Made by a program: the position numbers and the translations under genes
DNA from: a phage
NCBI GenBank assembly: GCA_023732985.1
Contig: GCA_023732985.1_3946.1
Length of the DNA: 64,000 nucleotides
Reading direction: 5' to 3' (one strand)
The notes under the pieces: generated by a model
Told to the model about the DNA's origin: nothing
Databases searched by the model: none
Seen by the model: only the letters and a program-made list of their open reading frames with translations
In this document: positions 1 through 64,000 of the stretch, in pieces
How the letters are laid out: each line of letters starts with the position of its first letter
Numbering within the stretch: the first letter of the stretch is position 1

Positions 1-294
1 GTGAGGATGCAGATGACTGTCCATTCGAAACTGAGTGATAGTTACAAAAGAGAGGGGTTCACACCCTTCTTTGAAGAAAAAAGTTTAAATGAATTTCAGG
101 AAGAGTGTTTGACAAAGGTTGATAGGTTCTATAGAATGCTCTACATGAAATGTGATGGAGGTGTTGAGGTAGAAGAAAAGTTCCATCACAGCATAATCAC
201 AGTCACTATTACTATACCTAAACATAATATTGGTTGGCTGTTTATAATGAAAGAAAATGTGTTTGAATATCAAGTATATCGGAGAATATCATGA
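1..294 (+). CDS. hypothetical protein, probably 5'-truncated by window edge
   Basis: ORF open from position 1; its stop overlaps the next ATG (ATGA coupling). Confidence 0.35.
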   Translation: MRMQMTVHSKLSDSYKREGFTPFFEEKSLNEFQEECLTKVDRFYRMLYMKCDGGVEVEEKFHHSIITVTITIPKHNIGWLFIMKENVFEYQVYRRIS

Positions 295-440
295 AACACT
301 CTAAAGCATTTGAAAAAGTTTTTGGGGATTCCTTAAAAGCCACTGCTGGAAAACCAGCAAAATACTATGAAGAAAAACGTGTAAGAACTGGAAAAACTGC
401 ACGTAAAGCAGCTTCTAAAGATAAGCACAACTTCCAGTAA
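291..440 (+). CDS. small basic hypothetical protein (49 aa)
   Basis: ATG at 291 preceded by GGAGA; ATGA overlap with upstream stop; Lys-rich translation read by hand. Confidence 0.4.
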   Translation: MKHSKAFEKVFGDSLKATAGKPAKYYEEKRVRTGKTARKAASKDKHNFQ

Positions 441-512
441 TTAGTGTTTGACAATAGAGTATCAACAAGCTAGAATTGGTACTCTTCATAAATTGAGATA
501 GAGGTTTAAATA

Positions 513-1370
513 ATGTCTAAAGTTGTTAAAATGAAAGCTCCGGTAGAGAAGTACAACGGTACTGAACGTCAAACTCTGCGTTACCTGCTGAAAGATGTCT
601 GGTTTTATTACCTGAATACTTCACCACGTCCGGGAAAAGGTAAGTCTATTGATAAGAAATTCCCAGGCAAAGACTGTAACTACAGCGTTTCAATTCTGGC
701 AGAAGATGGTAACAAGCTGTTTAAAGAGTTTACTAAGTCTAAGAAAAACCCAGAAGGTTGGGATAAAGTTACTACTGAAGCGGTTGATGCAGATGACTTT
801 GAAGAGAAGTTTGGTTGCAAACCACCATTTGAAGCAGACACTTACTACATCTTGAAAGTAAGTCGTGCAGCAGCTTATAAAGATGGTGCTGTGTGGACAG
901 CTAAACAGTCATTCCCTGTAATGCTGATTGAAGAAGTAAATGGTAAGCGTGTAGCTGTTAAACAGCCGATGAAGAAAATCAAAGCTCAAGCATCTGACAA
1001 ACATGAAGATGACAAGAACTATGATGTAATTCATCCAGATATTGCAGTCGGTAATGGTTCTTTTGGTAGTGTGATTCTTTCTACTCACTTCTACACTTTT
1101 GAGAACAATGTCCTGACAAAACCTATTCAGGAACAGTTTATCATTGACACCCTTGTACCTTACACTGGTGGTAACGGTGCTAACGGTGAACCTGAACTGG
1201 ATGAAGACGAACTGGCTATGCTTGGTCTTGACGGCGTTGAAGATAACGGCGAAATCACTGAAGAAGATGCAAAAGACCACAAACCTTCGAATGATTCTGA
1301 TGATGGTGACGATGAAGACTTGCCAGACCCAGACGACGAAGGAGATGAAGACTTCGATACAGAAGACTAA
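513..1370 (+). CDS. hypothetical protein with strongly acidic C-terminal tail; possible ssDNA-binding protein
   Basis: 285 aa ORF ending in an Asp/Glu-rich tail, as in phage SSBs; sits next to a FEN-like nuclease; function is inference. Confidence 0.5.
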   Translation: MSKVVKMKAPVEKYNGTERQTLRYLLKDVWFYYLNTSPRPGKGKSIDKKFPGKDCNYSVSILAEDGNKLFKEFTKSKKNPEGWDKVTTEAVDADDFEEKFGCKPPFEADTYYILKVSRAAAYKDGAVWTAKQSFPVMLIEEVNGKRVAVKQPMKKIKAQASDKHEDDKNYDVIHPDIAVGNGSFGSVILSTHFYTFENNVLTKPIQEQFIIDTLVPYTGGNGANGEPELDEDELAMLGLDGVEDNGEITEEDAKDHKPSNDSDDGDDEDLPDPDDEGDEDFDTED

Positions 1371-1389
1371 TCTTTAAAAGTTACTTTAA

Positions 1390-1417
1390 AGCCCTGTACT
1401 TAGTATGGGGCTTTTTC
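1390..1417 (+). terminator. intrinsic terminator
   Basis: AGCCC ... GGGCT then TTTTT. Confidence 0.5.
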
Positions 1418-1432
1418 ATATGGAGAGTCACA

Positions 1433-2473
1433 ATGGAGAAGTACACGCTAACAAAACTTCCCGATTCAGTTACACATGTCTTTATTGACTCTGATAGTAT
1501 TGCCTATAAAGGTGCTTGTGTAGTTGAGAAAGCAAAATATAAGTATGTCAATAAACTCACAGCAGAAGAATCTGAACCATTTGATAATGCAAAAGATGCG
1601 GCAAGATGGTTAGCAGACCAGAGAATCCTTGTGGAAGAACTTGGCCTGACATTTGATGAAGATGAATGGGAAAGACAGACTTGGAAAGAAGCTAAGAGTG
1701 AAAAAGAAGCTATCATGGCTACTCAGCAGGTTCTTCAGGAATGGCTTAAGATTGTTGGTAAAGAGAGAACTTGGGTAGGTTATTTAACAGAGAAAGGTGT
1801 GCATAAACATAAAGACATTAAAGGTCTTGAGCACCAATATCAAGGTAACCGTAAAGATGCTGTCACACCAACACACTTAGTTGCTTGTCGTGAGTATCTT
1901 CTGTCAAGACCAGAGTTCAAACTCTTAAAGGGTGGCTTCGAAGCCGATTCAATCGTAATTGCTAAAGCTGAAAAGATGGGTAAGAAAGCTGCTCTTATGA
2001 GCATTGACAAAGACCTTCGACAAGCTGAAGGGACTTACTGCATTGATATGACCTATGAAAAATCACCACTAATCTTTATTGCTGACAATAATGTTGGTGA
2101 TATCTGGGATTGCCCTATCAAATCAAAACCAAAAGCTGCAAAAACAGTTGGCGTAGGTTTTAAATTCTTGTGTTATCAGGCTGTTGCTGGAGATAATGCA
2201 GACAACTACTTCGGCCTAAAAGGTGCTGGTAAAGTAGCTGTGATGAATGCTTTAGAGGGTAAAGAGACCTACAAAGAGTGTCTTGACGCTATCTATGAAC
2301 TTTATGCTAAAAAAGATTCTTATACCTATGTGTCATGGGATGGACAGACTGTTACCAAAACACCATTAGAGTTAATGGAACAGCATTTCTGGATAGCATA
2401 TCAAGAGAGAAATCCAAAAGACAATTTCTCTTTCAAGAAATATAATTGGGAGCCGTGTATGAATGAAGATTAA
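1433..2473 (+). CDS. 5'-3' exonuclease / flap endonuclease (RNase H-like)
   Basis: GGFEADSIVIAKA and SIDKDLRQ resemble the G-EADD-I and DKD motifs of the Pol I 5' nuclease / T4 RNase H family. Confidence 0.6.
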   Translation: MEKYTLTKLPDSVTHVFIDSDSIAYKGACVVEKAKYKYVNKLTAEESEPFDNAKDAARWLADQRILVEELGLTFDEDEWERQTWKEAKSEKEAIMATQQVLQEWLKIVGKERTWVGYLTEKGVHKHKDIKGLEHQYQGNRKDAVTPTHLVACREYLLSRPEFKLLKGGFEADSIVIAKAEKMGKKAALMSIDKDLRQAEGTYCIDMTYEKSPLIFIADNNVGDIWDCPIKSKPKAAKTVGVGFKFLCYQAVAGDNADNYFGLKGAGKVAVMNALEGKETYKECLDAIYELYAKKDSYTYVSWDGQTVTKTPLELMEQHFWIAYQERNPKDNFSFKKYNWEPCMNED

Positions 2474-2960
2474 AGGATTTGGCAATTGCCCTACCTACGG
2501 TCATTGGGTATCTTTATGTGGGGAAGTTGACCCCACTAAACATTTTGGCTTTGTCTATTTAGTGCACTGTAAGAAGACTGGACAATATTATATCGGAAAG
2601 AAACAGCTTAACAGTGTGACAAAAAGAAAAGTTGCTGGGAAGACTCGGAAGAAGGTAGTCACTAAGGAGAGTGATTGGATGACTTACGAGACTTCTTCTG
2701 AGTATATTAAAAAAGATATTGAGAGCTTTGGAAAAGAATTTTTTGACTTTTACATCATTCAGACCTACTACACAAAAGGTGGCCTAGTCTATGGTGAAGC
2801 AAACCTTCAACATAAATTCGATGTAATGACAAAAAGGATTGACTCGAAGCTCAGACTCTTCTACAATGCCAATATTGCAGCAATTAAGTTTATTACTAAA
2901 GAAACTTATGAAGATGCTGAAAAAAGAATCCATAAGGTAATGAAAGCAAATTGTGCTTGA
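2463..2960 (+). CDS. putative GIY-YIG-like nuclease
   Basis: FVYLVHCKKTGQYYIGKK resembles the GIY-(9-11 aa)-YIG motif; overlaps upstream stop. Confidence 0.45.
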   Translation: MKIKGFGNCPTYGHWVSLCGEVDPTKHFGFVYLVHCKKTGQYYIGKKQLNSVTKRKVAGKTRKKVVTKESDWMTYETSSEYIKKDIESFGKEFFDFYIIQTYYTKGGLVYGEANLQHKFDVMTKRIDSKLRLFYNANIAAIKFITKETYEDAEKRIHKVMKANCA

Positions 2961-2966
2961 TAACTA

Positions 2967-3230
2967 TTGAGAGAGAATAAAATGTTTAACAAAAGCAAAG
3001 CTGTGAATCATGTAGCAAAAGTTGACAGTAAGATTGAAGAACTTGAGCGCATTCTTGCAAATGCTAGAGAATCAATAATTAAAGAAGTTGAAGCTGTTGA
3101 ATCACAAATGCAGCACCTAATGCTTAAACGCCAAGAGCTACGTGAGCATCTAGAATATATTGAAACACGAGAGCTAAAAGTTAACAGATATTTTAAGGAG
3201 TCCGAATGTTTAACTCAAGAGAATCAGTAA
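2967..3230 (+). CDS. hypothetical protein (predicted coiled coil)
   Basis: ORF in operon context; charged helical sequence. Confidence 0.5.
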   Translation: MRENKMFNKSKAVNHVAKVDSKIEELERILANARESIIKEVEAVESQMQHLMLKRQELREHLEYIETRELKVNRYFKESECLTQENQ

Positions 3231-3961
3231 AAAACTGGAACCTTCGTTGTGGAAACACTCAAAAGCAACCTTACAGTAATGAGTATTGGGAATCTTTGAA
3301 ATCTCAATCTCTGTGTATGCTTGAGGAAGCAAAAGAGCTTGTAAAAGCAATTGAAGAGAAAGACCCCATTGAGACACTGGATGCTCAGGCAGATTTGCAA
3401 TATGTTCTTGATGGTTTGATTTACCTGTCACAACATGACCATAATGGTGCTATGGAAGCTGTTTGCCATAATAATGACCTGAAGTACACAGACGACTATG
3501 AAGAAGCTTTAAAACGTCTTGCAGATATTGAGAAGCGTACTGGTCAAGAGTGTATCATCAGAATGTCAGTAGTTGATGGTAAAGAATGGTATGCAATTGT
3601 TCGTGCAGCCGATGGGAAGATTATGAAGCAATCTAATCTCCCTAAAGTTCAGCTTGGTGAATACATTGTAGAACTTGAAAGCCAAGAACTTTTTGTGGTA
3701 GTATCTGACACATGCGTTATCTGCAAAGGTATTGTATGTAGCTTAAAGGATTTGGGTGTAGATGGTTTTGTAGAAGTTAATCCAATTACCTCTAAAGCAG
3801 ATAAAGATTTCTGTAAAGAGAATGGACTATGGATTGCAGATATTGTCTACTATGATGGTGAGCAGTTCCATGTAACCTCATACCCGAAACTGAATTATGA
3901 TGCTAATAACCTGAAGTGCTGGTTAAAAGGGGTTGGTTATAATGGATTCACAGAACATTAA
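3206..3961 (+). CDS. hypothetical protein (N-terminal helical region loosely MazG-like)
   Basis: AAGGAG RBS upstream of ATG; LEEAKELVKAIEE...DLQYVLDGL is a weak resemblance only. Confidence 0.5.
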   Translation: MFNSRESVKNWNLRCGNTQKQPYSNEYWESLKSQSLCMLEEAKELVKAIEEKDPIETLDAQADLQYVLDGLIYLSQHDHNGAMEAVCHNNDLKYTDDYEEALKRLADIEKRTGQECIIRMSVVDGKEWYAIVRAADGKIMKQSNLPKVQLGEYIVELESQELFVVVSDTCVICKGIVCSLKDLGVDGFVEVNPITSKADKDFCKENGLWIADIVYYDGEQFHVTSYPKLNYDANNLKCWLKGVGYNGFTEH

Positions 3962-4265
3962 TAAAGAGGGTGTGGCTCAGAAGAGCCACTTCTCAAACTA
4001 CAATATTTCTATGACGGTGTTTATGAATGACCCGTTACTAGAAAAATATGGTGAGACTCCAGATACACTTCTGGACAATGAACAAGTTTTAAAAGCAATC
4101 CTGTACAAATATGGGATTGATATTGAGAAAGAGTATTCTTTTGAAATCTGTCAACACAGGAATACTTTCGGTAAAGTTGTAATGGCTCCACTTTTTATGG
4201 GTGTAGAAAGGACTGACTACGGTTGGTTATATCTAAAAAGAAACTTGGAGAAATACCGTGTTTAA
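3933..4265 (+). CDS. hypothetical protein
   Basis: ORF overlapping upstream gene end; same strand operon. Confidence 0.45.
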   Translation: MVIMDSQNINKEGVAQKSHFSNYNISMTVFMNDPLLEKYGETPDTLLDNEQVLKAILYKYGIDIEKEYSFEICQHRNTFGKVVMAPLFMGVERTDYGWLYLKRNLEKYRV

Positions 4266-4593
4266 AGCAAAGAAGTTAGATTACGATGCCATTATCTCTG
4301 GTGCTAAATTAGGTGTTGACAGTCTCGGACGGGACGTTAAACACGGAGACACAGTTATGTACTGTGATGACCGAAGAGGAAGAAGTGCAATCTTGTTTGG
4401 AAAAGTTGTATGTAAAATACGCGGTAATTATGTTGTTTCAGATATGGATGGCAACGTCGCACAAAAGCTCAAAATAATCATGGATAGCAAGACTCCATCA
4501 TGGCTCTTAAATTGTATGCACGCTTCGTCTATCACAAAAGTAAGTGATAAGTTTTACGATATGTGGCAGAATGAGCAAATTTTCAAGATTTAA
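4258..4593 (+). CDS. hypothetical protein
   Basis: ORF followed by intrinsic terminator. Confidence 0.5.
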   Translation: MFKAKKLDYDAIISGAKLGVDSLGRDVKHGDTVMYCDDRRGRSAILFGKVVCKIRGNYVVSDMDGNVAQKLKIIMDSKTPSWLLNCMHASSITKVSDKFYDMWQNEQIFKI

Positions 4594-4597
4594 ACTA

Positions 4598-4622
4598 GGG
4601 AGCCTCTTCGGAGGCTCTTTTC
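4598..4622 (+). terminator. intrinsic terminator
   Basis: GAGCCTC-TTCG-GAGGCTC then TTTT. Confidence 0.65.
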
Positions 4623-4639
4623 ATCTGTAGGATTCGAAA

Positions 4640-6874
4640 ATGATTAAGACAATTAAAAAATCAAATGGTACAGTAGTAAGCTTTGACCCAGAAAGACTGA
4701 ATAAGTGGGCATCATGGGCAGATAAACGTGGAATTATCTGGTCAGAAGTCACTATGGAAGCTATGAAACGTGTCTATGAAGGTTGCACTACAAAAGAGAT
4801 GCACCAAGCCATGATTGATGTTTGTGTTGATAAACAAACGCAAGAGTACTCAGATATGGCTGGACGGCTACTTCTGGGGATTATCTACAAAGAAGCCTTT
4901 GGAGGCTTTACTAAGGTTCCTACACTGATTACCTTCGTTAAAAATATGGAGAGGGCAGGACTTTGGGAGAAGATGGATTATTCACAGGAAGAACTTGAAT
5001 ACCTGCAAGGTTACATCGTACACTCAAAAGATATCTCTTACGGCTATGCGGTCTTGAAACAGTTCAGAGACAAGTATGGTATCCGTGATATTAAAACGGG
5101 AAGACTTTTTGAGTCACCACAATTTATGTTTATGGGTATGGCTATGAAAGCCTTTGAGAAGCAACCAAAGCACCGTAGACTGCAAGATGTTATCAAGCTG
5201 TACACTTACCTATCTGACCTGAAGATTAACGCTCCTACACCTTATTTAAACGGTTTAAGAGCAACTAAATCAGGCTATGCGTCATGCTGTTTGATTAAGG
5301 CAAATGACACTGCCGAATCTCTCGGTATTGCTGCAAAGGTTGCTTATGACATGACTACAAAGCAAGCTGGTATCGGGATGCTGATGGAGACTCGCACTAT
5401 TGGTGATGGTATCCGTCAAAATACTATTGAGCACATGGGTAAGCTACCTTATTACAAGCTTGTACGTTCATCTGTAGAGGCAAACAAACAGAAGAGTCGT
5501 GGCGGTTCAGCTAATAACTTCTACACTGCTCTAGACCCGCAGATTGAAGATTTACTGCGTTTGAAGCACCCTACAACGGTTCCTTCTAAACGTATTAATG
5601 AGATGGACTACTCATTCGGCACAAACGATTATTTCTGGCAGTGTGTTCAGTATGATACAGATTGGTTGCTATTCTCTTACAAAGATGCACCAAAACTCTA
5701 TGACATGTTCTACACAGCATCTGCTGATGAGTTTGCTATGGCAGTTGGTCATGCAGTACATTCAGGTGTTAAACACAGACGAGTCAAGGCTCGTGAAATT
5801 GCTAAGCTGTTTATTCAACAGCGTTATGCTACAGGTCGTGTGTATCCATTCTTCACTAACAATGCAAACACACATACACCATTTAAAGAACCATTGAAGA
5901 TGTCAAATCTTTGTATGGAAATTGTATTGCCAGTGTATGGTTTTGAGAAAGAGACAGACCTTTACAGAGACGATGCTGTGAAAGAGGATGGTGAGGTGGC
6001 TCTTTGCTTCCTAGCTAGTTTGGTTGCAGGGAGAATTTCAGAAGATGAATACGCTGACGTTGCTTATTATGCTCTTGCAATGGTTGACTCCGTTATTGAC
6101 CTTATGGATTATCCGTATCCGTCGATGCGTAACCATGTTCAGAAGCGTCGTTCTGTTGGGATTGGCCTTACAAATGTGGCTCATTACCTTGCGAAGAACT
6201 ACGTGAACTACTCTTCACGAGCAGGTAAGACAAAGCTTCATGAACTTGCAGAGATGCACTCTTACTACTTACACGAAGCCTCTCTGAGACTTGCTAAAGA
6301 ACGTGGTGTACCTGAGTATATGCAGTTCACTAAGTATCCTGAAGGCTGGGTTCCTCCAAAGACAGCCAATAAGAAGATTGATGAAAAGCATGATGCAAAA
6401 CTACGATATGATTGGGATGACTTAGCACAACGTATCAAAGAAAATGGTGGAATCCGAAACTCTGTATTAGAAGCTTACATGCCTAATGAGAGTTCTTCAC
6501 TAGCAACTAATACGACAAATGGCTTGTACCCAATTCGTGACTTTATTTTAACTAAAAAGTCTGCAACTGGTAACGTGTTGTTTATTGTTCCAGATTATGA
6601 AGAGTTGAAGTATGTATATGAAATTGCTTGGGGTATTGACACCTTTGACCTAATTGATTGTTATGCAATTGTTCAAAAGTTCACTGGTCAAGCTATCTCT
6701 TCAGATTTCTATGTTGACTACGCAAAAGCGAAGAAGGTATCATTGGCTCAAGCTTTGAAGTATATGATTTATGCCAACTCAGTAGGTATGAAAACCATGT
6801 ACTACCTTAACAGCCGCATTGGTGTAGGTAAATCTGCACTGCAAGATGCTTATTGCGAGGGTTGTGGTGTTTAG
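4640..6874 (+). CDS. nrdA: ribonucleoside-diphosphate reductase large subunit (class I)
   Basis: N-terminal ATP-cone-like region, SNLCMEI active-site motif, C-terminal CEGCGV redox-shuttle cysteines. Confidence 0.9.
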   Translation: MIKTIKKSNGTVVSFDPERLNKWASWADKRGIIWSEVTMEAMKRVYEGCTTKEMHQAMIDVCVDKQTQEYSDMAGRLLLGIIYKEAFGGFTKVPTLITFVKNMERAGLWEKMDYSQEELEYLQGYIVHSKDISYGYAVLKQFRDKYGIRDIKTGRLFESPQFMFMGMAMKAFEKQPKHRRLQDVIKLYTYLSDLKINAPTPYLNGLRATKSGYASCCLIKANDTAESLGIAAKVAYDMTTKQAGIGMLMETRTIGDGIRQNTIEHMGKLPYYKLVRSSVEANKQKSRGGSANNFYTALDPQIEDLLRLKHPTTVPSKRINEMDYSFGTNDYFWQCVQYDTDWLLFSYKDAPKLYDMFYTASADEFAMAVGHAVHSGVKHRRVKAREIAKLFIQQRYATGRVYPFFTNNANTHTPFKEPLKMSNLCMEIVLPVYGFEKETDLYRDDAVKEDGEVALCFLASLVAGRISEDEYADVAYYALAMVDSVIDLMDYPYPSMRNHVQKRRSVGIGLTNVAHYLAKNYVNYSSRAGKTKLHELAEMHSYYLHEASLRLAKERGVPEYMQFTKYPEGWVPPKTANKKIDEKHDAKLRYDWDDLAQRIKENGGIRNSVLEAYMPNESSSLATNTTNGLYPIRDFILTKKSATGNVLFIVPDYEELKYVYEIAWGIDTFDLIDCYAIVQKFTGQAISSDFYVDYAKAKKVSLAQALKYMIYANSVGMKTMYYLNSRIGVGKSALQDAYCEGCGV

Positions 6875-6929
6875 TTTTAATAACTATGAGGGTCGTAAAA
6901 GACCCTCTAAAAATAACTTTGGAGAGACC

Positions 6930-7187
6930 ATGAAAGATTTAATAGAAAAACATGAGCGACCAATATACTTGCTCTACAAACCCCGCAAAACATTGTACTA
7001 TGTGAGTAGCACAGGTATCATGATAAAGCAGAATGATGACTTATGGGTCACTGGAGCCTCTTACATCTCTACAGCAGATGGTAAAATCTACGCAAGACCT
7101 TATGAGATGTTTAACAAAGAAAATTGGGAAGTTTTAGACAGAAAACAAGCCTTAGAAATGATAAAGAAAGGAGAAATCACACTATGA
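6930..7187 (+). CDS. hypothetical protein
   Basis: ATG at 6930 with GGAGAG RBS; the longer track ORF start lies inside nrdA. Confidence 0.5.
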   Translation: MKDLIEKHERPIYLLYKPRKTLYYVSSTGIMIKQNDDLWVTGASYISTADGKIYARPYEMFNKENWEVLDRKQALEMIKKGEITL

Positions 7188-8257
7188 TTAACCAGCACCC
7201 AATCTTTTTAGGTGGTGAGAGAAAAACTTTTGACTCACTTAATAAGCACTACCCAAAAATCTTTGAACTTTATAAACAACAAAAAGCACAAGACTGGTCA
7301 GAAGATGAGTTCCCTTTTGAACAATCACGTCTTGATTTTGAGAGTGTCCCAGCATCAATGTCAGGTGTAATGCTTGAGATTCTTAAGTGGCAATGGGAAG
7401 CAGATACTCAAGTTGCTAAGAGCTTGGCATTTGCCTTTGCACCCTTTATCTCTGATGACATCTATGCAACTGCAATTATGAAGCAGTCTGAGATTGAAAA
7501 CCTACATGCTCTTACTTACTCAGAGATTGTAAGGCAATGTATTAAAAACCCTGAAACAATCTTAGATGAGATTAACCAGAATGTTGCTGTACAAGACCGA
7601 TTAAAAACTGTGAATCGTGTTCTTGAAGAATTACTGGATGAAGGTATAAACTATCGTCTGAGTTATGTGCGTGATTCACTTCTGGACAAAGACCCTTTGC
7701 ACTTCCATAAAGTGATTCTGAAAGGACTGTTTGCAGTGACTGCACTTGAAGGTATATCTTTTATGGCATCCTTTGCATGTACTTTTGCACTTGATGCTCA
7801 AGATAAATTTCAGGGTATTGCTCAAGCTGTCCAGAAAATTATGCTTGACGAAATCCTTCACACTAAAATTGATATTGAAGTTTTAAAAGAAACTTTAAGA
7901 GATGACGAGTGGCAGAAAGCTTTTCAACAAATTCTTCCAGAGATTAAAGTAATCTTAGATGAAGTAGTTGAAAGTGAAGAGAAATGGTCGTATTATATCT
8001 TCTCTGAAGGACGTGCTGTAGTTGGGTTAAATACAAAACTTCTTCATGAGTGGGTTTACTATAATGCTGCCCCACTGTATGATATGTTTGGCATTCCCAG
8101 AGATTTTGTAGCTCCTAAAGAACCACCTTTGAAGTACATGATTAAGAAGATGGAAATTGATAAAGAGCAGAATGCTAATCAGGAGCAACAGAACGGTGCG
8201 TACCTATTGAATACTGTTGTAGATGATTTGAATAGTGGATTTTTAGAGGTTCCTTAA
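7184..8257 (+). CDS. nrdB: ribonucleoside-diphosphate reductase small subunit
   Basis: ATG at 7184 after AAGGAG; ferritin-like iron-ligand motifs (EGISFMASFA, DEILHT); directly downstream of nrdA. Confidence 0.85.
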   Translation: MINQHPIFLGGERKTFDSLNKHYPKIFELYKQQKAQDWSEDEFPFEQSRLDFESVPASMSGVMLEILKWQWEADTQVAKSLAFAFAPFISDDIYATAIMKQSEIENLHALTYSEIVRQCIKNPETILDEINQNVAVQDRLKTVNRVLEELLDEGINYRLSYVRDSLLDKDPLHFHKVILKGLFAVTALEGISFMASFACTFALDAQDKFQGIAQAVQKIMLDEILHTKIDIEVLKETLRDDEWQKAFQQILPEIKVILDEVVESEEKWSYYIFSEGRAVVGLNTKLLHEWVYYNAAPLYDMFGIPRDFVAPKEPPLKYMIKKMEIDKEQNANQEQQNGAYLLNTVVDDLNSGFLEVP

Positions 8258-8499
8258 TGACTTATGTAATTTACTCCAAAACTGGATGCCCTCAGTGTGA
8301 GACCGCAAAGAATTTTGCAAAAGCTCGTGGTATTGACCATGTTGTGAGAATGTTAGGGCATGACTATGAGCTATCAGACCTGATGGATATTGCACAGATG
8401 CCAGTTCGTCAGATGCCATTCATCATGAAAACTGATGGACAAAACCTAAAACCTGTTGGAACGCTACAGAATTTTATGGCAGAGGTGAATAATGCTTAA
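8257..8499 (+). CDS. glutaredoxin / NrdH-like redoxin
   Basis: YSKTGCPQCETAK carries a CxxC thioredoxin-fold motif; 80 aa; adjacent to nrdAB. Confidence 0.7.
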   Translation: MTYVIYSKTGCPQCETAKNFAKARGIDHVVRMLGHDYELSDLMDIAQMPVRQMPFIMKTDGQNLKPVGTLQNFMAEVNNA

Positions 8500-8698
8500 A
8501 CGCCTTTGGGAAGGTTTGGTTGTTGATGCACCAGCCATTGTGATTGGTATGCTTGTTGTTAACCTATTTACTGATTTTGAACAAGGTTCATTGTTTGGGG
8601 CCATGCTATTATGGGTTATCTTTGAAATATTAGAGATACAGCTAGGCATCACTGAAAAACTAAGAAAACTCGTTTCAAAGTTTTCTAAAAAGATTTAA
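8492..8698 (+). CDS. small hydrophobic protein
   Basis: 68 aa ORF with hydrophobic segments; followed by terminator. Confidence 0.45.
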   Translation: MLKRLWEGLVVDAPAIVIGMLVVNLFTDFEQGSLFGAMLLWVIFEILEIQLGITEKLRKLVSKFSKKI

Positions 8699-8704
8699 AA
8701 TGAA

Positions 8705-8728
8705 AGGGTCTCTTCGGAGACCTTTTTA
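8705..8728 (+). terminator. intrinsic terminator
   Basis: GGTCTC-TTCG-GAGACC then TTTTT. Confidence 0.65.
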
Positions 8729-8746
8729 GCATGTAAAGGGGCAATA

Positions 8747-10891
8747 ATGAACAAAGTACAGATTATTAAAAAGAATGGCTCACTTGAAGAACCGGATATC
8801 AAAAAAGTTTTAGCAGCAGTAACTAAGTCAGCTAACAGGGTTGGGTATAAAGAACTCCCACCAGATGTTACCCAAGCTCTTGAGTCAGCATTTATGAGAC
8901 TTCTGGTGAAGTCCACTAAGCAGAATAATTTACTAATCTCGGTAAATGATATTCACAGTATTGTTGAGGGTGCTTTGGCAGAAGTTAATCACGAGATTTA
9001 CGAGTCTTACTCAACATACAGAAATTACCGTAAAGAGGTTGCTCAAAATTGGGATGAACTTTACCAAAAGACTAGAGACACACTCTTCTTAGGTGACCGT
9101 GAAAATGCTAACTTTGACAGCAGTTTAATTTCTACGAAAGGTTCAATTATCCGTGGTTACCTGACTAAAGAAATCTTTAAACAGTATCATCTAACACCAG
9201 AGGAACTTGAAGCCATTGAGAAAGGCTTTATCTATATCCACGATTTGAGAGACCTGATTTTTGGTGGTATTAACTGTTGCCTGTTTGACATTGGTAAAGT
9301 ACTAAAAGGTGGCTTTGAAATGTCCGGCATTGAGTACTGTGAACCTAAATCTGTACTGTCAGCGTTGCAGGTTATTGGTGACGTAGTACTTTCAGCAACT
9401 GCACAGCAATTTGGTGGTTTTACTTTAGCAGAGATTGATAAGGTACTTGTACCGTATGCTAAGAAGTCTCTACGCTATCATGCTGAGAAAGCATCATCTT
9501 ATGGTATTCCTAAAGAGCATTACCACAATTATGTAATGGAGCAGTTACAAATTGAACTGACTCAAGGTTTTCAGTCACTTGAGATGAAACTAAATACCGT
9601 ACCTTGTAGCCGTGGTGATTTTGCATTCACAACTTTAACATTTGGTTTACTTGACTCAGATATGTCTAATGAGGATAATCGACTCCAATACATGATTGCA
9701 AGTACTCTCCTAGATGTTCGTATGAATGGACAAGGCAAGAGCAAAAAACCTGTTGTATTCCCTAAACTGGTTTATATTTATGACCAGAAGAGACATGATG
9801 AAAATATCTGTCAAGGTCACCTGTACAGTAAAGCTATTGAGTGTTGCTCTAAAGCAATGTACCCAGATTTCTTAAGTGTGTCTGGTCATGGTGCTGTAGC
9901 AGAGGCTTTTGAGCGTTCTGGTAAGGTAATTTCACCGATGGGTTGCAGAGCCTTTTTATCTCCATATTTTAATGAGGATGGGGAAGAGTTTTACGTTGGT
10001 CGTGCTAACATTGGTGCTGTATCTTTGAACTTGCCAATGATTTACCAGTACTCTAAAGAGAATGGTTTAGATTTCTGGAAAGAGCTTGATAAGTACCTAG
10101 AGATGATTCGCAACTTCCACAAGAAACGCTACGAAATGATTGCTAATATGCCAGCAAGTTCTAACCCTCTTGCGTTCACACAAGGTGGTCTGTACAAAGG
10201 AACTAAGAAACCTACTGACAAGGTTGGTTGGGATATTGTGAAGTCCTTCACAGCTTCTTTTGGTGTTACTGCGCTTGATGAGTTGTCTGTTCTTGCTGAA
10301 GGTAAACGACTTCATGAAGTTGGTAGCTATAGTTTTGCATATGATGTTCTGGCATACATCAACATGAAAACCGAAGAGTTTAAAAATGAAGATGGCTTCT
10401 TATATGCCGTCTATGGTACTCCAGCAGAATCACTATGTGGGACTCAGCTAAAACAGTTCAGAGATATGTTTGGGGTTATCAAAGGTGTTTCCGATAAGGA
10501 ATACTTTACAAACAGTTTCCATATGAATGTTGCAGCAGACATCTCACCATTTGAGAAGCAGGACTTAGAAGAGCCATTCTTCCATATCTGTAGAGGCGGT
10601 AGAATCCAGTATGTAAGAGTAGCTAACCCAGAAAACTTATCAGCACTTAAGAGTTGTATTACAAGAGGGATGTTGAAAGGTTTCTATCAGGGACTTAACT
10701 TTGACTTAGCAATCTGTGAACATTGTGGTAACAGACCAAAATCAGATGTTGAAGAGTGTGAAGTTTGTCACTCACATGATATCTCTGTGATTAACAGGGT
10801 GTGTGGTTATCTTGGATGGACTAAGATTAAAGGTGAATCACGAATGAATGATGCAAAAATCGCTGAGATTCGTGACAGAGTTTCTATGTAA
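8747..10891 (+). CDS. nrdD: anaerobic ribonucleoside-triphosphate reductase
   Basis: C-terminal Cys cluster (CEHCG...CEVC) and glycyl-radical motif RVCGYLG. Confidence 0.9.
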   Translation: MNKVQIIKKNGSLEEPDIKKVLAAVTKSANRVGYKELPPDVTQALESAFMRLLVKSTKQNNLLISVNDIHSIVEGALAEVNHEIYESYSTYRNYRKEVAQNWDELYQKTRDTLFLGDRENANFDSSLISTKGSIIRGYLTKEIFKQYHLTPEELEAIEKGFIYIHDLRDLIFGGINCCLFDIGKVLKGGFEMSGIEYCEPKSVLSALQVIGDVVLSATAQQFGGFTLAEIDKVLVPYAKKSLRYHAEKASSYGIPKEHYHNYVMEQLQIELTQGFQSLEMKLNTVPCSRGDFAFTTLTFGLLDSDMSNEDNRLQYMIASTLLDVRMNGQGKSKKPVVFPKLVYIYDQKRHDENICQGHLYSKAIECCSKAMYPDFLSVSGHGAVAEAFERSGKVISPMGCRAFLSPYFNEDGEEFYVGRANIGAVSLNLPMIYQYSKENGLDFWKELDKYLEMIRNFHKKRYEMIANMPASSNPLAFTQGGLYKGTKKPTDKVGWDIVKSFTASFGVTALDELSVLAEGKRLHEVGSYSFAYDVLAYINMKTEEFKNEDGFLYAVYGTPAESLCGTQLKQFRDMFGVIKGVSDKEYFTNSFHMNVAADISPFEKQDLEEPFFHICRGGRIQYVRVANPENLSALKSCITRGMLKGFYQGLNFDLAICEHCGNRPKSDVEECEVCHSHDISVINRVCGYLGWTKIKGESRMNDAKIAEIRDRVSM

Positions 10892-10953
10892 AACTTGACA
10901 TGGTGGTGTGAGTCTTGATAGGCTTACATCACCTTTTTTATTGGATGTTAGAT

Positions 10954-11070
10954 ATGGCAGAGAGTATTATTGGGTTGTTCATAGGTTCTGTCTTACTAGG
11001 GTTCTTTTTAGGACTCTCTTATTGTGAATTAAGAGGCAAGTTAAAATGTTTAAAATATCAAAAGCGTTGA
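10954..11070 (+). CDS. possible small membrane peptide (38 aa)
   Basis: hand-translated ORF MAESIIGLFIGSVLLGFFLGLSYC...; overlaps the start of the next ORF, so uncertain. Confidence 0.3.
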   Translation: MAESIIGLFIGSVLLGFFLGLSYCELRGKLKCLKYQKR

Positions 11071-11246
11071 TATACATTCTCCACATTCTAACCTTCTTCT
11101 TTGGGGTTAGTGTTATGGTATGGGGTTTTTCAGACCCACAATGGAGTTTCGCATATCAGGGTCAGATGGATTTATGGTCATGCTTCAAACCATTTTTAGG
11201 GTTAGTCATAGCATTCAGTGCATTGCCAACTAAGGTGAAATTATGA
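11046..11246 (+). CDS. small membrane protein
   Basis: AAGAGG RBS; hydrophobic 66 aa. Confidence 0.5.
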   Translation: MFKISKALIYILHILTFFFGVSVMVWGFSDPQWSFAYQGQMDLWSCFKPFLGLVIAFSALPTKVKL

Positions 11247-11638
11247 TTAAGTTGAACAAAAAACAGTTAGAGTGGATTAAAGATTATGCCTCAGAGTGTG
11301 GCTCTTGCGAAAAGAATCACGTAAGATATTCAACATTCCATACGACCTTCACATTGTACATCAGTGACAACGTTCTAAGTGATTCTGTAGAAGATGGTGT
11401 ACCGTTACCTAATGAATTACTTGACAAATTAGCTGTAGTTACTGGAACGTGGAGTGAAGAAGATGGTCACGAACTATCTGACGATGTTGTCTTCTACAGT
11501 CTTGAAAATATTATGAATCCAGAGTACATTATGCTAATGACTTGTGCACAAGACTGTGTACCATTACAAAACTTCATTAAAGAGCACTGCGAAGAGTTTA
11601 TTACTAAACAGGTTCCTTGTCAGGTGGTGTTTGAATGA
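11243..11638 (+). CDS. hypothetical protein
   Basis: ORF with start/stop overlap coupling. Confidence 0.55.
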   Translation: MIKLNKKQLEWIKDYASECGSCEKNHVRYSTFHTTFTLYISDNVLSDSVEDGVPLPNELLDKLAVVTGTWSEEDGHELSDDVVFYSLENIMNPEYIMLMTCAQDCVPLQNFIKEHCEEFITKQVPCQVVFE

Positions 11639-11934
11639 GTAAAACAATTCGAAGAAAAGGTTTAAAGAACGTTCACGGACTCTATGAGTGGAGGAATGAG
11701 GTACGTAACAGAGAGAACGCTTCAGATATCTACTTCCATTCTGATATGATGTCCAGAAAAGGTGGCTCTTATGACTTTACAAGTCAACCTTGTAGAGAGA
11801 TTAAGAAGGCTACTAAACGTATTACAAGAACACAAATAAGACAGCTTTCTAAGACATCCTTCTTAGATGAAGACTTTGACATTGATAGCAAGTCTCCAAA
11901 GAAAGCTGCAAAGAACGTCTATATGTATTGGTGA
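11635..11934 (+). CDS. hypothetical protein
   Basis: ORF with start/stop overlap coupling. Confidence 0.5.
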   Translation: MSKTIRRKGLKNVHGLYEWRNEVRNRENASDIYFHSDMMSRKGGSYDFTSQPCREIKKATKRITRTQIRQLSKTSFLDEDFDIDSKSPKKAAKNVYMYW

Positions 11935-12056
11935 GGTAATTTGTGAATGTATAGGGTTATAGGTGCGTTTGTCATTTTCTTAATGGTGGCATTTGTATAT
12001 ACATTAGCAGCGTCAGTAATTGGATTACCAAACCCTTTGATTTGGAGGTTAAACTA

Positions 12057-12542
12057 ATGAATTACATGGAGATTAGACCATTTGACACAGCTAATGGTGA
12101 AGGGGTCCGTGTAAGTCTCTTCGTAGCTGGTTGTAAGCATCACTGTGAAGGTTGCTTTAATAAGGAATCTTGGAAGTTTAATGCTGGTAAAGAGTTCACT
12201 TATGCAAACCTTTATGGCATCATTAAGTTAATGGATGATAATGCCATCAGTGGGCTGTCAATACTTGGTGGAGAACCTCTAGATGATAGAAATATTCAAG
12301 AGGTTACCAACATATGCAAACGTATTAAAACCGTTTACCCAGAAAAATCTATCTGGCTCTGGACAGGTTTTCAGTTACATGAAAAAATTCACCTTGATGT
12401 GATGAAATATGTTGACGTGGTGATTGATGGTAAGTATGATTCATCTAAACCAACAGTTAAACCGTATCGTGGTTCAGATAACCAAAACCTCTGGAGAAAA
12501 GAGTACGGATGGCAAGGTGATTGTCAGTGGAGAGCAGAGTAA
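12057..12542 (+). CDS. nrdG: anaerobic RNR activating protein (radical SAM)
   Basis: CKHHCEGC is a CxxxCxxC radical-SAM cluster near the N-terminus; ATG at 12057 follows GGAGG; downstream of nrdD. Confidence 0.75.
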   Translation: MNYMEIRPFDTANGEGVRVSLFVAGCKHHCEGCFNKESWKFNAGKEFTYANLYGIIKLMDDNAISGLSILGGEPLDDRNIQEVTNICKRIKTVYPEKSIWLWTGFQLHEKIHLDVMKYVDVVIDGKYDSSKPTVKPYRGSDNQNLWRKEYGWQGDCQWRAE

Positions 12543-12666
12543 ATCTCGTTATAAAGTAGGTTATCGGTAAAAGCCACTTTACAATGTTCTACAGAACAAA
12601 CTTAACCGTTGGTATCACTGAAGAAGAACTTAAAACATTTTGTGAAAAGATTGAGAGAGATATGAA

Positions 12667-12924
12667 ATGGGACTCTGGAATAGTTTTAAATCAAAAGTGA
12701 AAGCAGCACTAGCTTCATTAGGTATGCTCACTGGTGTTGATGTGACTCATCTTATGCAGAACTTCAAGATGGATGAGAAACTGGCTAATGAGATTATGAA
12801 AAGCATCTATGTAGGCCGTGGCAAAGGTGGTAAGAAGCAAGCCCATCGTCCGACTGGTGCAGCAGCAATTAAACGCGCAGCTAAGAAAGCTCGTAACCGT
12901 AAACGTAATAAGAAGGCTAAATAA
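12667..12924 (+). CDS. small basic hypothetical protein
   Basis: 85 aa with Lys/Arg-rich C-terminus. Confidence 0.45.
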   Translation: MGLWNSFKSKVKAALASLGMLTGVDVTHLMQNFKMDEKLANEIMKSIYVGRGKGGKKQAHRPTGAAAIKRAAKKARNRKRNKKAK

Positions 12925-12926
12925 TC

Positions 12927-13247
12927 ATGAGCAAAGTTTATAACACTCGTAAATTACAGATTTTCTTACTGTGCCAGTTTATGGCTAGAGAACATAACTC
13001 CTACTATTGTGGTACAGGATTCATTAGTGATAATGATGGCTCATATCTCCCATTCAAAGAGGCTGTAAAACTCTTCAATGAAGAGAAAAGCTCTGAGAAA
13101 GGTATTGAAAAGGTTAAATTAACCTATAGTAAGAAAGATAAGAAGATTATCTGCCTAGATAACTTTGTGAAAGTTACCAAAGAAACTAAAGAGTTAATGG
13201 AAGAAAGTGAAATTCCATTCACAAGAATCTTGAAAGTAGCTCAGTAA
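12927..13247 (+). CDS. hypothetical protein
   Basis: ORF followed by intrinsic terminator. Confidence 0.5.
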   Translation: MSKVYNTRKLQIFLLCQFMAREHNSYYCGTGFISDNDGSYLPFKEAVKLFNEEKSSEKGIEKVKLTYSKKDKKIICLDNFVKVTKETKELMEESEIPFTRILKVAQ

Positions 13248-13258
13248 GCAGATACTAT

Positions 13259-13286
13259 AAGGGAACTGTAAAGGTTCCCTTTTTAT
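13259..13286 (+). terminator. intrinsic terminator
   Basis: GGGAAC ... GTTCCC then TTTTT. Confidence 0.6.
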
Positions 13287-13298
13287 TTTGGAGATAGT

Positions 13299-13814
13299 AT
13301 GTACCTGTCAAATCTGAAACGTTCTGCTGCAATGTCAGTGTTAAGACTCAGTTTTGAGGAACGTCAAGAGTTCATTGACTCCCACCAATACGACCCTTCC
13401 AACTCCAATCACATGATTCTCTGGAATCGTGAGAGTACTCGTGAAAGAGCATTATTTCGATATTACCCACACTACACCATAGATAATCTGTATGAATGTT
13501 TTGTTGTGAAGAACACCATTACAGTACTCAATAAACTTTGCAGATACACAGGCAGTCAATCCTTCACATTAGGTCATCACAAACCTATTACAAAAGGTGG
13601 TGAACATCACTGTGCAAACTGGTTTATCCAAACTAAAGCTGATAACCAGAAGCAAGGAGATAGCCTCCTAAGTATCCCTAAGATGACCTATGAAGAGCAA
13701 GAGAAATATATCAAAAATAATATGCCAGATGTGCTTGACAACAACTATACAGATTTGGCAATATCTCTCCTGTTGAAGTTCGAGACAGTTTATAGGGCAA
13801 CTTATAATGGCTAA
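13299..13814 (+). CDS. HNH endonuclease
   Basis: GHHKPITKGGEHHCANWFIQTKADNQKQGD resembles the HNH motif. Confidence 0.6.
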   Translation: MYLSNLKRSAAMSVLRLSFEERQEFIDSHQYDPSNSNHMILWNRESTRERALFRYYPHYTIDNLYECFVVKNTITVLNKLCRYTGSQSFTLGHHKPITKGGEHHCANWFIQTKADNQKQGDSLLSIPKMTYEEQEKYIKNNMPDVLDNNYTDLAISLLLKFETVYRATYNG

Positions 13815-14085
13815 AGAAAAGTGGGAGATTTTACCATTAGTCAGTGAAGGAGGTAATGGTTGTGAAATGTACATGATACGTGGTCATGTTCCAGAGCCAA
13901 TTGCACTTGAGATGGTAAACAACTTTACAGATGGTTCTTACAAAGACTTAGGCGAACCAACTGTCAAGCAACAATGGGTTAAACCTGTACCAGACAGCAC
14001 AGGTAACTGTAGTGTACTTTATCACGTTGTAGACCCTGCAAAATGCAAATCTGCAATGGCAGTAACAAACGTAACTTTTGATTGA
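13807..14085 (+). CDS. hypothetical protein
   Basis: ORF overlapping upstream stop. Confidence 0.5.
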   Translation: MAKEKWEILPLVSEGGNGCEMYMIRGHVPEPIALEMVNNFTDGSYKDLGEPTVKQQWVKPVPDSTGNCSVLYHVVDPAKCKSAMAVTNVTFD

Positions 14086-14096
14086 GAGAGAAAACT

Positions 14097-14978
14097 ATGA
14101 AAACATCTATCCGTGTTACAGTTCATTCACCAACTAAAGGAACTCATGAAGAAGAGTTTAACATCATCCAATTTCCTTCTGGTGAGATTGGTGGACACTT
14201 TTCGCCAGAGTTTGTTGATTTCACTGCTTATGCAGCATCATCCATCAACAATGTGATTATGGTTGTAAAAGGCTATGATAAGGATACATTGTTTGCTGTG
14301 GCACTTGCTAAAGAAGCAATTGATGATTTAATTCCTCATGATTATGCTTTAAAAACTGTCATCTTTTACTACTTACCAAATGCACGTTATGACCGTCACA
14401 TGTTTAAAGGCGACGCAGCAGCTTTAAAGGTTTTTGCTAAACAGGTAAATGCAATGGGATTTGGTGCAGTCTGTGCAGTTGACCCTCACAGCTATGTACC
14501 AGATAACCTGTTTAACTGCTTCCAGAGTATTCCTCAAAAGGAAATTGCAGTCCACTATGCAAATGACCCACTGATTGATTACTTAGTAGCCCCAGATGCA
14601 GGTGCTGCTAAGAAGATTGCAGAGACTGCTAAAGATGTGGATAAACCATATATCACAATGTCTAAAGTACGCAACCTTAAGACTGGTGAAATTACTGGTA
14701 TGCGAATCCTTGATGATGTTGATTTGACAGATAAAACCGTCATGATTCTGGATGATATCTGTGATGGTGGTCGAACCTTCATAGAAGCAGCTAAACATCT
14801 TCGTGAAGCAGGTGCAAAACGTGTGGAACTCTATGTAACACACGGTATCTTCTCTAAAGATGTTGAAAACCTTCTTGACAATGGCATTGACCACATCTAC
14901 ACTACAAACTCTTTAGGGGAAGCTAAAGACCGTGGCTTAACACATTATGGTCAAGTTACTGTAGCAAACCTTGATTGA
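14097..14978 (+). CDS. ribose-phosphate pyrophosphokinase-like protein (Prs-like; possible ADPR pyrophosphorylating enzyme)
   Basis: VMILDDICDGGRTF is a PRPP-binding P-loop motif; about 294 aa; directly upstream of the NAMPT-like gene. Confidence 0.7.
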   Translation: MKTSIRVTVHSPTKGTHEEEFNIIQFPSGEIGGHFSPEFVDFTAYAASSINNVIMVVKGYDKDTLFAVALAKEAIDDLIPHDYALKTVIFYYLPNARYDRHMFKGDAAALKVFAKQVNAMGFGAVCAVDPHSYVPDNLFNCFQSIPQKEIAVHYANDPLIDYLVAPDAGAAKKIAETAKDVDKPYITMSKVRNLKTGEITGMRILDDVDLTDKTVMILDDICDGGRTFIEAAKHLREAGAKRVELYVTHGIFSKDVENLLDNGIDHIYTTNSLGEAKDRGLTHYGQVTVANLD

Positions 14979-14998
14979 AACTTTATAGGGGCTTAAAA
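14977..14998 (+). terminator. intrinsic terminator
   Basis: GGGGCTT-AAA-AGCCCC then ATTTT. Confidence 0.55.
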
Positions 14999-15023
14999 GC
15001 CCCATTTTGAGAGAGATTAAAAG

Positions 15024-16805
15024 ATGACTAAATCACTTTATGCAGTACCAGCAGGTTTAAACGCAGATGCTTACAAATCTGGTCATGTTTACCAGTACCC
15101 TAGTGCAACAGAGTACTTGATGTTCAACCTGACACCACGTAGTGACAAATGGTTTAACAGCCCCTTAGCAATTGATGGTGTAGTAGCTTTTGGTATTCAA
15201 CGTTTCGTTAAAGATTACTTGATAGACCACTGGAACGCCACTTTCTTTGAACGTGATAAAAAAGAAGCCATTGATGAAATCTTAGAAGTCATGAATGGTG
15301 TTCTGGGTAAAGATGCTATCGGTCGAGAGCATTGGGAAGCACTTCACGACTTAGGTTATCTACCAGTTGAAGTATACGCTGTAGAAGAAGGTACAGTTGT
15401 TCCTATGCGTGTACCAATGATTGTCTTCCAGAACACTGTTTCAGGTTTCCATTGGGTAGCGGGATATCTGGAAGATGCTTTCTCTGCTGAGATTTGGAAG
15501 GCTTGTACCATTGCAACTATTGCATTGCATTATAAACGCATCTGTAAGAAGTGGGCTGACCTTACTTGCGACAATGACTTACATTTACCTTATCAGTGCC
15601 ATGACTTTGCTATGCGTGGTATGTCCGGCTTTACTGATGACGCATTTAACGCTGTAGGCCACTTAACCAGCTTTAAAGGGACTGATAGCTTCCCTGCTGT
15701 ATATACAGCTAAACGCATCTACGGACAGTCTTACCCAGTCTCTGATATTGGTGGTTCTGTACCAGCCACTGAACACTCTGTAATGTGTGCAAACATTGCT
15801 TGGGAAGGTGGTAATGAGTTGGTTGAAGAAGAAAGACGCTTTAAAGGTGAGTTGCAAACCTTCCGTCGCTTCTTAACAGAAACTTATCCAACTGGTATTG
15901 CAAGTGTTGTTTCAGACACTTATAACTTCTGGAGAACTGTGTCAGAAATCTTACCAGCACTCCGTAAAGAAATTATGGAACGTGATGGCAAACTGGTAAT
16001 TCGTCCTGACTCTGGAGACCCTGTACACATTGTCACAGGTTATAAAGCAATCCACTTAGAGTGTGCTAAAAAGGCTTATTATGAGCACCTAAGCAAGCTG
16101 GAAGCCAGTGACACAATGTTGAATGCTGTTCTGAACATGAAGCTTGAAAACATCAACTATGGTATTGCTGGATGGCTACTGTCAGAAGGCTACGAAATGG
16201 TTGTTGACAGAGAAGACTTTGAAGCTGCTGATACGGTGATGTTGAAGAATGCTTATATGGTTGGCTCTGCAAATGTTGTAACACGTCCTGTAGCTGAGAT
16301 TGATGGAGCTATTAAGACACTGTACAACATCTTTGGGGGAACTATCAACTCTAAAGGCTTTAAGGTACTGGATGAGCACATTGGACTTATCTATGGTGAC
16401 TCTATCACGTTGGAACGTGCAAACGAAATCCTGAAGCGCCTGTACGAAATGGGTTTTGCAAGCTCTAACGTAGTGTTTGGTGTAGGTTCTTACACTTACC
16501 AGTACATGACTCGTGACACATTTGCATTTGCTGTCAAAGCAACTCTTGCAAGCATTGGTGGTAAAGAGATTATGCTTGCAAAAGACCCTAAAACAGATAG
16601 TGGTATTAAGAAGTCTGCTTTTGGTGGTGTAGCCCCTATGTGGGATGGTGAGAATTTGAAAGCTGTAGATGGCTATGGATTCCAGAGCTTTGCAGATGCA
16701 CTTGAACATCCAGCTTGTGCTTTACGTTTAGTCTTTAGCGACTCTGAGCAGTACGGTTACACAACTCTTGGTGATATTCGAAATAATATTGACAAGCAGC
16801 TTTAA
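15024..16805 (+). CDS. nicotinamide phosphoribosyltransferase-like protein (NadV/NAMPT family)
   Basis: VVFGVGSYTYQYMTRDTFAFAVKAT resembles the conserved NAMPT motif; large type II PRTase-like protein. Confidence 0.75.
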   Translation: MTKSLYAVPAGLNADAYKSGHVYQYPSATEYLMFNLTPRSDKWFNSPLAIDGVVAFGIQRFVKDYLIDHWNATFFERDKKEAIDEILEVMNGVLGKDAIGREHWEALHDLGYLPVEVYAVEEGTVVPMRVPMIVFQNTVSGFHWVAGYLEDAFSAEIWKACTIATIALHYKRICKKWADLTCDNDLHLPYQCHDFAMRGMSGFTDDAFNAVGHLTSFKGTDSFPAVYTAKRIYGQSYPVSDIGGSVPATEHSVMCANIAWEGGNELVEEERRFKGELQTFRRFLTETYPTGIASVVSDTYNFWRTVSEILPALRKEIMERDGKLVIRPDSGDPVHIVTGYKAIHLECAKKAYYEHLSKLEASDTMLNAVLNMKLENINYGIAGWLLSEGYEMVVDREDFEAADTVMLKNAYMVGSANVVTRPVAEIDGAIKTLYNIFGGTINSKGFKVLDEHIGLIYGDSITLERANEILKRLYEMGFASSNVVFGVGSYTYQYMTRDTFAFAVKATLASIGGKEIMLAKDPKTDSGIKKSAFGGVAPMWDGENLKAVDGYGFQSFADALEHPACALRLVFSDSEQYGYTTLGDIRNNIDKQL

Positions 16806-16818
16806 AAGTATATGATAA

Positions 16819-16842
16819 GAGGCTCCTACGGGAGCCTTTTTA
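16819..16842 (+). terminator. intrinsic terminator
   Basis: GGCTCC-TACG-GGAGCC then TTTTT. Confidence 0.65.
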
Positions 16843-16858
16843 ATTTCTGGAGAATGCT

Positions 16859-17203
16859 ATGGACAACCTTTCCATATGGTTTAACAATAAACCTGTACAA
16901 CCGAAATACTTACAAGTTGCCTATACAGACATCCTTAAAGTTCTCGGTAAAGAAAAGTTTGAAAAGTTTTGTGAAGGTATCTACAATCACCACTGCCAAT
17001 TTGCTACAAAAGAAGGTATGTTTGTCATAGAACAGTTCTTTGGCAGAGACCCAGATGACTACGAAGAGATTAGCTTTGTAATGAAATACATGATAGAGTA
17101 TATTGAAAATCGTGGATTCGAAGTTAATCCTGAATTTTATGAACATGAGGGTGTACCTTTAGCAAAAGGTTTCGATGGCATACTCATTAACTGGACTTGG
17201 TGA
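16859..17203 (+). CDS. hypothetical protein
   Basis: GGAGA RBS; ORF after terminator. Confidence 0.5.
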   Translation: MDNLSIWFNNKPVQPKYLQVAYTDILKVLGKEKFEKFCEGIYNHHCQFATKEGMFVIEQFFGRDPDDYEEISFVMKYMIEYIENRGFEVNPEFYEHEGVPLAKGFDGILINWTW

Positions 17204-17544
17204 AAACTATGAAAATCAAAGAGATGAACATCAACATTATCTTAGAAGAACGTTGGGAGAACATTAAGAAACCTGAAGATGGTAAAAAGTTCCTTAACAA
17301 AATTTTAGTAGCAGCTAAAGAAGAACTGACTGGCAAGATTGCAGCAGCAATCACAATAAAAGTTTGTGTAAAAGGTCTTCCAGACCATCACCAATTTGCA
17401 CTTGACGAGTTTAAAAAAAGCTTCTACAATCCAAACAAACAGATGCTTGAAAGTAACTTTGCAGTATCTACAAGTATCGTCCATGACAGAAGCTTTATCC
17501 TTTACAAAAACATGAGGGGTGAGTCATGCAAGCATATTGGGTAG
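17197..17544 (+). CDS. hypothetical protein
   Basis: ORF overlapping upstream stop. Confidence 0.5.
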   Translation: MVKTMKIKEMNINIILEERWENIKKPEDGKKFLNKILVAAKEELTGKIAAAITIKVCVKGLPDHHQFALDEFKKSFYNPNKQMLESNFAVSTSIVHDRSFILYKNMRGESCKHIG

Positions 17545-17702
17545 AAACTTTACTGTCACTTGGTAGTGTAGCAGTCCTTGTTTATCTTCTTTGTAAGTAC
17601 TTTGCAGAACACAAGAAGTGTGACTACTGTAACGGAGAAGGGTATACAAGAGCAGGTTGTTGCCCTATGTGTGGTGGTTCTGGTAAAATGTTTAATAAGT
17701 AA
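17526..17702 (+). CDS. small membrane-anchored zinc-ribbon protein (58 aa)
   Basis: hand-translated ORF: N-terminal hydrophobic helix then CDYCNGEG and CPMCGGSG (two CxxCxGxG motifs). Confidence 0.4.
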   Translation: MQAYWVETLLSLGSVAVLVYLLCKYFAEHKKCDYCNGEGYTRAGCCPMCGGSGKMFNK

Positions 17703-17730
17703 TTTAACAGTAAACTAAGAGGAAAGTATT

Positions 17731-20097
17731 ATGCGCATGGTAAATGACCACGCAGAAGTGATTAAGAGTTCAACTTCTTTAGAGACGTCTCAAGCACAGA
17801 TTACAATGACACCTGAGATGTTCAGCCTTTTGAGTTCTGGTGTATATACCTTTAAAGAAAGGGCAGTGATTCGTGAACTGTCATGTAACGCAGTAGATGC
17901 TCAGAAAGAAGCTGGAAAAGAGAACATCCCGTTCCATGTGCATTTACCTACTCGTTTTGAGCCTTACTTTGAAGTTCGTGATTTTGGAACTGGATTGACT
18001 CATGATAAAGTTATGAGTTTGTACCTAAACTACGGGGCTTCTACGAAGAATGACTCTAATGACTACATTGGTGCAATGGGTATCGGCTCAAAATCACCAT
18101 TTGCAATTGCTCAGTCATTCACAGTGTCTAGCTATGTTGATGGTGTTGTTAATAAGTACTCTGTTTATCTTGAGAATGGTATCCCTCAAGTAACTAAGCT
18201 GACCACTAACCCAACAAAAGAACCTAATGGTTTAGCTGTACGTGTGGCAGTTGCTGACCACCGTATCTCAAAGTTCTTTGAAGAAGCTGGAAATGTGTAC
18301 TCATACTTCACTGTAAAACCAGAAAGTAATATTGAGTACGACGATGTATTAGCAGACATGAACGTCATTGCCCGTGAAGAAGGTGTTTACGATGCCATGA
18401 TTCATAAGCAAAGCTGGCGTTCTAGTGGTAACAGGACAGAGTTTAATGTGGTGATGGGTAATATTGCCTATCCAGTGAACATGGAAGCATTACTTGGTGA
18501 TGATTTCTTCAAAGTCTTGCCAGAGTTTTTCCGTAGGAGCGTAGACCTTGTAAACATCTACATGCCTATTGGTTCAGTTGCTATAGCAGCTTCTCGTGAA
18601 GCATTGCAGATGAATGATACGACAAAAAATGTTATCATTGAGGCTACCAAAAAGATAACTGAAGCAATTACAAAGGATGTTATCAAGAAAGTTAATAGCC
18701 AACCTACACTCATGGATGCTGCACAGGCTTATGCAGAGCTACGTTTGAACTCACGAGAGATGTTTAATGCTGTGTGTCCAAAGCTAGAGTGGGGAGGCAT
18801 TAAGCTTGATTCTCTGGAAGAAGAATTGTTAAACATTCGTCGTGGAATTATCTACGCAGAAGACGGCTCAGTCATTTATGAACGTGACGGTAAAGGCAAT
18901 ATTAAGGTTGATAGGAACGGGAACAATATCCCTAAAGTAGATTATCTTTATGACCCAGTTGCTTATGTCAAGTTCAACTCTTTAGAGAGTAAGATTCGTG
19001 CAACAGCACTTTCCTACACTCAAGAGGCAAGCATGTTCAATATCTTTGGTGCAATGCGTAAAAGCCAAATTGAACAGTTTTTGTTCGTGATTAATGACCG
19101 TCGCAATAAAAATGGTACTGAGAAGACTGTAGGACGCAATCAAATTTTGCGTGGTGCATGTCGAGACTACGCCAGTGAGTCAAATCTGTTTCACAGATAC
19201 AATGGTATTGTCTTTGTATTCTCGACTGAAAAAGAGTTAGATGATTTAATCAATCTACACAAACTTGATAAAAGCTTGTTAAAGATTGTGAAGATGTCTG
19301 ATAAGGAACATCACTATCAGCGTAAAGAAGCTGTAAGAGGTGTTGTAAAACTCTGGAAAGCTGTTCCAGCAGAAGGTGTAGCTTCCTATAAAGAGGTTTC
19401 AGAGGACTTAGATACGATTGAAGAGCCTCAGCTTTATATTAAGGCAGTAGGCGACACAGTTGATGGCGAATGTTTTTGCTCATCTCCAGAAGATGTAGCT
19501 AAGTCAGTTGCCAATGTCATTGGAAAGAAAGTATATGTTTTCCGAAAAGCAAATTGGAAAAAGATACCAGAAGACTGGATTGAAGTAGATGAGAAGCTCT
19601 TGAACGACAGCTTAACTGATGTTCATTGGATTAACCATAACAGGTATATGACACGCATCTACATGGATGGTGTCCTCGACCTTACAAGCAGTTGGATTAT
19701 TGCCAGAAACTTTACGTTCAATAACAGGAAGATTTCTCGCGGGTATTGTTATTCAAGGGATACTATTAAGACAATCTTCTTAGAAGGGAATGAAGATGCT
19801 GTTGAGGCAATGTTCGGTAAGATTCAGTATGTGGCTGCACCGTTTGCATACACTTACACTATCAGTGTTCTTCAGGATTTGAAGTCATGCCTTGATAATG
19901 ACACAAAACTGTACAAAAAGATTAAAAAAGCAGGTGACCGCATGGTCATTAAGCTGACAAACTATCTTTCAAAAAGAAAACAAGAAAACTTCTTGCTTTC
20001 ACACTTAGATTGGAATAAAGTGTCACCCATCGAAGTGAGTAAGTTCTTAGGCTTTGATGTGAAGTGTGTTCCAGAAGGGACTACAATTTACGATTAA
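17731..20097 (+). CDS. rIIA-like protein with GHKL ATPase domain
   Basis: ELSCNAVDA (N-box), DFGTGL (G1) and GAMGIGSKS (G2) motifs; about 790 aa; followed by an rIIB-sized gene. Confidence 0.6.
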   Translation: MRMVNDHAEVIKSSTSLETSQAQITMTPEMFSLLSSGVYTFKERAVIRELSCNAVDAQKEAGKENIPFHVHLPTRFEPYFEVRDFGTGLTHDKVMSLYLNYGASTKNDSNDYIGAMGIGSKSPFAIAQSFTVSSYVDGVVNKYSVYLENGIPQVTKLTTNPTKEPNGLAVRVAVADHRISKFFEEAGNVYSYFTVKPESNIEYDDVLADMNVIAREEGVYDAMIHKQSWRSSGNRTEFNVVMGNIAYPVNMEALLGDDFFKVLPEFFRRSVDLVNIYMPIGSVAIAASREALQMNDTTKNVIIEATKKITEAITKDVIKKVNSQPTLMDAAQAYAELRLNSREMFNAVCPKLEWGGIKLDSLEEELLNIRRGIIYAEDGSVIYERDGKGNIKVDRNGNNIPKVDYLYDPVAYVKFNSLESKIRATALSYTQEASMFNIFGAMRKSQIEQFLFVINDRRNKNGTEKTVGRNQILRGACRDYASESNLFHRYNGIVFVFSTEKELDDLINLHKLDKSLLKIVKMSDKEHHYQRKEAVRGVVKLWKAVPAEGVASYKEVSEDLDTIEEPQLYIKAVGDTVDGECFCSSPEDVAKSVANVIGKKVYVFRKANWKKIPEDWIEVDEKLLNDSLTDVHWINHNRYMTRIYMDGVLDLTSSWIIARNFTFNNRKISRGYCYSRDTIKTIFLEGNEDAVEAMFGKIQYVAAPFAYTYTISVLQDLKSCLDNDTKLYKKIKKAGDRMVIKLTNYLSKRKQENFLLSHLDWNKVSPIEVSKFLGFDVKCVPEGTTIYD

Positions 20098-20102
20098 AGT
20101 GT

Positions 20103-20132
20103 TTGACAAGGGGCTTCAAAGCCCCTTAGAAT
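20103..20132 (+). promoter_or_regulatory. promoter with a hairpin in the spacer
   Basis: TTGACA, 18 bp spacer AGGGGCTTCAAAGCCCCT, TAGAAT. Confidence 0.45.
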
Positions 20133-20176
20133 AGCCTTACAAAATGATTTATTAACTAACAAGAGAGAGTAATAAG

Positions 20177-21286
20177 ATGACTACTAAAACTAAAGCACAG
20201 ATTGACGCAGAAATTTACAAACTGGTTAAAGAAGGTAAGCTGACTAAAACAGCTATTGCACAGAAATTTAATACTTCAACCCGTTCAGTTGGTCGTGCTG
20301 TAGAGCGTCATGAAGCAACCTTAAAAGGGAATAAGAAGGCGACTTCTACACCAGCTACGAAAACTTTGAAGCAAGTTGCTAAGACCTTTAAGAAGAAAGC
20401 TGGCAAACCAGTTGAAAAGGCTGTTAAAGAGTCTGTACAGAAAGTTCCGGTAAATAAACTGCACGAAGCTATGCAGAAAGATGACAAGATTGAGTACATG
20501 ATTACTGGTGATTCTGTAATTATGACTTATGGTTCAGAATCTGAAATTGTTGAGTCTACTCATCCGAACTATCAAGAGATTGTAGTTCATGTTGTGAAAG
20601 GTGAGTTCAAGAAAGCATTTGAACTGATGAACATTCGTAAGTCTATCGAAAACTTCACTCAGGGTGCTATCACAATCAAAGGCGACAAGCTATTCTACGG
20701 TGCTGTTGAGATGCGTTCTACTCTGGTTGACCGTATTCTTCACATGATGAAAACTGGCGATAAAGGTTTTGAACGACTTGTAATGTTCTTCGAAAAACTG
20801 ATGGAAAACCCATCTAAAGATTCTGTAGAACAACTTTGGGGATTTGTATCTCACCTTGATGTTGAAATTGATGAAGAAGGCTACATCATTGGTTGGAAGA
20901 AAGTCTCTACTCGTGAAGGCAAGCTGGTTGACTCTCACACCTACAAAGTGCCTAATGATTTGGGTAACATTGTAGAAATGCCACGTTGGATGGTTGATAA
21001 TAACCGTAACGTAACTTGCTCTCAAGGTCTTCATGTTGGTGCTTGGGATTATGTTCGTTGCTTCTCAGGTGATACAATCCTGAAGGTTCGCGTACATCCA
21101 CGAGATGTTGTATCTGTTCCAACTGATTACAATGATATGAAGATGCGTTCCTCTCGTTATGAAGTTGCAGCAATCGTTGATAATCAACGTAAAGTGCTGG
21201 AAGCATGGGACGGTAAGACTGAAGCTTTGCATGTCATCGTTGGCACTGCTGGTGAACTCATCTCTCAACGTAAACGTGAAATCTAA
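20177..21286 (+). CDS. rIIB-like protein (tentative)
   Basis: called only from position downstream of the rIIA-like gene and its size. Confidence 0.4.
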   Translation: MTTKTKAQIDAEIYKLVKEGKLTKTAIAQKFNTSTRSVGRAVERHEATLKGNKKATSTPATKTLKQVAKTFKKKAGKPVEKAVKESVQKVPVNKLHEAMQKDDKIEYMITGDSVIMTYGSESEIVESTHPNYQEIVVHVVKGEFKKAFELMNIRKSIENFTQGAITIKGDKLFYGAVEMRSTLVDRILHMMKTGDKGFERLVMFFEKLMENPSKDSVEQLWGFVSHLDVEIDEEGYIIGWKKVSTREGKLVDSHTYKVPNDLGNIVEMPRWMVDNNRNVTCSQGLHVGAWDYVRCFSGDTILKVRVHPRDVVSVPTDYNDMKMRSSRYEVAAIVDNQRKVLEAWDGKTEALHVIVGTAGELISQRKREI

Positions 21287-21301
21287 TAAGTAATTTCTTA
21301 A

Positions 21302-21327
21302 AAGGCTGCTTCGGCGGCCTTTTTTAT
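21302..21327 (+). terminator. intrinsic terminator
   Basis: AGGCTGC-TTCG-GCGGCCT then TTTTTT. Confidence 0.6.
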
Positions 21328-21346
21328 TTGTATTTTGTGCAGAGTG
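21324..21346 (+). promoter_or_regulatory. TTGTGCAG ... CTGTATAAT promoter-like element
   Basis: same word pair as at 25828-25845; TG directly before TATAAT. Confidence 0.35.
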
Positions 21347-21386
21347 CTGTATAATTGATGTCACGATAAACTAAACAGGAGAACCA

Positions 21387-21935
21387 ATGAAGAAATTGAT
21401 TCTAGGTTTGTGCTTAATGTTTACAGCACACTTATCTTATGCAGTTGACTGCCCAGAGCTATCAATTAGCCAAAAAGTAAACATGTTAAAAGCTTACCAG
21501 TATGGTGAGAATAACATGGGTAAAGGTTGGGGTATCACTCTAGCAGCTATAGCCTTACAAGAGTCAGAGTTAGGTCTGAAGGTAGAAAATAAAAAGACCC
21601 ATGACTACGGTATCTTCCAGAATCACTTGAAGACTGTTGTAAAGCGTAACAAAATTAGTCCTAATGTTGCTAAAAAGAAACTCTTAAAAGATTTTGACTA
21701 TGCCGCAAAAGAAACACATAAAGAGCTTGAGTTTTGGACGAAGGTGCATGGTCACCCAAAGTCGAAGAAGACTTTACAAAAAGTTTTAGCATCATATAAT
21801 GCTGGGTATTCGTACAGAATCCCTAAAGCTAAGAAATATTCTCAAGATGTCTATAACAACATGAAAGTTATTGCTCAATGTGAATTTGCAACAAACATTT
21901 CTAAGGTAAACCATGAAAAAATTAAAAAAGTCTGA
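21387..21935 (+). CDS. secreted lytic transglycosylase (SLT domain)
   Basis: signal peptide MKKLILGLCLMFTAHLSYA; ALQESELG, GIFQ and YNAG motifs. Confidence 0.6.
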   Translation: MKKLILGLCLMFTAHLSYAVDCPELSISQKVNMLKAYQYGENNMGKGWGITLAAIALQESELGLKVENKKTHDYGIFQNHLKTVVKRNKISPNVAKKKLLKDFDYAAKETHKELEFWTKVHGHPKSKKTLQKVLASYNAGYSYRIPKAKKYSQDVYNNMKVIAQCEFATNISKVNHEKIKKV

Positions 21936-22608
21936 TGAAGTCCTGTGCCACGCTTATGACTTACATCCTCATGAGTTAGGTCTTGATTCCTGTGTATGGA
22001 CTCCAGAACAGTGTAGGGATTTTGAAGACACTGCAAGAGAAGTTGTATGTTCACTGGAAGAGTTCCACACATCAGAACCAATTGTGAACGTTGTGGACAA
22101 AGAGACTGGACAAACTATAGGTGTAAGGCGCGATAGTTTAGTCATAGTCAATAAAGACCTTGTAGAAAAAGGTAACCTCATCTTAGCAGATATTGATGGT
22201 GTTCTTACAAATTTTAATCACGAAGATTGCTCAACGGAATTGACTGATGGGTCATTCTCACAGTACACTAATCTTCTTGATTCTGTAAGAGCAAAGCCAA
22301 CATATGTTTTCAACATTATTGATGCAATTGCAAATCATGCAGCAGTTGGACTCTTGACAGCAAGAGGTGAATCTCAGAGAATACCTACTGAGATGTTTTT
22401 AAGGCACAATATAGAGCATGATTACTTGCTTTTTATGCGTGGTTTTGGAACTAACTCTATAAGTGCAGAAAGTTTGAAAGTAAGGATGATTCAGTCTTGC
22501 ATTCTTCCTTATTTTAATATAGTATGCTTTATAGAAGATACAGAGAAGAATGTTCAGAAGGTAAACAGAATCCTTCCACACATTAAAACCATGTTAGTTA
22601 AACATTGA
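21913..22608 (+). CDS. putative HAD-superfamily phosphatase (5'-nucleotidase-like)
   Basis: ADIDGVL resembles HAD motif I (DxDGxL); it lies about 90 aa into the ORF, so the real start may be downstream. Confidence 0.4.
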   Translation: MKKLKKSDEVLCHAYDLHPHELGLDSCVWTPEQCRDFEDTAREVVCSLEEFHTSEPIVNVVDKETGQTIGVRRDSLVIVNKDLVEKGNLILADIDGVLTNFNHEDCSTELTDGSFSQYTNLLDSVRAKPTYVFNIIDAIANHAAVGLLTARGESQRIPTEMFLRHNIEHDYLLFMRGFGTNSISAESLKVRMIQSCILPYFNIVCFIEDTEKNVQKVNRILPHIKTMLVKH

Positions 22609-22619
22609 GAGAAAAACTT

Positions 22620-23084
22620 ATGAACAATATCATTACGGTAGCACTGGACGATACGGCAAACAAATCTGAAGTAGTTCGTAAAATGATTCAAGGTAACTTT
22701 GAAGGTAAAATTTTCCGTGCTGTTAATGTAAAAGCTGATGGCAGTATTCGTGAATATCGTGCATTGTTGAATGTTAAGAAGCACGTAAAAGGTGCTGGTT
22801 CAACGACTGCACACAAAGAAAACCTGATGACTATCTATGATATGGGTAAGGCTTCAGAGTTAGGTGCTGAAGGTATCGTTAAAGAAGGTGCTCCATATCG
22901 CTCTTTCAATCTGGAAACTACCCTTATGCTTTCCTTTACGAGTGGTTCTAAAACAATCACTTATCTCTTTACTGATGCTGCAACGGTATCTGCTATTAAG
23001 GATAGCACTGTCAAAGCTGGCGTAGTTGCTGCTGCAAAAGCTTCTTCGATGGCTGCAAATATCCTTGCTAAAGTCCTCGGTTAA
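22620..23084 (+). CDS. hypothetical protein
   Basis: ATG at 22620 after GAGAGA; followed by terminator. Confidence 0.5.
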   Translation: MNNIITVALDDTANKSEVVRKMIQGNFEGKIFRAVNVKADGSIREYRALLNVKKHVKGAGSTTAHKENLMTIYDMGKASELGAEGIVKEGAPYRSFNLETTLMLSFTSGSKTITYLFTDAATVSAIKDSTVKAGVVAAAKASSMAANILAKVLG

Positions 23085-23095
23085 GGTTAAGATAC

Positions 23096-23120
23096 AGGCT
23101 CCTTCGGGAGCCTTTTTCAT
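23096..23120 (+). terminator. intrinsic terminator
   Basis: AGGCTCC-TTCG-GGAGCCT then TTTTT. Confidence 0.65.
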
Positions 23121-23136
23121 TTCAGGAGATTGTTAA

Positions 23137-23484
23137 ATGACATTTAAAGAGTTCTGTCAAGCTACTTTCATAATTGTTTTCTTAGTTGGGGCAGGTGTCT
23201 GGGGAGGATACTCTTACAGAGACTACCAAGTTGCTGAAACTGAGCTAAACAACCAGAAGCTAATAAGTGTTGCTAAAGATGCTTATCAGGAAGGATTAGC
23301 TACACTGAGCACCAATTACAAAAATGATTTGAAAGACGTGCTTGCTAAGAATAAGCACACAAAAGAGGTACTGACATATGAAAAGACTAAGCCAGAGTTT
23401 TATAATGTTTGTGTTACTGATAACTATGTCAGGGTGTTCAACGAACAAAGTGAGCAATACATTCAAAAACTCCCAAGTAAGTGA
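23137..23484 (+). CDS. putative inner-membrane spanin (Rz-like)
   Basis: N-terminal TM segment FIIVFLVGAGVWGG then charged helical region; an overlapping lipoprotein ORF is embedded in its 3' end. Confidence 0.5.
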   Translation: MTFKEFCQATFIIVFLVGAGVWGGYSYRDYQVAETELNNQKLISVAKDAYQEGLATLSTNYKNDLKDVLAKNKHTKEVLTYEKTKPEFYNVCVTDNYVRVFNEQSEQYIQKLPSK

Positions 23485-23644
23485 AAGTGATAAGTACACT
23501 CAGGAAGATGTAAGATATGCTGTCAAAGGTAACACTGGTGCAGACTTATCAGAAGCCCTTGAGTTTTATCGTGACGGGTACTATCAGTGTACTATGAAAG
23601 CTAACAACTTGATTGATATGATTTTATTAGGGAATAAGCAGTAA
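23378..23644 (+). CDS. putative outer-membrane spanin lipoprotein (Rz1-like)
   Basis: starts inside the i-spanin gene in another frame; signal peptide with lipobox-like MSGC. Confidence 0.45.
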   Translation: MKRLSQSFIMFVLLITMSGCSTNKVSNTFKNSQVSESDKYTQEDVRYAVKGNTGADLSEALEFYRDGYYQCTMKANNLIDMILLGNKQ

Positions 23645-23916
23645 TGACACAAAGTAATGATGAAACTTTCTACACAGAAGGTTACTTACTTCTACCGAGA
23701 CCGAAAGATACTTACATGAGGATTGATTTCTTACCTACGATTATGGATAATGTAATGTGTCACATCTTTATGCAAGGTATCACAGCACAGCTTAAGCATG
23801 TTGGTAAAGAGTGCAAAATAAAGGTTGACACTCATCCAGAAATCAAAGAGAATCACTACACATGGTTCCTACCAGACTCTAAAGAAATCTTAGCAGTTCT
23901 TAAAACGAGGAAATGA
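23644..23916 (+). CDS. hypothetical protein
   Basis: ORF in operon context. Confidence 0.45.
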   Translation: MTQSNDETFYTEGYLLLPRPKDTYMRIDFLPTIMDNVMCHIFMQGITAQLKHVGKECKIKVDTHPEIKENHYTWFLPDSKEILAVLKTRK

Positions 23917-24227
23917 TTATGCAATTCCAGCCAACAAATCGTGGATTTTCTTATGCAGAATTTAAAGATGCTAAAGGGGAAATTTGTACTTTACAAGAGA
24001 GTTCATCATACGAACCATGTATCTGGTTAGGTGCTAAAGAGGTCTCTGTTCAGTACCTAGATAATGGCTGGAAAACACTTGATATCCCAGCATTAGTTGG
24101 TAAAGATTTTGTAGGTAATCAAAGGATGAAGCTCAATCAAGAACAGGTAAAAGAGTTGTTGCCGTACCTTCAATACTTTGCTGAAAATGGTGAATTACCA
24201 ACAGAGGAACTTACAAATGCAGATTAA
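23913..24227 (+). CDS. hypothetical protein
   Basis: ORF overlapping upstream stop. Confidence 0.5.
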   Translation: MIMQFQPTNRGFSYAEFKDAKGEICTLQESSSYEPCIWLGAKEVSVQYLDNGWKTLDIPALVGKDFVGNQRMKLNQEQVKELLPYLQYFAENGELPTEELTNAD

Positions 24228-24540
24228 TGGAAGAGACTTTGTAGCCGTTTACTACGAGAAAGGTAAAGAAGTTGGCGTAGCGCAAGTATCTTATGGCAAT
24301 GGTGGGTGGCTATATGGAACAATCGCAGTAGTTGGAACGAGAAGTGATACAAAAACTTTTAAAGATTGTGTTGACCTTCTTGAAGAATCCATTCAGAATC
24401 ATTGGTGTCTGATATGGATGACTGACAACGAAGTGATAGAACGCTTCAAAAAGATTGATATCAACATTGATAGTATTGAGCATGTTGATTTATATGAGCT
24501 AACTGAGAAGGTAAATTATGAAGGCTCTAGAGGTAATTGA
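24217..24540 (+). CDS. hypothetical protein
   Basis: ATG at 24217 after GAGGAA; the track's earlier start overlaps the upstream gene by 50 nt. Confidence 0.45.
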   Translation: MQINGRDFVAVYYEKGKEVGVAQVSYGNGGWLYGTIAVVGTRSDTKTFKDCVDLLEESIQNHWCLIWMTDNEVIERFKKIDINIDSIEHVDLYELTEKVNYEGSRGN

Positions 24541-24745
24541 TAAAGACACTGGAGAAGTTACATCAGCATGTGTTTTCGTTAGTAACGACACAGTGATACC
24601 GTTTTACAATCTCGATAGTTTTAGTTTTACAGGGATAACTCCAGAAGAATACTTTGAAGACCTTACCTTTGCCAGAATTTCTATAGATACATTCTATAAA
24701 TGCTTCTGTGATGAAGGTAAAGAATTACGAGAAACTGAACTATAA
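24518..24745 (+). CDS. hypothetical protein
   Basis: ORF in operon context. Confidence 0.45.
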   Translation: MKALEVIDKDTGEVTSACVFVSNDTVIPFYNLDSFSFTGITPEEYFEDLTFARISIDTFYKCFCDEGKELRETEL

Positions 24746-24757
24746 GGTGTATATTGT

Positions 24758-24958
24758 ATGGCTGACTTCTGCAAAGACTGTTCTATAGAAATGTTTGGAC
24801 GTGATACAGGTGACTTAAAAGGTCTTATCACTGAAGATGACTTTAAAGCTGGCTATGCAATGCCAGTAATCTGTGAAGGTTGTGGATGTATCTGGGTAGA
24901 CCACGAAGGACAACGTGTAAAACCTTCAGAAGACAAAGAATCTTGGGAGAGATGTTAA
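24758..24958 (+). CDS. hypothetical protein (Cys-containing)
   Basis: ORF with CKDC...CEGCGC cysteines. Confidence 0.45.
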   Translation: MADFCKDCSIEMFGRDTGDLKGLITEDDFKAGYAMPVICEGCGCIWVDHEGQRVKPSEDKESWERC

Positions 24959-25738
24959 ATGGGTATTGTAAAAGTTGTGAAAGGTAACTTACTAGCTGCC
25001 TTCAAAAACACAGACATTGAGTTAATTGCTCATGGTTGCAACTGCCGTAACCTCATGGGTGCTGGAATCGCTCAAAAAATTGCTAAGATTTTCCCAAAAG
25101 CTGAAGAAGCTGACCGGAAATTCCATAAAAAGTTTGGCTACAGCGCTCATGATATCGGATACCAGATGGTTGGTGAGGTGTCACATGCTCGAACGGAGTA
25201 TGGTTACATTTTTAACCTATATACACAGTTGGATGTTGGGAAGTGTGCATCATACCGATACTTAGTGGAGTCACTAGAAAAACTCCGTAAATTTTGCTGG
25301 ATGCACAACATTCGTAAGATTGGTTTACCCATGATTGGTGCAGGTATCGGTGGCTTAGACGCACAAGCTGTGAAAAGCCTCATTAATAGCGTTATGTACA
25401 ACGTTGATGTGTACCTATACGTCTATGATGAAGCAATGGCAACTGTAGTTACCCCTAAGTATGCCACCTCAGCACCACAATTCTATGATGGTGTCGTGCT
25501 AAGTGACGGTAAATCTAACCATGTTACCCTCTATCAGCTTGTTGATGGTAAGGTCGAGGCTAGTTACCCTCTGGTTAGTGAGATGGGTATGTGTAATAGT
25601 GAAATGTTCTCAATTGACCCATTTGGTAGATACGAAGGGGTGTTCTTTGATAACTACCCAGCAGCATACATCTACACAACAAATCAGGATGAAGTTCACT
25701 ACTTGCTGTATTCTAAAAAGTTCAAATTCATAAACTGA
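24959..25738 (+). CDS. macro-domain-like protein (possible ADP-ribose binding/processing)
   Basis: IAHGCNCRNLMGAGIAQKI and GLPMIGAGIGG resemble the two Gly-rich macro-domain motifs; weak. Confidence 0.45.
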   Translation: MGIVKVVKGNLLAAFKNTDIELIAHGCNCRNLMGAGIAQKIAKIFPKAEEADRKFHKKFGYSAHDIGYQMVGEVSHARTEYGYIFNLYTQLDVGKCASYRYLVESLEKLRKFCWMHNIRKIGLPMIGAGIGGLDAQAVKSLINSVMYNVDVYLYVYDEAMATVVTPKYATSAPQFYDGVVLSDGKSNHVTLYQLVDGKVEASYPLVSEMGMCNSEMFSIDPFGRYEGVFFDNYPAAYIYTTNQDEVHYLLYSKKFKFIN

Positions 25739-25814
25739 TTAGTGCTTCACAGCACCTATAATTAATCTAAAAAGGCCGCCTAACCCATTGAAAAATTTAA
25801 GGTAAGGTGGTCTT

Positions 25815-25856
25815 TTTCATTTTCAATTTGTGCAGGTAGCTGTATAGGTCTGCACA
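25815..25856 (+). promoter_or_regulatory. palindromic element TGTGCAG-N14-CTGCACA with CTGTATAG box
   Basis: inverted repeat read directly; the GTGCAG word recurs at 25905 and 25951 and upstream of 21387. Confidence 0.35.
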
Positions 25857-25982
25857 GGTGTCTCAAAAAATCTCATCGCCGGATAGAAAAATCATTTTCA
25901 AAACGTGCAGACCCCGCTCAGGTCGGGCAAGAAAAATCATTTTAGAATCGTGCAGGTAGGTTTTTATAGAGAGTCAGACCAA

Positions 25983-26014
25983 CCCCTCTCCCCCTCTTAC
26001 TCCCCCTCTCCCCA
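25983..26014 (+). repeat. polypyrimidine CT-rich tract
   Basis: CCCCTCTCCCCCTCTTACTCCCCCTCTCCCC, a low-complexity run in an AT-rich genome. Confidence 0.6.
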
Positions 26015-26134
26015 AAAGTCAAGAGAAAAATTTGTAGTGGATTGAAAAATAATTCTTGATTTGTGTTTTGTTTTGTGGTAGTCGTGCGCGCCCGTTCATT
26101 TCCCAACCTTACAAAAAATATTTAATAAAAACCG

Positions 26135-26163
26135 TTGACACGCCAAACAAGTTTACGTACTAT
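26135..26163 (+). promoter_or_regulatory. sigma70-like promoter for the small-ORF array
   Basis: TTGACA, 17 bp spacer, TACTAT. Confidence 0.5.
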
Positions 26164-26212
26164 TTGCATCAGACGGGCAAGCTAGCCACTTCCTAAACTG
26201 GAGAATCTAAAA

Positions 26213-26404
26213 ATGGCATCAAGAAAAATCAAAGTCGGTGATGAGGTTAACGTTAAGTATGAGCACTCTCATAAAATGTTAACTATTCGCTCTTACAAGG
26301 TTTATCAGGTGGAAGCTATCCACGAAGACGGTACATTTTCCCTAAAAGGACATAGCGAACGTTTCCCTGCTGAATTGTTCGAAAAATGGAGTACTAAAAA
26401 ATGA
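26213..26404 (+). CDS. small hypothetical protein (array ORF 1)
   Basis: preceded by conserved CCTAAACTGGAGAATCTAAAAATG initiation region. Confidence 0.5.
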   Translation: MASRKIKVGDEVNVKYEHSHKMLTIRSYKVYQVEAIHEDGTFSLKGHSERFPAELFEKWSTKK

Positions 26405-26607
26405 TTTACAGCCGTGAATTGATGGTTACAACTAACGTTAACACAAAGGTAAAACGTTTTTACATGCAAATCTGTGGCGTATGGTCCAGAATATCAGAAG
26501 CCGACTATTGCAACTATGTAGAAACGGCAATCAACTCGAATTGCTACCTTACAAGAAACACTAAGAATTTTACAAGGCAGACAGCGATTTACTACTACGA
26601 TAAATAA
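26401..26607 (+). CDS. small hypothetical protein (array ORF 2)
   Basis: ATGA-coupled to the upstream ORF. Confidence 0.45.
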   Translation: MIYSRELMVTTNVNTKVKRFYMQICGVWSRISEADYCNYVETAINSNCYLTRNTKNFTRQTAIYYYDK

Positions 26608-26612
26608 AGTAC

Positions 26613-26693
26613 TTTACAAGGGGCTTATAGTTCGATAGAGTAAGCCCCAGATAAAGAGCTTTACTAACTAACCTTAAACTAGGAGATTCTAAA
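26613..26693 (+). promoter_or_regulatory. leader module type A (hairpin GGGGCTTA...TAAGCCCC plus conserved initiation region)
   Basis: TTTACA overlapping hairpin 26620-26648; about 80 bp near-identical copies upstream of six ORFs. Confidence 0.55.
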
Positions 26694-34918: not shown

Positions 34919-35351
34919 ACTTGTTGTCTTTGTTTTTAATGAGGTCTTCTTTTGTTACAAAGAATGTAAGCCCACATAAGTGTGTATGGTGGCTATCATA
35001 CTCAAATACTTTAAGTAAGTATTCACCGTCATCATAAACATGCTCTACTACACCTTTTGCAACAACCTTTCCAGTCTTGAAATCTTTAAGTGGGTATACA
35101 TTTCCAACTTTAGGGACTGTTTTCATCTCAGGTTCTTTTAGTTTCTCACCAGCTTCTACATCACCTAGAAGATGAGAACTTTCAAAAGCTACATATTGCA
35201 TATAAGCCTCTGAGCATTCCCAGATAAAACAATGTACAAGAGCCTTAGCAGCATGTCTTGAACAATTCAACTTATCGCAAATCTCTTTGTACATTTCATC
35301 TTTAGTTGAGTTGTCAAGCATTGCTTTTCGAACTGTTTCTTTAACTTTCAT
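34887..35351 (-). CDS. hypothetical protein
   Basis: minus-strand ORF in operon context. Confidence 0.5.
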   Translation of the reverse strand: MKVKETVRKAMLDNSTKDEMYKEICDKLNCSRHAAKALVHCFIWECSEAYMQYVAFESSHLLGDVEAGEKLKEPEMKTVPKVGNVYPLKDFKTGKVVAKGVVEHVYDDGEYLLKVFEYDSHHTHLCGLTFFVTKEDLIKNKDNKFAVPDYQVLR

Positions 35352-35769
35352 AAGCTCTCCGAATAACCCTATTAAGCATCTCTAAAGTCAGCTTTCCAGA
35401 TTCTAAATGTGGCATAACAAGCTTTAAAGCTTTTTCAACATCATGCACAACATCTATTATACCTTCTGCATAGGCTTCCACAAGGATATCTTTTACGTTT
35501 TGTGGATTACCTTTTTGTGGTATCACTAGACGCATATCAAACTCATTTGCTTGAGGATGGTTCTTACCACGCCAGAAACCGTCCTTATCAAAGCTTATAA
35601 AGTTATCCTCATTAAAATTAATACCACAAACCTCAAATTTGTCTAGCACTATGCAGTTGAGAGGATAAAAATCACTCATATCACTAATTCCAAGAAACTT
35701 AACAGTAGCTATATAACTCTGTGTCTTTGCATCTACAATGTCAAGCTCTTTACCTACATGCTCTTTCAT
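35341..35769 (-). CDS. hypothetical protein
   Basis: minus-strand ORF in operon context. Confidence 0.5.
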   Translation of the reverse strand: MKEHVGKELDIVDAKTQSYIATVKFLGISDMSDFYPLNCIVLDKFEVCGINFNEDNFISFDKDGFWRGKNHPQANEFDMRLVIPQKGNPQNVKDILVEAYAEGIIDVVHDVEKALKLVMPHLESGKLTLEMLNRVIRRAYES

Positions 35770-35822
35770 TTCGCTACCTTCTAAGTTCCTACAAAGGGGC
35801 TATCAAGTAACCCCTCAAGTTA

Positions 35823-36047
35823 TTACTCAGACTTTTCAGTCTTCTTGTCGGATTTCTTACTAGTCTTCTTCTCAGCTTTCTGCTCAGGTTCCTTCTCAGA
35901 AGTTGACTTGATAACCATATCAAGAAGTTCTGATAAGTCACTCTTCAGCAAAGTAACAGGCTGCTCATTATAGAAGTTTTTGTCAAGATAAACTTTAAAC
36001 TCTTCTATAGAAGGAAATCCAAAAATTGGTACAGGTGTCTTAATCAT
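35823..36047 (-). CDS. small hypothetical protein with Lys/Glu-rich C-terminus
   Basis: minus-strand ORF. Confidence 0.45.
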   Translation of the reverse strand: MIKTPVPIFGFPSIEEFKVYLDKNFYNEQPVTLLKSDLSELLDMVIKSTSEKEPEQKAEKKTSKKSDKKTEKSE

Positions 36048-36123
36048 TACTTAGTTTCTCCATAGGCATCTCTTAAGATTGCCTTGTTAATCATTTCAGC
36101 GATTGCAAAACGAACACATACAG

Positions 36124-36657
36124 CTATAATTGTAGGTTGCATTCTTTACTTACCTCTTCAAGTTTAACCTCAGAGTCCTTAAGTCGTTTCTTATGAACTC
36201 TGAACCTCATTAGTGAGATGATGATACCAGCTAAAGGAACAGTATACAAGTACCAAACATCATATACCTTTGCAGTAATCTGTGTAATGGTCAAGTCTTG
36301 AGCTATGGAACTGATTGCTGATACTGCCAGTAATGTTGCTAAGAAAAATGCCAGTACCATTACCGTACTTAAACAACCTCTGGCATGGTGTTCATGCTTA
36401 ATGCACTTATTCTTTTCGTCAACAACCCTGTTGTAGTCGTTTGTAAAGTCTCTGTAGAAAGCTTTCAAGTATTCTTTATTGTAGCCTTCAAAGCAACCTG
36501 TACCATACCAATAATCACCACCGAAATGTGCTATGATACCAGTTTCTCCGTTTGGTTTAGTTACTCTCAAAGATGTGTGATGACGAGTATCTTGATAGTC
36601 TATTTTGTATCTTTCTTCGTAAATCATTTTCCAACCCCTCTCAATCGTTTGTTCCAC
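36124..36657 (-). CDS. hypothetical membrane protein
   Basis: C-terminal hydrophobic helices (VMVLAFFLATLLAVSAISSIA...). Confidence 0.5.
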   Translation of the reverse strand: MEQTIERGWKMIYEERYKIDYQDTRHHTSLRVTKPNGETGIIAHFGGDYWYGTGCFEGYNKEYLKAFYRDFTNDYNRVVDEKNKCIKHEHHARGCLSTVMVLAFFLATLLAVSAISSIAQDLTITQITAKVYDVWYLYTVPLAGIIISLMRFRVHKKRLKDSEVKLEEVSKECNLQL

Positions 36658-36842
36658 TCAAGGTCAACAAGTCTTTGTAGGACTTTCCCTCTAGGTGTTA
36701 CACCTTTTAAATCCGCATCGTAACAATGGTAAAAGTCACCTTCAGCGTGTTTACCATAGCATTTCCTGATATTCTGACTTCTACGATACTGCTCTAGTAG
36801 GGATAGTCTGTAGTAATCTTCAACTGTAGTTAGTTTTTTCAT
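36624..36842 (-). CDS. hypothetical protein
   Basis: minus-strand ORF. Confidence 0.45.
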   Translation of the reverse strand: MKKLTTVEDYYRLSLLEQYRRSQNIRKCYGKHAEGDFYHCYDADLKGVTPRGKVLQRLVDLEWNKRLRGVGK

Positions 36843-36926
36843 TCTTTCACCACGAATCCTTTTAAGAAACTAAAAAAGGGAACTACCTCTCGATAGCTCC
36901 CATCATAGTTAACATTGTATACTCGG

Positions 36927-37508
36927 TCAAGAGTATTTTTTAGGCAGTAATGCACTACGCTTGTTGCTCTCTTCGCTCAATAGTGCGATAAACTCATCAC
37001 CTTTCCCTTTCCACGGGCTGAATGTAGGGATGTGCTCTCTGATAGCCTCAATCACTGTTTTCAGGGCGTTGTTCTTTAACCACCAATCAGACACTGCCGA
37101 AGCTACAATATAGTAAGCACCGTCATCTGTGAAGATTGGCTCAGAGATACATGGTGAAATCATAGTGGTAATGATAGAGCCATTATTCATGTAGTATGTT
37201 CTTTTTTCAACCTTGTCAAGAAGTTTATGAAGGTCTGCAAAGAGACTTACCACCTCTTTATGGTCAATATCCTTTTCAAGACTTGCCCTGTATTTCAATA
37301 GTGCAGCATCAACCTCTTTATCATTGAATTTGAAGTATTGGACTTCTTCATTCACACATACACTGATATTGTTGGTGTTTATCGTCAATTTGCACAGTTT
37401 GACTGGAGAGTTGATGTTGGTCTGGAAAAGTGCTACACAGCCTTCTACATTTCCGAAATGTTTTACTAATGTAACTTCTGGTTGGATATGCTCATGTTCT
37501 TCTGACAT
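36927..37508 (-). CDS. hypothetical protein
   Basis: minus-strand ORF. Confidence 0.5.
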   Translation of the reverse strand: MSEEHEHIQPEVTLVKHFGNVEGCVALFQTNINSPVKLCKLTINTNNISVCVNEEVQYFKFNDKEVDAALLKYRASLEKDIDHKEVVSLFADLHKLLDKVEKRTYYMNNGSIITTMISPCISEPIFTDDGAYYIVASAVSDWWLKNNALKTVIEAIREHIPTFSPWKGKGDEFIALLSEESNKRSALLPKKYS

Positions 37509-37852
37509 TACAGTTTCCTCATTAAATACTTTTTAAGTTGTGTGTTAGGTTTCTCAAAAACTTCTATAGAAGATATCTTAACAGACTCACCACGCATACC
37601 AGTATGTTTGAATATGTAGTACTCTAACATACCTATGTACTTTGCTGGTAAGTCATGCTTGACATATACCGTCACAGAATCTTCAAATTCAACAACCTTT
37701 GTACCATCTTTGTAGTTAAACTCTTTAGGATGGTTGTAGTTGTCTATATCGTACATTAAAAAGAGTCTTTTACGTTGTAAGTCAAGCTTATTTGTTAAAG
37801 ACTCTTTAATATCTGAGAAGTTTTTGTACACTGTGACATGGAGCTTACTCAT
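37508..37852 (-). CDS. hypothetical protein
   Basis: minus-strand ORF with start/stop overlap. Confidence 0.5.
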   Translation of the reverse strand: MSKLHVTVYKNFSDIKESLTNKLDLQRKRLFLMYDIDNYNHPKEFNYKDGTKVVEFEDSVTVYVKHDLPAKYIGMLEYYIFKHTGMRGESVKISSIEVFEKPNTQLKKYLMRKL

Positions 37853-38138
37853 CGTTAAACTCTCTGACGAAGAAATAGTTGACTTTGTTATTACCTACCA
37901 TAAGGTCAAAGCAGGTATTTTCAAAAGGTTTGTTGTAGGCATCGTATGAAATATATGGGTCAGCTACTTGCTTAGTGCTTAACTTCTTACTTGATGGATT
38001 TAAGAGGCCACCATACAGCTTCTTGATAGCCTCTTCTACAACAGACCAGATAATTTCGTCAGTAATTTCTTCGTACAGGTCAAGTTCACGCTCTAGTGAG
38101 AAGTCACAAATAGGGAAAACAACCTGTACTTTACTCAT
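37845..38138 (-). CDS. hypothetical protein
   Basis: minus-strand ORF. Confidence 0.5.
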   Translation of the reverse strand: MSKVQVVFPICDFSLERELDLYEEITDEIIWSVVEEAIKKLYGGLLNPSSKKLSTKQVADPYISYDAYNKPFENTCFDLMVGNNKVNYFFVREFNDE

Positions 38139-38536
38139 TAACGAATAACCTGTGAAACTTGAATTGCTTCAGTTACAGACAAATCACCAACTTTCTCTTC
38201 TTTGATGAAAGTAAAGGTGAGTTCAACAGGTTCTTGCTCTTCTTGCTCAACTGGAACACCATTAAGCTCATCAAAGATTGATTGGGTTGTCCAATCTTCA
38301 CCACCATCTGGGTAGTGGATTGCGTAAAGAGGGAACTCCCTGTCAAACCAACCAAATACAGGACAACCATCTTCATCATCTCGTACTCGATGAAGTGTGC
38401 TTCCAGACCCTGTAAACTGAAGGAATAAATCTCCGTTGCACTTGTATATTACTGCATCGGCAAAACCTATATCTTCTCGACCATCATGGCCAAACGTGTC
38501 AACTTTTACTTGGATATCTCTAACATCTTTATTCAT
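38138..38536 (-). CDS. hypothetical protein
   Basis: minus-strand ORF. Confidence 0.5.
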   Translation of the reverse strand: MNKDVRDIQVKVDTFGHDGREDIGFADAVIYKCNGDLFLQFTGSGSTLHRVRDDEDGCPVFGWFDREFPLYAIHYPDGGEDWTTQSIFDELNGVPVEQEEQEPVELTFTFIKEEKVGDLSVTEAIQVSQVIR

Positions 38537-38927
38537 AAAAACCTCTCTCTGCTTGTTCGATTTTTGCTCTTAAAGTTTCGCAATGATGTAGATGGTAGTT
38601 AGCTTCTTGTTCATGTGTTGCTAACTGCCTTTCCAGAACAGTTTTATAGTAACCTGCAAGTTGCTCTTTTGTCAATGGGTGCTCTGAAATAATATCAAGT
38701 CCACTTTCACCAAGAGGGTTGAATTGTCCATGTTCATTGACATTGTAAGTCTCAAACTTGAACAGGCCATTGTTCACAGACTCAATAGGTGACAGTTCAA
38801 CAAGTTCTACAGTAAACCGTGTATACACCTTGTCACCTCTTGAAACCACATTGCTTCCAATGATGCGTACAAGTGAACCATTACGAGTGTATTTAAAAGT
38901 CCCAAAATCACTAGCCCAAAGCTTCAT
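38529..38927 (-). CDS. hypothetical protein
   Basis: minus-strand ORF. Confidence 0.5.
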   Translation of the reverse strand: MKLWASDFGTFKYTRNGSLVRIIGSNVVSRGDKVYTRFTVELVELSPIESVNNGLFKFETYNVNEHGQFNPLGESGLDIISEHPLTKEQLAGYYKTVLERQLATHEQEANYHLHHCETLRAKIEQAERGFYE

Positions 38928-38978
38928 AGTTTTCTCCTTAGAAAATAAAAAAGGCTCCCGAAGGAGCCTATGAAGATA

Positions 38979-39443
38979 TTACTTTGGATATACACTGTCA
39001 AGATAAATGTCAGCTTCCATTCTACGTCTGTTTTTCAGGCCGTTTGAAGTGACCTTCTTACCTTTTACTGTAACCTTGTTCCACCACTGCATAGCTTCTG
39101 CACAACCGACCTTATTACCAGCATTGTGGCGCTTGATAAATGTGGAATCCTGCATAGCTGTGATACCGATGTTGTATGTTTCACTTACAAGTGCATCGAA
39201 CTCATTCTGAGAAGTTGGAACCTTGATGGCTTTGTTCACTGCTGCAACGAACTTTTCAACATCTGCAAGAAGATACTGTTCAGCTTGTTCAGCGGTAATC
39301 TTCATACCCATCTTAACAGGCTTCCCACCAATACGAATTGTCCCATACCCAATTGTGGGGATTCCAGCAGAATCTTCGTAAGCCTCAAGCTTAAGACCTT
39401 CAAAGAACTTAATAGCTTCTAAACCTTTTCTTGAGAGTTGCAT
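38979..39443 (-). CDS. phage lysozyme (T4 lysozyme-like endolysin)
   Basis: N-terminal LEAIKFFEGLKLEAYEDSAGIPTIGYGT, the catalytic Glu and TIGYG motif of phage lysozymes. Confidence 0.8.
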   Translation of the reverse strand: MQLSRKGLEAIKFFEGLKLEAYEDSAGIPTIGYGTIRIGGKPVKMGMKITAEQAEQYLLADVEKFVAAVNKAIKVPTSQNEFDALVSETYNIGITAMQDSTFIKRHNAGNKVGCAEAMQWWNKVTVKGKKVTSNGLKNRRRMEADIYLDSVYPK

Positions 39444-40327
39444 TATGCCTCCCCTGCTGGGTTAACAGTAACTGTTGCAGCATTAGACGTTACAGAACCA
39501 CCTGCACCAGTCACTACACAGGTGTAGCTTCCTGAATCAGCAGCGGTTGCACCTTCTTTGGTGTAAGTTGCAGTAGTTGCATCGAGGATGTCTTCCTCAC
39601 CTTTCTTCCACTGGTAACCTGTCGCACCTGTTGCCACAACATTCAGCGTTAAGGTTTCACCTTCAGTGATTTCTTGATTGGTTGGCTGTTGAGTGATTAC
39701 TGGAAGTGCATTCACAGTCACTGTTGCTGCATCTGAGGTAACACTTGTTCCACCCTCTCCAGATACAACACAAGTGTATGAACCAGCATCAGAAGGTGCT
39801 ACTGACTGTTTTGTGTAAGTTGCAGAATTGGCACTAGGGATATCCTCACCATCCTTCTTCCACTGATACCCAGTGGCGTTAGTTGCTAGAATGCTTAGGG
39901 TAAGTGTGCCACCCTCATTGACTGTTTGACCTGTTGGTTGCTGAGTAATTGCTGGTGGCTTGATAGCATCCTTCAGCTTAGCATTCAACATTGAGAACGG
40001 CTTAACTCTTGCCAACCATTCACAGTAAATAGTGTCAACATCTTTACCATTGATGATTGCATACTGCAAATCCATGAAGAAATCAGCAGTTCTCATCTGT
40101 GCACCAACACTGTAAAGGAGTTCATCACTAAAAGGAACTTTATAGTCTGGTTTATAGTCAAACTTCTCAACTTCTGCAATATCAGCTTCAGGCCAATACG
40201 AGCTATAGGTAAGTGGTAAAATAGCCTCTTGATATGTTCTAAAATCATATCTCTTACCAGCCTTTACGTTTGCAATGAAGCCCTTCACAAACTCTTTGAA
40301 GTCTGGGTAAGTCTTTGCTTTAATCAT
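39443..40327 (-). CDS. protein with two tandem Ig-like repeats
   Basis: two ~85 aa repeats (ITQQPT...ATGYQWKK...SYTCVV...ATVTVN); N-terminal domain is paralogous to the next ORF. Confidence 0.6.
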   Translation of the reverse strand: MIKAKTYPDFKEFVKGFIANVKAGKRYDFRTYQEAILPLTYSSYWPEADIAEVEKFDYKPDYKVPFSDELLYSVGAQMRTADFFMDLQYAIINGKDVDTIYCEWLARVKPFSMLNAKLKDAIKPPAITQQPTGQTVNEGGTLTLSILATNATGYQWKKDGEDIPSANSATYTKQSVAPSDAGSYTCVVSGEGGTSVTSDAATVTVNALPVITQQPTNQEITEGETLTLNVVATGATGYQWKKGEEDILDATTATYTKEGATAADSGSYTCVVTGAGGSVTSNAATVTVNPAGEA

Positions 40328-40695
40328 TTCTTTTCAGCCTCTAAATGTGCGTTTAGTCTAAAATAACCTTTGTGGTGTGGAGATACATCACCAACAACAA
40401 TGCCTTTAACCTTATAACCTTTACCAATTACATACTGAATATCCATAAGGAATCTCCCAAGACCAACAATATGGAACATTGGATATAATAGGTTCTCAGA
40501 GTCTGGAATATTGATTTCAGGTTTGTAGGTGTGTTGTTTGCTTGTTGGTGTAATATCTTCTTCAGGCCATTTACTGAGTCTCCATGTCAAAGGTGTTGGG
40601 ATAACATCATTAAGGTTGTACCTTTCACCATTTTGCACGGAATTGATATAGGATTGTAGGAAGCAATAAAAGTCTTTTGCACTCTTAGCTTTCAT
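40324..40695 (-). CDS. hypothetical protein, paralog of the N-terminal domain of the Ig-repeat protein
   Basis: shared MIKAK/MKAKS start, YKP, FLMDIQYVI / FFMDLQYAI segments. Confidence 0.5.
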   Translation of the reverse strand: MKAKSAKDFYCFLQSYINSVQNGERYNLNDVIPTPLTWRLSKWPEEDITPTSKQHTYKPEINIPDSENLLYPMFHIVGLGRFLMDIQYVIGKGYKVKGIVVGDVSPHHKGYFRLNAHLEAEKK

Positions 40696-40742
40696 TAAAT
40701 ATCCTTATAAATAGTTAAAGGGGCTGATGCCCCTATTCACAC

Positions 40743-41333
40743 TTAAGCTTTGGTCTTAAGTAGGTTTTTAAGTTTTTTAAGATTCATACTCTCATCAAAC
40801 TTAAAACCAAATCCATTGACATAATCAATGAACTCGGATTTCTTACTGAGTGACAATGCGTAACTCATATCGAAGTTCTTACTTGTTTCTGCGTCTGGAC
40901 TAGAGTTCACATCAAATGAAATTTCTGTAGGTTCTTGCTTACTTTTTCTCATATTATCAACCAACAAACATGTATAGTTTGCTGGATAGAAGTTTACACT
41001 ACCATCAACGTATCTGTACTTATTATTATGGATAAGGTTTGAAAATACCTTAAGAAATGTTTCTGAGTCGTGGCAAACAAGTTTGAATTGGCTGCTCTCT
41101 CCAAGCGCAACTAATGAGTACGGACTTTCACTATCAAAGTCATAATTTGGATTCGATGGCGTCACTGTTACACGCATCAAGTTATTAGCGATAGTCTTCT
41201 GTTTAAAAGAATTTTGAACATAGTGAAGACCTCTATCACACTGATTGACTAGCTCTTTAAGTAGGTCATTTGCATATGGTGAATTAATTGATACAGAGCC
41301 ATCACTATTGTAATTAAAACTTACTGTTAACAT
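40743..41333 (-). CDS. hypothetical protein
   Basis: minus-strand ORF. Confidence 0.5.
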   Translation of the reverse strand: MLTVSFNYNSDGSVSINSPYANDLLKELVNQCDRGLHYVQNSFKQKTIANNLMRVTVTPSNPNYDFDSESPYSLVALGESSQFKLVCHDSETFLKVFSNLIHNNKYRYVDGSVNFYPANYTCLLVDNMRKSKQEPTEISFDVNSSPDAETSKNFDMSYALSLSKKSEFIDYVNGFGFKFDESMNLKKLKNLLKTKA

Positions 41334-41560
41334 TTTTCAGTTCTCCTGCGATTTATAATTTTGCTGCAATAGAGAAACGAAGTAAACTCACTGGAAGAAA
41401 CCATTAAGTGTTGTTCACTAGATTGAGCCATTGCCCTGAAATACATTCCAGTCAAAGCATCATAGTGACTATTCTTTCCAATTGAGGTTATATAGCCATG
41501 ACTCTTTGCAGTTTGATATAAATCTATAATATCTGCGATTTCTAATTGGGAACTACACAT
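41327..41560 (-). CDS. hypothetical protein
   Basis: minus-strand ORF. Confidence 0.45.
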   Translation of the reverse strand: MCSSQLEIADIIDLYQTAKSHGYITSIGKNSHYDALTGMYFRAMAQSSEQHLMVSSSEFTSFLYCSKIINRRRTEKC

Positions 41561-41724
41561 AGATAATCCTCTTGTCTTCTGTAATTTTGAAAGAACAGGT
41601 ACAGACCAATTTCAGAGGATGAATAGTAGATTAACTCTACCCTTTTTGATTCCTTACAGTGATTGGTATTCTTACCTTTCTTCGGTTTATTTGATTTTCT
41701 CATTAAGTCTCCTTTGTAGAACAA
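41542..41724 (-). CDS. small basic hypothetical protein
   Basis: minus-strand ORF at the divergent junction. Confidence 0.4.
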   Translation of the reverse strand: MFYKGDLMRKSNKPKKGKNTNHCKESKRVELIYYSSSEIGLYLFFQNYRRQEDYLCVVPN

Positions 41725-41952
41725 GGCAGACCTACAGCTTTAAGTAAGATGGTACAGTAATCCATACAACAAGTCAAGAACTATTGCAAGTTAAAAAAGT
41801 TGTTGACAAAGTACTTGACAAGGTGTAGGCTTATAAATACTTAGAAGATAACTTAAAAGGTTCCTCTAAAAAGGCTATTTAAACAGATATCTTTCTGGAT
41901 ATCTATCTTTTATCTTAAAAGCCTTTTAAGAGGTCTTATAAGAGGCATACCA

Positions 41953-42324
41953 ATGAAAAACAGAACAAACAAAGGCCAGTTTAAAAAAGGCCAGTCTGGA
42001 AACCCATCTGGAAGACCAAAAGGCTCTCGTAACAAAAGCTCACTTGTAAAAGCTCAACTGACCATTGATAATTCTGCTGAGTTTGCTGCAAAGTTGTTTG
42101 AAGCAATTGTTACAAGGGATGCTGCTAAGCTTGCAGAGTTCGGGTTAAACACAGACGACGTAACCATCAAGAGCATGATTGAGGTCGGTAAAACTATCAT
42201 GACTCACTCAGCAGGTGAGATGAAAGCCATTGCAGCAGACACTAAGAAGACTCCTGATAACGGTGGTCAGTCTCAGACAGATAACAAACCAACGTTCTCT
42301 GCTGTAGCAACTCTTAAAAAATAA
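41953..42324 (+). CDS. hypothetical protein with N-terminal GQFKKGQSGNPSGRPKG motif
   Basis: Gly/Pro-rich basic N-terminal motif; function unknown. Confidence 0.55.
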   Translation: MKNRTNKGQFKKGQSGNPSGRPKGSRNKSSLVKAQLTIDNSAEFAAKLFEAIVTRDAAKLAEFGLNTDDVTIKSMIEVGKTIMTHSAGEMKAIAADTKKTPDNGGQSQTDNKPTFSAVATLKK

Positions 42325-42405
42325 TTTTAAAAGATGTTGACAGACTCTACAAAGTTGCTCTAAAGTCTGTCACATCAAACAACAAATGAGAGAAGAGAGT
42401 AAAAT

Positions 42406-43821
42406 ATGAGCGAATTATTTAAACATGCGCACCTTCATGCAGGTCGAACTGAAAATGGTGCTGTAAACCATACTTCATCAATGTCTGCTCTTGTAGACTT
42501 TTACAAAGCTGCTGGTTCAAGCCGTAGCAACGTAGAAATCTTACCAGACCTGTTCTACAAAGCTTTGCGTGAGGATGTTGATGTTGCAGTTCGTATTTTA
42601 CTGCATATGCGAGATGTACGAGAAGGCATGGGTGAGCGTAAAGCCTTCAGAACTGTTTTGCTTCAAGCGATTGAAGACAAAGTTTTAGAGTCTACGCAGG
42701 TTCTTCGCATTATGGATAAGATTGCAGAACTTGGTCGTTTTGATGACTTCAAAATCTTCGTGGGTACTCGTTTCGAGACAGATGCCTTCAAGCATTTAGA
42801 AGCAGCATTACTAGACCCTGCAACAGCAGGTTTGGCAGCTAAGTGGTTACCACGAGTCAAACCACGTCATAAGCAGTTTGTAAAACGTTTCTGCAAGTTT
42901 GCCAACTTGAGTGAGAAAGAGTACCGCACACTATTGTCTGCACTATCTGATACAGTTGAGCAAAAAATCTCTGCTAATGAGTTTGGTAAGATTGACTACA
43001 GTAAGATTCCTTCACTTGCTGCTGCACGTTACCAAAAACTGTTTAACCGTAAAGATGGAGAGCGTTACAAAGCTTACATCGAGTCCTTATCAAAAGGTGA
43101 GACTAAGATTAACGCTGGTGCTGTTTACCCATACGATGTGATTAAATCTGTCAAGTGTGGTAATGCAGATGTTGCTAATGAGCAGTGGAAAGCACTACCA
43201 AACTGGATGGCAGAAGGTGAAAACATCTTGTGTATGTCTGATGTATCAAGTTCAATGTCTTGGGTGAATTTTGGCTCCATTACTGCTCTGGATATTGGCG
43301 TATCACTTGCCTTGTATGTAGCAGAACGCAATACAGGTTGCTTTAAGAATGAGTTGATGGTTTATTCGACAAACCCTCACTTCATCGAACTGAGTGGTGA
43401 TTTACGAAACCGTCATCGTCAGGTGATGCGACACGTTGAATATGGCTCAACTAACTTACAAGCAGCTTTTGACCGCATTCTTGAAACAGGTAAAAGAAAC
43501 AACTTGACTCATAAAGATATGCCAAGTAAGCTTATCATCTTCTCCGATATGGAGTTCAATCAGGTTGATGGAGCTAACGGTCGTACAAACTTTGAAGCAA
43601 TTCAGAGTAAGTACAAAAAAGCTGGATATGAGATGCCACAACTGGTATTCTGGTACTTAGCAAACCGTAATGGTACTTGCGAAGTATCTGTTAAGGATAA
43701 CGGTGTAGCAATGGTATCAGGGTTCTCTCCAGCCACTTTAAAAGCTCTGCTTGGTGGTGAGAAGTTTGACCCAATCAGTGTAATGCTCAAAGCAGTAATG
43801 ATTGACCGTTATATCTGGTAA
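42406..43821 (+). CDS. vWA-domain protein with MIDAS motif (possible Ro60-like RNA-binding protein)
   Basis: helical N-terminal ~280 aa then vWA region with DVSSSMS (DxSxS); Ro60-like assignment is inference. Confidence 0.6.
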   Translation: MSELFKHAHLHAGRTENGAVNHTSSMSALVDFYKAAGSSRSNVEILPDLFYKALREDVDVAVRILLHMRDVREGMGERKAFRTVLLQAIEDKVLESTQVLRIMDKIAELGRFDDFKIFVGTRFETDAFKHLEAALLDPATAGLAAKWLPRVKPRHKQFVKRFCKFANLSEKEYRTLLSALSDTVEQKISANEFGKIDYSKIPSLAAARYQKLFNRKDGERYKAYIESLSKGETKINAGAVYPYDVIKSVKCGNADVANEQWKALPNWMAEGENILCMSDVSSSMSWVNFGSITALDIGVSLALYVAERNTGCFKNELMVYSTNPHFIELSGDLRNRHRQVMRHVEYGSTNLQAAFDRILETGKRNNLTHKDMPSKLIIFSDMEFNQVDGANGRTNFEAIQSKYKKAGYEMPQLVFWYLANRNGTCEVSVKDNGVAMVSGFSPATLKALLGGEKFDPISVMLKAVMIDRYIW

Positions 43822-43839
43822 AAAGTTTTAAAAAGGGTA

Positions 43840-43868
43840 TTGACAATGTGTTTAATACCCTTTAATAT
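43840..43868 (+). promoter_or_regulatory. sigma70-like promoter upstream of the tRNA cluster
   Basis: TTGACA, 17 bp spacer, TAATAT. Confidence 0.5.
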
Positions 43869-43986
43869 GTTCTACATAGAAACGAAATGAGAGCTTTTCT
43901 AAGATACTGAAAAATATTTTAAAAAAGTTCTTGACAACCACTAAAAAATAATGTTAAAGTGGTTACATAGAGTTTGAAAAGTTTAT

Positions 43987-44060
43987 CTCTGTTTAGCTCA
44001 GCTTGGTAGAGCGTTCCGTTTGGGGCGGTAAGGCCGGAGGTTCAAGTCCTCCAACAGAGA
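43987..44060 (+). tRNA. tRNA-Pro (anticodon TGG)
   Basis: hand-folded cloverleaf; acceptor CTCTGTT/AACAGAG; anticodon loop TTTGGGG; CCA encoded. Confidence 0.6.
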
Positions 44061-44070
44061 CCAAATTAAT

Positions 44071-44145
44071 GTTCCAGTGGACAAAATGGTAAAGTCACCA
44101 CTCTTTCAAAGTGGATATTTGAGGGTTCAAATCCCTTCTGGAACG
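44071..44145 (+). tRNA. tRNA-Glu (anticodon TTC)
   Basis: acceptor GTTCCAG/CTGGAAC; anticodon stem CCACT/AGTGG, loop CTTTCAA. Confidence 0.7.
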
Positions 44146-44155
44146 CCAGTTTTGA

Positions 44156-44226
44156 CAGAAGACCAATTACAGCAAACTTAATCTTATTCATCTGAAGGTA
44201 AATCGGACAAAGAAGAGATTTGGTCT
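44156..44226 (+). ncRNA. tRNA-spacer hairpin element, copy 1
   Basis: CAGAAGACCAATTACAGCAAACTT ... TTGGTCTGG; closing stem AGACCAA/TTGGTCT. Confidence 0.4.
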
Positions 44227-44239
44227 GGTCATTAAGAAT

Positions 44240-44313
44240 TGCGGGTATAGAGAAAGGGCGTCTCACATGTCTCATTAGCATGGTATCGGCAGGTTCGACT
44301 CCTGCACCCGCCT
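44240..44313 (+). tRNA. tRNA-Met (anticodon CAT)
   Basis: T-arm GCAGG-TTCGACT-CCTGC; anticodon stem CATGT/GCATG, loop CTCATTA. Confidence 0.6.
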
Positions 44314-44329
44314 CCAAATTTACAGAAGA

Positions 44330-44384
44330 CCGTTTACAGCAATACTTATTAAATTTTTAGCGGAAAAATTGAAAGATACGGTCT
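44330..44384 (+). ncRNA. tRNA-spacer hairpin element, copy 2
   Basis: closing stem AGACCGT/ACGGTCT with conserved TTACAGCAA. Confidence 0.4.
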
Positions 44385-44399
44385 GGTAATACTAAACAT

Positions 44400-44472
44400 G
44401 GTTAGGAAGCACATAAGGTATGTGCGGTCGCCTGTTAAGCGAATGGCACAGGGTTCGAATCCCTGACTAACC
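44400..44472 (+). tRNA. tRNA-Asn (anticodon GTT)
   Basis: T-arm CAGGG-TTCGAAT-CCCTG; anticodon loop CTGTTAA. Confidence 0.6.
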
Positions 44473-44485
44473 GCCAAATTAAATG

Positions 44486-44569
44486 TGTCGTTATCCCGTA
44501 GATGGTAGCGGTGGGGACTGTAAATCCCTTGTCATTGAGACTCGGTAGGTTCGACTCCTACACGGCACA
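44486..44569 (+). tRNA. tRNA-Tyr (anticodon GTA), long variable arm
   Basis: 84 nt; acceptor GTGTCGT/ACGGCAC; anticodon loop CTGTAAA. Confidence 0.6.
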
Positions 44570-44577
44570 CCAATAAA

Positions 44578-44651
44578 GGCTATGTAGTTTAACTGGAGAA
44601 AATACTCCCCTGTCACGGGAGATGATGTGAGTTCAAGTCTCATCGTAGCCG
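44578..44651 (+). tRNA. tRNA-Asp (anticodon GTC)
   Basis: acceptor GGCTATG/CGTAGCC; anticodon stem CTCCC/GGGAG, loop CTGTCAC. Confidence 0.7.
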
Positions 44652-44719
44652 CCAATTTTGAGAGGGCTATTTAGCTCCTCCCTTAAAGAGTTCTTACGAG
44701 TATTCTTTAAAGGAGCAGA

Positions 44720-44787
44720 AGACCAAATACAGCAAGAATGTATGAAATTTCAAGCCAATTTAATTTTGAAAATTTAAAACTTGGTCT
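44720..44787 (+). ncRNA. tRNA-spacer hairpin element, copy 3
   Basis: closing stem AGACCAA/TTGGTCT with conserved ATACAGCAAG. Confidence 0.4.
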
Positions 44788-44806
44788 GGCTCAACAAATT
44801 TACAGA

Positions 44807-44932
44807 AGACCGTTTACAGCAAAACTTAAACAATCTATTTCTCCGGTAAAGAAAAGGCGAAGGTTCGATTCCTTCACTCGGCAGATGTCGAGTTGGTGTA
44901 ATGGTAGCACTTAAGATGATAAACAACGGTCT
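44807..44932 (+). ncRNA. tRNA-spacer hairpin element, copy 4, carrying a permuted tRNA-like module (candidate Y RNA-like tRNA mimic)
   Basis: closing stem AGACCGTT/AACGGTCT; inside, T-arm GAAGG-TTCGATT-CCTTC, then ACTCGGC, AGAT loop, GTCGAGT (7 bp acceptor-like helix), then D-arm-like GTGTAATGGTAGCAC. Confidence 0.4.
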
Positions 44933-44940
44933 GGTAATTA

Positions 44941-45072
44941 TCTTTGTAGATAAGTTATTAAGCTTACCTGTGAGTATGCGACCACAAAGGGTGAAGGGTA
45001 AATTCTAGATTTAAACCTAAAAGGCACATCGCTACAGACCTTAAGCAAGTCTGGGTAGCTTATCTACAAAGA
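44941..45072 (+). ncRNA. structured element closed by a 14 bp perfect inverted repeat
   Basis: TCTTTGTAGATAAG ... CTTATCTACAAAGA enclosing about 105 nt. Confidence 0.35.
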
Positions 45073-45080
45073 TAATTTAA

Positions 45081-45154
45081 TGGAAGTGTAGCAGAATGGT
45101 GATGCGGCAGACTTTTAATCTGACAGGCGATGGGTTCGAATCCCTCCACTTCTA
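45081..45154 (+). tRNA. tRNA-Lys (anticodon TTT)
   Basis: acceptor GGAAGTG/CACTTCT; anticodon loop CTTTTAA; paralog of the tRNA at 46672. Confidence 0.6.
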
Positions 45155-45161
45155 CCAATAT

Positions 45162-45234
45162 GGTTCAGTCGCAGATAAGGTAATGCAAGGGTCTCATAAG
45201 CCCTATGAATGTGGGTTCGATTCCCATCTGAACC
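45162..45234 (+). tRNA. tRNA with CAT anticodon (Met, fMet or Ile2)
   Basis: acceptor GGTTCAG/CTGAACC; anticodon stem AGGGT/GCCCT, loop CTCATAA. Confidence 0.65.
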
Positions 45235-45240
45235 TCCAAT

Positions 45241-45312
45241 TGTGGGTTAGCATAAATGGTAATGCAAACGGCTGATAACCGTTAGAAGAGGGTTCGATAC
45301 CCTCACCTACAA
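45241..45312 (+). tRNA. tRNA-Ile (anticodon GAT)
   Basis: acceptor TGTGGGT/ACCTACA; anticodon stem AACGG/CCGTT, loop CTGATAA. Confidence 0.65.
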
Positions 45313-45330
45313 CCAATTTCAATAAAGTTG

Positions 45331-45359
45331 TTGACATTGAGATGTGACTACTTTATAGT
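45331..45359 (+). promoter_or_regulatory. sigma70-like promoter
   Basis: TTGACA, 17 bp spacer, TATAGT. Confidence 0.5.
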
Positions 45360-45368
45360 AACCTTAGT

Positions 45369-45427
45369 TTTCGTTGCGTAGCGTCTATTTTGCAAATTTA
45401 AAATAAATGCAAACGACAATGTTTTTC
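45369..45427 (+). ncRNA. candidate small RNA (promoter to T-tract)
   Basis: about 60 nt between the promoter and an imperfect hairpin ending TGTTTTT; no ORF. Confidence 0.3.
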
Positions 45428-45563
45428 TGGCAGTAGCTTGATAGGCTAAACACCAGTGAGGTCTTCCAATCCCTCATCAAAGAATTTGGCGTACTCGCCC
45501 ACGGTATGATTAATAAGGTGGGCATCTTTAAGGGCTTTCTAAGAGAGTCTTTAAAGATAATTA

Positions 45564-45642
45564 CGGGGCGTATCTCAGCGGTCTTCTAAACCGCCGTTAA
45601 CCGAGTAAGTGGAGTATGCGGGTTCGAGTCCTGCCGCCTCGA
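45564..45642 (+). tRNA. tRNA-like gene, non-canonical fold, isotype unresolved
   Basis: 7 bp acceptor CGGGGCG/CGCCTCG and T-arm GCGGG-TTCGAGT-CCTGC, but D and anticodon arms could not be placed by hand. Confidence 0.35.
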
Positions 45643-45659
45643 CCAATTTTGGAGAAATC

Positions 45660-46007
45660 ATGAAAACTTGTATTAGGTGCAAACTTAGCAAGGATGAAAA
45701 TGATTTCTACATGAAAGATGGTAGGAGAACTCATTCATACTGTAAAAAGTGTGTTAATGAGCAAACCATAGAAAGACAAAGAGCACTTAAACTCTTAGCT
45801 ATTGAGTACAAAGGTGGGGTTTGTCATGATTGTGGTAAGAAGTATCATCCAGCAGTGTATGACTTCCATCATTTGAATCCTTCAGATAAAGATTTTAACA
45901 TTGGTCATAGGAAAAGCCTTAAGTTCTCTCAAGAACTAAAAGATGAACTTGACAAATGTGTTTTGCTATGTTCAAATTGCCATAGGGTAAGACATGCAAA
46001 ATATTAG
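45660..46007 (+). CDS. HNH homing endonuclease
   Basis: ATG at 45660 (track start overlaps the tRNA-like gene); CxxC pairs plus DFHHLNP...LLCSNCHRVRH. Confidence 0.65.
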   Translation: MKTCIRCKLSKDENDFYMKDGRRTHSYCKKCVNEQTIERQRALKLLAIEYKGGVCHDCGKKYHPAVYDFHHLNPSDKDFNIGHRKSLKFSQELKDELDKCVLLCSNCHRVRHAKY

Positions 46008-46144
46008 TTAGCAGATTACTTAGACGGCCTTAGCGGGTCTTCCTGTAGGGAGGTGGTCTGTATCTCATGTTTTCCAGAACATGTAAATAATCTGAGAAGG
46101 AGCTTGACAGTGTTGAGATAATACGGTAAGCTTCGAATTATAGT

Positions 46145-46224
46145 ATGGGACGATGTTAAGACTCTAAGGCATGAGCAACGGCTTCCAACACCGTTTCAAA
46201 GGGGTTCAACTCCTCCGTCCCATG
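46145..46224 (+). tRNA. tRNA-like gene, non-canonical fold (possible CCA anticodon, Trp)
   Basis: 7 bp acceptor ATGGGAC/GTCCCAT and T-loop TTCAACT; D region about 6 nt too long; candidate anticodon loop TTCCAAC. Confidence 0.35.
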
Positions 46225-46240
46225 CCAAAGTCTTATTAGG

Positions 46241-46328
46241 GGTAGGTAGCGGCTAATGGTAGCCAAACTGTCTTGAAAACAGTTGCCACTGTAGAGATAC
46301 GGTGAGGGTTCGACTCCTTTACTTACCG
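46241..46328 (+). tRNA. tRNA-Ser (anticodon TGA), long variable arm
   Basis: 88 nt; acceptor GGTAGGT/ACTTACC; anticodon stem ACTGT/ACAGT, loop CTTGAAA. Confidence 0.6.
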
Positions 46329-46586
46329 CCTAATAAGATTTTAAAGCCAAGCTTCATTCGGATGTTGCTTTGGTATCCCTCGTGTATTGTCGTACACACT
46401 GATAAAACACCTAGTAGGTGTCACGGAGAAGAGATAATATCAAGCTCTCCAAAGGTTCTAGTCACCGGATTAAACAAGACTATGCAAAGACCTTTTTAGG
46501 TCTTTTTAGAGGGCTTCTAAGGTTATTACGGCTTGTTGTGGAACCTTGTTGCTTAGGTTCTTAGAAGTTCTCTAAAAAGATTTAAT

Positions 46587-46661
46587 GGGAGATTGACGGT
46601 AATTGGTAAACCTATCTCGCTTAGAACGAGATGTTTGAGGGTTCGAATCCCTTGTCTCCTA
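46587..46661 (+). tRNA. tRNA with TAG anticodon (Leu-type) but short variable arm
   Basis: anticodon stem ATCTCG/CGAGAT (6 bp), loop CTTAGAA; T-arm GAGGG-TTCGAAT-CCCTT; variable region 5 nt. Confidence 0.5.
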
Positions 46662-46671
46662 CCAAATTAAT

Positions 46672-46745
46672 GCAGGTGTAGCAAAATGGTTATGCGGCTG
46701 ACTCTTAATCAGTAAGACGATGGGTTCAATTCCCTCCACCTGTAC
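46672..46745 (+). tRNA. tRNA-Lys (anticodon CTT)
   Basis: paralog of the 45081 tRNA with a compensatory anticodon-stem change; loop CTCTTAA. Confidence 0.55.
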
Positions 46746-46752
46746 CAAAAAT

Positions 46753-46825
46753 GGGGTCATAGTTTATATGGTTAAAATTCGAGTTTTGCAAACTTGGGAA
46801 CTGAGTTCAATTCTCAGTGACTCCA
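46753..46825 (+). tRNA. tRNA-Ala (anticodon TGC)
   Basis: G3:U70 pair in acceptor GGGGTCA/TGACTCC; anticodon loop TTTGCAA. Confidence 0.6.
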
Positions 46826-46834
46826 CCAATTAGT

Positions 46835-46906
46835 GCATCCATAGTTTAAACGGGAAAATTACAGTCTTCCAAACTGAGGTTGAGGGTTCGATTCCCTCTG
46901 GATGCT
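46835..46906 (+). tRNA. tRNA-Gly (anticodon TCC)
   Basis: acceptor GCATCCA/TGGATGC; anticodon loop CTTCCAA. Confidence 0.65.
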
Positions 46907-46916
46907 CCAAATTAAT

Positions 46917-46989
46917 GCTCCTATCGTATAATTGGCTATTACGGTTGCCTTGTAAGCAACTTATCAGGGTTCGAATCCTTGTGGGAGCA
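46917..46989 (+). tRNA. tRNA-Thr (anticodon TGT)
   Basis: anticodon stem GTTGC/GCAAC, loop CTTGTAA; T-arm CAGGG-TTCGAAT-CCTTG. Confidence 0.65.
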
Positions 46990-47087
46990 CCAATTCAGAG
47001 GTCAAGTGAAAGACCGCTGGTGTCAACTGAAGACCGTAACAAATTCCACGGAGTTGAGTTAGCGGCACAACTTCAGACCTCTTTCAC

Positions 47088-47159
47088 ACTCGCTTAGTTT
47101 ATATGGTAAAACATCACCCTTACAAGATGAAGAAAAAGGTTCAAGTCCTTTAGTGAGTA
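47088..47159 (+). tRNA. tRNA-Val (anticodon TAC)
   Basis: D-stem GTTT/AAAC; anticodon loop CTTACAA; T-arm AAAGG-TTCAAGT-CCTTT. Confidence 0.55.
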
Positions 47160-47163
47160 CCAT

Positions 47164-47239
47164 GTTCCAGTATCCCAATTGGCAGAGGATGCAAGCTCAA
47201 ACCTTGTATTAGTGACGGTTCGAATCCGTCTTGGAACAC
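47164..47239 (+). tRNA. tRNA with CAA anticodon (Leu-type) but short variable arm
   Basis: anticodon stem TGCAAG/CTTGTA, loop CTCAAAC; T-arm GACGG-TTCGAAT-CCGTC. Confidence 0.5.
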
Positions 47240-47355
47240 CAATTTTAGGAGAACACTATGAGCAATAAGTCAATTGCAAAAAAGTTTAGAGCGTCATACC
47301 TAAACAGACGTAAAAACAAAGTTTGTGAAAAACTGTATGGTGTTCTCGTAGGTAA

Positions 47356-47428
47356 GCAGGATTAGTTCAAATGGATAGAGCAACAGTCTACGAAGCTGTT
47401 AATAGGGGTTCGAATCCCTTATCCTGCA
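47356..47428 (+). tRNA. tRNA-Arg (anticodon ACG)
   Basis: perfect acceptor GCAGGAT/ATCCTGC; anticodon loop CTACGAA. Confidence 0.65.
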
Positions 47429-47450
47429 CCAATTTAAAGAGGCTATTTAG

Positions 47451-48008
47451 ATGAGATATTTGAAGTATGCTTCATGGATTTTCTTAGCTTTGTTAGAGCC
47501 ATTTGCAGCAATCTTAGCAGTTATCTTAGCACCTTTTGTAGTTCCATTCTACAGTGAGAAGAAAGGACACTTACCTTTCGGGTTCAGATGGATGGAGACA
47601 TATGACAACCCAATTGATGGTGATGAAGGTCACGTTAAAAGATGGGCTAATATTAGATGGATTGGTAAACTAGGTGTCTACATGCAAAGAGTCGGATGGC
47701 TCTGGAGAAACAAAGCTTATAACTTCTCTTACCATGTATTAGGAAGAGATGTAAGAGATGTTACTAAGTGGAAAGGTAATATCAACGTAAGTTCTAACCC
47801 TGAAGATAATCAGACTGGTTATCTCCTAATGTGGAACAGTAATGCTTGGGGATTATTCGCTTTTATCCCATCAATTAAAGTCTTCGGTAAACAGTTTTAC
47901 TGGAGAATTTATGTTGGATGGAAACTTAAAAGTGTTGTCCCAGAAGAAAGAGCATTCTCAAGGGAAAGAGTTATGTTGGCATTCTTTATTCATCCACTGA
48001 GAAAGTAA
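47451..48008 (+). CDS. hypothetical membrane protein inside the tRNA cluster
   Basis: AAGAGG RBS; N-terminal hydrophobic segment. Confidence 0.45.
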   Translation: MRYLKYASWIFLALLEPFAAILAVILAPFVVPFYSEKKGHLPFGFRWMETYDNPIDGDEGHVKRWANIRWIGKLGVYMQRVGWLWRNKAYNFSYHVLGRDVRDVTKWKGNINVSSNPEDNQTGYLLMWNSNAWGLFAFIPSIKVFGKQFYWRIYVGWKLKSVVPEERAFSRERVMLAFFIHPLRK

Positions 48009-48016
48009 AGATTTAA

Positions 48017-48090
48017 AGGGGATTAGTTTACAAGGTTAAAACCTAGGTCTTTGAAATCGAAGAAGTTGGTTCAATTCCAACATCCCCCGC
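48017..48090 (+). tRNA. tRNA-Gln (anticodon TTG)
   Basis: T-arm GTTGG-TTCAATT-CCAAC; anticodon loop CTTTGAA; stem has one mismatch. Confidence 0.5.
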
Positions 48091-48094
48091 CAAT

Positions 48095-48169
48095 GCTCCA
48101 TTACTCCAATTGGCAGAGAGGCCAGACTTAAAATCTGTGTTATGTATCGGTTCGAATCCGATATGGAGT
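48095..48169 (+). tRNA. tRNA with TAA anticodon (Leu-type) but short variable arm
   Basis: acceptor GCTCCAT/ATGGAGT; T-arm ATCGG-TTCGAAT-CCGAT; anticodon loop CTTAAAA. Confidence 0.45.
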
Positions 48170-48177
48170 ACCAAATT

Positions 48178-48252
48178 TAGCGGTATAGCATAACTGGCAA
48201 TGCAGCAGTCTCTGAAGCTGTCCTATTAAGGTTCAAATCCTTATGCCGCTGC
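48178..48252 (+). tRNA. tRNA-Gln (anticodon CTG)
   Basis: acceptor AGCGGTA/TGCCGCT; anticodon loop CTCTGAA. Confidence 0.55.
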
Positions 48253-48285
48253 CACTTCTAAGGATTCTTACGAGAGTCCTTAAAT

Positions 48286-48358
48286 GTGGCCTTATCATAA
48301 ATGGTAATGACCCATGCTGTGAACATGGTCTATACGGGTTCAAATCCCGTAGGTCACC
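48286..48358 (+). tRNA. tRNA-His (anticodon GTG)
   Basis: anticodon stem CCATG/CATGG, loop CTGTGAA; acceptor GTGGCCT/AGGTCAC. Confidence 0.65.
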
Positions 48359-48367
48359 CCAATTTAT

Positions 48368-48440
48368 AGTCCAAGTAGCTTATATGGTTAAAGCGCGTGT
48401 CTGAAAAACATGAGAAGAGGGTTCAAATCCCACTGGACTA
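48368..48440 (+). tRNA. tRNA-Phe (anticodon GAA)
   Basis: anticodon loop CTGAAAA; T-arm GAGGG-TTCAAAT-CCCAC. Confidence 0.6.
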
Positions 48441-48459
48441 CCAATTTCAAAGGTGCTTA

Positions 48460-49194
48460 ATGAAAGAGATGACAGAACAAGGTAAGGAGATTTTCAATCT
48501 CTTAAAAACCGGTAAAGGGTTTTCTAACCCCCTTATTACTGGTGCAGCAGTTCTCGGTGGAACCGTAGCTGCCTCTACATCACTTGTAAGCTCTATTAGC
48601 TCTGTATCAGACCCTACAGTAAAGGATAAGCTTGTTGCTGCTGGACTTACAACAGTTCTGCTTAACAGCTTTACCACGAGTCTGACAAGCACTACATCAA
48701 CTACCAAAACACTAACAGATTACGGTCAAAAGTCCATTGATGAGTTTTCATCACGTATGCAGGTAGCAAAAGGTTACTCTAATGTTATGGGTGCAGCAGG
48801 TGAACAAGTTGGCTGTACACCATTTAGTGGTATTATGGGTGTTGCTACAGAGTATGGTCAAAAAACTATTGATACGATTAACAGTGTACTAGATAGTGTT
48901 AATGGTGTGTTAAGTGACTTACAAGATGCTATTGACAAAGGTCTTGATACTATTTCTGATTTAGCTGAGCAAGCTGTTAGTAAGATTAATGAAGGTATTT
49001 CAAAAATTACAGCTTATGCAGATGAAGTTGTGCAGATGATTGAAGAAGAAGCTGCTCTTATTGCAGAGTACCTTAAAACGAATATCAATGGGTTCTTAGC
49101 AGGTATCTTACCAGACTGGTTTGATGATGCTTGTAAAACTGGTGTAATTGACACTATTGCAACACCAGAAATGAAGAACGCATTACAGAAATAA
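48460..49194 (+). CDS. hypothetical protein (Ser/Thr-rich)
   Basis: ATG at 48460, in frame with the track ORF whose upstream part overlaps tRNA-Phe. Confidence 0.55.
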   Translation: MKEMTEQGKEIFNLLKTGKGFSNPLITGAAVLGGTVAASTSLVSSISSVSDPTVKDKLVAAGLTTVLLNSFTTSLTSTTSTTKTLTDYGQKSIDEFSSRMQVAKGYSNVMGAAGEQVGCTPFSGIMGVATEYGQKTIDTINSVLDSVNGVLSDLQDAIDKGLDTISDLAEQAVSKINEGISKITAYADEVVQMIEEEAALIAEYLKTNINGFLAGILPDWFDDACKTGVIDTIATPEMKNALQK

Positions 49195-49196
49195 AT

Positions 49197-49286
49197 GGAA
49201 GATTAACCCTAAAAGGTAAGGGAGCAGTTTGCTAAACTGCCAGTAGCTGAGAAATCGGTGTACCAGTTCAAGTCTGGTATCTTCCT
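49197..49286 (+). tRNA. tRNA-Ser (anticodon GCT), long variable arm
   Basis: 90 nt; perfect acceptor GGAAGAT/ATCTTCC; anticodon stem GCAGT/ACTGC, loop TTGCTAA. Confidence 0.6.
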
Positions 49287-49295
49287 CCAATTTGA

Positions 49296-49368
49296 ATCCG
49301 TGACAGAAACGGCTATGTGCCTGTCTGCAAAACAGGTTTATAAGGGTTCGAGTCCCTTCGGATTCTCC
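49296..49368 (+). tRNA. tRNA-Cys (anticodon GCA)
   Basis: perfect acceptor GAATCCG/CGGATTC; anticodon stem CCTGT/ACAGG, loop CTGCAAA. Confidence 0.7.
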
Positions 49369-49406
49369 AAGTTATTTTACTCTCTCTCAATTAAAATAAT
49401 AATAAT

Positions 49407-49467
49407 GCCCTGCTATAAGTATTCTTCCTTTCGCTACCGAAGAGTATTTTTAGACAGGGCTTTTTTA
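49407..49467 (+). terminator. terminator-like structure after the tRNA cluster
   Basis: GCCCTG ... CAGGGC closing a structured loop, followed by TTTTTT. Confidence 0.4.
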
Positions 49468-49591
49468 CAGAGTTATACTTTATAGGAAGACTTATACAGT
49501 ATGTCTCTGACGTACATTGTGGTTTCTCCTTGACGGTCTCTGTGCCGTCTTTTTTAAGGGGAAACATGATTAACTATTTGGAGAAAACATA

Positions 49592-49792
49592 ATGAGCGAG
49601 ACCGTTTATAAAGAACTTTATGAAGCTAATAAAAAGCTAGAATTTATGCAGAATACTATCATGGCAATTGCAGACAGATTGTCTGTAGCAACAGGTATTG
49701 ATATTAAAGAAGCATCTATGGATGCACTTCTTGATGCTGTTGATGCAAAGTTCGAAGTTAAGAAAGAAGAGACTGCTACAGACTCTGAATAA
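49592..49792 (+). CDS. small hypothetical protein upstream of terminase
   Basis: GGAGAAAACATAATG context; 66 aa helical acidic. Confidence 0.45.
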   Translation: MSETVYKELYEANKKLEFMQNTIMAIADRLSVATGIDIKEASMDALLDAVDAKFEVKKEETATDSE

Positions 49793-49813
49793 TTCTATTT
49801 GCGGAGGTGCTTA

Positions 49814-51415
49814 ATGGACTTAAATGCTGTTAAGCAGAAGCGAGTGGAAGATGTTAGGAAAGTCCTAGCTGGAGAGTTGGGGCTTTCTGATGAAGTAAAA
49901 GAAATTATCAAATCATTCGGTAAAGACCCCTCTAAATTCCTTCCAACTCAAATTCTGACTTTATTAAGATATACACCAGACCAAGTTAGACTTATCTTCA
50001 AATTGATGACTGATAAGAACTATGTAGCCCCTCAGCCGGGTTCTCAAGAGGTCTTTTTAAATACTAATGCTGACTTGGTTCTCTATGGTGGTGCTGCTGG
50101 TGCTGGTAAAACTGCTGCATTGTTAATGGACTCTTTAAGGTTTATTGAAGACCCTAACTATAATGCTGTATATTTCCGTCGAAATACAACACAGCTACAA
50201 GGTGGTTTATGGCCTGCTGCAAAGAAACTATTTGGTAAGTTTGGTGGGGTTCCTCACGAGCAGAAGATGACTATCACATTCCCTTCTGGGGCAACTATCA
50301 AGTTTACTTATTTAGAACTTGAAAAACACGCTGAAGGTCATCAGGGTATTGAATACTCAGCTATTTACTTTGATGAAGGTACACACTTCTCTGCTTCACA
50401 GATTTCATACCTACAAACACGTCTGCGTTCTGGTGCTGAAGGTGATTCATACATGAAGATTTCCATGAACCCAGACAGAGACCACTTTATTTATGATTGG
50501 GTAGAACCATTCTTAGATGAAGAAGGTTATCCAGACCCTGAAAAGTGTGGTCGTATTCGTTGGTACGTAATGAATGACGGTGTGATGGTTTCTGATTGGG
50601 AGAGAGACAAGATTCTTGAAATGTTCCCTCTTGAGATTCCTCAAACATACACCTTTATCTCTGGTACGATTGATGATAACCCAATCCTTGACTTCTTAGA
50701 ACCTAAGTACCGTGGTAAGTTGGAAAACAACACCCCTGTAAACGTTGCAAGACTTCGTTTCGGTAACTGGAAGGCTCGTGCAGAAGGTTCAAACTACTGG
50801 CAAAGACAATGGTGTGAAATTGTTGATTCACTCCCAGAAGATGTATTTGATGTTAGAGCATGGGACTTAGCAGCAACTTTACCATCTGAGATTAACCCTA
50901 ATCCAGACTGGACAGCAGGTGTTAAGATGGGTAAATCTAAAAAAGACGGTTGCTATTATATCATTGATGTAGTAAGATTTAGAGATAGACCCTCTGGAGT
51001 CGAAACACAAATTAATTTGACTGCTGAAAGTGACGGTAAGCGAACTGGTATTTTTATCCCTCAAGACCCAGGCGCTGCTGGTAAATCCTACGCAACATCC
51101 CTCATCAGGAAACTTGCCGAGAAAGGTTATCGTGCAAGAGCTAAACCAACAAATAAAGATAAAGTTACCCGCTTTGCGGGATTTTCTGCTGCTTCTGAGG
51201 CTGGACTTGTAAAAGTCTTGAGAGGTAGTTGGAACGAAGCTTATTTTCAAGAGCTTGAAGGCTTTTGTGGTGATGGCAAAACTAAAGATGACCAAGTGGA
51301 TGCTACCAGTGATGCTTTCAACAGTCTTAACGAAGTTAAATTATTCAAGCCACCATCAATGGGTGCTCACACAGACTTAGTGAGAGGAAACCCATATGAG
51401 GGGCTTAGACGTTGA
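49814..51415 (+). CDS. terminase large subunit
   Basis: ATG at 49814 after GGAGG; Walker A-like LYGGAAGAGKTAA; position directly before the portal gene. Confidence 0.85.
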   Translation: MDLNAVKQKRVEDVRKVLAGELGLSDEVKEIIKSFGKDPSKFLPTQILTLLRYTPDQVRLIFKLMTDKNYVAPQPGSQEVFLNTNADLVLYGGAAGAGKTAALLMDSLRFIEDPNYNAVYFRRNTTQLQGGLWPAAKKLFGKFGGVPHEQKMTITFPSGATIKFTYLELEKHAEGHQGIEYSAIYFDEGTHFSASQISYLQTRLRSGAEGDSYMKISMNPDRDHFIYDWVEPFLDEEGYPDPEKCGRIRWYVMNDGVMVSDWERDKILEMFPLEIPQTYTFISGTIDDNPILDFLEPKYRGKLENNTPVNVARLRFGNWKARAEGSNYWQRQWCEIVDSLPEDVFDVRAWDLAATLPSEINPNPDWTAGVKMGKSKKDGCYYIIDVVRFRDRPSGVETQINLTAESDGKRTGIFIPQDPGAAGKSYATSLIRKLAEKGYRARAKPTNKDKVTRFAGFSAASEAGLVKVLRGSWNEAYFQELEGFCGDGKTKDDQVDATSDAFNSLNEVKLFKPPSMGAHTDLVRGNPYEGLRR

Positions 51416-51431
51416 TAGCTAGGTGAGAAGA

Positions 51432-64000: not shown

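What the first reader, a model, noticed from the sequence alone, without database searches (positions are those of the whole stretch)
14097..16805. Adjacent Prs-like and NAMPT-like genes: candidate NAD+ reconstitution (anti-defence) module
A PRPP-synthetase-like gene (PRPP-binding loop VMILDDICDGGRTF) is immediately followed by a NAMPT-family gene (VVFGVGSYTYQYMTRD), with no NMN adenylyltransferase nearby. A two-enzyme pair of this type has been described in phages as a pathway that rebuilds NAD+ from ADP-ribose and nicotinamide, countering NAD+-depleting defences. The alternative is ordinary PRPP plus nicotinamide salvage to NMN. The macro-domain-like protein at 24959-25738 may be related ADP-ribose biology.
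Basis: partly seen in the sequence, partly recalled or inferred. Interest (0 to 1): 0.6.

Follow-up and report, generated by a model that had tools for sequence, protein, structure and literature searches.

The report
Known phage NAD+ rebuilding operon (NARP1)
These two adjacent genes are the already described phage pathway NARP1, which rebuilds NAD+ from ADP-ribose and nicotinamide to defeat NAD+-depleting bacterial defences; this copy sits in a Felix O1-like phage closely related to the one in which the pathway was discovered, so it is correct but not new.

Summary
ORF 14097-14978 (293 aa) is Prs-like and ORF 15024-16805 (593 aa) is NAMPT-like. They lie on the same strand, 45 nt apart, and both quoted motifs are present.

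The window is a Felixounavirus (96-98% nucleotide identity to E. coli phages JLBYU32, SP22 and wV8). The pair is syntenic and orthologous to genes 79-80 of phage Bas63 (JohannRWettstein): 78% and 97% protein identity, equal lengths, no gaps. Deleting that operon is how Osterman et al. defined NARP1 (Adps + Namat).

The Namat-like protein carries the published Namat signature GSYTYQYMTRD, the K42-W43 loop stacking pair and the full catalytic core. It scores 428 bits against the SPbetaL1 Namat structure, against 141-180 bits for true Nampts. The Adps-like protein keeps the catalytic lysine (K190) and the ADP-ribose-binding residues defined in the ICP1 Adps structure.

No NMN adenylyltransferase was found among the window's ORFs of 120 aa or more.

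The Macro-domain ORF at 24959-25738 is homologous to the NARP1-associated ADPR-1''-phosphate phosphatase Adpp (E=1e-13 to the tested Gary enzyme). It lies 8.2 kb away, outside the published ±2-gene criterion, and its role is untested.

Verdict: interpretation supported, already known, low interest.

The parts
14097..14978 (+). adps: ADP-ribose diphosphokinase (PRPS-like), 293 aa. Predicted reaction: ADPR + ATP -> ADPR-PP + AMP.
   Evidence: TIGR01251 at 120.7 bits and phrog_619 at E=1.7e-96. It is 78% identical over 293 aa, without gaps, to Bas63_0079. K190 aligns with the catalytic K185 of ICP1 Adps and K162 of SPbetaL1 Adps. F26, R97, H131, D167, D219, D220 and D223 align with ICP1 F18, R87, H121, D161, D212, D213 and D216 (residues as defined in PMC13586617).
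14751..14777 (+). Codons for Adps residues 219-227 (DDICDGGRT): the acceptor-ribose aspartates and the PP loop.
   Evidence: Alignment A2. ICP1 has DDICDGAAS, SPbetaL1 has DDLSSFGGT and E. coli Prs has DDMIDTGGT.
14988..15003 (+). Conserved stem-loop GGGGCT-TAAA-AGCCCC in the 45-nt adps-namat spacer, followed by ATTTTG. Possibly a weak attenuator or an RNA-stability element.
   Evidence: The stem is identical in Bas63 and wV8; the only difference is one loop base in Bas63. The 51-nt spacer (14976-15026), which contains the hairpin, folds at -12.6 kcal/mol, z=-3.07 against shuffles. The terminator scan did not call it, because the T run is only four bases. Function not tested.
15024..16805 (+). 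namat: nicotinamide ADP-ribose transferase (NAMPT-like), 593 aa. Predicted reaction: ADPR-PP + nicotinamide -> NAD+ + PPi.
   Evidence: NF006629 at 469 bits. It is 97% identical over 593 aa, without gaps, to Bas63_0080. The best solved-structure match is SPbetaL1 Namat (9w5w/9w5x) at 428 bits, against 180 bits for Xanthomonas Nampt and 141 bits for human NAMPT. It groups with seven NARP1-linked Namats and away from KVP40 Nampt.
16485..16517 (+). Codons for Namat residues 488-498, GSYTYQYMTRD: the 'selectivity clamp helix' (SCH) signature that stacks on the adenine of ADPR-PP/NAD+.
   Evidence: The motif GSX-Phi-X-Phi-X-Phi-TRD with aromatic X is defined in PMC12774641. It is found here and in Bas63, SPbetaL1, FADO, ICP1, Cody and K8 Namats, whereas KVP40 Nampt has GGGLLQQLDRD.
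16041..16298 (+). Lineage-specific insertion in Namat (about residues 340-425), absent from SPbetaL1, FADO and ICP1 Namats.
   Evidence: HMMER splits the match to 9w5x around residues 350-427, and MAFFT shows gaps in the other Namats. A tblastn of this segment found only 254 Felix O1-like (Ounavirinae-type) records; of the 40 rows displayed, nearly all were such phages of about 82-91 kb. Bas63 also has the insertion, so it is compatible with function.
16817..16840 (+). Intrinsic-terminator-like hairpin with a T tract immediately after namat; likely the end of the transcription unit.
   Evidence: The terminator scan reports 10 pairs, 5 of them G-C, followed by a T run. The sequence was read directly.
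24959..25738 (+). Macro-domain protein (259 aa: Macro domain at about residues 1-155 plus a C-terminal extension of about 105 aa of unknown fold). A candidate unlinked ADPR-1''-phosphate phosphatase (Adpp-like); whether it belongs to the pathway is not established.
   Evidence: Pfam Macro at 29.8 bits and phrog_335 'phosphatase' at E=1.9e-84. It is 28% identical, E=1e-13, to the biochemically tested Adpp of Vibrio phage Gary. It is 35% identical, E=2e-25, to Pseudomonas phage K8 K8_019, which is listed as a NARP1-associated Macro protein in Table S1 of bioRxiv 10.64898/2026.01.28.702374. It lies 8154 nt and 15 ORFs downstream of namat.

Best explanation
The two genes are the NARP1 operon of a Felixounavirus. 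When a host defence (SIR2-, TIR- or SEFIR-type NADase) cleaves NAD+ into ADP-ribose and nicotinamide, Adps (14097-14978) transfers the beta-gamma pyrophosphate of ATP onto the 1'' hydroxyl of the terminal ribose of ADP-ribose, giving ADPR-PP. Namat (15024-16805) then replaces that pyrophosphate with nicotinamide and regenerates NAD+ directly, with no NMN intermediate and no NMN adenylyltransferase. This restores the NAD+ pool and lets the phage replicate. Shown here: gene presence and arrangement, orthology to the experimentally deleted Bas63 operon, and conservation of the published catalytic and specificity residues. Inferred from published work on orthologs and homologs: the two reactions and the anti-defence phenotype.
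For: The window is a Felixounavirus (taxonomy).

Orthology to Bas63:
- The gene order nrdG, four small ORFs, adps, namat, three small ORFs, rIIA, rIIB matches Bas63.
- Adps is 78% and Namat 97% identical to Bas63_0079 and Bas63_0080, at equal length and without gaps.

Published results for Bas63 (bioRxiv 10.1101/2024.02.11.579819):
- Deleting genes 79-80 gave about 20-fold fewer plaques on SIR2-HerA cells.
- NAD+ was partly restored only with the operon present.
- ADPR-PP (m/z 720.010) was seen only with both the operon and the defence system.

Namat signatures (PMC12774641), all found here:
- The SCH motif, as GSYTYQYMTRD.
- The SCL Lys-then-stacking-residue arrangement, K42-W43, identical to Bas63.
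- The catalytic core: D15, Y17, F195, R198, D221, H251, R327, D329.

Bit scores against solved structures are 428 for SPbetaL1 Namat, 180 for Xanthomonas Nampt and 141 for human NAMPT. Identity is 41-48% to six other NARP1-linked Namats and 30% to the NARP2 Nampt of KVP40.

Adps residues defined structurally in ICP1 Adps (PMC13586617) are conserved:
- K190, R97, H131, D167, D219, D220, D223 and F26.
- The C-terminus is shorter than that of E. coli Prs.

No NMNAT was found in the window.
Against: No enzyme from this window, nor from Bas63, has been assayed in vitro. The biochemistry comes from SPbetaL1 and ICP1 homologs that are 30-32% (Adps) and about 45% (Namat) identical.

The window's Adps N-terminal domain (residues 1-180) is only 58-75% identical to the Bas63 allele that was tested in vivo.

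One adenine-contact residue of ICP1 Adps (F92) is M102 here. The PP loop reads CDGGRT rather than CDGAAS, although the tested SPbetaL1 enzyme also differs at these positions.

Namat retains some PRPP-to-NMN activity in vitro, so a minor contribution from conventional salvage cannot be excluded.

The window covers 64 kb of a genome of about 87 kb, so an NMNAT elsewhere is excluded only by the annotations of relatives. The stretches viewed, about 49 kb of Bas63 and about 23 kb of wV8, list none.
Confidence: 0.9

Rival explanations
1. Conventional salvage. The first enzyme is a true PRPP synthetase and the second a true Nampt. Together they make NMN, which host NadR or PncC/NadD convert into NAD+. 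This would boost nucleotide and NAD+ supply in general rather than reuse the products of a defence.
For: Both proteins reach the thresholds of the general families (TIGR01251 and NF006629). All relatives are annotated this way. The genes sit next to nucleotide-metabolism genes, nrdAB and nrdDG. Namat can make NMN from PRPP in vitro.
Against: [quoted passage not shown] SPbetaL1 Adps gave no product in the assay with the canonical Prs substrate (ribose-5-phosphate in the Fig. 2D legend) plus ATP, and SPbetaL1 Namat made only NAD+ when given PRPP and ADPR-PP together. The window's protein carries the Namat adenine clamp, which true Nampts lack. The Prs-like protein falls far below every equivalog-level Prs cut-off, for example 102.8 bits against 296.
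Confidence: 0.05
2. NARP2-type pathway: Nampt plus a phage NMN adenylyltransferase, building NAD+ from PRPP through NMN.
For: The NAMPT-family gene is present, and RefSeq annotates it as 'nadV' by analogy with KVP40.
Against: No NMNAT or Nudix family was found among the window's ORFs of 120 aa or more. The protein is only 30% identical to KVP40 Nampt and lacks its GGGLLQQLDRD version of the clamp region. An Adps gene is adjacent, and Osterman et al. report that no phage encodes both pathways.
Confidence: 0.02
3. Extension rather than a strict rival. The pathway here has three enzymes working in trans, a 'split NARP1-AP'. The unlinked Macro-domain protein (24959-25738) would dephosphorylate ADPR-1''-phosphate, the product of aRES RES-domain defences, into ADP-ribose. 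That would feed Adps and extend protection to aRES.
For: The Macro domain is homologous over its full length to the assayed Adpp of Vibrio phage Gary (E=1e-13) and to the operon-linked Macro protein of Pseudomonas phage K8 (E=2e-25). The motifs H-x-CNC-x3-MG-x-GIA, N-[LV]-Y-x-Q and GLP-x-IG-x-G are shared. A full-length homolog is present in about 257 records, essentially the same number as carry this NARP1. The published survey looked only within two genes of NARP1 and lists no enterobacterial phages.
Against: The gene is 8.2 kb and 15 ORFs away, with a terminator-like site between it and NARP1. The same family (phrog_335, T4 tk.4) is common in T4-like phages, which did not appear among the listed Adps matches, so it must have a NARP1-independent role there. 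The gene is only 40% identical between this window and Bas63, while Namat is 97% identical. It carries an uncharacterised C-terminal extension of about 105 aa. No sensitivity data for Felixounaviruses on aRES were found.
Confidence: 0.3

Closest known systems
NARP1 operon of Escherichia phage JohannRWettstein (Bas63), genes bas63_0079-0080 (GenBank MZ501086)
   Same: Same genus (Felixounavirus). Same position between the nrdG block and rIIA. Same gene lengths (293 and 593 aa). Same conserved spacer hairpin. Namat is 97% and Adps 78% identical.
   Different: The N-terminal domain of Adps is a different allele: 58-75% amino-acid identity over residues 1-180 and 57-78% nucleotide identity. Among database Felixounaviruses the window's allele is the commoner one: 155 records at 90% identity or more, against 91 at 60-80%.
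SPbetaL1 Adps/Namat (biochemically characterised; Namat structures 9w5w/9w5x) and FADO NARP1
   Same: Adjacent adps-namat pair. Catalytic lysine (K162 in SPbetaL1, K190 here). Namat catalytic core. SCH motif GS[FY]TYQYxTRD.
   Different: Identity is 30% for Adps and 45% for Namat. The SCL uses K42-W43 instead of a stacking Arg40. Namat here has an extra insertion of about 76 aa and another of about 15 aa.
Vibrio phage ICP1 Adps (structures with ADPR/ATP and with ADPR-PP/AMP; PMC13586617)
   Same: PRPS-like protein with conserved R87, H121, D161, K185, D212, D213, D216 and F18 equivalents, and a truncated C-terminus relative to PRPS.
   Different: 32% identity. F92 is M102 here. The PP loop is CDGGRT rather than CDGAAS, and F223 is E230.
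NARP1-AP (Adps-Adpp-Namat) of Vibrio phage Gary and of Pakpunavirus phages such as K8
   Same: The genome encodes Adps, Namat and a Macro-domain protein of the same family as Adpp.
   Different: Here the Macro gene is not in or next to the operon: it is 8.2 kb and 15 ORFs away. It also carries a C-terminal extension of about 105 aa that is absent from the 158-159-aa Adpp proteins.
NARP2 of Vibrio phage KVP40 (Nampt NadV + Nmnat NatV)
   Same: A NAMPT-family enzyme used by a phage to restore NAD+.
   Different: No Nmnat here. Only 30% identity to KVP40 Nampt. The clamp region differs (GSYTYQYMTRD against GGGLLQQLDRD). An Adps gene is adjacent.

Membership tests
NARP1 (Adps + Namat) | Adps-clade Prs homolog and Namat homolog encoded side by side | tested here: met
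   Both are on the + strand, at 14097-14978 and 15024-16805, with a 45-nt spacer. Osterman et al. found a Namat homolog next to 97% of Adps-clade genes.
NARP1 (Adps + Namat) | Orthology to an operon with a demonstrated anti-defence phenotype | tested here: met
   78% and 97% identity, full length and without gaps, to Bas63_0079 and Bas63_0080 in conserved synteny. The deletion phenotype is reported in bioRxiv 10.1101/2024.02.11.579819.
Adps | Catalytic beta-hairpin lysine (ICP1 K185, SPbetaL1 K162) | tested here: met
   K190 aligns with both. The K185A and K162A substitutions abolish activity.
Adps | Acceptor-groove residues R87, H121, D161, D212, D213, D216 and the adenine-stacking F18 (ICP1 numbering) | tested here: met
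   R97, H131, D167, D219, D220, D223 and F26. The second aromatic, F92, is M102, and that position is a gap in SPbetaL1 and FADO.
Adps | Conserved, remodelled PP loop (ICP1 C215-S220) used as the donor site | tested here: inconclusive
   The window has CDGGRT, ICP1 CDGAAS, SPbetaL1 SSFGGT and E. coli Prs IDTGGT. The loop varies among enzymes with demonstrated activity, so sequence alone does not decide.
Adps | Loss of the C-terminal alpha11-alpha12 module of PRPS | tested here: met
   The protein has 293 aa against 315 in E. coli Prs, and the alignment ends short of the Prs C-terminal helices. This is sequence evidence only.
Adps | ATP-dependent pyrophosphorylation of ADP-ribose, not of ribose-5-phosphate | not testable with these tools
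   Needs an enzyme assay. Shown for the SPbetaL1 and ICP1 homologs only.
Namat | SCH signature GSX-Phi-X-Phi-X-Phi-TRD with aromatic X | tested here: met
   GSYTYQYMTRD at residues 488-498. The definition is in PMC12774641. KVP40 Nampt has GGGLLQQLDRD.
Namat | SCL loop with Arg, or Lys/Tyr followed by a stacking residue | tested here: met
   TPRSDK42-W43, identical to Bas63. The paper describes this as the Lys-plus-next-residue type.
Namat | Nampt-like catalytic core (D13, Y15, F189, R192, D215, catalytic His, R306, D308; SPbetaL1 numbering) | tested here: met
   D15, Y17, F195, R198, D221, H251, R327 and D329.
Namat | Placement with NARP1-linked Namats rather than with Nampts | tested here: met
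   PDB scores of 428 bits (SPbetaL1 Namat) against 180 and 141 bits (Nampts). A neighbour-joining tree and identities of 41-48% against 30% point the same way. The sampling is small: eight sequences.
Namat | Preference for ADPR-PP over PRPP, with NAD+ as the product | not testable with these tools
   Needs an enzyme assay. Shown for SPbetaL1 Namat.
NARP2 (Nampt + Nmnat) | NMN adenylyltransferase encoded by the same phage | tested here: not met
   No cytidylyltransferase/NMNAT or Nudix family among the window's ORFs of 120 aa or more. The 'NAD synthetase' label on the homolog of ORF 2463-2960 is contradicted by a SegE GIY-YIG hit of 97 bits.
NARP1-AP (Adps + Adpp + Namat) | Macro-domain gene within two genes of the NARP1 pair (the criterion of bioRxiv 10.64898/2026.01.28.702374) | tested here: not met
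   The flanking ORFs (13299-13814, 13807-14085, 16859-17203, 17197-17544) have no Macro hit. The only Macro ORF is 8154 nt downstream.
NARP1-AP (Adps + Adpp + Namat) | Macro protein homologous to Adpp (Poa1p-like) | tested here: met
   E=1e-13 to Gary Adpp and E=2e-25 to K8_019. A weak match to the N-terminus of yeast Poa1p (6lfq, E=1.2e-4).
NARP1-AP (Adps + Adpp + Namat) | ADPR-1''-phosphate phosphatase activity and rescue from aRES | not testable with these tools
   Needs an assay. No data on Felixounaviruses were found in the preprint or in its held supplements.
Canonical PRPP synthetase (Prs) | Reaches the equivalog-level Prs model cut-offs | tested here: not met
   The best equivalog, NF002095, scores 102.8 bits against a cut-off of 296. 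Only the broad TIGR01251 subfamily model passes, at 120.7 against 113. Identity to E. coli Prs is 24%.

The most novel reading that the evidence does not exclude
Felix O1-like phages may run a 'split' three-enzyme version of the pathway. The Macro-domain protein encoded 8 kb downstream (24959-25738) has an extra C-terminal domain of about 105 aa. It would act in trans as an ADPR-1''-phosphate phosphatase that feeds NARP1, giving these phages resistance to aRES-type defences as well. The published operon-based survey would have missed this. The extreme divergence of the gene between otherwise near-identical phages (40% against 97% for Namat) would then reflect arms-race pressure on it.
Probability: 0.3. 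Interest if true: 0.4.

Novelty: already known. Interest (0 to 1): 0.15.

Why it matters
NARP1 is a broad-spectrum counter-defence. According to Osterman et al. it neutralises type I Thoeris, DSR1, DSR2, SIR2-HerA and SEFIR, which matters for choosing or engineering therapeutic phages. This window adds no new principle. It shows that database annotations of this gene pair in Felixounaviruses ('ribose-phosphate pyrophosphokinase', 'nadV', 'nicotinate phosphoribosyltransferase') are outdated. It also offers a testable lead: an unlinked Adpp-like Macro protein might extend the pathway to aRES.

Tried and rejected
1. Search for an NMNAT. The wV8 RefSeq annotation calls the homolog of window ORF 2463-2960 'NAD synthetase', and phrog_447 has the same label. 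Pfam gives SegE GIY-YIG at 97 bits, so I rejected this ORF as an NAD enzyme. Pfam scans of all other plausible ORFs of 120 aa or more found no NMNAT or Nudix family.

2. NARP3 (PnuC-like transporter plus NadR-like enzyme; PMC13464706). It has different gene content, and nothing like it was found in the scans.

3. A TARG1/DarG-type mechanism for the Macro ORF. HMMER aligns the ORF to human OARD1/TARG1 (E=4e-8) and to the DarG macrodomain model (57.6 bits against a cut-off of 250). By my own count on the alignment, the positions of the TARG1 catalytic K84 and D125 are Q and G here. That numbering comes from my own knowledge of TARG1 and was not checked against a paper. I therefore judged a lysine-based glycohydrolase mechanism unlikely.

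4. Single-sequence AlphaFold2 of the Macro ORF, to identify its C-terminal extension. The mean pLDDT was 37, so the model is unusable and I ran no fold search.

5. A search of the aRES preprint and its supplements for infection data on Bas63 or any Felixounavirus found none.

6. Locating Bas63 took several probes of BASEL accession numbers.

7. I did not use the large protein-database searches (search for homologous proteins, the search of protein representatives). Orthology to a characterised operon had already settled the question.


Full report
**Observation.**
- The window holds two adjacent + strand ORFs at the stated coordinates: 14097-14978 (293 aa from the ATG) and 15024-16805 (593 aa). 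A longer TTG-initiated reading starts at 14082.
- The quoted motifs are present at Adps residues 215-228 and Namat residues 483-498.
- The first protein matches ribose-phosphate diphosphokinase models (TIGR01251 at 120.7 bits; Pfam Pribosyltran and Pribosyl_synth; phrog_619 at E=1.7e-96).
- The second matches the NAMPT family (NF006629 at 469 bits; Pfam NAPRTase and NAMPT_N; phrog_448 at E=9.4e-203).

**Where the window comes from.** A megablast of 14000-16900 finds 258 phage records. Nearly all are Felix O1-like phages of Escherichia, Salmonella, Shigella and Citrobacter, and the best reach 96-98.5% identity (JLBYU32, SP22, wV8). wV8 is classified as Ounavirinae, Felixounavirus. Every record annotates the pair as 'ribose-phosphate pyrophosphokinase' plus 'nicotinamide/nicotinate phosphoribosyltransferase (nadV)'.

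**Identity with the founding example of NARP1.** Osterman et al. (bioRxiv 10.1101/2024.02.11.579819) discovered NAD+ reconstitution pathway 1 by deleting genes 79-80 of the BASEL phage Bas63 (JohannRWettstein), the only Felixounavirus of that collection. I located Bas63 as MZ501086.
- Gene order is the same as in the window: nrdG, four small ORFs, gene 79, gene 80, three small ORFs, rIIA, rIIB, and further on polynucleotide kinase, spanins and a 'putative phosphatase'.
- The window's proteins are 78% (293/293 aa aligned, no gaps) and 97% (593/593 aa aligned, no gaps) identical to Bas63_0079 and Bas63_0080.
- Published results for that operon:
  - its deletion reduces plating on SIR2-HerA cells about 20-fold;
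  - it partly restores NAD+;
  - it is required for the appearance of ADPR-PP in infected, defence-carrying cells;
- The enzymology was done on the SPbetaL1 homologs. [quoted passage not shown] 2D legend) gave no product. Namat converts ADPR-PP and nicotinamide into NAD+ and prefers ADPR-PP over PRPP.

**Family-defining features of Namat.** Lan et al. (PMC12774641) solved SPbetaL1 Namat and defined a 'selectivity clamp'. It consists of a helix motif GSX-Phi-X-Phi-X-Phi-TRD with aromatic X (SCH) and a variable loop (SCL) carrying Arg, or Lys/Tyr followed by a stacking residue.
- The best solved-structure match of the window's protein is that Namat (9w5w/9w5x, 428 bits). Xanthomonas Nampt scores 180 bits and human NAMPT 141 bits.
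- Mapping the HMMER alignment gives D15, Y17, K42(-W43), F195, R198, D221, H251, R327, D329, G458-D459 and G488-S489-Y-T-Y-Q-Y-M-T-R-D498. The catalytic core, the SCH signature and the Bas63-type SCL are all present.
- In an alignment of eight sequences, all seven NARP1-linked proteins (window, Bas63, SPbetaL1, FADO, ICP1, Cody, K8) carry GS[YF]TYQ[YC]xTRD, whereas the NARP2 Nampt of KVP40 has GGGLLQQLDRD.
- The window's protein is 41-48% identical to the other Namats outside its own genus (97.5% to Bas63) and 30% identical to KVP40 Nampt.

**Family-defining features of Adps.** Liu et al. (PMC13586617) solved ICP1 Adps with substrates and with products. I aligned ICP1, SPbetaL1, FADO, Bas63, the window and E. 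coli Prs.
- The catalytic lysine is K190 here (K185 in ICP1, K162 in SPbetaL1).
- The acceptor-groove residues are R97, H131, D167, D219, D220 and D223, and the trans-protomer stacking residue is F26.
- Differences: F92 of ICP1 is M102 here, and the PP loop reads CDGGRT (CDGAAS in ICP1, SSFGGT in SPbetaL1). The loop varies among active enzymes, so it does not decide membership.
- The protein lacks the C-terminal extension of E. coli Prs. It fails every equivalog-level Prs cut-off, which is consistent with a divergent Adps subfamily.

**Absence of NMNAT.** Pfam scans of the plausible ORFs of 120 aa or more across the window found ribonucleotide reductases, structural and lysis proteins and a MazG-like domain, but no cytidylyltransferase/NMNAT or Nudix family. 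The 'NAD synthetase' label attached to the homolog of ORF 2463-2960 in wV8 and in phrog_447 is contradicted by a strong SegE GIY-YIG match. NARP2, and NARP3 (a PnuC-like transporter plus a NadR-like enzyme), are therefore not what is here.

**Local anatomy.**
- A terminator-like hairpin at 13259-13281 precedes two tightly packed small ORFs of unknown function (13299-13814 and 13807-14085). These abut adps.
- Both adps and namat are preceded by a GAGAGAGA purine tract.
- The 45-nt spacer holds a stem-loop, GGGGCT-TAAA-AGCCCC (14988-15003). Its stem is invariant in Bas63 and wV8, and the 51-nt spacer containing it folds better than all 200 shuffles (z=-3.07).
- A clear terminator-like site follows namat at 16817-16840, abutted by an 11/12 sigma-70-like promoter match at 16789-16816.
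- These are consensus matches, not evidence of function.

**Differences from the Bas63 copy.**
- The N-terminal 180 residues of Adps are 58-75% identical, and the first 270 nt are 57-62% identical. The C-terminal 113 residues and all of Namat are 96-97% identical. This pattern indicates replacement of the N-terminal-domain allele.
- The window's allele is the commoner one among database phages.
- Namat in Ounavirinae carries an insertion of about 76 aa (about residues 340-425), found only in 254 Felix O1-like records.

**The Macro-domain ORF (24959-25738).**
- It has a Pfam Macro domain (29.8 bits) in residues about 1-155, plus an unassigned extension of about 105 aa.
- Osterman et al. 2026 (bioRxiv 10.64898/2026.01.28.702374) showed that aRES defences cleave NAD+ into nicotinamide and ADPR-1''-phosphate, which NARP1 cannot use. 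They also found that 15% of NARP1 operons include a Poa1p-like Macro phosphatase, Adpp, which restores ADP-ribose ('NARP1-AP'). Detection was limited to two genes on either side of the operon.
- The window's Macro domain matches the assayed Gary Adpp (28% identity, E=1e-13). It also matches K8_019 of Pseudomonas phage K8 (35% identity, E=2e-25), which is operon-linked and is listed in their Table S1.
- Against a link to NARP1:
  - the ORF is 8154 nt and 15 ORFs downstream;
  - no Escherichia, Salmonella, Shigella, Citrobacter or Erwinia phage appears in the held supplementary text;
  - the family includes T4 tk.4 in T4-like phages, which did not appear among the listed Adps matches;
  - the gene is only 40% identical to its syntenic Bas63 counterpart, and only 13 records are 90% identical or more.
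- Its participation in NAD+ reconstitution is therefore a plausible but untested extension; I put it at about 0.3.
- A single-sequence structure prediction of this protein failed (pLDDT 37).

**Verdict.** The gene pair is NARP1, orthologous to the very operon in which the pathway was discovered. The finding is already known and of low interest as a discovery. The only open lead is the unlinked Adpp-like Macro protein.

Noticed in passing
window 2463-2960 (+): Relatives label this 165-aa ORF 'NAD synthetase' (wV8 gp115, phrog_447). Pfam instead gives a strong SegE GIY-YIG endonuclease-domain match (97 bits). The NAD-related label looks like a legacy mis-annotation.
   Followed up: partly
window 14097-14636 (the N-terminal 180 codons of adps): This part of adps is only 58-75% identical at the amino-acid level, and 57-78% at the nucleotide level, to Bas63. 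The rest of adps, namat and most neighbouring genes are 96-99% identical at the protein level. This looks like allele replacement confined to the N-terminal domain of Adps.
   Followed up: partly
window 16041-16298 (Namat residues about 340-425): An insertion of about 76 aa relative to SPbetaL1, FADO and ICP1 Namats. A tblastn of the segment found it only in 254 Felix O1-like (Ounavirinae-type) phage records. Vibrio phage Cody has a shorter insertion at the same site. Its fold and role are unknown.
   Followed up: partly
window 14988-15003: A conserved 6-bp G+C-rich stem-loop followed by ATTTTG in the adps-namat spacer. The stem is invariant in Bas63 and wV8. It may be an attenuator or an RNA-stability element that sets the Adps:Namat ratio.
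   Followed up: partly
window 16789-16840: A near-consensus sigma-70-like promoter (TTGACA-16-TATGAT, 11 of 12 matches) lies inside the last codons of namat. It directly abuts the terminator-like hairpin at 16817-16840, so a transcript from it would start within the terminator stem.
   Followed up: no
window 24959-25738: The Macro-domain ORF is hypervariable within the genus. It is 40% identical to its syntenic Bas63 counterpart, and only 13 of 2829 matching records are 90% identical or more. It also carries a C-terminal extension of about 105 aa with no family match. Single-sequence AlphaFold2 gave pLDDT 37.
   Followed up: partly
window 13259-14085: Two small ORFs of unknown function (13299-13814, phrog_3500; 13807-14085, phrog_4726) are packed between a terminator-like hairpin (13259-13281) and adps. 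The second ends 11 nt before the adps ATG. They may be co-transcribed with NARP1. They are conserved in Bas63 (genes 77-78).
   Followed up: no
window 20177-21286: The rIIB-like protein is only 82% identical to Bas63, whereas its neighbours rIIA and polynucleotide kinase are 98% identical. This is another locally divergent gene.
   Followed up: no
L013 (Vibrio phage Cody) 569-3244 and L014 (Pseudomonas phage K8) 2139-5959: In two unrelated NARP1-AP phages the genes just upstream of adps include an RNA ligase-like protein, a small ATPase and a phosphoesterase. In the window a polynucleotide kinase lies between NARP1 and the Macro ORF. This recurring neighbourhood of RNA-repair-type genes might bear on what the Macro protein does.
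   Followed up: no

What the first reader, a model, noticed from the sequence alone, without database searches (positions are those of the whole stretch)
25740..26130. Complex regulatory region upstream of the array: three direct repeats, a palindrome and a CT-rich tract
Three copies of (A)AATCATTTT(C/A)(A/G)AA(A/T)CGTGCAG lie at about 25815-25836, 25887-25910 and 25932-25955. The first overlaps the inverted repeat TGTGCAG-N14-CTGCACA. A 32 bp polypyrimidine tract CCCCTCTCCCCCTCTTACTCCCCCTCTCCCC sits at 25983-26014, and a GC-rich GTGCGCGCCCG at about 26087. This looks like a multi-operator control region, and the CT tract could form non-B DNA.
Basis: seen in the sequence. Interest (0 to 1): 0.55.

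Follow-up and report, generated by a model that had tools for sequence, protein, structure and literature searches.

The report
Conserved repeat array heading early genes
The gap in front of the early-gene array of this Felix O1-like phage holds protein-binding-type direct repeats, kept across the whole phage subfamily and found at essentially one place per genome, next to the genome's only quadruplex/triplex-forming tract; it is an undescribed control or replication-start site.

Summary
The window is a Felixounavirus genome. Positions 25739-26212 are a non-coding gap between the macro-domain gene and the first gene of a promoter-driven array of small early genes.

The gap contains:
- an intrinsic terminator;
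- three direct repeats, each an A5/T5 tract followed by TCATTTY-N6-GTGCAG;
- a 31-nt C/T tract that is a perfect 14-3-14 mirror repeat, and whose complement is the only G4 motif in the genome;
- an almost invariant 48-bp block with back-to-back TTGACT-like hexamers;
- the first strong early promoter.

Relatives carry 4 copies at fixed offsets (Felix O1, Suspvirus, Mooglevirus, Erwinia phage phiEa21-4). A relative with only 30-45% protein identity carries 5.

The motif occurs nowhere else in an 86-kb genome except one paralogue, which overlaps the upstream half of a promoter-like site at 21.3 kb.

The region is not the genome end: the terminal repeat maps to 33106-33696. It is not coding, and it shows no conserved RNA fold.

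Best reading (0.4): binding sites on double-stranded DNA for one sequence-specific protein that acts on transcription at this operon boundary. Main rival (0.25): an iteron-type replication origin primed by a leftward promoter. Function and binding protein remain unproven. I found no description of this element in the searchable literature.

The parts
25774..25817 (+). Intrinsic terminator closing the operon that ends with the macro-domain gene (stop codon at 25738). The hairpin spans 25774-25812 and the T-tail 25813-25817. A-run 25770-25773 in front gives it a two-way shape in this lineage.
   Evidence: My hairpin scan found a 12-bp stem with 7 G-C pairs. Compensatory base changes occur in 13 relatives (columns 38-76). 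KhF2 annotates a terminator at the homologous place.
25813..25838 (+). Repeat copy 1: T5 tract, TCATTTT, CAATTT, GTGCAG, GTA. It starts inside the terminator tail.
   Evidence: 36.4 bits. It is orthologous to copy 1 of all relatives.
25829..25856 (.). Inverted repeat TGTGCAG-N14-CTGCACA. The left arm is the core of copy 1. The feature is lineage-specific.
   Evidence: One search gives the coordinates. Searches show the right arm is not conserved and not compensated.
25887..25913 (+). Repeat copy 2 of the window (orthologue of copy 3 in Felix O1): A5 tract, TCATTTT, CAAAAC, GTGCAG. The copy corresponding to Felix O1 copy 2 is missing from this lineage.
   Evidence: 27.2 bits. The homology break with Felix-type genomes falls at 25892.
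25932..25958 (+). Repeat copy 3 of the window (orthologue of copy 4 in Felix O1): A5 tract, TCATTTT, AGAATC, GTGCAG, GTA.
   Evidence: 31.5 bits. The flank GGTCGGGCAAGAAAAATCATTTT is nearly identical in phiEa21-4 (GGTCTGGCAAGAAAAATCATTTT).
25983..26013 (+). C/T tract. It is a perfect 14-3-14 homopyrimidine mirror repeat. Its complement GGGGAGAGGGGGAGTAAGAGGGGGAGAGGGG is a four-run G-quadruplex motif.
   Evidence: With quadruplexes allowed, the predicted energy is -28.5 kcal/mol, against -8.2 without.
25994..26022 (-). Leftward sigma-70-like promoter element P_L: -35 TTGACT (26022->26017), 17-nt spacer, -10-like TAAGAG (25999->25994). A transcript would start in the G-rich run and cross the repeats in antisense.
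   Evidence: TTGACTTTT is invariant in the 40 of 43 loci in which this stretch could be read. The 17-nt spacing and the TA are kept in both allelic forms. 16 of 43 genomes have TGG-TAGCCT instead. phiEa21-4 has TTGACG-18-TATACT at the equivalent place. The consensus scan does not call P_L in this window, because the last base of the -10 is G. Function is inferred.
26014..26061 (.). Nearly invariant 48-bp A+T-rich block containing the inverted repeat AGTCAAGA (26017-26024) ... TCTTGATT (26054-26061).
   Evidence: Mean column identity 0.955, with 85% of columns invariant across three genera. The pairing is seen (columns 359-403).
26056..26094 (+). Rightward promoter-like element P0: TTGATT, 17 nt, TAGTCG (26079-26084), followed by the GC-rich GTGCGCGCCCG (26084-26094).
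   Evidence: T, A and the final G of the hexamer are invariant in 13 genomes. The element is positionally equivalent to the single early promoter of phiEa21-4. The scan does not call it.
26106..26163 (+). First strong early promoter P1 of the array: A+T-rich upstream element 26106-26131, -35 TTGACA 26135-26140, -10 TACTAT 26158-26163. It serves the 63-codon gene that starts at 26213.
   Evidence: 10 of 12 matches. Conserved.
21304..21355 (+). Paralogous single copy outside the finding: terminator hairpin 21304-21319, then TTTTTTATTTGTATTTTGTGCAG (21320-21342), then 7 nt and a perfect TATAAT (21350-21355), ahead of the gene at 21387.
   Evidence: It is the best non-self match of copy 1 anywhere in the window: 30 of 44 identities, 6.3 SD above the mean, with the next best at 26. 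It is conserved in Felix O1, L117 and L123.

Best explanation
The gap is the conserved boundary and control region of Felix O1-like phages (subfamily Ounavirinae). It lies between the long rightward operon that ends with the macro-domain gene and the array of small early genes next to the right genome end.

Shown:
- The operon ends at an intrinsic terminator.
- Behind the terminator lie 3 direct repeats (4-5 in relatives). Each has an A5 or T5 tract and two invariant 6-nt half-sites, TCATTT and GTGCA(G/T), whose centres are 13 bp apart (just over one helical turn).
- Then come a C-rich mirror-repeat tract, an invariant block with two outward-facing TTGACT-type hexamers, and the first strong early promoter.

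Inferred:
- The repeats are sites on double-stranded DNA for one sequence-specific protein that reads two successive major grooves. I think it is phage-encoded, but it is not identified.
- Bound to its 3-5 sites, the protein acts on transcription at this boundary. It would stop read-through from the upstream operon and antisense transcription from the leftward promoter. It would also set the activity of the back-to-back promoters as infection proceeds.
- The same box lies over positions -38 to -20 of one promoter-like site 4.5 kb upstream (21.35 kb), which would put that operon under the same factor.
- The C/T tract forms the spacer and start region of the leftward promoter. Under negative supercoiling or transcription it can adopt a triplex or quadruplex structure that modulates this promoter. 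It is an optional module, absent from about a third of relatives.
For: - The repeats are far beyond chance.
- Copy number, order and spacing are conserved in 43 related loci: 73/39/45, 75/41/45 or 75/45 bp.
- The same core is present in phiEa21-4 (4 copies, spacing 37/37/39) and in a relative with 30-45% protein identity (5 copies). In both it sits between the macro gene and the early array.
- Half-site columns have 0.92 identity against 0.60 for the spacers.
- The tract in front of each core is either A5 or T5. This is symmetric for DNA but not for RNA.
- There is no conserved RNA fold on either strand apart from the terminator and no Rfam match reaching the family threshold.
- There is no conserved reading frame.
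- The motif is absent from the rest of the window and of Felix O1, from 45 kb of phiEa21-4 and 20 kb of the distant relative. DNA-similarity searches with stretches of the gap found nothing significant in E. coli genomes or plasmids.
- The one paralogue is statistically clear. It lies between a terminator and a perfect TATAAT.
- The region is flanked by promoter elements on both strands.
- Felix O1 encodes at least one Cro/XRE-type helix-turn-helix protein.
Against: - No binding protein is identified. Pfam and PHROGs give nothing for the neighbouring genes.
- The repeats are direct and asymmetric, unlike the dyad operators of helix-turn-helix dimers such as the XRE protein.
- They lie 180-320 bp from the first strong early promoter, and every array gene has its own promoter. 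Control of the whole array from here is therefore not plausible.
- The leftward and P0 promoter elements lack the T at the last -10 position in this window and are not called by the scan.
- A motif kept unchanged across genera whose proteins differ by 55-70% is unusual for a phage-specific regulator and its site.
- An origin would explain why the cluster is essentially unique in the genome at least as well.
Confidence: 0.4

Rival explanations
1. Replication origin of the iteron type. The direct repeats bind an initiator or helicase loader. The leftward promoter supplies an activating or priming transcript whose G-rich start forms a stable RNA-DNA hybrid on the C-rich template, leaving the displaced strand free to form a quadruplex. 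Replication then starts in the adjoining A+T-rich block. The single copy at 21.3 kb would be an auxiliary or autoregulatory site.
For: - There is one cluster per genome, in non-coding DNA. It has 3-5 direct repeats of about 21-25 bp, each with an A-tract.
- Next to it are a polypyrimidine mirror repeat and an A+T-rich palindromic block. From memory, this layout resembles lambda ori: four iterons, a strand-asymmetric A+T region and a palindrome.
- A conserved promoter-like element fires leftward into a stretch with no genes on that strand.
- The only G4 motif of the genome sits at its start site.
- The cluster-plus-distant-single-site layout recalls P4 ori/crr (from memory).
- The other unique cis site of the genome, the terminal repeat, is accounted for elsewhere.
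Against: - There is no outstanding easily melted segment. The best 40-bp window in the gap is only 2.1 SD from the mean, about 1100 positions are less stable, and the least stable DNA lies at 33.7-34.3 kb.
- No initiator gene was found near the site.
- The Felix O1 record annotates a primase/helicase, a DNA polymerase and an exonuclease carrying T7-style gene names (4A, 6). In T7 such a replisome starts from promoters, not iterons (from memory).
- Iteron sequences usually diverge quickly together with their initiator, whereas here they are constant across genera.
- The G-rich start is missing in 16 of 43 genomes, where the transcript would be C-rich instead.
- GC skew gives no signal.
- There is no good DnaA box in the Felix type (6 of 9 by eye).
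Confidence: 0.25
2. RNA-level element. One possibility is a leftward non-coding RNA of about 230 nt in this lineage, running from the G-rich start to the two-way terminator and carrying the repeats as antisense or protein-sponge modules. The other is that, on plus-strand read-through transcripts, the C-rich G-poor tract serves as a Rho loading site backing up the terminator.
For: - The leftward promoter-like element is conserved.
- The terminator has an A-run in front and a T-run behind in this lineage.
- A C-rich, G-poor plus-strand segment occurs near the repeats in Felix-type, Moogle, Susp, phiEa21-4 and the distant relative.
- CCCCCTCTTAC resembles lambda boxA/rutA CCCCGCTCTTAC (from memory, not tested).
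Against: - There is no conserved secondary structure and no covariation on either strand, and no Rfam family reaches its threshold.
- An A5 tract in some copies and a T5 tract in others, at the same position, argues for double-stranded DNA.
- In Felix-type genomes the hairpin is not followed by a T-run on the minus strand, so the RNA would have no defined end.
- The C-rich tract is absent in 37% of genomes.
- Neither version explains the invariant half-sites.
Confidence: 0.1
3. Stop or pause signal for stepwise DNA entry, as in phage T5. The right-terminal 7 kb carrying the early array (about 8% of the genome) would enter first, and a protein bound to the repeats would hold the rest until early proteins are made.
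For: - The gap lies 7 kb inside the right end, exactly at the inner border of the block of small genes that each carry their own promoter.
- From memory, the T5 first-step-transfer boundary is likewise a non-coding region rich in repeats and palindromes.
Against: - I found no report of two-step transfer in Felix O1-like phages.
- It is not known which end enters first.
- The idea does not explain the paralogue at 21.3 kb.
- It rests purely on analogy.
Confidence: 0.05
4. Functionless leftovers: tandem duplications of a terminator-tail-plus-promoter module that have lost their -10 elements.
For: - The left half of the repeat equals the usual terminator tail of this phage, TTTTT(C/T)ATTT.
- Copy 1 and the site at 21.3 kb are clear paralogues of a terminator-promoter junction.
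- Copy number varies from 3 to 5, and one copy has been lost in this lineage.
Against: - The half-sites are invariant in about 170 copies from genomes whose proteins are only 30-45% identical, while the spacers drift.
- Position and orientation are fixed.
- Such purifying selection is not expected of decaying duplicates.
Confidence: 0.04
5. Genome terminus or packaging recognition site (binding sites for terminase, as in cosB or pac).
For: - It is a non-coding region of about 500 bp with repeated sites spaced 40-75 bp apart. This resembles the spacing of terminase-binding sites in lambda cosB (from memory).
- Several database contigs break near here.
Against: - The 581-bp terminal repeat determined with PhageTerm for phage Pr103Blw (PMC8303462; annotated at both ends of the record) maps to window 33106-33696.
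- Other records start there and carry the sequence at both ends (ZX4221, ECP2307), and Danish isolates annotate it as a repeat region.
Confidence: 0.02

Closest known systems
Iteron arrays of replication origins (lambda ori; plasmid P1/F/R6K origins; T4 oriE; P4 ori/crr). Comparison from memory.
   Same: 3-5 direct repeats of about 20 bp with two conserved halves roughly one helical turn apart. Bend-prone A-tracts. A single cluster per genome in non-coding DNA. An adjacent strand-asymmetric pyrimidine tract and palindrome. A nearby promoter. One extra copy lying in a promoter, as in autoregulated rep genes.
   Different: Repeat spacing is wide and uneven (37-75 bp). There is no marked unwinding element. 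No initiator gene has been identified. The repeat sequence is conserved across genera instead of co-diverging with an initiator. Replication function is untested.
Multi-site transcriptional switch regions of lytic phages, e.g. the four p4 sites between the divergent early and late promoters of phi29. Comparison from memory.
   Same: Several A/T-tract-containing sites for one small phage protein, lying between or beside divergently oriented promoters. The sites are used to switch promoters during infection.
   Different: The phi29 sites are inverted repeats (CTTTTT-N15-AAAATG) that overlap the promoters they control. Here the sites are direct and asymmetric, mostly 60-320 bp from the promoters, and no late gene lies on the other strand.
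Activator boxes that replace a poor -35 element (T4 MotA box at middle promoters; lambda CII sites). Comparison from memory.
   Same: At 21.3 kb the box covers about -38 to -20 of a site with a perfect -10 and a poor -35.
   Different: Such boxes are spread over many promoters of a genome. This motif has only one promoter-embedded copy, plus a cluster whose copies lack proper -10 elements.
H-DNA-forming homopurine/homopyrimidine mirror repeats and G-quadruplex or R-loop elements at origins and promoters (ColE1 RNA II, mitochondrial CSBII). Comparison from memory.
   Same: A perfect 14-3-14 pyrimidine mirror repeat. Four G-runs of at least 4 with loops of 3-7 nt on the other strand. The tract is placed at the start of a promoter-like element, so the RNA would be G-rich.
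   Different: No structural or functional data exist. The tract is replaced by an unrelated segment in 16 of 43 relatives.
T5 first-step-transfer boundary (injection stop signal). Comparison from memory.
   Same: A repeat-rich non-coding region at the inner edge of a terminal block of host-takeover genes that makes up about 8% of the genome.
   Different: In T5 the block lies inside a 10-kb terminal repeat. Here the terminal repeat is 0.6 kb and lies 7 kb away. Two-step entry is not known for these phages.

Membership tests
Iteron-type replication origin | Three or more direct repeats of about 17-22 bp in one orientation | tested here: met
   There are 3 copies here and 4-5 in relatives, all on the + strand. 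The core is about 19-25 nt.
Iteron-type replication origin | Adjacent A+T-rich DNA-unwinding element of outstandingly low duplex stability | tested here: not met
   In a nearest-neighbour stability scan the best 40-bp window in the gap (26021-26060) has z = 2.1. About 1100 positions in the window are less stable, and the minima lie at 33.7-34.3 kb.
Iteron-type replication origin | Cognate initiator protein, usually encoded next to the iterons | tested here: inconclusive
   Pfam and PHROGs scans of 20 neighbouring proteins give no DNA-binding or Rep family. Most of these proteins are of unknown function.
Iteron-type replication origin | Supports initiation of replication (copy-number peak, autonomous or phage-dependent replication) | not testable with these tools
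   This needs marker-frequency sequencing or a plasmid assay. GC skew follows gene orientation only.
Operator array of a phage repressor or activator | Repeated sites overlapping or directly flanking the promoters they control | tested here: inconclusive
   The paralogue at 21320-21342 overlaps the -35/spacer of a TATAAT site. The clustered copies lie 35-260 bp downstream of the leftward element and 180-320 bp upstream of P1.
Operator array of a phage repressor or activator | Dyad symmetry of each site (for helix-turn-helix dimers) | tested here: not met
   The core TCATTTY-N6-GTGCAG is asymmetric. Only the A5-type copies have a partial GAAAA-N4-TTTTC dyad in the left half.
Operator array of a phage repressor or activator | Cognate regulator encoded by the phage | tested here: inconclusive
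   Felix O1 ORF85 is an XRE/Cro-type HTH protein (HTH_3, E = 3e-9). Nothing links it to these sites.
Sigma-70 promoters (the repeats themselves) | -35 and -10 hexamers 16-18 bp apart, with A at position 2 and T at position 6 of the -10 | tested here: not met
   The scan finds only P1 in the gap. No conserved -10 follows GTGCAG in the copies. The invariant bases TCATTT do not coincide with a TTG of a -35.
G-quadruplex motif | Four runs of at least 3 G separated by loops of 1-7 nt | tested here: met
   The minus strand at 25983-26013 qualifies, and it is the only such motif in the window and in Felix O1. The predicted quadruplex has -28.5 kcal/mol. Formation in the cell is not testable here.
H-DNA (intramolecular triplex) sequence | Homopurine/homopyrimidine mirror repeat with arms of at least about 10 nt and a short spacer | tested here: met
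   The arms CCCCTCTCCCCCTC and CTCCCCCTCTCCCC are exact mirror images around TTA. Felix O1 has one mismatch, and Mooglevirus keeps only the central 6-7 nt.
Direct terminal repeat / packaging site | Coincides with the physical genome ends | tested here: not met
   The ends map to window 33106-33696.
Known RNA family / structured non-coding RNA | Match to a covariance model, or a conserved fold with covariation | tested here: not met
   All Rfam matches are far below their gathering scores. Consensus folding gives only the terminator on the + strand and nothing on the - strand.

The most novel reading that the evidence does not exclude
The gap is the replication origin of Felix O1-like phages and combines two principles not known together in a lytic phage. 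The first is an array of initiator- or helicase-loader-binding iterons. The second is a host-polymerase transcript that starts in a G-rich mirror-repeat tract and forms an R-loop/quadruplex primer, as in ColE1 and mitochondrial DNA. The single distant copy at 21.3 kb would act as an auxiliary or autoregulatory site.
Probability: 0.2. Interest if true: 0.7.

Novelty: new variant of a known kind. Interest (0 to 1): 0.5.

Why it matters
Felix O1 is the classical Salmonella typing phage, and its relatives are widely used in biocontrol, phage therapy cocktails and the BASEL collection. Even so, the Felix O1 genome paper states that its temporal control of transcription is unknown and never mentions an origin of replication (0 occurrences of the phrase).

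This gap holds the most strongly constrained non-coding DNA I saw in the region. It has an almost invariant 48-bp block and half-sites that are unchanged from Salmonella and E. coli phages to an Erwinia phage. Database records cover it with differing, non-conserved "hypothetical proteins".

Identifying the protein that reads the repeats would yield one of two things: the switch that separates host-takeover genes from the rest of the genome, or the origin. Either is needed for rational engineering of these phages, for example to choose safe insertion sites, build minimal genomes or make phage-dependent plasmids.

The tract is also a clean natural test case for triplex or quadruplex DNA at a bacterial-type promoter. 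Natural alleles with and without it are available.

Tried and rejected
**Genome end or packaging site.** Rejected. The terminal repeat maps 7 kb to the right.

**Known RNA family.** Nothing scores near threshold.

**Conserved RNA structure on either strand.** Only the terminator is supported.

**Small proteins.** ORFs of 35-105 codons occur on both strands, and several records annotate them. Start, frame and length differ between genomes. The window itself has a stop where VpaE1 reads through. A 28-bp insertion and a segment replacement break the frames. Repeat spacings of 37, 41 and 73 bp are not multiples of three.

**Dispersed promoter or operator motif.** A weight-matrix scan of the window and of the whole Felix O1 genome finds only the cluster. 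GTGCA(G/T) placed 6-9 nt before a TAnnnT gives only one intergenic site.

**Sigma factors and host proteins, judged by eye only.**
- Sigma-54: no GG/GC pair.
- SigmaE: GAACTC...TCAAA has an 18-nt spacer instead of 16.
- DnaA box: 6 of 9 in the Felix type, although 8 of 9 in phiEa21-4.
- IHF, Fur, MarA/Rob box, LexA and CRP: partial resemblances at best.

**Mini-CRISPR array.** The repeat and spacer sizes and the sequence do not fit.

**Host or plasmid origin of the element.** There is no match in 5,426 E. coli genomes. Against plasmids there are only chance-level hits.

**Wider searches with the two-copy pattern.**
- IMG/VR returns felixounavirus-size contigs plus chance tandem repeats.
- The species-genome collection returns 42 hits. 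All look like unrelated tandem repeats when re-scored with the matrix; the sole exception is a weak pair in L059 (about 19.5 bits), which I did not examine.
- In the metagenome loci that could be re-scored, all strong hits have the Ounavirinae repeat pattern, most on contigs of 81-89 kb.

**Origin signals.** GC skew and duplex stability give none.

**Literature.** The Felix O1 genome paper, the Bas63 knockout screen, and full-text searches for terminal repeats, iterons or origin, and transcriptomes contain nothing on this region.
Full report
**What the window is and where the finding lies**

The window is a Felix O1-like myovirus (genus Felixounavirus). Stretches spanning the finding (25300-26700 and 25740-26212) match 228-256 phage records of Escherichia, Salmonella, Shigella and Citrobacter phages of the subfamily Ounavirinae. 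The window also carries 25 tRNA genes.

Genes run rightward from position 1 to about 33 kb. The finding occupies the 474-bp gap 25739-26212. On its left is the macro-domain gene (24959-25738; Pfam Macro). On its right is the first of a series of small genes of unknown function, nearly all of which have their own sigma-70-type promoter. That series is the "array" in the finding's title.

**Check of the observation**

- *Repeats.* The three copies are at 25816-25838, 25891-25913 and 25936-25958. A looser pattern picks up all three copies. A weight matrix built from relatives scores them 27-36 bits, against at most 17.8 in shuffled genomes.
- *Inverted repeat.* TGTGCAG-N14-CTGCACA is exact (25829-25856).
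- *C/T tract.* It is 31 nt (25983-26013) and contains one A.
- *GC-rich element.* GTGCGCGCCCG is at 26084-26094.

**Anatomy, left to right**

1. An intrinsic terminator with hairpin 25774-25812 and tail TTTTT. It is supported by compensatory changes in relatives.
2. Repeat copy 1, which begins inside the terminator tail.
3. Two further copies.
4. The C/T tract.
5. A 48-bp A+T-rich block (26014-26061) containing the inverted repeat AGTCAAGA ... TCTTGATT.
6. A promoter-like TTGATT-17-TAGTCG, followed by the GC-rich element.
7. An A+T-rich upstream element and the strong promoter TTGACA-17-TACTAT (26135-26163), which serves the gene at 26213.

**Comparative evidence**

I aligned 13 genomes from Felixounavirus, Suspvirus and Mooglevirus. 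I also made a census of 43 loci that included IMG/VR contigs.

- *Copy number and spacing.* Most genomes have four copies at fixed offsets: spacing 73/39/45 bp in 20 loci and 75/41/45 bp in 8. The window's lineage (6 loci) has lost the second copy, giving 75/45.
- *Anatomy of a copy.* Each copy is an A5 or T5 tract followed by TCATTT(T/C), six partly variable bases and GTGCAG.
- *Conservation.* Columns of the two half-sites have 0.92 mean identity, lowered only by the missing copy. DNA between the copies has 0.60. The 48-bp block has 0.955.
- *Erwinia phage phiEa21-4 (genus Kolesnikvirus).* According to the Felix O1 paper it shares DNA similarity with Felix O1 mainly in the morphogenesis and replication regions. 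It has the same arrangement in the same place: macro/phosphatase gene, terminator, then four copies of W5-TCATTTT-N6-GTGCATAG spaced 37/37/39. After these come a C-rich stretch, back-to-back promoters (minus strand TTGACG-18-TATACT, plus strand TTGACT-17-TATATT) and the array.
- *A more distant 88-kb metagenomic phage.* Its proteins are only 30-45% identical to the window's. It has five copies of AAAWTCATTTYAAAAACGTGCAT in the same position.

The element is therefore ancient and under strong purifying selection.

**Uniqueness of the motif**

The matrix finds no other copy in the 64-kb window or in the complete 86-kb Felix O1 genome. A looser pattern finds none in 45 kb of phiEa21-4 or in 20 kb of the distant relative. 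DNA-similarity searches with stretches of the gap (not motif searches) gave no hit in E. coli genomes and only chance-level hits in plasmids. Broader pattern scans returned Ounavirinae-like contigs plus unrelated tandem repeats.

The motif is thus not a dispersed promoter or operator. It marks one cis-acting locus.

**One paralogue in a promoter context**

At 21320-21342, directly behind the terminator that follows rIIB, lies TTTTTTATTTGTATTTTGTGCAG. It is followed after 7 nt by a perfect TATAAT (21350-21355) and then the gene at 21387.

This is the best match to copy 1 and its flank anywhere in the window: 30 of 44 identities, 6.3 SD above the mean, with the next best at 26. It aligns with copy 1 from the terminator tail through CTGTATA and is conserved in Felix O1 and two metagenomic relatives. 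Here the box covers about -38 to -20 of a site with an ideal -10 and a poor -35. The consensus scan does not call it, so its promoter function is my inference.

Many terminators of this phage end in TTTTT(C/T)ATTT, which is the left half of the repeat. The repeat family therefore probably arose from a terminator-promoter junction.

**What the region is not**

- *Not the genome end.* The 581-bp terminal repeat determined for phage Pr103Blw (PMC8303462) is annotated at both ends of that record and maps to window 33106-33696. Other records begin there and carry the sequence twice.
- *Not a known RNA family*, and there is no conserved fold on either strand beyond the terminator.
- *Not coding.* The ORFs that various records annotate inside the gap differ in frame, start and length. 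They are broken by an indel, by a segment replacement and, in the window itself, by a stop codon.
- *The repeats are not sigma-70 promoters.* No conserved -10 follows them.
- *DNA rather than RNA.* The tract in front of the core is A5 in some copies and T5 in others. This is equivalent on double-stranded DNA but not on RNA, so the element is probably read as DNA.

**The C/T tract**

It is a perfect 14-3-14 pyrimidine mirror repeat, which is the sequence requirement for an intramolecular triplex. Its complement is the only four-run G-quadruplex motif in the window and in Felix O1, with a large predicted quadruplex energy.

On the minus strand it forms the 17-nt spacer and the start region of a promoter-like element, TTGACT-17-TAAGAG. 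In 16 of 43 genomes the tract is replaced by an unrelated segment that keeps TTGACT, the 17-nt spacing and the TA, and has the better TGG-TAGCCT. One genome has a 28-bp palindromic insertion just behind the hexamer.

So a leftward promoter seems to be what is conserved, and the non-B-DNA tract is an optional version of it. There are no genes on the minus strand to its left. A transcript from it would cross the repeats.

**Mechanism**

*Shown:* the anatomy, the conservation, the uniqueness and the paralogue.

*Inferred:* the repeats are binding sites for one protein that reads two successive major grooves (the half-site centres are 13 bp apart).

I rank a transcriptional role first (0.4), for four reasons:
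- The only copy outside the cluster overlaps a promoter-like site.
- The cluster sits exactly at an operon boundary, between a terminator and back-to-back promoters.
- The gap has no marked unwinding element.
- I found no initiator.

In this model the bound protein insulates the early array from the upstream operon, blocks the leftward transcript and tunes the flanking promoters.

An iteron-type origin activated by the leftward transcript is the main rival (0.25). It explains better why there is one cluster per genome and why a promoter fires into gene-free DNA across a G-rich start. It is weakened by the stability scan, by the unchanged repeat sequence across genera, by the absence of the G-rich start in a third of genomes, and by a replisome whose annotated primase/helicase, polymerase and exonuclease resemble those of T7.

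An RNA-level role, a T5-like entry stop, decayed duplicates and a packaging site follow with low weight.

**Comparison with what is known, and novelty**

The closest known systems are iteron origins (lambda ori, T4 oriE, P4 ori/crr), multi-site switch regions such as the phi29 p4 sites, activator boxes that replace a -35 (T4 MotA, lambda CII), and H-DNA or G4/R-loop elements. These comparisons come from my own knowledge, and none is a membership claim.

Tests of defining features gave mixed results:
- *Met:* direct repeats; the G4 and mirror-repeat definitions.
- *Not met:* an unwinding element; operator dyad symmetry; promoter hexamers in the repeats; coincidence with the genome ends.

The Felix O1 genome paper lists other direct repeats (the array promoters) but not these. 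It says that temporal control is unknown. My full-text searches found nothing on iterons, an origin or transcript maps for this group. I therefore file the element as a new variant of a known kind, with moderate interest (0.5).

Noticed in passing
window 33106-33696 (and 33700-34300): This is the direct terminal repeat of the phage, that is, its physical genome ends. It is packed with short CTTAACA / CTTGTTAG / CTGTTAAG repeats in both orientations. The least stable duplex DNA of the whole window lies just beyond it, at 33.7-34.3 kb.
   Followed up: partly
window 21304-21355: A single paralogue of the repeat (TTTTTTATTTGTATTTTGTGCAG) sits between the terminator after rIIB and a perfect TATAAT, ahead of an SLT-like gene. 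It is conserved in Felix O1 and in metagenomic relatives.
   Followed up: yes
window 24959-25892: The macro-domain gene is a divergent allele: 41% amino-acid identity to the Felix O1 type, and 13 records share this allele at 90% identity or more. The break in DNA homology with Felix-type genomes falls exactly at a repeat copy (25892), which suggests recombination between repeats.
   Followed up: partly
window 26079-26084 and 25994-25999 (minus strand): Both promoter-like elements flanking the invariant block have TA...G where a -10 hexamer has TA...T (TAGTCG and TAAGAG). The G of TAGTCG is invariant in 13 genomes; TAAGAG is kept in the 9 of the 13 that carry the C/T-tract allele.
   Followed up: partly
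window 1391, 4600, 13261, 16821, 21304, 23097, 25774, 38968(-): Many intrinsic terminators of this phage share the tail TTTTT(C/T/A)ATTT. Several of the hairpins are near-identical GGCTCCTTCGGGAGCC-type tetraloop stems.
   Followed up: no
L002 (Escherichia phage VpaE1_ev035), locus 3690-3720: A 28-bp insertion containing the palindrome CTGTCTCTAGAGACAG, plus a duplicated CTCTTACTCCCCCT, lies inside the C/T tract directly behind the leftward -10-like hexamer.
   Followed up: no
L051 + L054 (IMGVR_UViG_3300045988_063805), reverse-complement coordinates 5600-5800 and 13200-13600: In this distant relative a cluster of about ten TTAACA repeats directly follows the five repeat copies. A second such cluster lies in the non-coding gap after its early-gene array, where the terminal repeat would be expected. 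This links the two kinds of repeat spatially.
   Followed up: partly
L024 (IMGVR_UViG_3300018080_002802), 6253-6321 minus strand: An unrelated 10-kb podovirus-like contig (it has a T7-type head-tail connector) carries two tandem units containing AATCATTTTAACATAGTGCAG. They lie in a repeat-rich non-coding region upstream of a promoter and a structural operon. This is possibly chance.
   Followed up: partly
homologous gaps in AF320576 (ORF31-34), KT363872 (Mordin_126), MF158041 (Sf15_gp10), MN850587 (mistaenkt_18), MW481326 (Pr103Blw_00144): Public records annotate different "hypothetical proteins" across the repeats and the C/T tract. Their frames and starts are not conserved, so they are probably over-annotation.
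   Followed up: yes
GU169904.1 (Staphylococcus phage SA1), 128872-129682: A record labelled as a Staphylococcus phage contains Felix O1-like sequence, including this gap, at 87-89% identity. It looks like a chimeric or contaminated record.
   Followed up: no
L016 6742-7068 minus strand (Felix O1 ORF85, outside the window): This is a 108-aa Cro/XRE-type helix-turn-helix protein, the only clear DNA-binding regulator I came across in the Felix O1 genome. It is a candidate to test on the repeats or on the 48-bp palindromic block.
   Followed up: no

What the first reader, a model, noticed from the sequence alone, without database searches (positions are those of the whole stretch)
39443..40695. 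Ig-like tandem-repeat protein with a duplicated N-terminal domain, adjacent to the endolysin
The 294 aa minus-strand protein has two ~85 aa Ig-like repeats. Its first ~120 residues are paralogous to the neighbouring 123 aa ORF (40324-40695), pointing to a local duplication followed by fusion to the Ig repeats. Ig-like domains in phages are usually on virion surface proteins, so its position in a non-structural block next to the lysozyme is unusual; it could be a cell-wall-binding partner of the endolysin or an accessory adhesin.
Basis: partly seen in the sequence, partly recalled or inferred. Interest (0 to 1): 0.45.

Follow-up and report, generated by a model that had tools for sequence, protein, structure and literature searches.

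The report
Known Felix O1 capsid decoration protein
The 294-residue protein is the already characterised Hoc-like protein that plugs the centres of capsid hexamers in Felix O1-type phages and displays Ig-like domains outward; only its small Ig-less neighbour copy appears undescribed in the papers I could search.

Summary
ORF 39443-40327(-) has a ~122-aa N-domain plus two Ig-like domains that are 66-67% identical. The adjacent 123-aa ORF 40324-40695(-) is a significant paralogue of that N-domain (38% identity, E 3e-16).

The window is a Felixounavirus, and the protein is the orthologue of Bas63 Hex-Dec (PDB 9NCF chain S), Sf14 gp20 (9C2D chain S) and Felix O1 gp36. Cryo-EM places the N-domain of those orthologues in the centre of the 60 pentamer-adjacent hexamers of the T=9 capsid. 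Virion mass spectrometry detected Felix O1 gp36 and Sf14 gp20. It is therefore a capsid structural protein encoded about 15 kb from the head genes, which the Bas63 paper already noted. It is not an endolysin partner.

It lies next to the lysozyme because paralogue, Hex-Dec and endolysin form one overlapping-gene unit bounded by hairpins.

The residual novelty is the paralogue (Felix O1 gp37):
- It is expressed late in Felix O1 and is under purifying selection (dN/dS 0.11-0.18).
- It lacks the Arg79 capsid anchor.
- It was not detected in Felix O1 virions.
- It has decayed in some relatives and is dispensable in SUSP1.

Its role is unknown.

The parts
39962..40327 (-). Hex-Dec capsid-binding domain (CapBD), aa 1-122 of the 294-aa protein; contains Arg79 and Arg107
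   Evidence: About 97% identical to the modelled part of 9ncf_S; E 1e-247 for the whole protein. The Sf14 paper names Arg79 and Arg107 as salt-bridge anchors to capsid protein Asp221, and both are present here. dN/dS is 0.02-0.04.
39704..39955 (-). Ig-like domain 1 (aa 125-208)
   Evidence: Pfam Ig_3, I-set and Ig_2. 90.5% identical to Bas63 Ig domain 1.
39446..39703 (-). Ig-like domain 2 (aa 209-294); the stop codon is at 39443-39445
   Evidence: Pfam Ig_2 209-288. 94.2% identical to Bas63 Ig domain 4, the last one. This is therefore the two-Ig variant, like Felix O1 gp36.
40324..40695 (-). Stand-alone CapBD paralogue, 123 aa (orthologue of Felix O1 gp37, Sf14 gp21, Bas63 0125, SUSP1 agp126; phrog_4463)
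   Evidence: Paralogy. Its TGA stop overlaps the Hex-Dec ATG as ATGA. dN/dS is 0.11-0.18. Gly replaces Arg79 in all paralogues. pI is 8.9, against 5.5 for the CapBD.
38979..39443 (-). Endolysin (T4-type phage lysozyme). Its ATG overlaps the Hex-Dec TAA stop as TAATG.
   Evidence: Pfam Phage_lysozyme 6.7e-41; phrog_7; sequence.
40720..40733 (-). Conserved hairpin GGGGC-N4-GCCCC upstream of the paralogue, followed by a T-rich stretch and the ribosome-binding site AAGGA
   Evidence: The stem is invariant and the loop variable in six phages. It is listed as a rho-independent terminator in Felix O1.
38952..38969 (-). Intrinsic terminator that closes the paralogue/Hex-Dec/endolysin unit
   Evidence: A 7-bp GC-rich stem followed by TTTTTTATTTT. 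It is annotated as a terminator in phage KhF2.
55511..56617 (+). Major capsid protein, the binding partner of the CapBD; Asp221 is present
   Evidence: E 1e-245 to 9ncf_A. The KIRDAYL motif with D221 is conserved.

Best explanation
Identity. ORF 39443-40327(-) encodes the Felixounavirus hexamer-centre capsid decoration protein. Its names in the literature are Hex-Dec, 'Hoc-like', Felix O1 gp36 and Sf14 gp20.

Mechanism shown for orthologues. One monomer inserts its N-terminal ~120-aa capsid-binding domain into the central depression of each of the 60 pentamer-adjacent hexamers of the T=9 head. It is anchored by Arg79 and Arg107 salt bridges to Asp221 of the major capsid protein. The C-terminal Ig-like domains, two in this isolate, project flexibly from the capsid.

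Mechanism inferred. By analogy with T4 Hoc, the acidic Ig string mediates weak adherence to surfaces, glycans or other particles. It is not needed for capsid assembly or growth in the laboratory.

Gene context. The gene is late. It is co-expressed with, and translationally coupled to, an upstream Ig-less paralogue of its own capsid-binding domain and the downstream endolysin. That arrangement explains its position.

The paralogue (inferred, low confidence). It is most likely a derived, truncated copy that keeps the fold but has lost the Arg79 anchor. It is made late and is not a stoichiometric virion component. It probably acts as a dispensable accessory factor at or around hexamer decoration, for example as a transient competitor or placeholder for Hex-Dec.
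For: Identity:
- The locus has 251 phage matches, essentially all Ounavirinae, the best at 97.9%.
- The protein matches 9ncf_S at E 1.4e-247 and 9c2d_S at E 1.2e-167 over residues 1-290.
- It matches phrog_3995 over its full length at 4e-171.

Location and mechanism in orthologues:
- Bas63 paper PMC12609058: the CapBD sits at hexamer centres on facet edges, the Ig domains are unresolved, the gene lies more than 10 kb outside the structural module, and genomes commonly mis-annotate it as a tail protein.
- Sf14 paper PMC11821841: gp20 was detected by mass spectrometry, its CapBD is the N-terminal 118 aa, and Arg79/Arg107 pair with gp34 Asp221.
- Felix O1 gp36 was found in virions with 14 peptides and 44% coverage. 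ORF numbering was verified.

In this window:
- R79 and R107 are present.
- The capsid protein is about 99% identical to that of Bas63 and has D221.

Operon and timing:
- ATGA and TAATG overlaps, an upstream hairpin and a downstream terminator define the unit.
- Felix O1 ORFs 36 and 37 peak at 60 min, together with structural genes.

Dispensability:
- SUSP1 agp125 and agp126 are both 'Not Fit' in CRISPRi-ART.
- The paralogue has decayed in REP10.

Paralogue:
- dN/dS is 0.11-0.18.
- Gly replaces R79 in all paralogues, including one only 45% identical.
- gp37 is absent from the 17 Felix O1 virion proteins listed.
- No density was reported on the other hexamers in Bas63 or Sf14, both of which encode the paralogue.
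Against: - Nothing here was measured on this isolate. Virion location rests on orthologues that are 83-97% identical in the CapBD.
- The function of the Ig domains is only an analogy. The Bas63 authors state that role and essentiality are unknown.
- CRISPRi-ART has an acknowledged false-negative rate, and even the endolysin scored 'Not Fit'.
- For the paralogue, the negative virion evidence is weak. The Felix O1 mass-spectrometry list was filtered at 25% coverage or more. The complete Sf14 mass-spectrometry list could not be read. A monomer on a strict 3-fold axis is blurred by icosahedral averaging.
- No experiment bears on the competitor/placeholder idea.
Confidence: 0.85

Rival explanations
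1. One reading: the Ig protein is a non-virion cell-wall- or carbohydrate-binding partner of the adjacent endolysin.
For: - The gene is immediately upstream of the lysozyme gene and overlaps it.
- The endolysin is a single catalytic domain with no binding module.
Against: - Orthologues are capsid-bound virion proteins.
- No LysM, SH3 or PG_binding domain was found in Pfam or NCBIfam.
- In Felix O1 the lysin transcript peaks at 25 min, whereas ORF36 peaks at 60 min.
- Endolysins of Gram-negative phages generally need no binding module (general knowledge).
Confidence: 0.03
2. Database annotation: it is a tail protein, or the 'major tail protein'.
For: - Most GenBank records and PHROG call it 'tail protein'.
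- The Ig region hits the Ig appendages of major tail proteins (phrog_158 and phrog_853).
Against: - Cryo-EM of Bas63 and Sf14 places it on capsid hexamers.
- The Bas63 authors explicitly call the tail annotation incorrect.
- The PHROG tail hits cover only the Ig region.
Confidence: 0.03
3. The 123-aa paralogue is a second decoration protein. It would cap the 20 hexamers on the true 3-fold axes that Hex-Dec does not occupy, or bind capsids sub-stoichiometrically.
For: - It keeps the CapBD core, with 28 invariant columns.
- It is late and translationally coupled to Hex-Dec.
- The Sf14 authors show that Asp221 geometry differs in the 3-fold hexamers. A paralogue with altered anchors (R79 to Gly, net charge +2.9) could suit such a site.
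Against: - No density was reported on those hexamers in either phage, and both encode the paralogue.
- It was not among the Felix O1 virion proteins, although proteins of 9.7-13 kDa were detected.
- It has decayed in about 8% of relatives.
Confidence: 0.1
4. The paralogue has no capsid-related role. It is either a slowly decaying duplicate or a protein recruited to an unrelated, possibly host-directed, function.
For: - It is lost in REP10-like phages.
- It has no fitness effect in SUSP1.
- Its dN is 2-8 times higher than that of the CapBD.
- Its charge is reversed and the anchor residue is lost.
Against: - The reading frame is intact in about 233 of 253 records.
- It is also intact in a lineage only 45% identical, with the same gene order.
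- dN/dS of 0.11-0.18 is similar to that of neighbouring genes.
- Start/stop coupling to Hex-Dec is conserved.
Confidence: 0.25

Closest known systems
Bas63 Hex-Dec (PDB 9NCF chain S), Sf14 gp20 (PDB 9C2D/9C3A chain S) and Felix O1 gp36
   Same: - Orthologues: the CapBD is 83-98% identical, and R79 and R107 are conserved.
- Same gene order: paralogue, Hex-Dec, endolysin.
- Same cognate capsid protein with D221.
- C-terminal I-set-type Ig domains.
   Different: Only the number of Ig domains differs: 2 here and in Felix O1, 3 in Sf14 and 4 in Bas63. The two domains here correspond to the first and last of Bas63. The Bas63 paper already describes this variation (1-4 domains).
[quoted passage not shown]
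   Same: - A monomer at the hexamer centre.
- A string of Ig-like domains projecting from the head.
- Acidic and non-essential, with a proposed adhesion or aggregation role.
   Different: - Domain order is reversed: the Hoc CapBD is C-terminal.
- The CapBD folds are topologically distinct and not detectably homologous. PHROG 'Hoc-like' hits cover only residues 120-292.
- Hex-Dec occupies only 60 of the 80 hexamers.
T5 pb10 (PDB 5LXK) and related hexamer decoration proteins
   Same: [quoted passage not shown]
- Binds at hexamer centres.
- The Ig domain is detectably similar (E 2.8e-12).
   Different: The capsid-binding domains are unrelated: the pb10 hit covers only residues 133-207. pb10 has a single Ig domain.
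Distant CapBD-family proteins (metagenomic P0099-P0103; Yersinia phage P778 'head outer capsid protein'; Pectobacterium phages Arno and Wc4)
   Same: They have a homologous N-terminal CapBD (profile E 7e-10 to 7e-5), always followed by a C-terminal display part.
   Different: The display part is a Big_2-like domain, another Ig type or a Lys/Ser-rich tail instead of I-set domains. Stand-alone paralogues were seen only beside a full-length Hex-Dec gene in Felix O1-like genomes and contigs; the neighbourhoods of these distant proteins were not inspected.

Membership tests
Ounavirinae Hex-Dec / Hoc-like hexamer decoration protein (294-aa ORF) | N-terminal ~120-aa capsid-binding domain homologous to the solved chains 9ncf_S and 9c2d_S | tested here: met
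   E 1.4e-247 and 1.2e-167, aligned over residues 1-290.
Ounavirinae Hex-Dec / Hoc-like hexamer decoration protein (294-aa ORF) | Arg79 and Arg107 anchors, and a cognate major capsid protein with Asp221 | tested here: met
   R79 and R107 are in the translation. The capsid protein at 55511-56617 has D221. The residues are named in PMC11821841.
Ounavirinae Hex-Dec / Hoc-like hexamer decoration protein (294-aa ORF) | One to four C-terminal Ig-like domains | tested here: met
   Two domains by Pfam Ig_3, Ig_2 and I-set; domain boundaries.
Ounavirinae Hex-Dec / Hoc-like hexamer decoration protein (294-aa ORF) | Conserved genomic position immediately upstream of the endolysin and away from the head module | tested here: met
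   Same order in Felix O1, Bas63, VpaE1, Moogle, SUSP1, Sf14 and the metagenomic contig L009.
Ounavirinae Hex-Dec / Hoc-like hexamer decoration protein (294-aa ORF) | Physically present on pentamer-adjacent hexamers of the virion | not testable with these tools
   Shown only for orthologues: cryo-EM of Bas63 and Sf14, and mass spectrometry of Felix O1 gp36 and Sf14 gp20.
T4 Hoc family | Homologous C-terminal capsid-binding domain preceded by N-terminal Ig domains | tested here: not met
   The order is reversed. PHROG 'Hoc-like' matches cover only the Ig region, residues 120-292. The Bas63 authors report a distinct topology. The protein works like Hoc but is not a member.
Endolysin cell-wall-binding module or partner | A recognised peptidoglycan- or cell-wall-binding domain (LysM, SH3, PG_binding, CW_7 and similar) | tested here: not met
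   Only Ig families in Pfam; nothing relevant in NCBIfam.
Hex-Dec CapBD family (123-aa paralogue) | Sequence and fold homology to the CapBD | tested here: met
   E 3e-16 to the neighbouring gene; E 1e-11 to 9ncf_S; Foldseek prob 1.0 with TM 0.55-0.57, although the model pLDDT is only 62.
Hex-Dec CapBD family (123-aa paralogue) | Arg79 and Arg107 capsid anchors | tested here: not met
   The Arg79 column is Gly in all paralogues. The Arg107 column is His here, Gln in most and Arg in a few.
Hex-Dec CapBD family (123-aa paralogue) | Presence in the virion | not testable with these tools
   The literature is negative but weak. Felix O1 gp37 is not among the 17 virion proteins listed. No extra hexamer density was reported.

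The most novel reading that the evidence does not exclude
The conserved, late-expressed, Ig-less copy of the capsid-binding domain (Felix O1 gp37 family) may be a functional regulator of capsid decoration. A 'headless' decoration-protein paralogue could compete with, chaperone or pre-occupy the hexamer-centre site. That would set which hexamers, or how many, carry the Ig-displaying Hex-Dec. Alternatively it could decorate the 20 three-fold hexamers invisibly. I did not find a paralogue-based control of decoration occupancy described for tailed phages in the papers I could search.
Probability: 0.25. Interest if true: 0.45.

Novelty: already known. Interest (0 to 1): 0.2.

Why it matters
For the main feature, the value is corrective. 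Most genomes label this gene 'tail protein', and its position beside the lysozyme invites wrong functional guesses. It is in fact a structurally solved capsid decoration protein. Its modular N-terminal anchor and variable Ig string are of practical interest for phage display and for adherence models of phage ecology.

The small residual question is why nearly all Felix O1-like phages keep an anchor-domain copy with no displayed cargo, translationally coupled to the real decoration gene. Simple experiments could address it, and the answer might reveal how site-selective decoration (60 of 80 hexamers) is set.

Tried and rejected
- **Internal duplication within the CapBD.** The Bas63 paper reports pseudo-C2 lobes. 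hhalign of the N-half against the C-half of the family alignment gave E 0.18-0.46, so this is not detectable in sequence.
- **Programmed frameshift fusing paralogue and Hex-Dec.** The ATGA overlap has no slippery heptamer. The overlap differs in Moogle and SUSP1 (4 or 8 nt, with an indel). I read it as ordinary translational coupling.
- **A late promoter or shared motif upstream of the paralogue.** Only about 25 nt lie between the hairpin and the ribosome-binding site. The strongly conserved 3' end of ORF196 has no second copy in the window. The sigma-70 scan is at chance level.
- **Tandem Repeats Finder on the Ig repeats.** Nothing was found, because the copies are only 67% identical in DNA.
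- **Defence or anti-defence and NCBIfam profiles for either protein.** Nothing was found.
- **Virion proteomics for the paralogue.** VpaE1 Table S2 is held only as an image. The Sf14 mass-spectrometry list is only in MassIVE. The wV8 paper gives no list.
- **AlphaFold model of the paralogue.** The alignment is shallow and pLDDT is 62. I used it only for the Foldseek check, not for surface analysis.

Full report
**What is in the sequence**

On the minus strand there are three tightly packed ORFs:
- a 123-aa ORF at 40324-40695;
- a 294-aa ORF at 39443-40327;
- a 154-aa T4-type lysozyme at 38979-39443.

The stop of the first ORF overlaps the start of the second as ATGA. The stop of the second overlaps the start of the lysozyme as TAATG. 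Upstream lies a conserved GGGGC-N4-GCCCC hairpin at 40720-40733. Downstream lies a strong intrinsic terminator at 38952-38969.

The 294-aa protein has an N-terminal region of about 122 aa with no Pfam match. It is followed by two Ig-like domains (Ig_3 1.3e-22, Ig_2 3e-18, I-set 1.1e-15). These two domains are 66-67% identical to each other (E 2e-36).

The N-terminal region is 38% identical to the 123-aa ORF (E 3e-16). Each protein hits the other's PHROG family. 28 alignment columns are invariant across both groups.

**What it is**

The locus matches 251 phage records, almost all Felix O1-like (Ounavirinae), with the best at 97.9% identity.

The 294-aa protein matches two solved chains over residues 1-290:
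- 9ncf_S, 'Immunoglobulin-like domain protein' of phage Bas63, E 1.4e-247;
- 9c2d_S / 9c3a_S, 'tail protein' of Shigella phage Sf14, E 1.2e-167.

The papers behind those entries establish the biology:
- In Bas63 (PMC12609058) the protein, named Hex-Dec, is a monomer. [quoted passage not shown]
- Its Ig-like domains are flexible and unresolved.
- The gene is noted to lie more than 10 kb from the structural module.
- It is said to be mis-annotated as 'tail protein' in most genomes.
- The number of Ig domains varies from 1 to 4 across the genus.
- In Sf14 (PMC11821841) the orthologue gp20 was detected by virion mass spectrometry. Its CapBD is the N-terminal 118 aa. It is anchored by Arg79 and Arg107 to Asp221 of the capsid protein.
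- In Sf14 it occupies only the pentamer-proximal hexamers.

In Felix O1 itself the orthologue gp36 (ORF order checked) was found in virions with 14 peptides and 44% coverage.

In this window Arg79 and Arg107 are present. The major capsid protein at 55511-56617 is about 99% identical to that of Bas63 and has Asp221. The beta-tulip decoration protein is at 55100-55477. The two Ig domains here correspond to the first (90.5%) and last (94.2%) of Bas63's four. This isolate therefore carries the Felix O1-type two-Ig variant.

**Why it sits beside the lysozyme**

The overlapping start and stop codons and the single downstream terminator indicate one co-transcribed, translationally coupled unit.

Felix O1 RT-PCR data put ORF36 and ORF37 among the genes peaking at 60 min, together with structural genes 51, 53, 63, 64, 72, 73, 76 and 77. 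ORF38 upstream and the lysin ORF35 peak at 25 min.

No cell-wall-binding domain is present. The 'endolysin partner' reading is not supported. The 'accessory adhesin' reading coincides with what both structural papers propose by analogy with T4 Hoc. That function remains an inference: the Bas63 authors state that role and essentiality are unknown.

A genome-wide dCas13d knock-down screen in the related phage SUSP1 scored the orthologue agp125 'Not Fit' (fitness -0.39). This is consistent with a non-essential decoration protein, though the method has false negatives.

**The paralogue**

This is the one part not discussed in either structural paper. The words 'paralog' and 'duplication' have zero occurrences in both, and neither Sf14 gp21 nor the Bas63 neighbouring gene is discussed.

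*Distribution*
- It is intact in about 233 of 253 related records.
- It is 73-75% identical in Mooglevirus and Suspvirus, with conserved position.
- It is also present, at only 45% identity and with the same ORF195/paralogue/Hex-Dec/lysin order, on an 87-kb metagenomic contig whose Hex-Dec is 54% identical.
- The duplication is therefore old.

*Selection*
- dN/dS is 0.11-0.18. This is clear purifying selection, comparable to neighbouring genes (0.05-0.19).
- It is much looser than for the CapBD (0.02-0.04).

*Sequence changes*
- It keeps the conserved core motifs WPE-DI, LLY and F-MD-Q.
- It has Gly at the Arg79 position in every paralogue, and His, Gln or Arg at the Arg107 position.
- It is basic (pI 8.9, net +2.9), whereas the CapBD is mildly acidic (pI 5.5).

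*Presence in virions*
- Felix O1 gp37 is not among the 17 virion proteins listed, which include proteins of 9.7-13 kDa.
- Neither cryo-EM study reports density on the remaining hexamers, although both phages encode the paralogue.

*Dispensability*
- SUSP1 agp126 is 'Not Fit' (-0.91).
- In REP10-type phages the gene is a decayed remnant, with ATG changed to ATA and an internal deletion.

*Family size and direction of the duplication*
- A profile search of 1.84 billion cluster representatives found only 12 clusters with this domain.
- All distant ones carry a C-terminal Ig, Big_2-like or Lys/Ser-rich extension.
- The stand-alone copy is therefore most simply a derived truncation. It is unlikely to be the ancestor to which Ig domains were later fused.

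*Reading*
My best reading, at low confidence, is a dispensable late accessory factor that is not a stoichiometric virion component. It may act at the hexamer-centre site or on Hex-Dec itself. A cap for the 3-fold hexamers, or an unrelated or decaying function, cannot be excluded.

**Comparison with known systems**

The protein is a member of the Ounavirinae Hex-Dec family. All features testable from sequence are met.

It works like T4 Hoc but is not a Hoc family member. The domain order is reversed and the capsid-binding domains are not homologous. It resembles T5 pb10 in architecture, and their Ig domains are detectably similar.

**Verdict**

The finding is real, but the main object is already known and structurally solved. 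The proposed functional link to the endolysin is not supported. The residual interest lies in the undescribed Ig-less paralogue and is modest.

Noticed in passing
window 41953-42324 (+): A DUF5681 protein is transcribed divergently from the block studied. Its SUSP1 orthologue agp130 scored 'Fit' (2.43, p 0.008) in the CRISPRi-ART screen, so it is an important gene of unknown function.
   Followed up: no
window 42406-43821 (+) and 43987-49369 (+): A 471-aa protein whose orthologues are annotated 'RNA-binding protein' lies directly upstream of a cluster of 25 tRNA genes.
   Followed up: no
window 40720-40733 (-): The hairpin GGGGC-N4-GCCCC has an invariant stem and a variable loop in six phages. 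It marks a temporal boundary in Felix O1: the upstream ORF38 peaks at 25 min and the downstream ORF37/36 at 60 min. No recognisable promoter lies in the ~25 nt before the ribosome-binding site.
   Followed up: partly
window 40743-40797 (-), 3' end of the 196-aa ORF: The last ~55 nt of this ORF are almost invariant at DNA level across genera, although dS for the gene exceeds 1. This may be an embedded regulatory element. No second copy exists in the window.
   Followed up: partly
L004 2805-2998 (Escherichia phage REP10): The paralogue gene survives only as a remnant, with the start codon changed to ATA and an internal deletion. Hex-Dec and the endolysin are intact. The same single-hit pattern is seen in REP6, REP12, P54 and Z31.
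   Followed up: yes
L009 4001-5726 (metagenomic contig ERZ28599557 scaffold_93, 87 kb): A divergent Felix O1-like phage has the same paralogue/Hex-Dec/endolysin order. Its paralogue is 45% and its Hex-Dec 54% identical to the window, which dates the duplication before this split.
   Followed up: yes
GenBank GU169904 'Staphylococcus phage SA1', 143196-143558: A 147-kb record labelled as a Staphylococcus phage carries a Felix O1-like copy of this locus. It looks like a mixed or chimeric record.
   Followed up: no
Proteins P0099-P0103 (metagenomic); Yersinia phage P778; Pectobacterium phages Arno and Wc4: Distant homologues of the capsid-binding domain are fused to other display parts: Big_2-like domains, another Ig type, or a Lys/Ser-rich tail. 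The anchor therefore appears to be a reusable module.
   Followed up: partly

What the first reader, a model, noticed from the sequence alone, without database searches (positions are those of the whole stretch)
41953..43821. vWA/MIDAS protein and GNPSGRPKG-motif protein immediately upstream of the tRNA cluster
The 471 aa protein has a helical N-terminal ~280 residues followed by a von Willebrand A region with a DVSSSMS (DxSxS) metal-site motif, the same two-part layout as Ro60 (TROVE plus vWA), though shorter. The preceding 123 aa protein carries an N-terminal GQFKKGQSGNPSGRPKG motif of unknown function. Both sit in their own transcription unit next to the tRNA array and the tRNA-like element, suggesting an RNA-binding or RNA quality-control role.
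Basis: inference. Interest (0 to 1): 0.55.

Follow-up and report, generated by a model that had tools for sequence, protein, structure and literature searches.

The report
Phage Ro60-like protein with partner RNAs
The larger gene encodes a phage version of the ring-shaped RNA-binding protein Ro60, and beside it lie four previously unannotated small RNA genes that look like its partners and share their signature motif with the enigmatic "Class I" RNAs of social amoebae; the smaller gene is most likely just the phage's small terminase.

Summary
The window is a Felix O1-like phage (98.9% identical to wV8).

**What is new.** The first 1.1 kb of the downstream tRNA array holds three ~70-nt stem-loops (closing stem, UUACAGCAA, A-rich loop, CUG end). 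It also holds one ~135-nt RNA with the same stem around a YrlA-type tRNA-like module.
- A model built from such elements gives 98 hits in 1.15 Mb of related phage loci, 97 on the gene's strand.
- Of the 82 best hits, 52 lie within 500 nt of the gene (7% expected).
- The elements also flank the gene in Listeria, Mycobacterium, Campylobacter, Bacillus, Sinorhizobium and Synechococcus phages.
- A model built only from published Dictyostelium Class I RNAs finds the same phage sites.

**The 123-aa protein.** In 65 of 66 other phage loci, a DUF5681 gene sits immediately upstream of a large-terminase-like ORF. It is most likely the small terminase.

Binding and function are inferred, not shown.

The parts
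41953..42324 (+). 123-aa DUF5681 protein (basic N-terminal GNPSGRPKG motif plus helical hairpin); probable small terminase subunit
   Evidence: Pfam DUF5681 E 2e-14. AF2 model: disordered residues 1-27, helices 28-54 and 72-97. In 65/66 evaluable non-Felix viral loci a TerL-like ORF follows on the same strand.
42337..42366 (+). sigma-70-like promoter match (TTGACA-18-TAAAGT) in front of the Ro60-like gene
   Evidence: consensus match only
42406..43821 (+). 471-aa Ro60-like protein (Pfam DUF2828 + DUF7788): helical repeat ring followed by a vWA domain with a complete MIDAS site
43840..43960 (+). two tandem sigma-70-like promoter matches (43840-43868, 43931-43960) ahead of the tRNA/small-RNA array
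   Evidence: direct repeat D16
43987..44148 (+). tRNA-Pro and tRNA-Glu
44157..44230 (+). Class I-like small RNA 1 (stem AGACCAA/UUGGUCU, motif UUACAGCAA, ends CUG)
   Evidence: R1 40.9 bits, E 1.3e-5; Rfam RF01414 19.7 bits; fold
44240..44316 (+). tRNA-Met, 9 nt after small RNA 1
44324..44388 (+). Class I-like small RNA 2 (stem AGACCGU/ACGGUCU, motif UUACAGCAA)
   Evidence: R1 48.1 bits, E 2.8e-7; RF01414 20.3 bits; Dictyostelium-only model R3 17 bits, E 0.65
44400..44654 (+). tRNA-Asn, tRNA-Tyr, tRNA-Asp
44717..44791 (+). Class I-like small RNA 3 (stem AGACCAA/UUGGUCU, motif AUACAGCAA)
   Evidence: R1 41.9 bits, E 7.5e-6
44803..44937 (+). YrlA-like RNA: the same closing stem and UUACAGCAA motif around a tRNA-like module (T arm GAAGGUUCGAUUCCUUC, a hairpin, a D-arm-like GUGUAAUGGUAGCAC)
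   Evidence: R2, trained without any Felix-like sequence: 54.6 bits, E 1.4e-8, full model length. Partial Rfam tRNA hit 44826-44876.
45082..49369 (+). remainder of the tRNA array, with an HNH endonuclease gene (45660-46007) and DUF7338 and DUF7217 genes
49799..51415 (+). large terminase subunit (Terminase_6N/6C), followed by a Mu-type portal at 51423-52898; the probable functional partner of the DUF5681 protein

Best explanation
The 471-aa protein is a divergent phage homologue of Ro60: a helical-repeat ring closed by a MIDAS-containing vWA domain, belonging to Pfam family DUF2828/DUF7788.

Its most likely ligands are four small RNAs encoded within 1.1 kb downstream on the same strand, among the first tRNAs. 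Three are ~70-nt stem-loops. Each has a 7-bp closing stem, an unpaired UUACAGCAA next to the 5' arm, an A-rich loop and a CUG end. The fourth is a ~135-nt RNA with the same closing stem ('handle') around a YrlA-type tRNA-like module.

These RNAs would be transcribed from the sigma-70-like promoters ahead of the array and released by ordinary tRNA processing. The stem-plus-CAGCAA handle would dock on the protein, and the variable insert would recruit other factors, as the loop of a Y RNA does.

By analogy with Rsr-Y RNA-PNPase and with the Thermus phage Ro60-Yrl-PNPase complex, the particle probably redirects or restrains host 3'-5' exoribonucleases, or carries out quality control of structured RNA during infection. 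A plausible beneficiary is the phage's own tRNA transcripts.

Shown here: the fold, the family membership, and the existence, covariation and gene-linked position of the RNA family. Inferred: binding, processing and the downstream function.

The 123-aa DUF5681 protein is a separate matter. It is most likely the small terminase, with the Ro-like gene and the tRNA/small-RNA array inserted between it and the large terminase.

For: **RNA family.**
- The window holds four copies.
- The stem covaries: 7 of 7 pairs show changes on both sides.
- R1 gives 98 hits in 1.15 Mb, 97 of them on the gene's strand.
- Of the 82 hits with E<=0.05, 52 lie within 500 nt of the gene against 7.2% expected, p 1e-38.
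- 23 of 38 loci with no tRNA in the flanks still carry the element beside the gene.
- The long forms hit Rfam YrlA at E 5e-5 to 8e-4, below the gathering score.
- R2 finds the window unit at E 1.4e-8.
- Six cultured phages from distant hosts, whose proteins are 29-38% identical, carry the elements in unannotated gaps beside the gene.

**Reciprocal test.** 16 of 43 motif-plus-stem sites have a Ro-like gene in the stored stretch, against 2 of 39 motif-only sites, p 4e-4.

**Negative control.** The T4 tRNA region gives no R1 hit.

**Published support.** In Listeria phage CKA15, the homologue's best HHpred match is Rsr, and highly transcribed unannotated regions lie within 2 kb upstream on the same strand.
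Against: - No binding, expression or processing data exist for this phage.
- No Pfam TROVE match is detectable.
- The RNAs lack the canonical Ro-binding motif and score below the Rfam gathering thresholds.
- 18 of 77 loci have neither an R1 hit at E<=0.05 nor a full-length R2 hit.
- The loci are related to each other, so the p-values overstate independence.
- The training elements were chosen for having a stem, so the covariation figures are partly circular. Strand, position and the flanking conserved bases were not selected for.
- Elements that abut the start codon in some phages could be cis-acting leader elements rather than separate RNAs.
- The Listeria homologue was found in purified virions, which would also fit a structural or injected role.
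Confidence: 0.6

Rival explanations
1. The repeated stem-loops belong to the tRNA array and have nothing to do with the protein. They could be processing punctuation (RNase E, RNase III or RNase P guides), promoter or attenuator elements, or decayed tRNA genes. They would lie near the DUF2828 gene only because both sit in the phage 'tRNA region'.
For: In the window every unit lies between tRNAs, and units 1 and 2 end 9-11 nt before a tRNA. Nearly all R1 hits far from the gene lie within 170 nt of a tRNA or tmRNA. The 5' arm overlaps a weak promoter match at 44319. The long forms contain tRNA-derived arms.
Against: In 23 of 38 loci with no tRNA or tmRNA within about 8 kb, the element still lies within 700 nt of the gene, often 24-50 nt from the stop codon. 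The T4 tRNA region, in a phage that lacks the gene, has no such element. The conserved single-stranded motif together with a covarying stem is typical of a protein-binding handle. The same architecture exists as free, abundant RNAs in dictyostelids.
Confidence: 0.15
2. The 471-aa protein acts mainly through its vWA/MIDAS domain as a virion-associated or assembly factor, for example an injected protein or a co-chaperone. The Ro60-like fold would be an inherited scaffold with no RNA function.
For: The gene lies between the probable small terminase and the large terminase, at the head of the morphogenesis module. The Listeria phage homologue was detected in purified particles with 57% sequence coverage. 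MIDAS sites usually mediate protein contacts. vWA co-chaperones are known in large phages.
Against: Only Ro60-family structures match the whole chain. A dedicated RNA family tracks the gene across phages of six host phyla. The gene is otherwise found in tRNA or early regions, not in structural modules. Packaging in virions does not exclude RNA binding.
Confidence: 0.15
3. One reading: the DUF5681 protein and the Ro-like protein form one two-gene RNA-handling unit, with the basic GNPSGRPKG motif binding RNA.
For: The two genes are adjacent and on the same strand in all Felix-like phages and in one relative whose Ro-like protein is 47% identical. The N-terminus is basic and disordered.
Against: None of the other 74 loci with a Ro-like gene encodes a DUF5681 protein. 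In 65 of 66 evaluable non-Felix loci the DUF5681 gene lies directly before a TerL-like ORF, often overlapping it. In Rheinheimera phage Barba8S the order is HNH, DUF5681, three small ORFs, TerL, portal.
Confidence: 0.05

Closest known systems
Ro60/Rsr with Y RNAs: bacterial Rsr-YrlA/YrlB, D. radiodurans Rsr-Yrn1-PNPase (RYPER), Thermus phage phiLo Ro60-Yrl1/2
   Same: Whole-chain fold of a helical ring plus a MIDAS vWA domain. Small RNA genes lie within 1-2 kb on the same strand, in several copies, one of them with a tRNA-like module in YrlA order. The RNAs are modular: a terminal stem plus a variable insert. Occurrence in phages is already documented.
   Different: There is no detectable Pfam TROVE sequence match, and the protein is shorter (471 aa against about 500-540). 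The proposed binding handle is a 7-bp stem plus unpaired UUACAGCAA. Canonical Y RNAs use the GGUCCGA bulged helix, and YrlA uses the GNCGAAN0-1G motif. The RNAs fall below the Rfam YrlA gathering score. Here the RNAs are interleaved with true tRNAs.
Dictyostelid Class I RNAs (Rfam RF01414; Aspegren 2004, Avesson 2011, Kjellin 2021)
   Same: Length of about 60 nt. [quoted passage not shown] The motif (CC)UUACAGCAA sits immediately 3' of the 5' arm. The RNAs start with (A)AG and end with CUG(U), and the 3' half of the loop is A-rich. Some members carry a T-arm-like hairpin. A model built only from 34 dictyostelid sequences finds 37 phage sites, all on the gene's strand and coinciding with R1 sites.
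   Different: The phage RNAs score below the RF01414 gathering score (at most 30.8 bits against 41.5; about 20 bits in this window). They have bacterial-type promoters or tRNA flanks instead of the DUSE element. Many carry large inserts. The published binding partner in Dictyostelium is an RRM protein (Rnp1A/CIBP), not a Ro-like protein. Whether dictyostelids encode a DUF2828 protein could not be tested here.
Phage small terminase subunits (TerS)
   Same: The DUF5681 protein is small (about 110-150 aa). It has a basic N-terminus and a helical hairpin, and its gene lies immediately upstream of, often overlapping, the large terminase gene on the same strand.
   Different: No sequence or fold match to any solved TerS was found. 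In this phage it lies 7.5 kb from TerL. No DNA-binding or oligomerisation data exist.

Membership tests
Ro60 / TROVE family | Whole-chain architecture: a ring of helical (HEAT-like) repeats closed by a C-terminal vWA domain | tested here: met
Ro60 / TROVE family | Sequence match to the Pfam TROVE domain (PF05731) | tested here: not met
   No TROVE hit at E<=10 for the protein or any of 59 homologues. Only weak vWA_Ro60 hits in 15 of 60, best E 1.7e-4.
Ro60 / TROVE family | MIDAS motif (DxSxS...T...D) in the vWA domain | tested here: met
   D279, S281, S283, T349 and D381 are invariant in 60 sequences.
Ro60 / TROVE family | Y RNA gene(s) nearby on the same strand | tested here: met
   Four candidate RNAs lie 336-1116 nt downstream. 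The same holds in 59 of 77 loci and in six distant cultured phages.
Ro60 / TROVE family | RNA partner carries the canonical Ro-binding element (GGUCCGA bulged helix or GNCGAAN0-1G near the 5' end) | tested here: not met
   The handle is a stem plus UUACAGCAA. There is no Y_RNA or YrlA hit in the window at E<=10. In related loci the outer YrlA stems are mismatched in the Rfam alignments.
Ro60 / TROVE family | Demonstrated binding of Y RNA or misfolded RNA | not testable with these tools
   Needs RIP/CLIP or gel-shift assays.
Pfam DUF2828 + DUF7788 | Scores above the Pfam gathering thresholds for both domains | tested here: met
   DUF2828 102.1 bits (cut-off 29); DUF7788 147.8 bits (cut-off 27.1); PHROG 850 E 3e-183.
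Dictyostelid Class I RNA (RF01414) | Short terminal stem, conserved motif ending ACAGCAA next to the 5' arm, AAG start and CUG(U) end, length about 60 nt | tested here: met
   Units at 44157, 44324 and 44717: AGACCNN / (A/U)UACAGCAA / NNGGUCUG, 65-75 nt long, compared with published sequences.
Dictyostelid Class I RNA (RF01414) | Score at or above the Rfam gathering threshold (41.5 bits) | tested here: not met
   19.7 and 20.3 bits in the window. At most 30.8 bits in related phage loci. My dictyostelid-only model gives the window unit 17 bits, E 0.65, but gives 22 phage sites E<0.02.
YrlA (RF02553) | tRNA-like module (T arm, acceptor-like hairpin, D arm) enclosed by a terminal stem | tested here: met
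   The unit at 44803-44937 matches R2 over the full model at E 1.4e-8; sequence.
YrlA (RF02553) | Score at or above the Rfam gathering threshold (69 bits) | tested here: not met
   No hit in the window. 25-40 bits in related loci.
Small terminase (for the 123-aa DUF5681 protein) | Gene immediately upstream of the large terminase on the same strand | tested here: inconclusive
   Met in 65 of 66 evaluable non-Felix loci and. In this window TerL is 7.5 kb downstream.
Small terminase (for the 123-aa DUF5681 protein) | TerS fold, oligomeric ring, DNA binding | tested here: inconclusive
   The AF2 monomer (pLDDT 71.7) is a helical hairpin with disordered ends. Foldseek against the PDB gives nothing below E 4. 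Oligomerisation and DNA binding cannot be tested here.

The most novel reading that the evidence does not exclude
DUF2828/DUF7788 proteins and 'Class I-like' RNAs (terminal stem, UUACAGCAA, variable insert) form an ancient second branch of the Ro60-Y RNA particle, present across tailed phages of many bacterial phyla. The dictyostelid Class I RNAs would belong to the same RNA family. These are abundant and developmentally regulated, were thought unique to social amoebae, and have had no known mechanism since 2004. On this reading they are Y-RNA relatives, and their real partner is a DUF2828-type Ro-like protein, either inherited or acquired from phages or giant viruses by these bacterivores.
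Probability: 0.35. Interest if true: 0.9.

Novelty: new variant of a known kind. Interest (0 to 1): 0.8.

Why it matters
Ro60-Y RNA particles are a classic but still poorly understood RNA-surveillance system. If the reading is right, several things follow.

- **A second, sequence-divergent branch of the system.** The protein occurs in 710 of 50,697 deposited phage genomes, including well-used model and biocontrol phages (Felix O1, A511/P100, LeBron, KVP40-like).
- **A simple, searchable RNA handle.** Hundreds of unannotated phage small RNAs get a candidate protein partner.
- **A concrete ligand set for a 'DUF'.** Some ORFs called over these RNAs are probably spurious (wV8 gp048 is one candidate).
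- **A recurring three-way association.** Phage tRNA and tmRNA clusters, tRNA mimics and a Ro-like protein turn up together. That bears on how phages protect or mature their own tRNAs against host nucleases and tRNA-targeting defences.
- **A testable hypothesis for Dictyostelium Class I RNAs.** They share motif and architecture with the phage RNAs and have lacked a mechanism for two decades.

Separately, assigning DUF5681 as the likely small terminase fills a gap in Felix O1-type genome annotation.

Tried and rejected
- **Sequence routes to Ro60.** A single-sequence search of the PDB gave only uridine kinase at E about 1. The profile search gave Ro60 at E 0.5-0.9, suggestive only. Pfam TROVE was never hit. 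NCBIfam and PADLOC had nothing.
- **Canonical Y RNA in the window.** Rfam at gathering score and at E<=5/10 gave no Y_RNA or YrlA hit.
- **A conserved protein partner.** Clustering the neighbouring ORFs of 75 loci found no family in more than 20 loci. The commonest are lineage-specific and, from reading their sequences without a family search, look like ClpP, DnaJ, RNase HII, a DNA polymerase and a homing endonuclease. No RtcB or RNA ligase was linked to the gene.
- **DUF5681 as a co-factor.** Rejected: it is absent from the other Ro-like loci.
- **Fold of DUF5681.** No informative match.
- **The repeats as promoters or inverted-repeat mobile elements.** Considered because of the TTTACA/TTGACA overlap and the inverted arms. 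Rejected because the arms differ between copies with compensating changes.
- **GGUCUGG as a relative of the Y RNA GGUCCGA helix.** Considered and dropped: the strand orientation relative to the loop is inverted, and the stem sequence is not conserved in other phages.
- **GGCGAAGG in unit 4 as the YrlA GNCGAA motif.** It sits at the T arm, not in the handle, so it is probably coincidence.
- **Dictyostelid DUF2828 proteins.** The AlphaFold-database fold search, which could have listed eukaryotic members, was unavailable. Avesson 2011 and Aspegren 2004 are not held. Literature searches for the family accessions found only plant and mimivirus-like mentions.
Full report
**Identity of the window and check of the observation.** The DNA around the finding is 98.9% identical to Escherichia phage wV8, and 253 phage records match it, nearly all Felix O1-like (Felixounavirus and relatives). 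The two ORFs lie exactly as described: 41953-42324 (123 aa) and 42406-43821 (471 aa), both on the + strand. They are followed after 166 nt by a same-strand array of 25 tRNA genes. The GNPSGRPKG and DVSSSMS motifs are present. In RefSeq the genes are wV8 gp046 ("DUF5681 domain-containing protein") and gp047 ("RNA-binding protein"); other records call gp047 "vWFA protein" or "DUF2828 family protein". Sigma-70-like promoter matches precede the 471-aa gene (42337) and the tRNA array (43840, 43931). No convincing terminator separates the gene from the tRNAs.

**The 471-aa protein.**
- Pfam places it in DUF2828 (residues 172-264) plus DUF7788 (274-455), and PHROGs places it in phrog_850, "RNA-binding protein".
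- The family is large. A word-indexed search scored 2,551 homologues among the 8,000 candidates it kept, and 710 of 50,697 deposited phage genomes carry one.
- These include Listeria A511/P100-like, Staphylococcus, Enterococcus, Bacillus, Campylobacter, Vibrio KVP40-like, Aeromonas, Sinorhizobium and Synechococcus phages, and cluster L mycobacteriophages, where SEA-PHAGES annotate it "Ro-like RNA binding protein".
- An AlphaFold2 model built on 60 diverse homologues is confident: pLDDT 89.6, pTM 0.89. It is helical up to about residue 263, then a vWA fold.
- Foldseek against the PDB returns only Ro60-family chains as full-length hits. These are Xenopus and human Ro60, D. radiodurans Rsr and Thermus phage phiLo Ro60, at E about 1e-8 and TM up to 0.66.
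- The MIDAS residues (D279, S281, S283, T349, D381) are invariant, as are several basic residues in the helical part.
- By sequence the relationship is marginal. There is no Pfam TROVE hit for any of 60 members, weak vWA_Ro60 hits in 15, and a PDB profile hit to Ro60 at E 0.5.

The protein therefore has the Ro60 fold, but by sequence it does not fall in the TROVE family. It is also already reflected in database names and in one paper on a Listeria phage.

**Genomic company of the gene.** I fetched 80 viral-metagenome loci encoding relatives, most of them 38-47% identical.
- No protein-coding neighbour is conserved across them. The DUF5681 gene accompanies the Ro-like gene only in Felix-like phages and one 47% relative.
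- tRNA or tmRNA genes do recur. 37 of 75 non-Felix loci have them within about 8 kb, 19 within 1 kb, and every one of several hundred lies on the gene's strand.

**The repeated RNA elements.** Reading the spacers of the window's tRNA array showed a unit repeated four times. It consists of AGAAGACCNNNUACAGCAA, then 40-110 nt, then NNGGUCUGG.
- Each copy folds into a closing helix whose sequence differs between copies with compensating changes.
- A motif-plus-stem scan of all loci then found the same architecture on the gene's strand in most of them, often 24-50 nt from the stop codon or directly before the start codon. Hits on the opposite strand were few and lacked the flanking features.
- In words, the consensus is: (A/U)AG start, a 7-bp stem of free sequence, one spacer base, U(A/U)CAGCAA, an A-rich loop, the complementary arm ending in CU, then G.

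**Three covariance models.**
- **R1** was built from 36 short phage elements.
  - All 7 stem pairs show double changes. The elements were picked for having a stem, so this figure is partly circular.
  - R1 gives 98 hits at E<=1 in 1.15 Mb searched on both strands, 97 of them on the gene's strand.
  - Of the 82 hits at E<=0.05, which fall in 52 of 77 loci, 52 lie within 500 nt of the gene. Only 7.2% of the flanking sequence lies that close (binomial p 1e-38, overstated because the loci are related).
  - Nearly all remaining hits lie within 170 nt of a tRNA or tmRNA.
  - 23 of 38 loci with no tRNA in the flanks still have the element beside the gene, so the element follows the gene rather than the tRNAs.
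  - In the 64-kb window the only R1 hits are 44157-44230, 44324-44388 and 44717-44791 (E 1e-5 to 3e-7) and a weak hit at 44804.
- **R2** was built from 11 long elements, none of them Felix-like.
  - It matches window 44803-44937 over its full length at 54.6 bits, E 1.4e-8.
  - These long forms enclose a T arm, a hairpin and a D arm in the permuted order typical of YrlA. Rfam's YrlA model hits them at E 5e-5 to 0.05, below its gathering score. In those alignments the tRNA-like core aligns and the outer Ro-binding stems do not.
  - Other long forms carry unrelated inserts, so the stem plus CAGCAA behaves as a constant handle with variable cargo.
- **R3** was built only from 34 published dictyostelid Class I RNAs, typed from the supplement of Kjellin et al. 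2021.
  - It finds 37 phage sites at E<=1, all on the gene's strand and coinciding with R1 sites. 22 have E<0.02. One lies in Listeria phage A511 and one in a Synechococcus phage.
  - The window's own units score weakly with R3 (17 bits).
  - Rfam's own RF01414 model gives the same picture: up to 30.8 bits in related loci and about 20 bits in the window, against a gathering score of 41.5.

**Generality, reciprocity and control.**
- Six cultured phages were examined: Listeria A511, Mycobacterium LeBron, Campylobacter CP30A, Bacillus FADO, Sinorhizobium phiM7 and Synechococcus BUCT-ZZ01. Their proteins are only 29-38% identical to this one. All have R1 and/or R2 hits, mostly in unannotated gaps directly flanking the gene, on the same strand, with E down to 5e-11.
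- Starting from the RNA instead, I scanned IMG/VR for AAGGNTNNNTACAGCAAAY. Of 43 sites with a complementary arm, 16 had a Ro-like gene in the stored stretch, which was often truncated, and always on the same strand. Of 39 sites without an arm, 2 did (Fisher p 4e-4).
- The T4 tRNA region, in a phage that lacks the gene, has no R1 hit (best 13.9 bits). Its only R2 hits are cross-matches to genuine tRNAs.

**Relation to what is published.**
- Ro60 homologues and nearby Y-like RNAs in phages are known for TROVE-annotated proteins, where the RNAs carry the GNCGAAN0-1G or CGAA motif.
- For Listeria phage CKA15, whose 56.8-kDa protein I take to be the A511 gp57 homologue, the authors noted an HHpred match to Rsr. 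They speculated that three very highly transcribed unannotated regions within 2 kb upstream might be Y RNAs. They also detected the protein in purified virions.
- LeBron gp53 is moderately toxic to M. smegmatis when overexpressed.
- Class I RNAs are described as 42-65 nt RNAs. They have a short covarying terminal stem, an 11-nt motif (CCUUACAGCAA) beside the 5' arm, an AAG start and a CUGU end. They are reported as unique to Dictyostelia, with an RRM protein as the only identified direct binder.
- Two published dictyostelid members contain a T-arm-like GGUUCGA(A)UCC hairpin, echoing the phage YrlA-like forms.
- I found no paper linking the Class I motif to phages, Ro60 or DUF2828.
- DUF2828 is reported in plants and in mimivirus-like sequences. 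I could not test whether dictyostelids have it.

**The 123-aa protein.**
- It matches Pfam DUF5681 (E 2e-14), which has no annotated function.
- Outside Felix-like phages its homologues sit in the small-terminase position. In three metagenomic phage contigs the gene overlaps the start of a Terminase_6N/Terminase_3 gene.
- In Rheinheimera phage Barba8S the order is HNH, DUF5681, three small ORFs, TerL, portal.
- Across 66 evaluable IMG/VR loci, 65 have a TerL-like ORF starting within 1.5 kb downstream on the same strand. Of these, 56 resemble a Pfam-annotated TerL. The other 9 resemble an unannotated 470-aa ORF in the same position.
- The window's TerL (Terminase_6N/6C, 49799-51415) and Mu-type portal are of the same types.
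- The AF2 model is a helical hairpin with a disordered basic N-terminus (pLDDT 71.7), and no fold match is informative.
- I conclude, from gene order only, that this is the small terminase. In Felix-like phages the Ro-like gene and the tRNA/small-RNA array would then be inserted between terS and terL.

**Mechanism proposed, and its status.**
- Shown: the Ro60 fold on a predicted model; the family membership; four structured elements in the window belonging to a covarying RNA family; the tight same-strand linkage of that family to the gene in phages of many hosts; and the shared architecture with YrlA (cargo) and with Class I RNAs (handle).
- Inferred:
  - The RNAs are released from the tRNA transcript by RNase P and 3' trimming.
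  - The protein binds the stem-CAGCAA handle.
  - The particle acts on host exoribonucleases or on structured-RNA quality control, as Rsr-Y RNA-PNPase and phiLo Ro60-Yrl-PNPase do. Phage tRNA transcripts are plausible clients.
- Main rivals: the elements are tRNA-array punctuation unrelated to the protein; or the protein is chiefly a virion or assembly factor.

**Verdict.** The Ro60 reading of the large protein is supported but already known at annotation level. The pairing with the small protein is not supported. The new result is the associated RNA family and its unexpected match to dictyostelid Class I RNAs.

Noticed in passing
window 45331-45645 (+): A strong sigma-70-like promoter match (TTGACA-17-TATAGT at 45331) is followed by about 200 nt of unannotated sequence. 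Then comes a tRNA-like element (Rfam tRNA 31.7 bits at 45564-45642) with a 7-bp acceptor stem and an encoded CCA, which ARAGORN does not call. There are sub-threshold tmRNA and permuted-tmRNA hits over 45258-45562. It might be a further tRNA mimic or a decayed tmRNA.
   Followed up: partly
L202 (Listeria phage A511) 1465-2016 (+): A ROOL-like RNA (Rfam RF03087, 87.5 bits against a gathering score of 99.1, E 2e-16) lies about 1 kb upstream of the Ro-like gene gp57. It sits between tRNAs and the Class I-like elements.
   Followed up: no
L020 8605-9054; L026, L029, L035, L037, L045, L057: tmRNA genes lie 3-7 kb from the Ro-like gene on the same strand in at least seven distant phage loci. Class I-like elements lie near them.
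   Followed up: partly
window about 44776-45033 (-), by offset from wV8 gp048 in L001 11077-11334: An annotated minus-strand hypothetical ORF of wV8 lies over small RNA 3 and the YrlA-like RNA. The window position is inferred from the locus offset and is only approximate (the ORF list has no minus-strand ORF spanning it). The ORF call is likely spurious. wV8 gp049 likewise overlaps tRNAs.
   Followed up: no
L049 7731-7837 (+): A Class I-like stem and UUUCAGCAA motif enclose a tRNA-like body in normal order (D arm, anticodon-like arm, T arm). The acceptor stem is replaced by the handle.
   Followed up: no
L008 7273-7374, L010 3130-3236, L013 146-284, L030 7731-7832 (+): A different conserved cargo sequence (GAACCUUUCUGGAGGGGAAAGCAAAAACUCGCC) sits inside the same handle in one phage group. 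Other groups (L056, L066, L072, L074, L061) have further large structured inserts.
   Followed up: no
L205 (Bacillus phage FADO) 240-2810; L204 (Campylobacter phage CP30A) 1949-2362: Many tRNA genes detected by Rfam are not annotated in these RefSeq records. They fill the 'empty' gaps upstream of the Ro-like gene.
   Followed up: no
window 45660-46007 (+), 47451-48008 (+), 48397-49194 (+): An HNH endonuclease gene lies directly after the tRNA-like element. Two DUF genes (DUF7338, DUF7217) are embedded in the tRNA array.
   Followed up: partly
Kjellin 2021 supplement: asu_can_20, ppa_can_99: Two published dictyostelid Class I RNAs contain a T-arm-like hairpin (CUAGGUUCGAUCCCUAG; UUGGUUCGAAUCCGA), like the phage YrlA-like forms.
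   Followed up: partly
window 39443-40327 (-): A 294-aa ORF with two tandem repeats of about 90 aa (each containing ...ATGYQWKK...SGSYTCVV...) lies upstream of the endolysin. From reading its sequence, without a family search, it looks Ig-like. The next ORF (40324-40695) shares its N-terminal region.
   Followed up: no

Follow-up and report, generated by a model that had tools for sequence, protein, structure and literature searches.

Four hairpins that lie between the tRNA genes of a Felix O1-like phage are probably small non-coding RNA genes, and their RNAs would be dedicated partners of a Ro60-fold protein that the same phage encodes at 42406-43821. The best reading of the sequence is that these elements act for a Ro60 paralogue as Y RNAs do for Ro60. 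We infer binding between the RNAs and the protein because of their genomic association.

A common module in four tRNA spacers

Positions refer to the window, the whole 64 kb stretch of phage DNA that was analysed. The four elements and their defining parts are as follows.

44153-44231 (core 44160-44227), + strand: element 1, short class, between tRNA-Glu and tRNA-Met; helix AGACCAA/TTGGTCT, UACAGCAA at 44168-44175, 3' G at 44227, outer helix UGAC/GUCA
44320-44389 (core 44327-44385), + strand: element 2, short class, between tRNA-Met and tRNA-Asn; helix AGACCGT/ACGGTCT, UACAGCAA at 44335-44342, outer helix UUAC/GUAA
44713-44792 (core 44720-44788), + strand: element 3, short class; helix AGACCAA/TTGGTCT, UACAGCAA at 44728-44735, outer helix GAGC/GCUC
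44800-44937 (core 44807-44933), + strand: element 4, long class; helix AGACCGTT/AACGGTCT, UACAGCAA at 44815-44822, outer helix UUAC/GUAA; carries the tRNA mimic

An earlier sequence-only reading of this DNA had picked out a motif shared by at least four spacers, and the count is exactly four: AGACCNNNTACAGCAA matches the window at 44160, 44327, 44720 and 44807 and nowhere else, always on the + strand, a number that 0 of 100 dinucleotide shuffles reach, and a repeat finder independently recovers the same four copies (family D9). The (A/T)ACTT that it described after the motif is present in three of the four copies and is replaced by GAATG in element 3. The 3' partner strands of the closing stems lie where it had placed them (TTGGTCT at 44220-44226 and 44781-44787, ACGGTCT at 44378-44384 and AACGGTCT at 44925-44932), each followed by a G. 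The common module opens with (A)AG and a terminal helix of 7-8 bp, continues with UACAGCAA, which is single-stranded, and an insert that varies, and ends with the 3' strand of the helix and CUG. The closing helix forms in the folds of all four elements, and an AGA/G internal loop divides it from a second, outer helix of 4 bp, which covaries from one copy to another. With values of -1.0 to -2.2, the thermodynamic z-scores of all four are modest, and the case made here therefore rests on comparative evidence rather than on folding energy. Elements 2 and 4 are 97% identical over their first 34 nt including the flank, which indicates that they arose by local duplication.

The Ro60-like gene and putative promoters

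The most likely protein partner of the four hairpin RNAs, judged from the sequence, is the product of the gene that precedes the array.

42406-43821, + strand: gene for the Ro60-fold protein, 471 aa, with a HEAT-repeat ring and a vWA domain with MIDAS motif
43840-43868 and 43931-43960, + strand: two sigma-70-like promoter matches, each at 10 of 12 hexamer positions, consensus match only

The protein has the architecture of Ro60/TROVE proteins, a HEAT-repeat ring followed by a C-terminal vWA domain with a MIDAS, and the MIDAS residues DxSxS...T...D are invariant. At the sequence level, Pfam assigns only DUF2828 and DUF7788 and gives no significant TROVE match, phmmer against the PDB returns nothing, and a profile search of the PDB reaches Ro60 only at E 0.3. 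An orthologue with 97% identity, gp130 of phage Bas63, has been shown experimentally to be a counter-defence factor against the Ppl system, and gp130 alone, supplied on a plasmid or in the T7 genome, rescues T7 on Ppl-carrying cells; the phage RNAs would consequently not be required in that setting, unless host RNAs substitute for them. The PhageMaP preprint likened gp130 to Ro60 and offered the guess that "some tRNA genes are possibly Y RNAs", none of which it located.

Both promoter matches precede the first tRNA, and the region 43840-43960 is likely to mark the start of a polycistronic transcript of tRNAs and small RNAs. There are no terminator-like sites on the + strand between these matches and the elements, and the individual elements of the window showed no promoters or terminators of their own.

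Linkage to the Ro60-like gene across genomes

The association between module and gene was examined in 80 distant IMG/VR viral loci fetched solely through the protein (about 40% identity). In these loci 96 copies of TACAGCAA lie on the strand of the gene and 19 on the opposite one; if the full helix signature is required as well, the numbers are 63 and 0. For composition-matched permuted 8-mers the mean is 0.3 and the highest count 3. With one mismatch allowed, the count becomes 112 on the gene strand against 2, and 60 of the 80 loci are positive. The nearest element is less than 500 nt from the gene in 50 of these 60 and less than 100 nt away in 22. The relationship also holds in the reciprocal direction. 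Searching IMG/VR for AAAGGATNNNTACAGCAA yielded 124 matches; among the 46 with the helix signature the gene was present in 20 of the fetched stretches, always on the same strand, as against 1 among the 78 without it. GTDB genomes provide an independent replication, with 58 elements on the gene strand and 3 on the other. Two to four elements of 44-60 nt are also found on giant-virus contigs (296-319 kb) and on the giant-virus-labelled L119, where they occupy the gene-free gap right after the Ro60-like gene. The same RNA-protein pairing appears to recur in hundreds of phages and in giant viruses. Signature elements are absent from 20 of the 80 IMG/VR loci and 45 of 80 GTDB loci, including most Clostridia-type loci (33-35% identity to the query); truncated loci, diverged motifs or true absence may each contribute.

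The module adjoins the Ro60-like gene with or without tRNAs, and this bears directly on tRNA-processing signals, one of the options of the sequence-only reading. On that view the hairpins would be punctuation in a tRNA precursor that guides RNase E, RNase III or RNase P. All four window elements do lie in tRNA spacers, and of the 112 elements across loci, 21 have a tRNA end no more than 40 nt away. Against this, 25 of the 60 positive loci have the module beside the gene and no tRNA within about 6 kb, most junctions of the array (gaps of 2-8 nt) carry no such element, and the association is with the Ro60-like gene, so that we regard this explanation as very unlikely.

Many elements start 25-35 nt past the stop codon, or else are located within 20-60 nt upstream of the gene. 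Such placement, like the missing individual promoters and terminators in the window, would also suit cis-acting sites on the operon transcript, serving autoregulation of the Ro60-like protein or mRNA stability or processing, rather than free small RNAs. We consider this unlikely, since in this phage two promoter-like sites and two tRNAs separate the gene from the elements, which are interleaved with tRNAs that must be excised. The two to nine copies per locus and the tRNA-mimic inserts are equally hard to square with mRNA control, and the look-alikes of these elements in Dictyostelium, discussed below, are abundant free RNAs.

Covariation and conservation of the module

The sequence-only reading was correct that the closing stems covary, and the pattern extends far beyond the window: among 39 distinct elements, seven of the eight helix pairs change on both sides, the second pair being G:C in all 39, and when the partner strand is slid the paired fraction drops from 92% to 28-43%. 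These helix statistics are partly circular, as the elements were selected for having the helix, a circularity that touches neither the strand bias nor the permuted-motif controls. Over 153 distinct elements, 80 of which are no longer than 75 nt, the core CAGCAA is at least 95% conserved within the conserved sequence U-N-CAGCAA, and the consensus termini of the family are A(A)AG...CUG(U), where position -8 is A in 73% and the C is followed by U in 77%.

The four elements occur in the same order in Moogle, SUSP1, ESh22 and Bas63, with loops that have diverged or been replaced. The orthologue of element 1 in locus L002 keeps the same module around a completely different loop, and in these four phages the element 3 orthologues have UUCAGCAA in place of UACAGCAA. 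This retention of order despite loop divergence suggests that the module is under purifying selection. Relatives that share the tRNA order of this phage retain the spacers, so that the refuting outcome named in the sequence-only reading, their complete lack in such phages, does not occur, and the order and position of the unit are constant across Felixounavirus, Suspvirus and Mooglevirus. Of the three interpretations first offered, small RNAs, tRNA-processing signals and mobile elements, it is the first that accords with a strand-specific, structured unit whose place is kept in three genera while its loops change.

The third, an expansion of miniature mobile elements or selfish repeats within the array, could draw on the presence of four paralogous copies within 800 nt and on the near-identity of the first 34 nt of elements 2 and 4. 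It is the least probable of the explanations we weighed. The 64 kb window has no further copies, the copies confined to the array are syntenic across genera with a fixed orientation to one gene, apart from the functional helix the copies have no terminal inverted repeats, target-site duplications are absent, and the module is conserved while the loops diverge. A MITE-like identity was rejected on the same grounds.

A circularly permuted tRNA mimic in element 4

Minimum-free-energy folds place a tRNA-like module with permuted arms inside element 4.

44825-44915, + strand: circularly permuted tRNA-like module
44825-44828/44912-44915, + strand: anticodon-stem-like helix
44834-44857, + strand: variable-arm hairpin
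44859-44875, + strand: T arm, GAAGG-UUCGAUU-CCUUC
44876-44893, + strand: closed 7-bp acceptor stem, ACUCGGC-AGAU-GUCGAGU
44895-44911, + strand: D arm, loop AAUGGUA

The acceptor hairpin covaries in orthologues (CUCGGC/GUCGAG, CCCUUC/GAAGGG, CACG/CGUG), and the identical arm order is found in at least eight other phage lineages. The Rfam tRNA model matches the mimic only in part, over the anticodon and T arms at 44826-44876, with 22 bits against a threshold of 29, and ARAGORN calls no tRNA at 44800-44937. With the arm order permuted and the acceptor stem closed in addition, an ordinary tRNA was rejected as an identity for element 4. The arm order agrees with the description of the YrlA crystal structure, and the equivalent element in locus L011, the best-scoring sister, reaches 39.1 bits (E 4e-5) with the Rfam YrlA model, where 69 bits are required. 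Elements 1-3 lack a tRNA-like domain, as does YrlB. Circularly permuted tRNA genes of Cyanidioschyzon merolae and some archaea resemble the mimic in having the 3' half before the 5' half, a loop-closed acceptor and paired ends; those genes yield functional tRNAs through a splicing endonuclease and a ligase, whereas the mimic has no anticodon loop and sits within a larger RNA.

Comparison with Y RNAs and Dictyostelium Class I RNAs

Among the closest known systems are the Y RNAs of bacteria and phages, YrlA in particular (RF02553, RF00019), which are bound by Ro60/Rsr. Both these and the elements described here are same-strand neighbours of a gene for a ring-shaped Ro60-fold protein, in this phage a putative Ro60 paralogue, have a terminal stem formed from paired 5' and 3' ends, and are modular, with a protein-binding stem (predicted in the phage) joined to a variable effector module. 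YrlA contains a permuted tRNA mimic whose acceptor is closed and whose arms run variable arm, T arm, acceptor stem, D arm; one RNA per phage locus often does so too, and several paralogous RNAs per locus are common to Y RNAs and phage elements. The Salmonella rsr-yrlBA-rtcBA operon has the same layout of a gene followed by its RNAs. The systems differ in that the phage protein belongs to a separate sequence family (DUF2828/DUF7788), and in that none of the four elements contains the Ro60-binding motif (GGUCCGA in animals, GNCGAAN0-1G in bacteria); they have instead an AG...CUG helix base and the single-stranded UACAGCAA. The Rfam YrlA and Y_RNA models find no match on the window elements at E up to 10. 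Thermus phage phiLo (Ro60, Yrl1/Yrl2; NAR 2025) encodes a canonical TROVE protein, and its RNAs carry CGAA in an internal bulge and, unlike the elements described here, have neither the UACAGCAA module nor an embedding in a tRNA array.

In sequence and shape, the phage RNAs bear a striking likeness to Dictyostelium Class I RNAs (RF01414), which are orphans, albeit at sub-threshold scores. Both have a short covarying terminal stem and termini (predicted in the phage) in which the 5' G pairs with the 3' C (AAG...CUG(U) in Class I, AGAAG...CUGG in the window). In Class I UUACAGCAA is single-stranded directly after the 5' strand, as the corresponding segment is in the phage module, and the 11-nt Class I motif CCUUACAGCAA shares 8-9 of 11 nt with (U)UACAGCAA at the same position in all four elements. 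Both are multi-copy families with a variable, A/U-rich and G-poor interior. Sizes overlap in part, at about 60 nt (42-65) for Class I, 58-69 nt for elements 1-3 and 44-60 nt for the giant-virus elements, with element 4 longer at 127 nt. RF01414 is the only Rfam family that matches the short elements, its 8 matches in about 190 kb all falling on elements, with scores below the 41.5-bit gathering threshold: 12.8-20.3 bits in the window (19.7 at 44161-44227 in element 1, 20.3 at 44328-44385 in element 2 and 12.8 over 44808-44933 in element 4) and 26-30.7 in other phages. The phage helix of 7-8 bp comes one nucleotide nearer the motif than the 6-bp Dictyostelium stem. Class I RNAs have been reported absent outside Dictyostelia, and their DUSE promoter about 60 nt upstream and their RRM-protein binder Rnp1A are eukaryote-specific features irrelevant to the phage.

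That Rnp1A is the only proven direct binder in Dictyostelium lends some weight to a further explanation, in which the elements are real small RNAs that act through a host factor or by target pairing, independently of a Ro60-like protein merely co-inherited with them as an "RNA module". The activity of gp130 against Ppl without them points the same way, and the single-stranded UACAGCAA could equally be a seed or the site of another protein. The tight, strand-specific linkage to one gene, seen across GTDB genomes, giant viruses and phages whose hosts are unrelated, with little else in common, is however the signature expected of an RNA-protein pair, and it parallels the Ro60/Y RNA gene linkage that was used to discover YrlA. 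We accordingly regard independent action as unlikely, slightly more so than the cis-acting sites considered above.

The sequence-only reading had noted neither the Ro60-fold gene association, nor the permuted tRNA mimic in element 4, nor the resemblance to Dictyostelium Class I RNAs.

A model for RNA release and function

On the preferred reading of the elements as partners of the Ro60-like protein, the RNAs would share a transcript with the tRNAs, started at the putative promoters at 43840 and 43931, and be released by the nucleases that mature those tRNAs, with RNase P cutting at the 5' end of the next tRNA and endo- and exonucleases acting at the 3' end of the previous one, after which the freed RNAs would be trimmed back to the terminal helix. 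Co-occurrence and conservation suggest that the invariant module is the protein-binding site. This putative site would comprise the terminal helix with its A/U-G...C-U/A base, the 3' G and the single-stranded U-N-CAGCAA directly after the 5' strand, leaving the variable insert as a probable effector module. The YrlA-type tRNA mimic of element 4 could recruit tRNA-binding enzymes or act as a decoy for them. During infection the RNAs could plausibly gate, tether or target the ring protein, in analogy to Ro60/Y RNA particles.

Neighbouring structured RNAs

Two further hairpins in the array, which the sequence-only reading had grouped with the four, are real structures that stand outside the family.

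44936-45077, + strand: separate structured RNA, about 145 nt, with a long closing helix; not a member by signature
46997-47085, + strand: separate structured RNA in the tRNA-Thr/tRNA-Val spacer; not a member

The first, originally described as an inverted repeat closing 44941-45072, has 22-nt arms with 95% complementarity, a z-score of -5.3 with 0 of 200 shuffles equally stable, and ten pairs with compensatory changes across Felixounavirus, Suspvirus and Mooglevirus; the motif is missing at the family position. Within it, a mini-hairpin ACAGACC-UUAAGCAA-GUCUGG at about 45006-45027 resembles a minimal module. The second, described as a related stem at 46996-47075, lacks both UACAGCAA and the AG...CUG ends. 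It has a z-score of -2.96 and is near-invariant, with almost no substitutions across the three genera and hence no covariation information. The GAAGACCGUAACAAA that it contains is possibly a relic of the module.

A family of spacer hairpins in a Felix O1-like tRNA array

The part of the window considered here belongs to a Felix O1-like myovirus (Ounavirinae) and comprises its tRNA array; the tRNA segment is 96.6% identical to that of Salmonella phage Felix O1, and a gene upstream of the array is 99.2% identical to its counterpart in coliphage wV8. ARAGORN places 25 tRNAs at 43987-49369, all on the plus strand, and two sigma-70-like promoter matches lie ahead of the first. The features central to our analysis are as follows.

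42406-43821, plus strand, Ro60-like gene (471 aa), encoding the proposed protein partner of the elements
44160-44227, plus strand, core of spacer hairpin element 1
44327-44385, plus strand, core of element 2
44720-44788, plus strand, core of element 3
44807-44933, plus strand, core of element 4

The sequence-only reading had proposed a 5' motif shared by at least four of the tRNA spacers, together with a complementary 3' strand, and both proposals are borne out. The 64 kb window contains exactly four copies of AGACCNNNTACAGCAA (44160, 44327, 44720 and 44807) and no others, a count that no shuffled sequence equals, and in each copy the complementary 3' strand is present and followed by G. A repeat finder returned the identical four copies as family D9. 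The resulting module consists of (A)AG, a terminal helix of 7-8 bp, a single-stranded motif, a variable insert, the 3' helix strand and CUG. Folding further predicts a second helix outside the closing one, 4 bp long and covarying between copies (UGAC/GUCA, UUAC/GUAA, GAGC/GCUC), with a constant AGA/G internal loop separating the two. The folding z-scores of elements 1-4 are modest (-1.0 to -2.2), too weak for thermodynamic stability to count as support, and that argument was dropped. No Rfam family, whether ribozyme, riboswitch or sRNA, reaches threshold on the elements. Phage Bas63 has the equivalent four spacer elements, none of them annotated. In the fetched Bas63 locus (L214, MZ501086; 10749-11023), GenBank lists two small minus-strand 'hypothetical proteins', bas63_0137 and bas63_0138, which overlie element 4 and an adjoining 145-nt hairpin and are probably not genes.

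Across 39 distinct elements, both strands change in seven of the eight helix pairs, compensated cells number 107 against 36 in shuffles, and the second helix pair is G:C in every element. Sliding the partner strand by one to three columns lowers pairing from 92% to 28-43%, a percentage that is partly circular because the presence of a helix was a selection criterion. Features not imposed by selection, or imposed only in part, are the invariant G:C, the 3' G, the helix-base A/U, the U:A pair at position -4 (80%) and a G-poor stretch past the motif. The motif core is CAGCAA, and the second motif position is variable (A 62%, U 26%). Within the Ounavirinae, element order and module are kept in Mooglevirus, Suspvirus and Felixounavirus while the loops have diverged or been wholly replaced; mobile elements spreading through the array are an explanation that we rate lower than a family of RNAs serving the Ro60-like protein. 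Members fall into three size classes.

Size classes of the elements
Short hairpins: mostly 50-72 nt, the commonest class
tRNA-mimic carriers: about 90-135 nt
Long forms: 150-280 nt

A permuted tRNA mimic in element 4

One of the four copies, element 4, carries a tRNA mimic of the type found in YrlA, the bacterial Y RNA that partners the Ro60 protein Rsr. Folding of the interior, between the strands of the closing helix, gives a permuted order of tRNA arms.

44825-44828 with 44912-44915, plus strand, 4-bp helix in the anticodon-stem position
Second in order, before the T arm, plus strand, variable-arm hairpin
44859-44875, plus strand, canonical T arm, GAAGG-UUCGAUU-CCUUC
44876-44893, plus strand, 7-bp acceptor stem with a closing 4-nt loop
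44895-44911, plus strand, D arm whose loop contains GG

The Rfam tRNA model aligns with the first half of element 4 only (22 bits), and ARAGORN calls no tRNA there. Orthologues in other genera retain the T and D arms, and their closed acceptor hairpin shows compensatory change (CUCGGC/GUCGAG, CCCUUC/GAAGGG, CACG/CGUG).

The adjoining Ro60-like protein

The Ro60-like ORF ends 165 nt upstream of the first tRNA and matches Pfam DUF7788 and DUF2828 as well as PHROG 850, 'RNA-binding protein'. Sequence searches of the PDB with the protein returned no significant match, and literature searches on DUF2828, PF11443 and DUF7788 returned nothing functional. A structural search of viral proteins found the family in Pithovirus, Marseillevirus, CroV, Mimiviridae and phages, with canonical phage TROVE proteins ranked below the DUF2828/DUF7788 family. 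The protein is 97% identical to Bas63 gp130, which counters the Ppl defence system and whose resemblance to Ro60 was remarked on (PhageMaP preprint). Since gp130 by itself rescues T7 on Ppl cells, the RNAs are dispensable for anti-Ppl activity.

In some freshwater phages (L086 4279-8555, also L009 and L026), the Ro60-like gene has a T4-type RNA ligase 1 and a metallophosphatase as neighbours on its flanks, with the RNA elements in a 410-nt gap between, forming an RNA-repair-like cassette that recalls rsr-yrlBA-rtcBA. Such a neighbourhood was rejected as a general feature of the gene, as it is confined to two to four lineages.

Genomic coupling of the RNA module to the gene

What the comparisons show is an RNA module that is conserved, covaries and keeps to one strand, and whose place in the genome is coupled to the gene for a Ro60-fold protein. 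Using only the protein as query, we retrieved 80 IMG/VR loci (identity mostly 39-47%) and then scanned them for the motif; of the TACAGCAA copies, 96 are on the gene's strand and 19 on the opposite one. A mini covariance model comprising stem and motif with the insert removed (R1) failed to span real inserts and ranked unrelated hairpins level with true copies; an explicit signature scan, controlled by strand and by permuted motifs, took its place. The strict signature required seven contiguous pairs just upstream of the motif, the second of them G:C, and a G following the 3' strand; it yielded 63 matches on the gene strand and none on the other, against a mean of 0.3 and a maximum of 3 for 60 permuted 8-mers of the same composition. 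With one motif mismatch tolerated, the figures were 112 and 2, and 60 of the 80 loci were positive.

Of the 60 positive loci, 50 have their nearest element within 500 nt of the gene and 22 within 100 nt; this element often starts about 30 nt past the stop codon. Beside a protein-bound RNA, elements so placed might be thought of as cis-regulatory sites on the operon mRNA, an explanation that we rate lower. The fetched flanks of 25 positive loci contain no tRNA; the elements are therefore linked to the gene and not to the tRNAs, and punctuation for tRNA processing likewise ranks below partnership with the Ro60-like protein. A reciprocal IMG/VR scan for AAAGGATNNNTACAGCAA gave 124 matches: a DUF2828-type gene (often short) is present in the fetched stretch for 20 of the 46 with the helix signature, always on the same strand, against 1 of the 78 without it. 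Small RNAs acting independently of the Ro60-like protein, a further alternative, are also rated lower.

The coupling extends to other collections and hosts of the gene. GTDB species genomes, an independent collection, hold 58 elements on the gene strand and 3 on the opposite one. An IMG/VR contig labelled as a giant-virus MAG has four elements of 44-48 nt after its DUF2828/DUF7788 gene and also encodes a RING finger protein, RNase HII and DUF2827, and two further contigs (296 and 319 kb), which carry genes typical of giant viruses, hold two or three elements of 44-60 nt in a gene-free gap directly after that gene.

The richest element arrays seen in this analysis occur beside very divergent homologues (23-27% identity) in loci L131 (4900-11600) and L184 (3500-9400), where 8-9 elements occupy about 6 kb and several have tRNA-like inserts; two variants of the motif, AACAGCAA and UGCAGCAA, are present there. 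Loci L056 (7924-7978) and L076 (7928-7982) give near-threshold matches to the cyanobacterial sRNA NsiR1 (37.7-38.6 bits, threshold 39), positioned at the 3' end of the long-class element downstream of the Ro60-like gene or immediately beyond it.

Proposed mechanism and relation to known RNPs

From this arrangement we infer that the RNAs would be co-transcribed with the tRNAs, freed by the nucleases that mature them, and bound through the module by the Ro60-like protein. Their role would be Y-RNA-like, the RNA gating, tethering or targeting the ring protein and the insert providing an effector module. Y RNAs regulate Rsr or direct it to substrates, and the phage RNAs may similarly regulate the Ro60-like protein or steer it to other substrates. 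Ro60/Y RNA pairs are known in bacteria and some phages. The RNA family itself, its coupling to DUF2828/DUF7788 in phages, bacterial genomes and giant viruses, and its likeness to Class I RNA of Dictyostelium were not found in Rfam, GenBank annotations or the searchable literature, no paper of which contains the motif as a word.

Our analysis pins down the RNAs most likely carried by the anti-Ppl counter-defence protein Bas63 gp130, at which the PhageMaP authors only guessed, and with candidate RNAs identified the gp130 mechanism is therefore directly testable. The elements represent a large unannotated family of structured RNAs, with at least 150 distinct members in a few hundred sampled loci, and their proposed partner belongs to a widespread viral protein family labelled so far only as DUF or 'RNA-binding protein'. 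The principle of Ro60 and Y RNA, a ring protein with a modular RNA that is often a tRNA mimic, would extend to a family of Ro60 paralogues that uses another recognition code.

Resemblance to Dictyostelium Class I RNA

An unexpected bridge leads to the Class I RNAs, previously considered unique to social amoebae. Their model, RF01414, is the only Rfam family matching the short elements, with scores of 20.3, 19.7 and 12.8 bits in the window and 26.1-30.7 bits in other phages (threshold 41.5). In about 190 kb searched, its eight matches, all below 41.5 bits, fall on independently located elements in eight of eight cases, with none outside elements at E up to 10. Class I RNAs, reported absent beyond Dictyostelia, are about 60 nt long, with a 6-bp terminal stem of covarying sequence, a variable interior, conserved ends AAG...CUGU in which G pairs with C, and an unpaired 11-nt motif, CCUUACAGCAA, adjoining the 5' strand. 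D. discoideum sequences read GUUGAC-CU-UACAGCAA-...-GUCAAC-UG and the phage consensus A-AG-NNNNN(N)-UACAGCAA-...-(N)NNNNN-CU-G; the phage helix is longer by one or two pairs, whereas its spacing to the motif is shorter by one nucleotide. We class the elements with the Ro60/Y RNA kind but place them in neither RNA family, as they lack the Ro-binding motif, a defining feature of Y RNAs, and score below the model threshold for Class I RNA.

We regard the link between the phage and giant-virus elements and Class I RNAs as a lead. It is plausible, if somewhat short of probable, that all three form one ancient class in which proteins of the Ro60 superfamily's DUF2828/DUF7788 branch bind the module AG-stem, UACAGCAA, stem-CUG. 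Family peptides compared with the partial proteome sequences in the supplement of the Class I paper matched only unrelated vWA proteins, and a search with the giant-virus homologue returned environmental proteins only. If true, this reading would give the Class I RNAs, orphans for 20 years, a protein partner and a Y-RNA-like RNP mechanism, and they would no longer count as an invention of Dictyostelia linked to multicellularity. A third TROVE-type RNP, common to bacterial viruses, giant viruses and eukaryotes, would then join Ro/Y RNA and TEP1/vault RNA.

Other structured RNAs and genes in the array

Two further hairpins, at 44936-45077 and 46997-47085, had been grouped with the family; they are real structured spacers and are without its defining module. 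The first is a 145-nt RNA with arms of 22 nt (z-score -5.3), in which 10 pairs show compensatory change among three genera; the interior differs from genus to genus and contains a mini-hairpin, ACAGACC-UUAAGCAA-GUCUGG, that resembles a minimal module. The second, between tRNA-Thr and tRNA-Val, is nearly invariant in Felixounavirus, Suspvirus and Mooglevirus and has GAAGACCGUAACAAA, similar to the 5' part of the module.

A tRNA overlooked by ARAGORN lies at 45564-45645 (Rfam tRNA model 31.7 bits, threshold 29), bringing the array to at least 26; its anticodon loop CUUCUAA indicates Arg(UCU), and tRNA-Arg is annotated at the equivalent position in Bas63, SUSP1 and Moogle. An HNH endonuclease ORF occupies 45660-46007 within the array, and Felix O1 has three HNH genes of this type placed differently in its array, an arrangement suggestive of array reshuffling by homing endonucleases. 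At 46140-46229 lies a cloverleaf-like RNA (z-score -2.74) made up of an acceptor-type stem of 10 bp, a 5-bp stem with the 9-nt loop CUUCCAACA, a T-arm-like hairpin and 3' UGCCA. It is missing from the tRNA calls of both ARAGORN and Rfam and might be a degenerate tRNA, one whose anticodon loop has expanded, or a further tRNA mimic. The stretch 45258-45441 gives a weak match to permuted tmRNA (32.5 bits, threshold 47; E 9e-4), and two distant phage loci, L064 (9696-10187) and L076 (11715-12132), have genuine tmRNA genes (85-88 bits) at a distance of a few kb from their Ro60-like gene.
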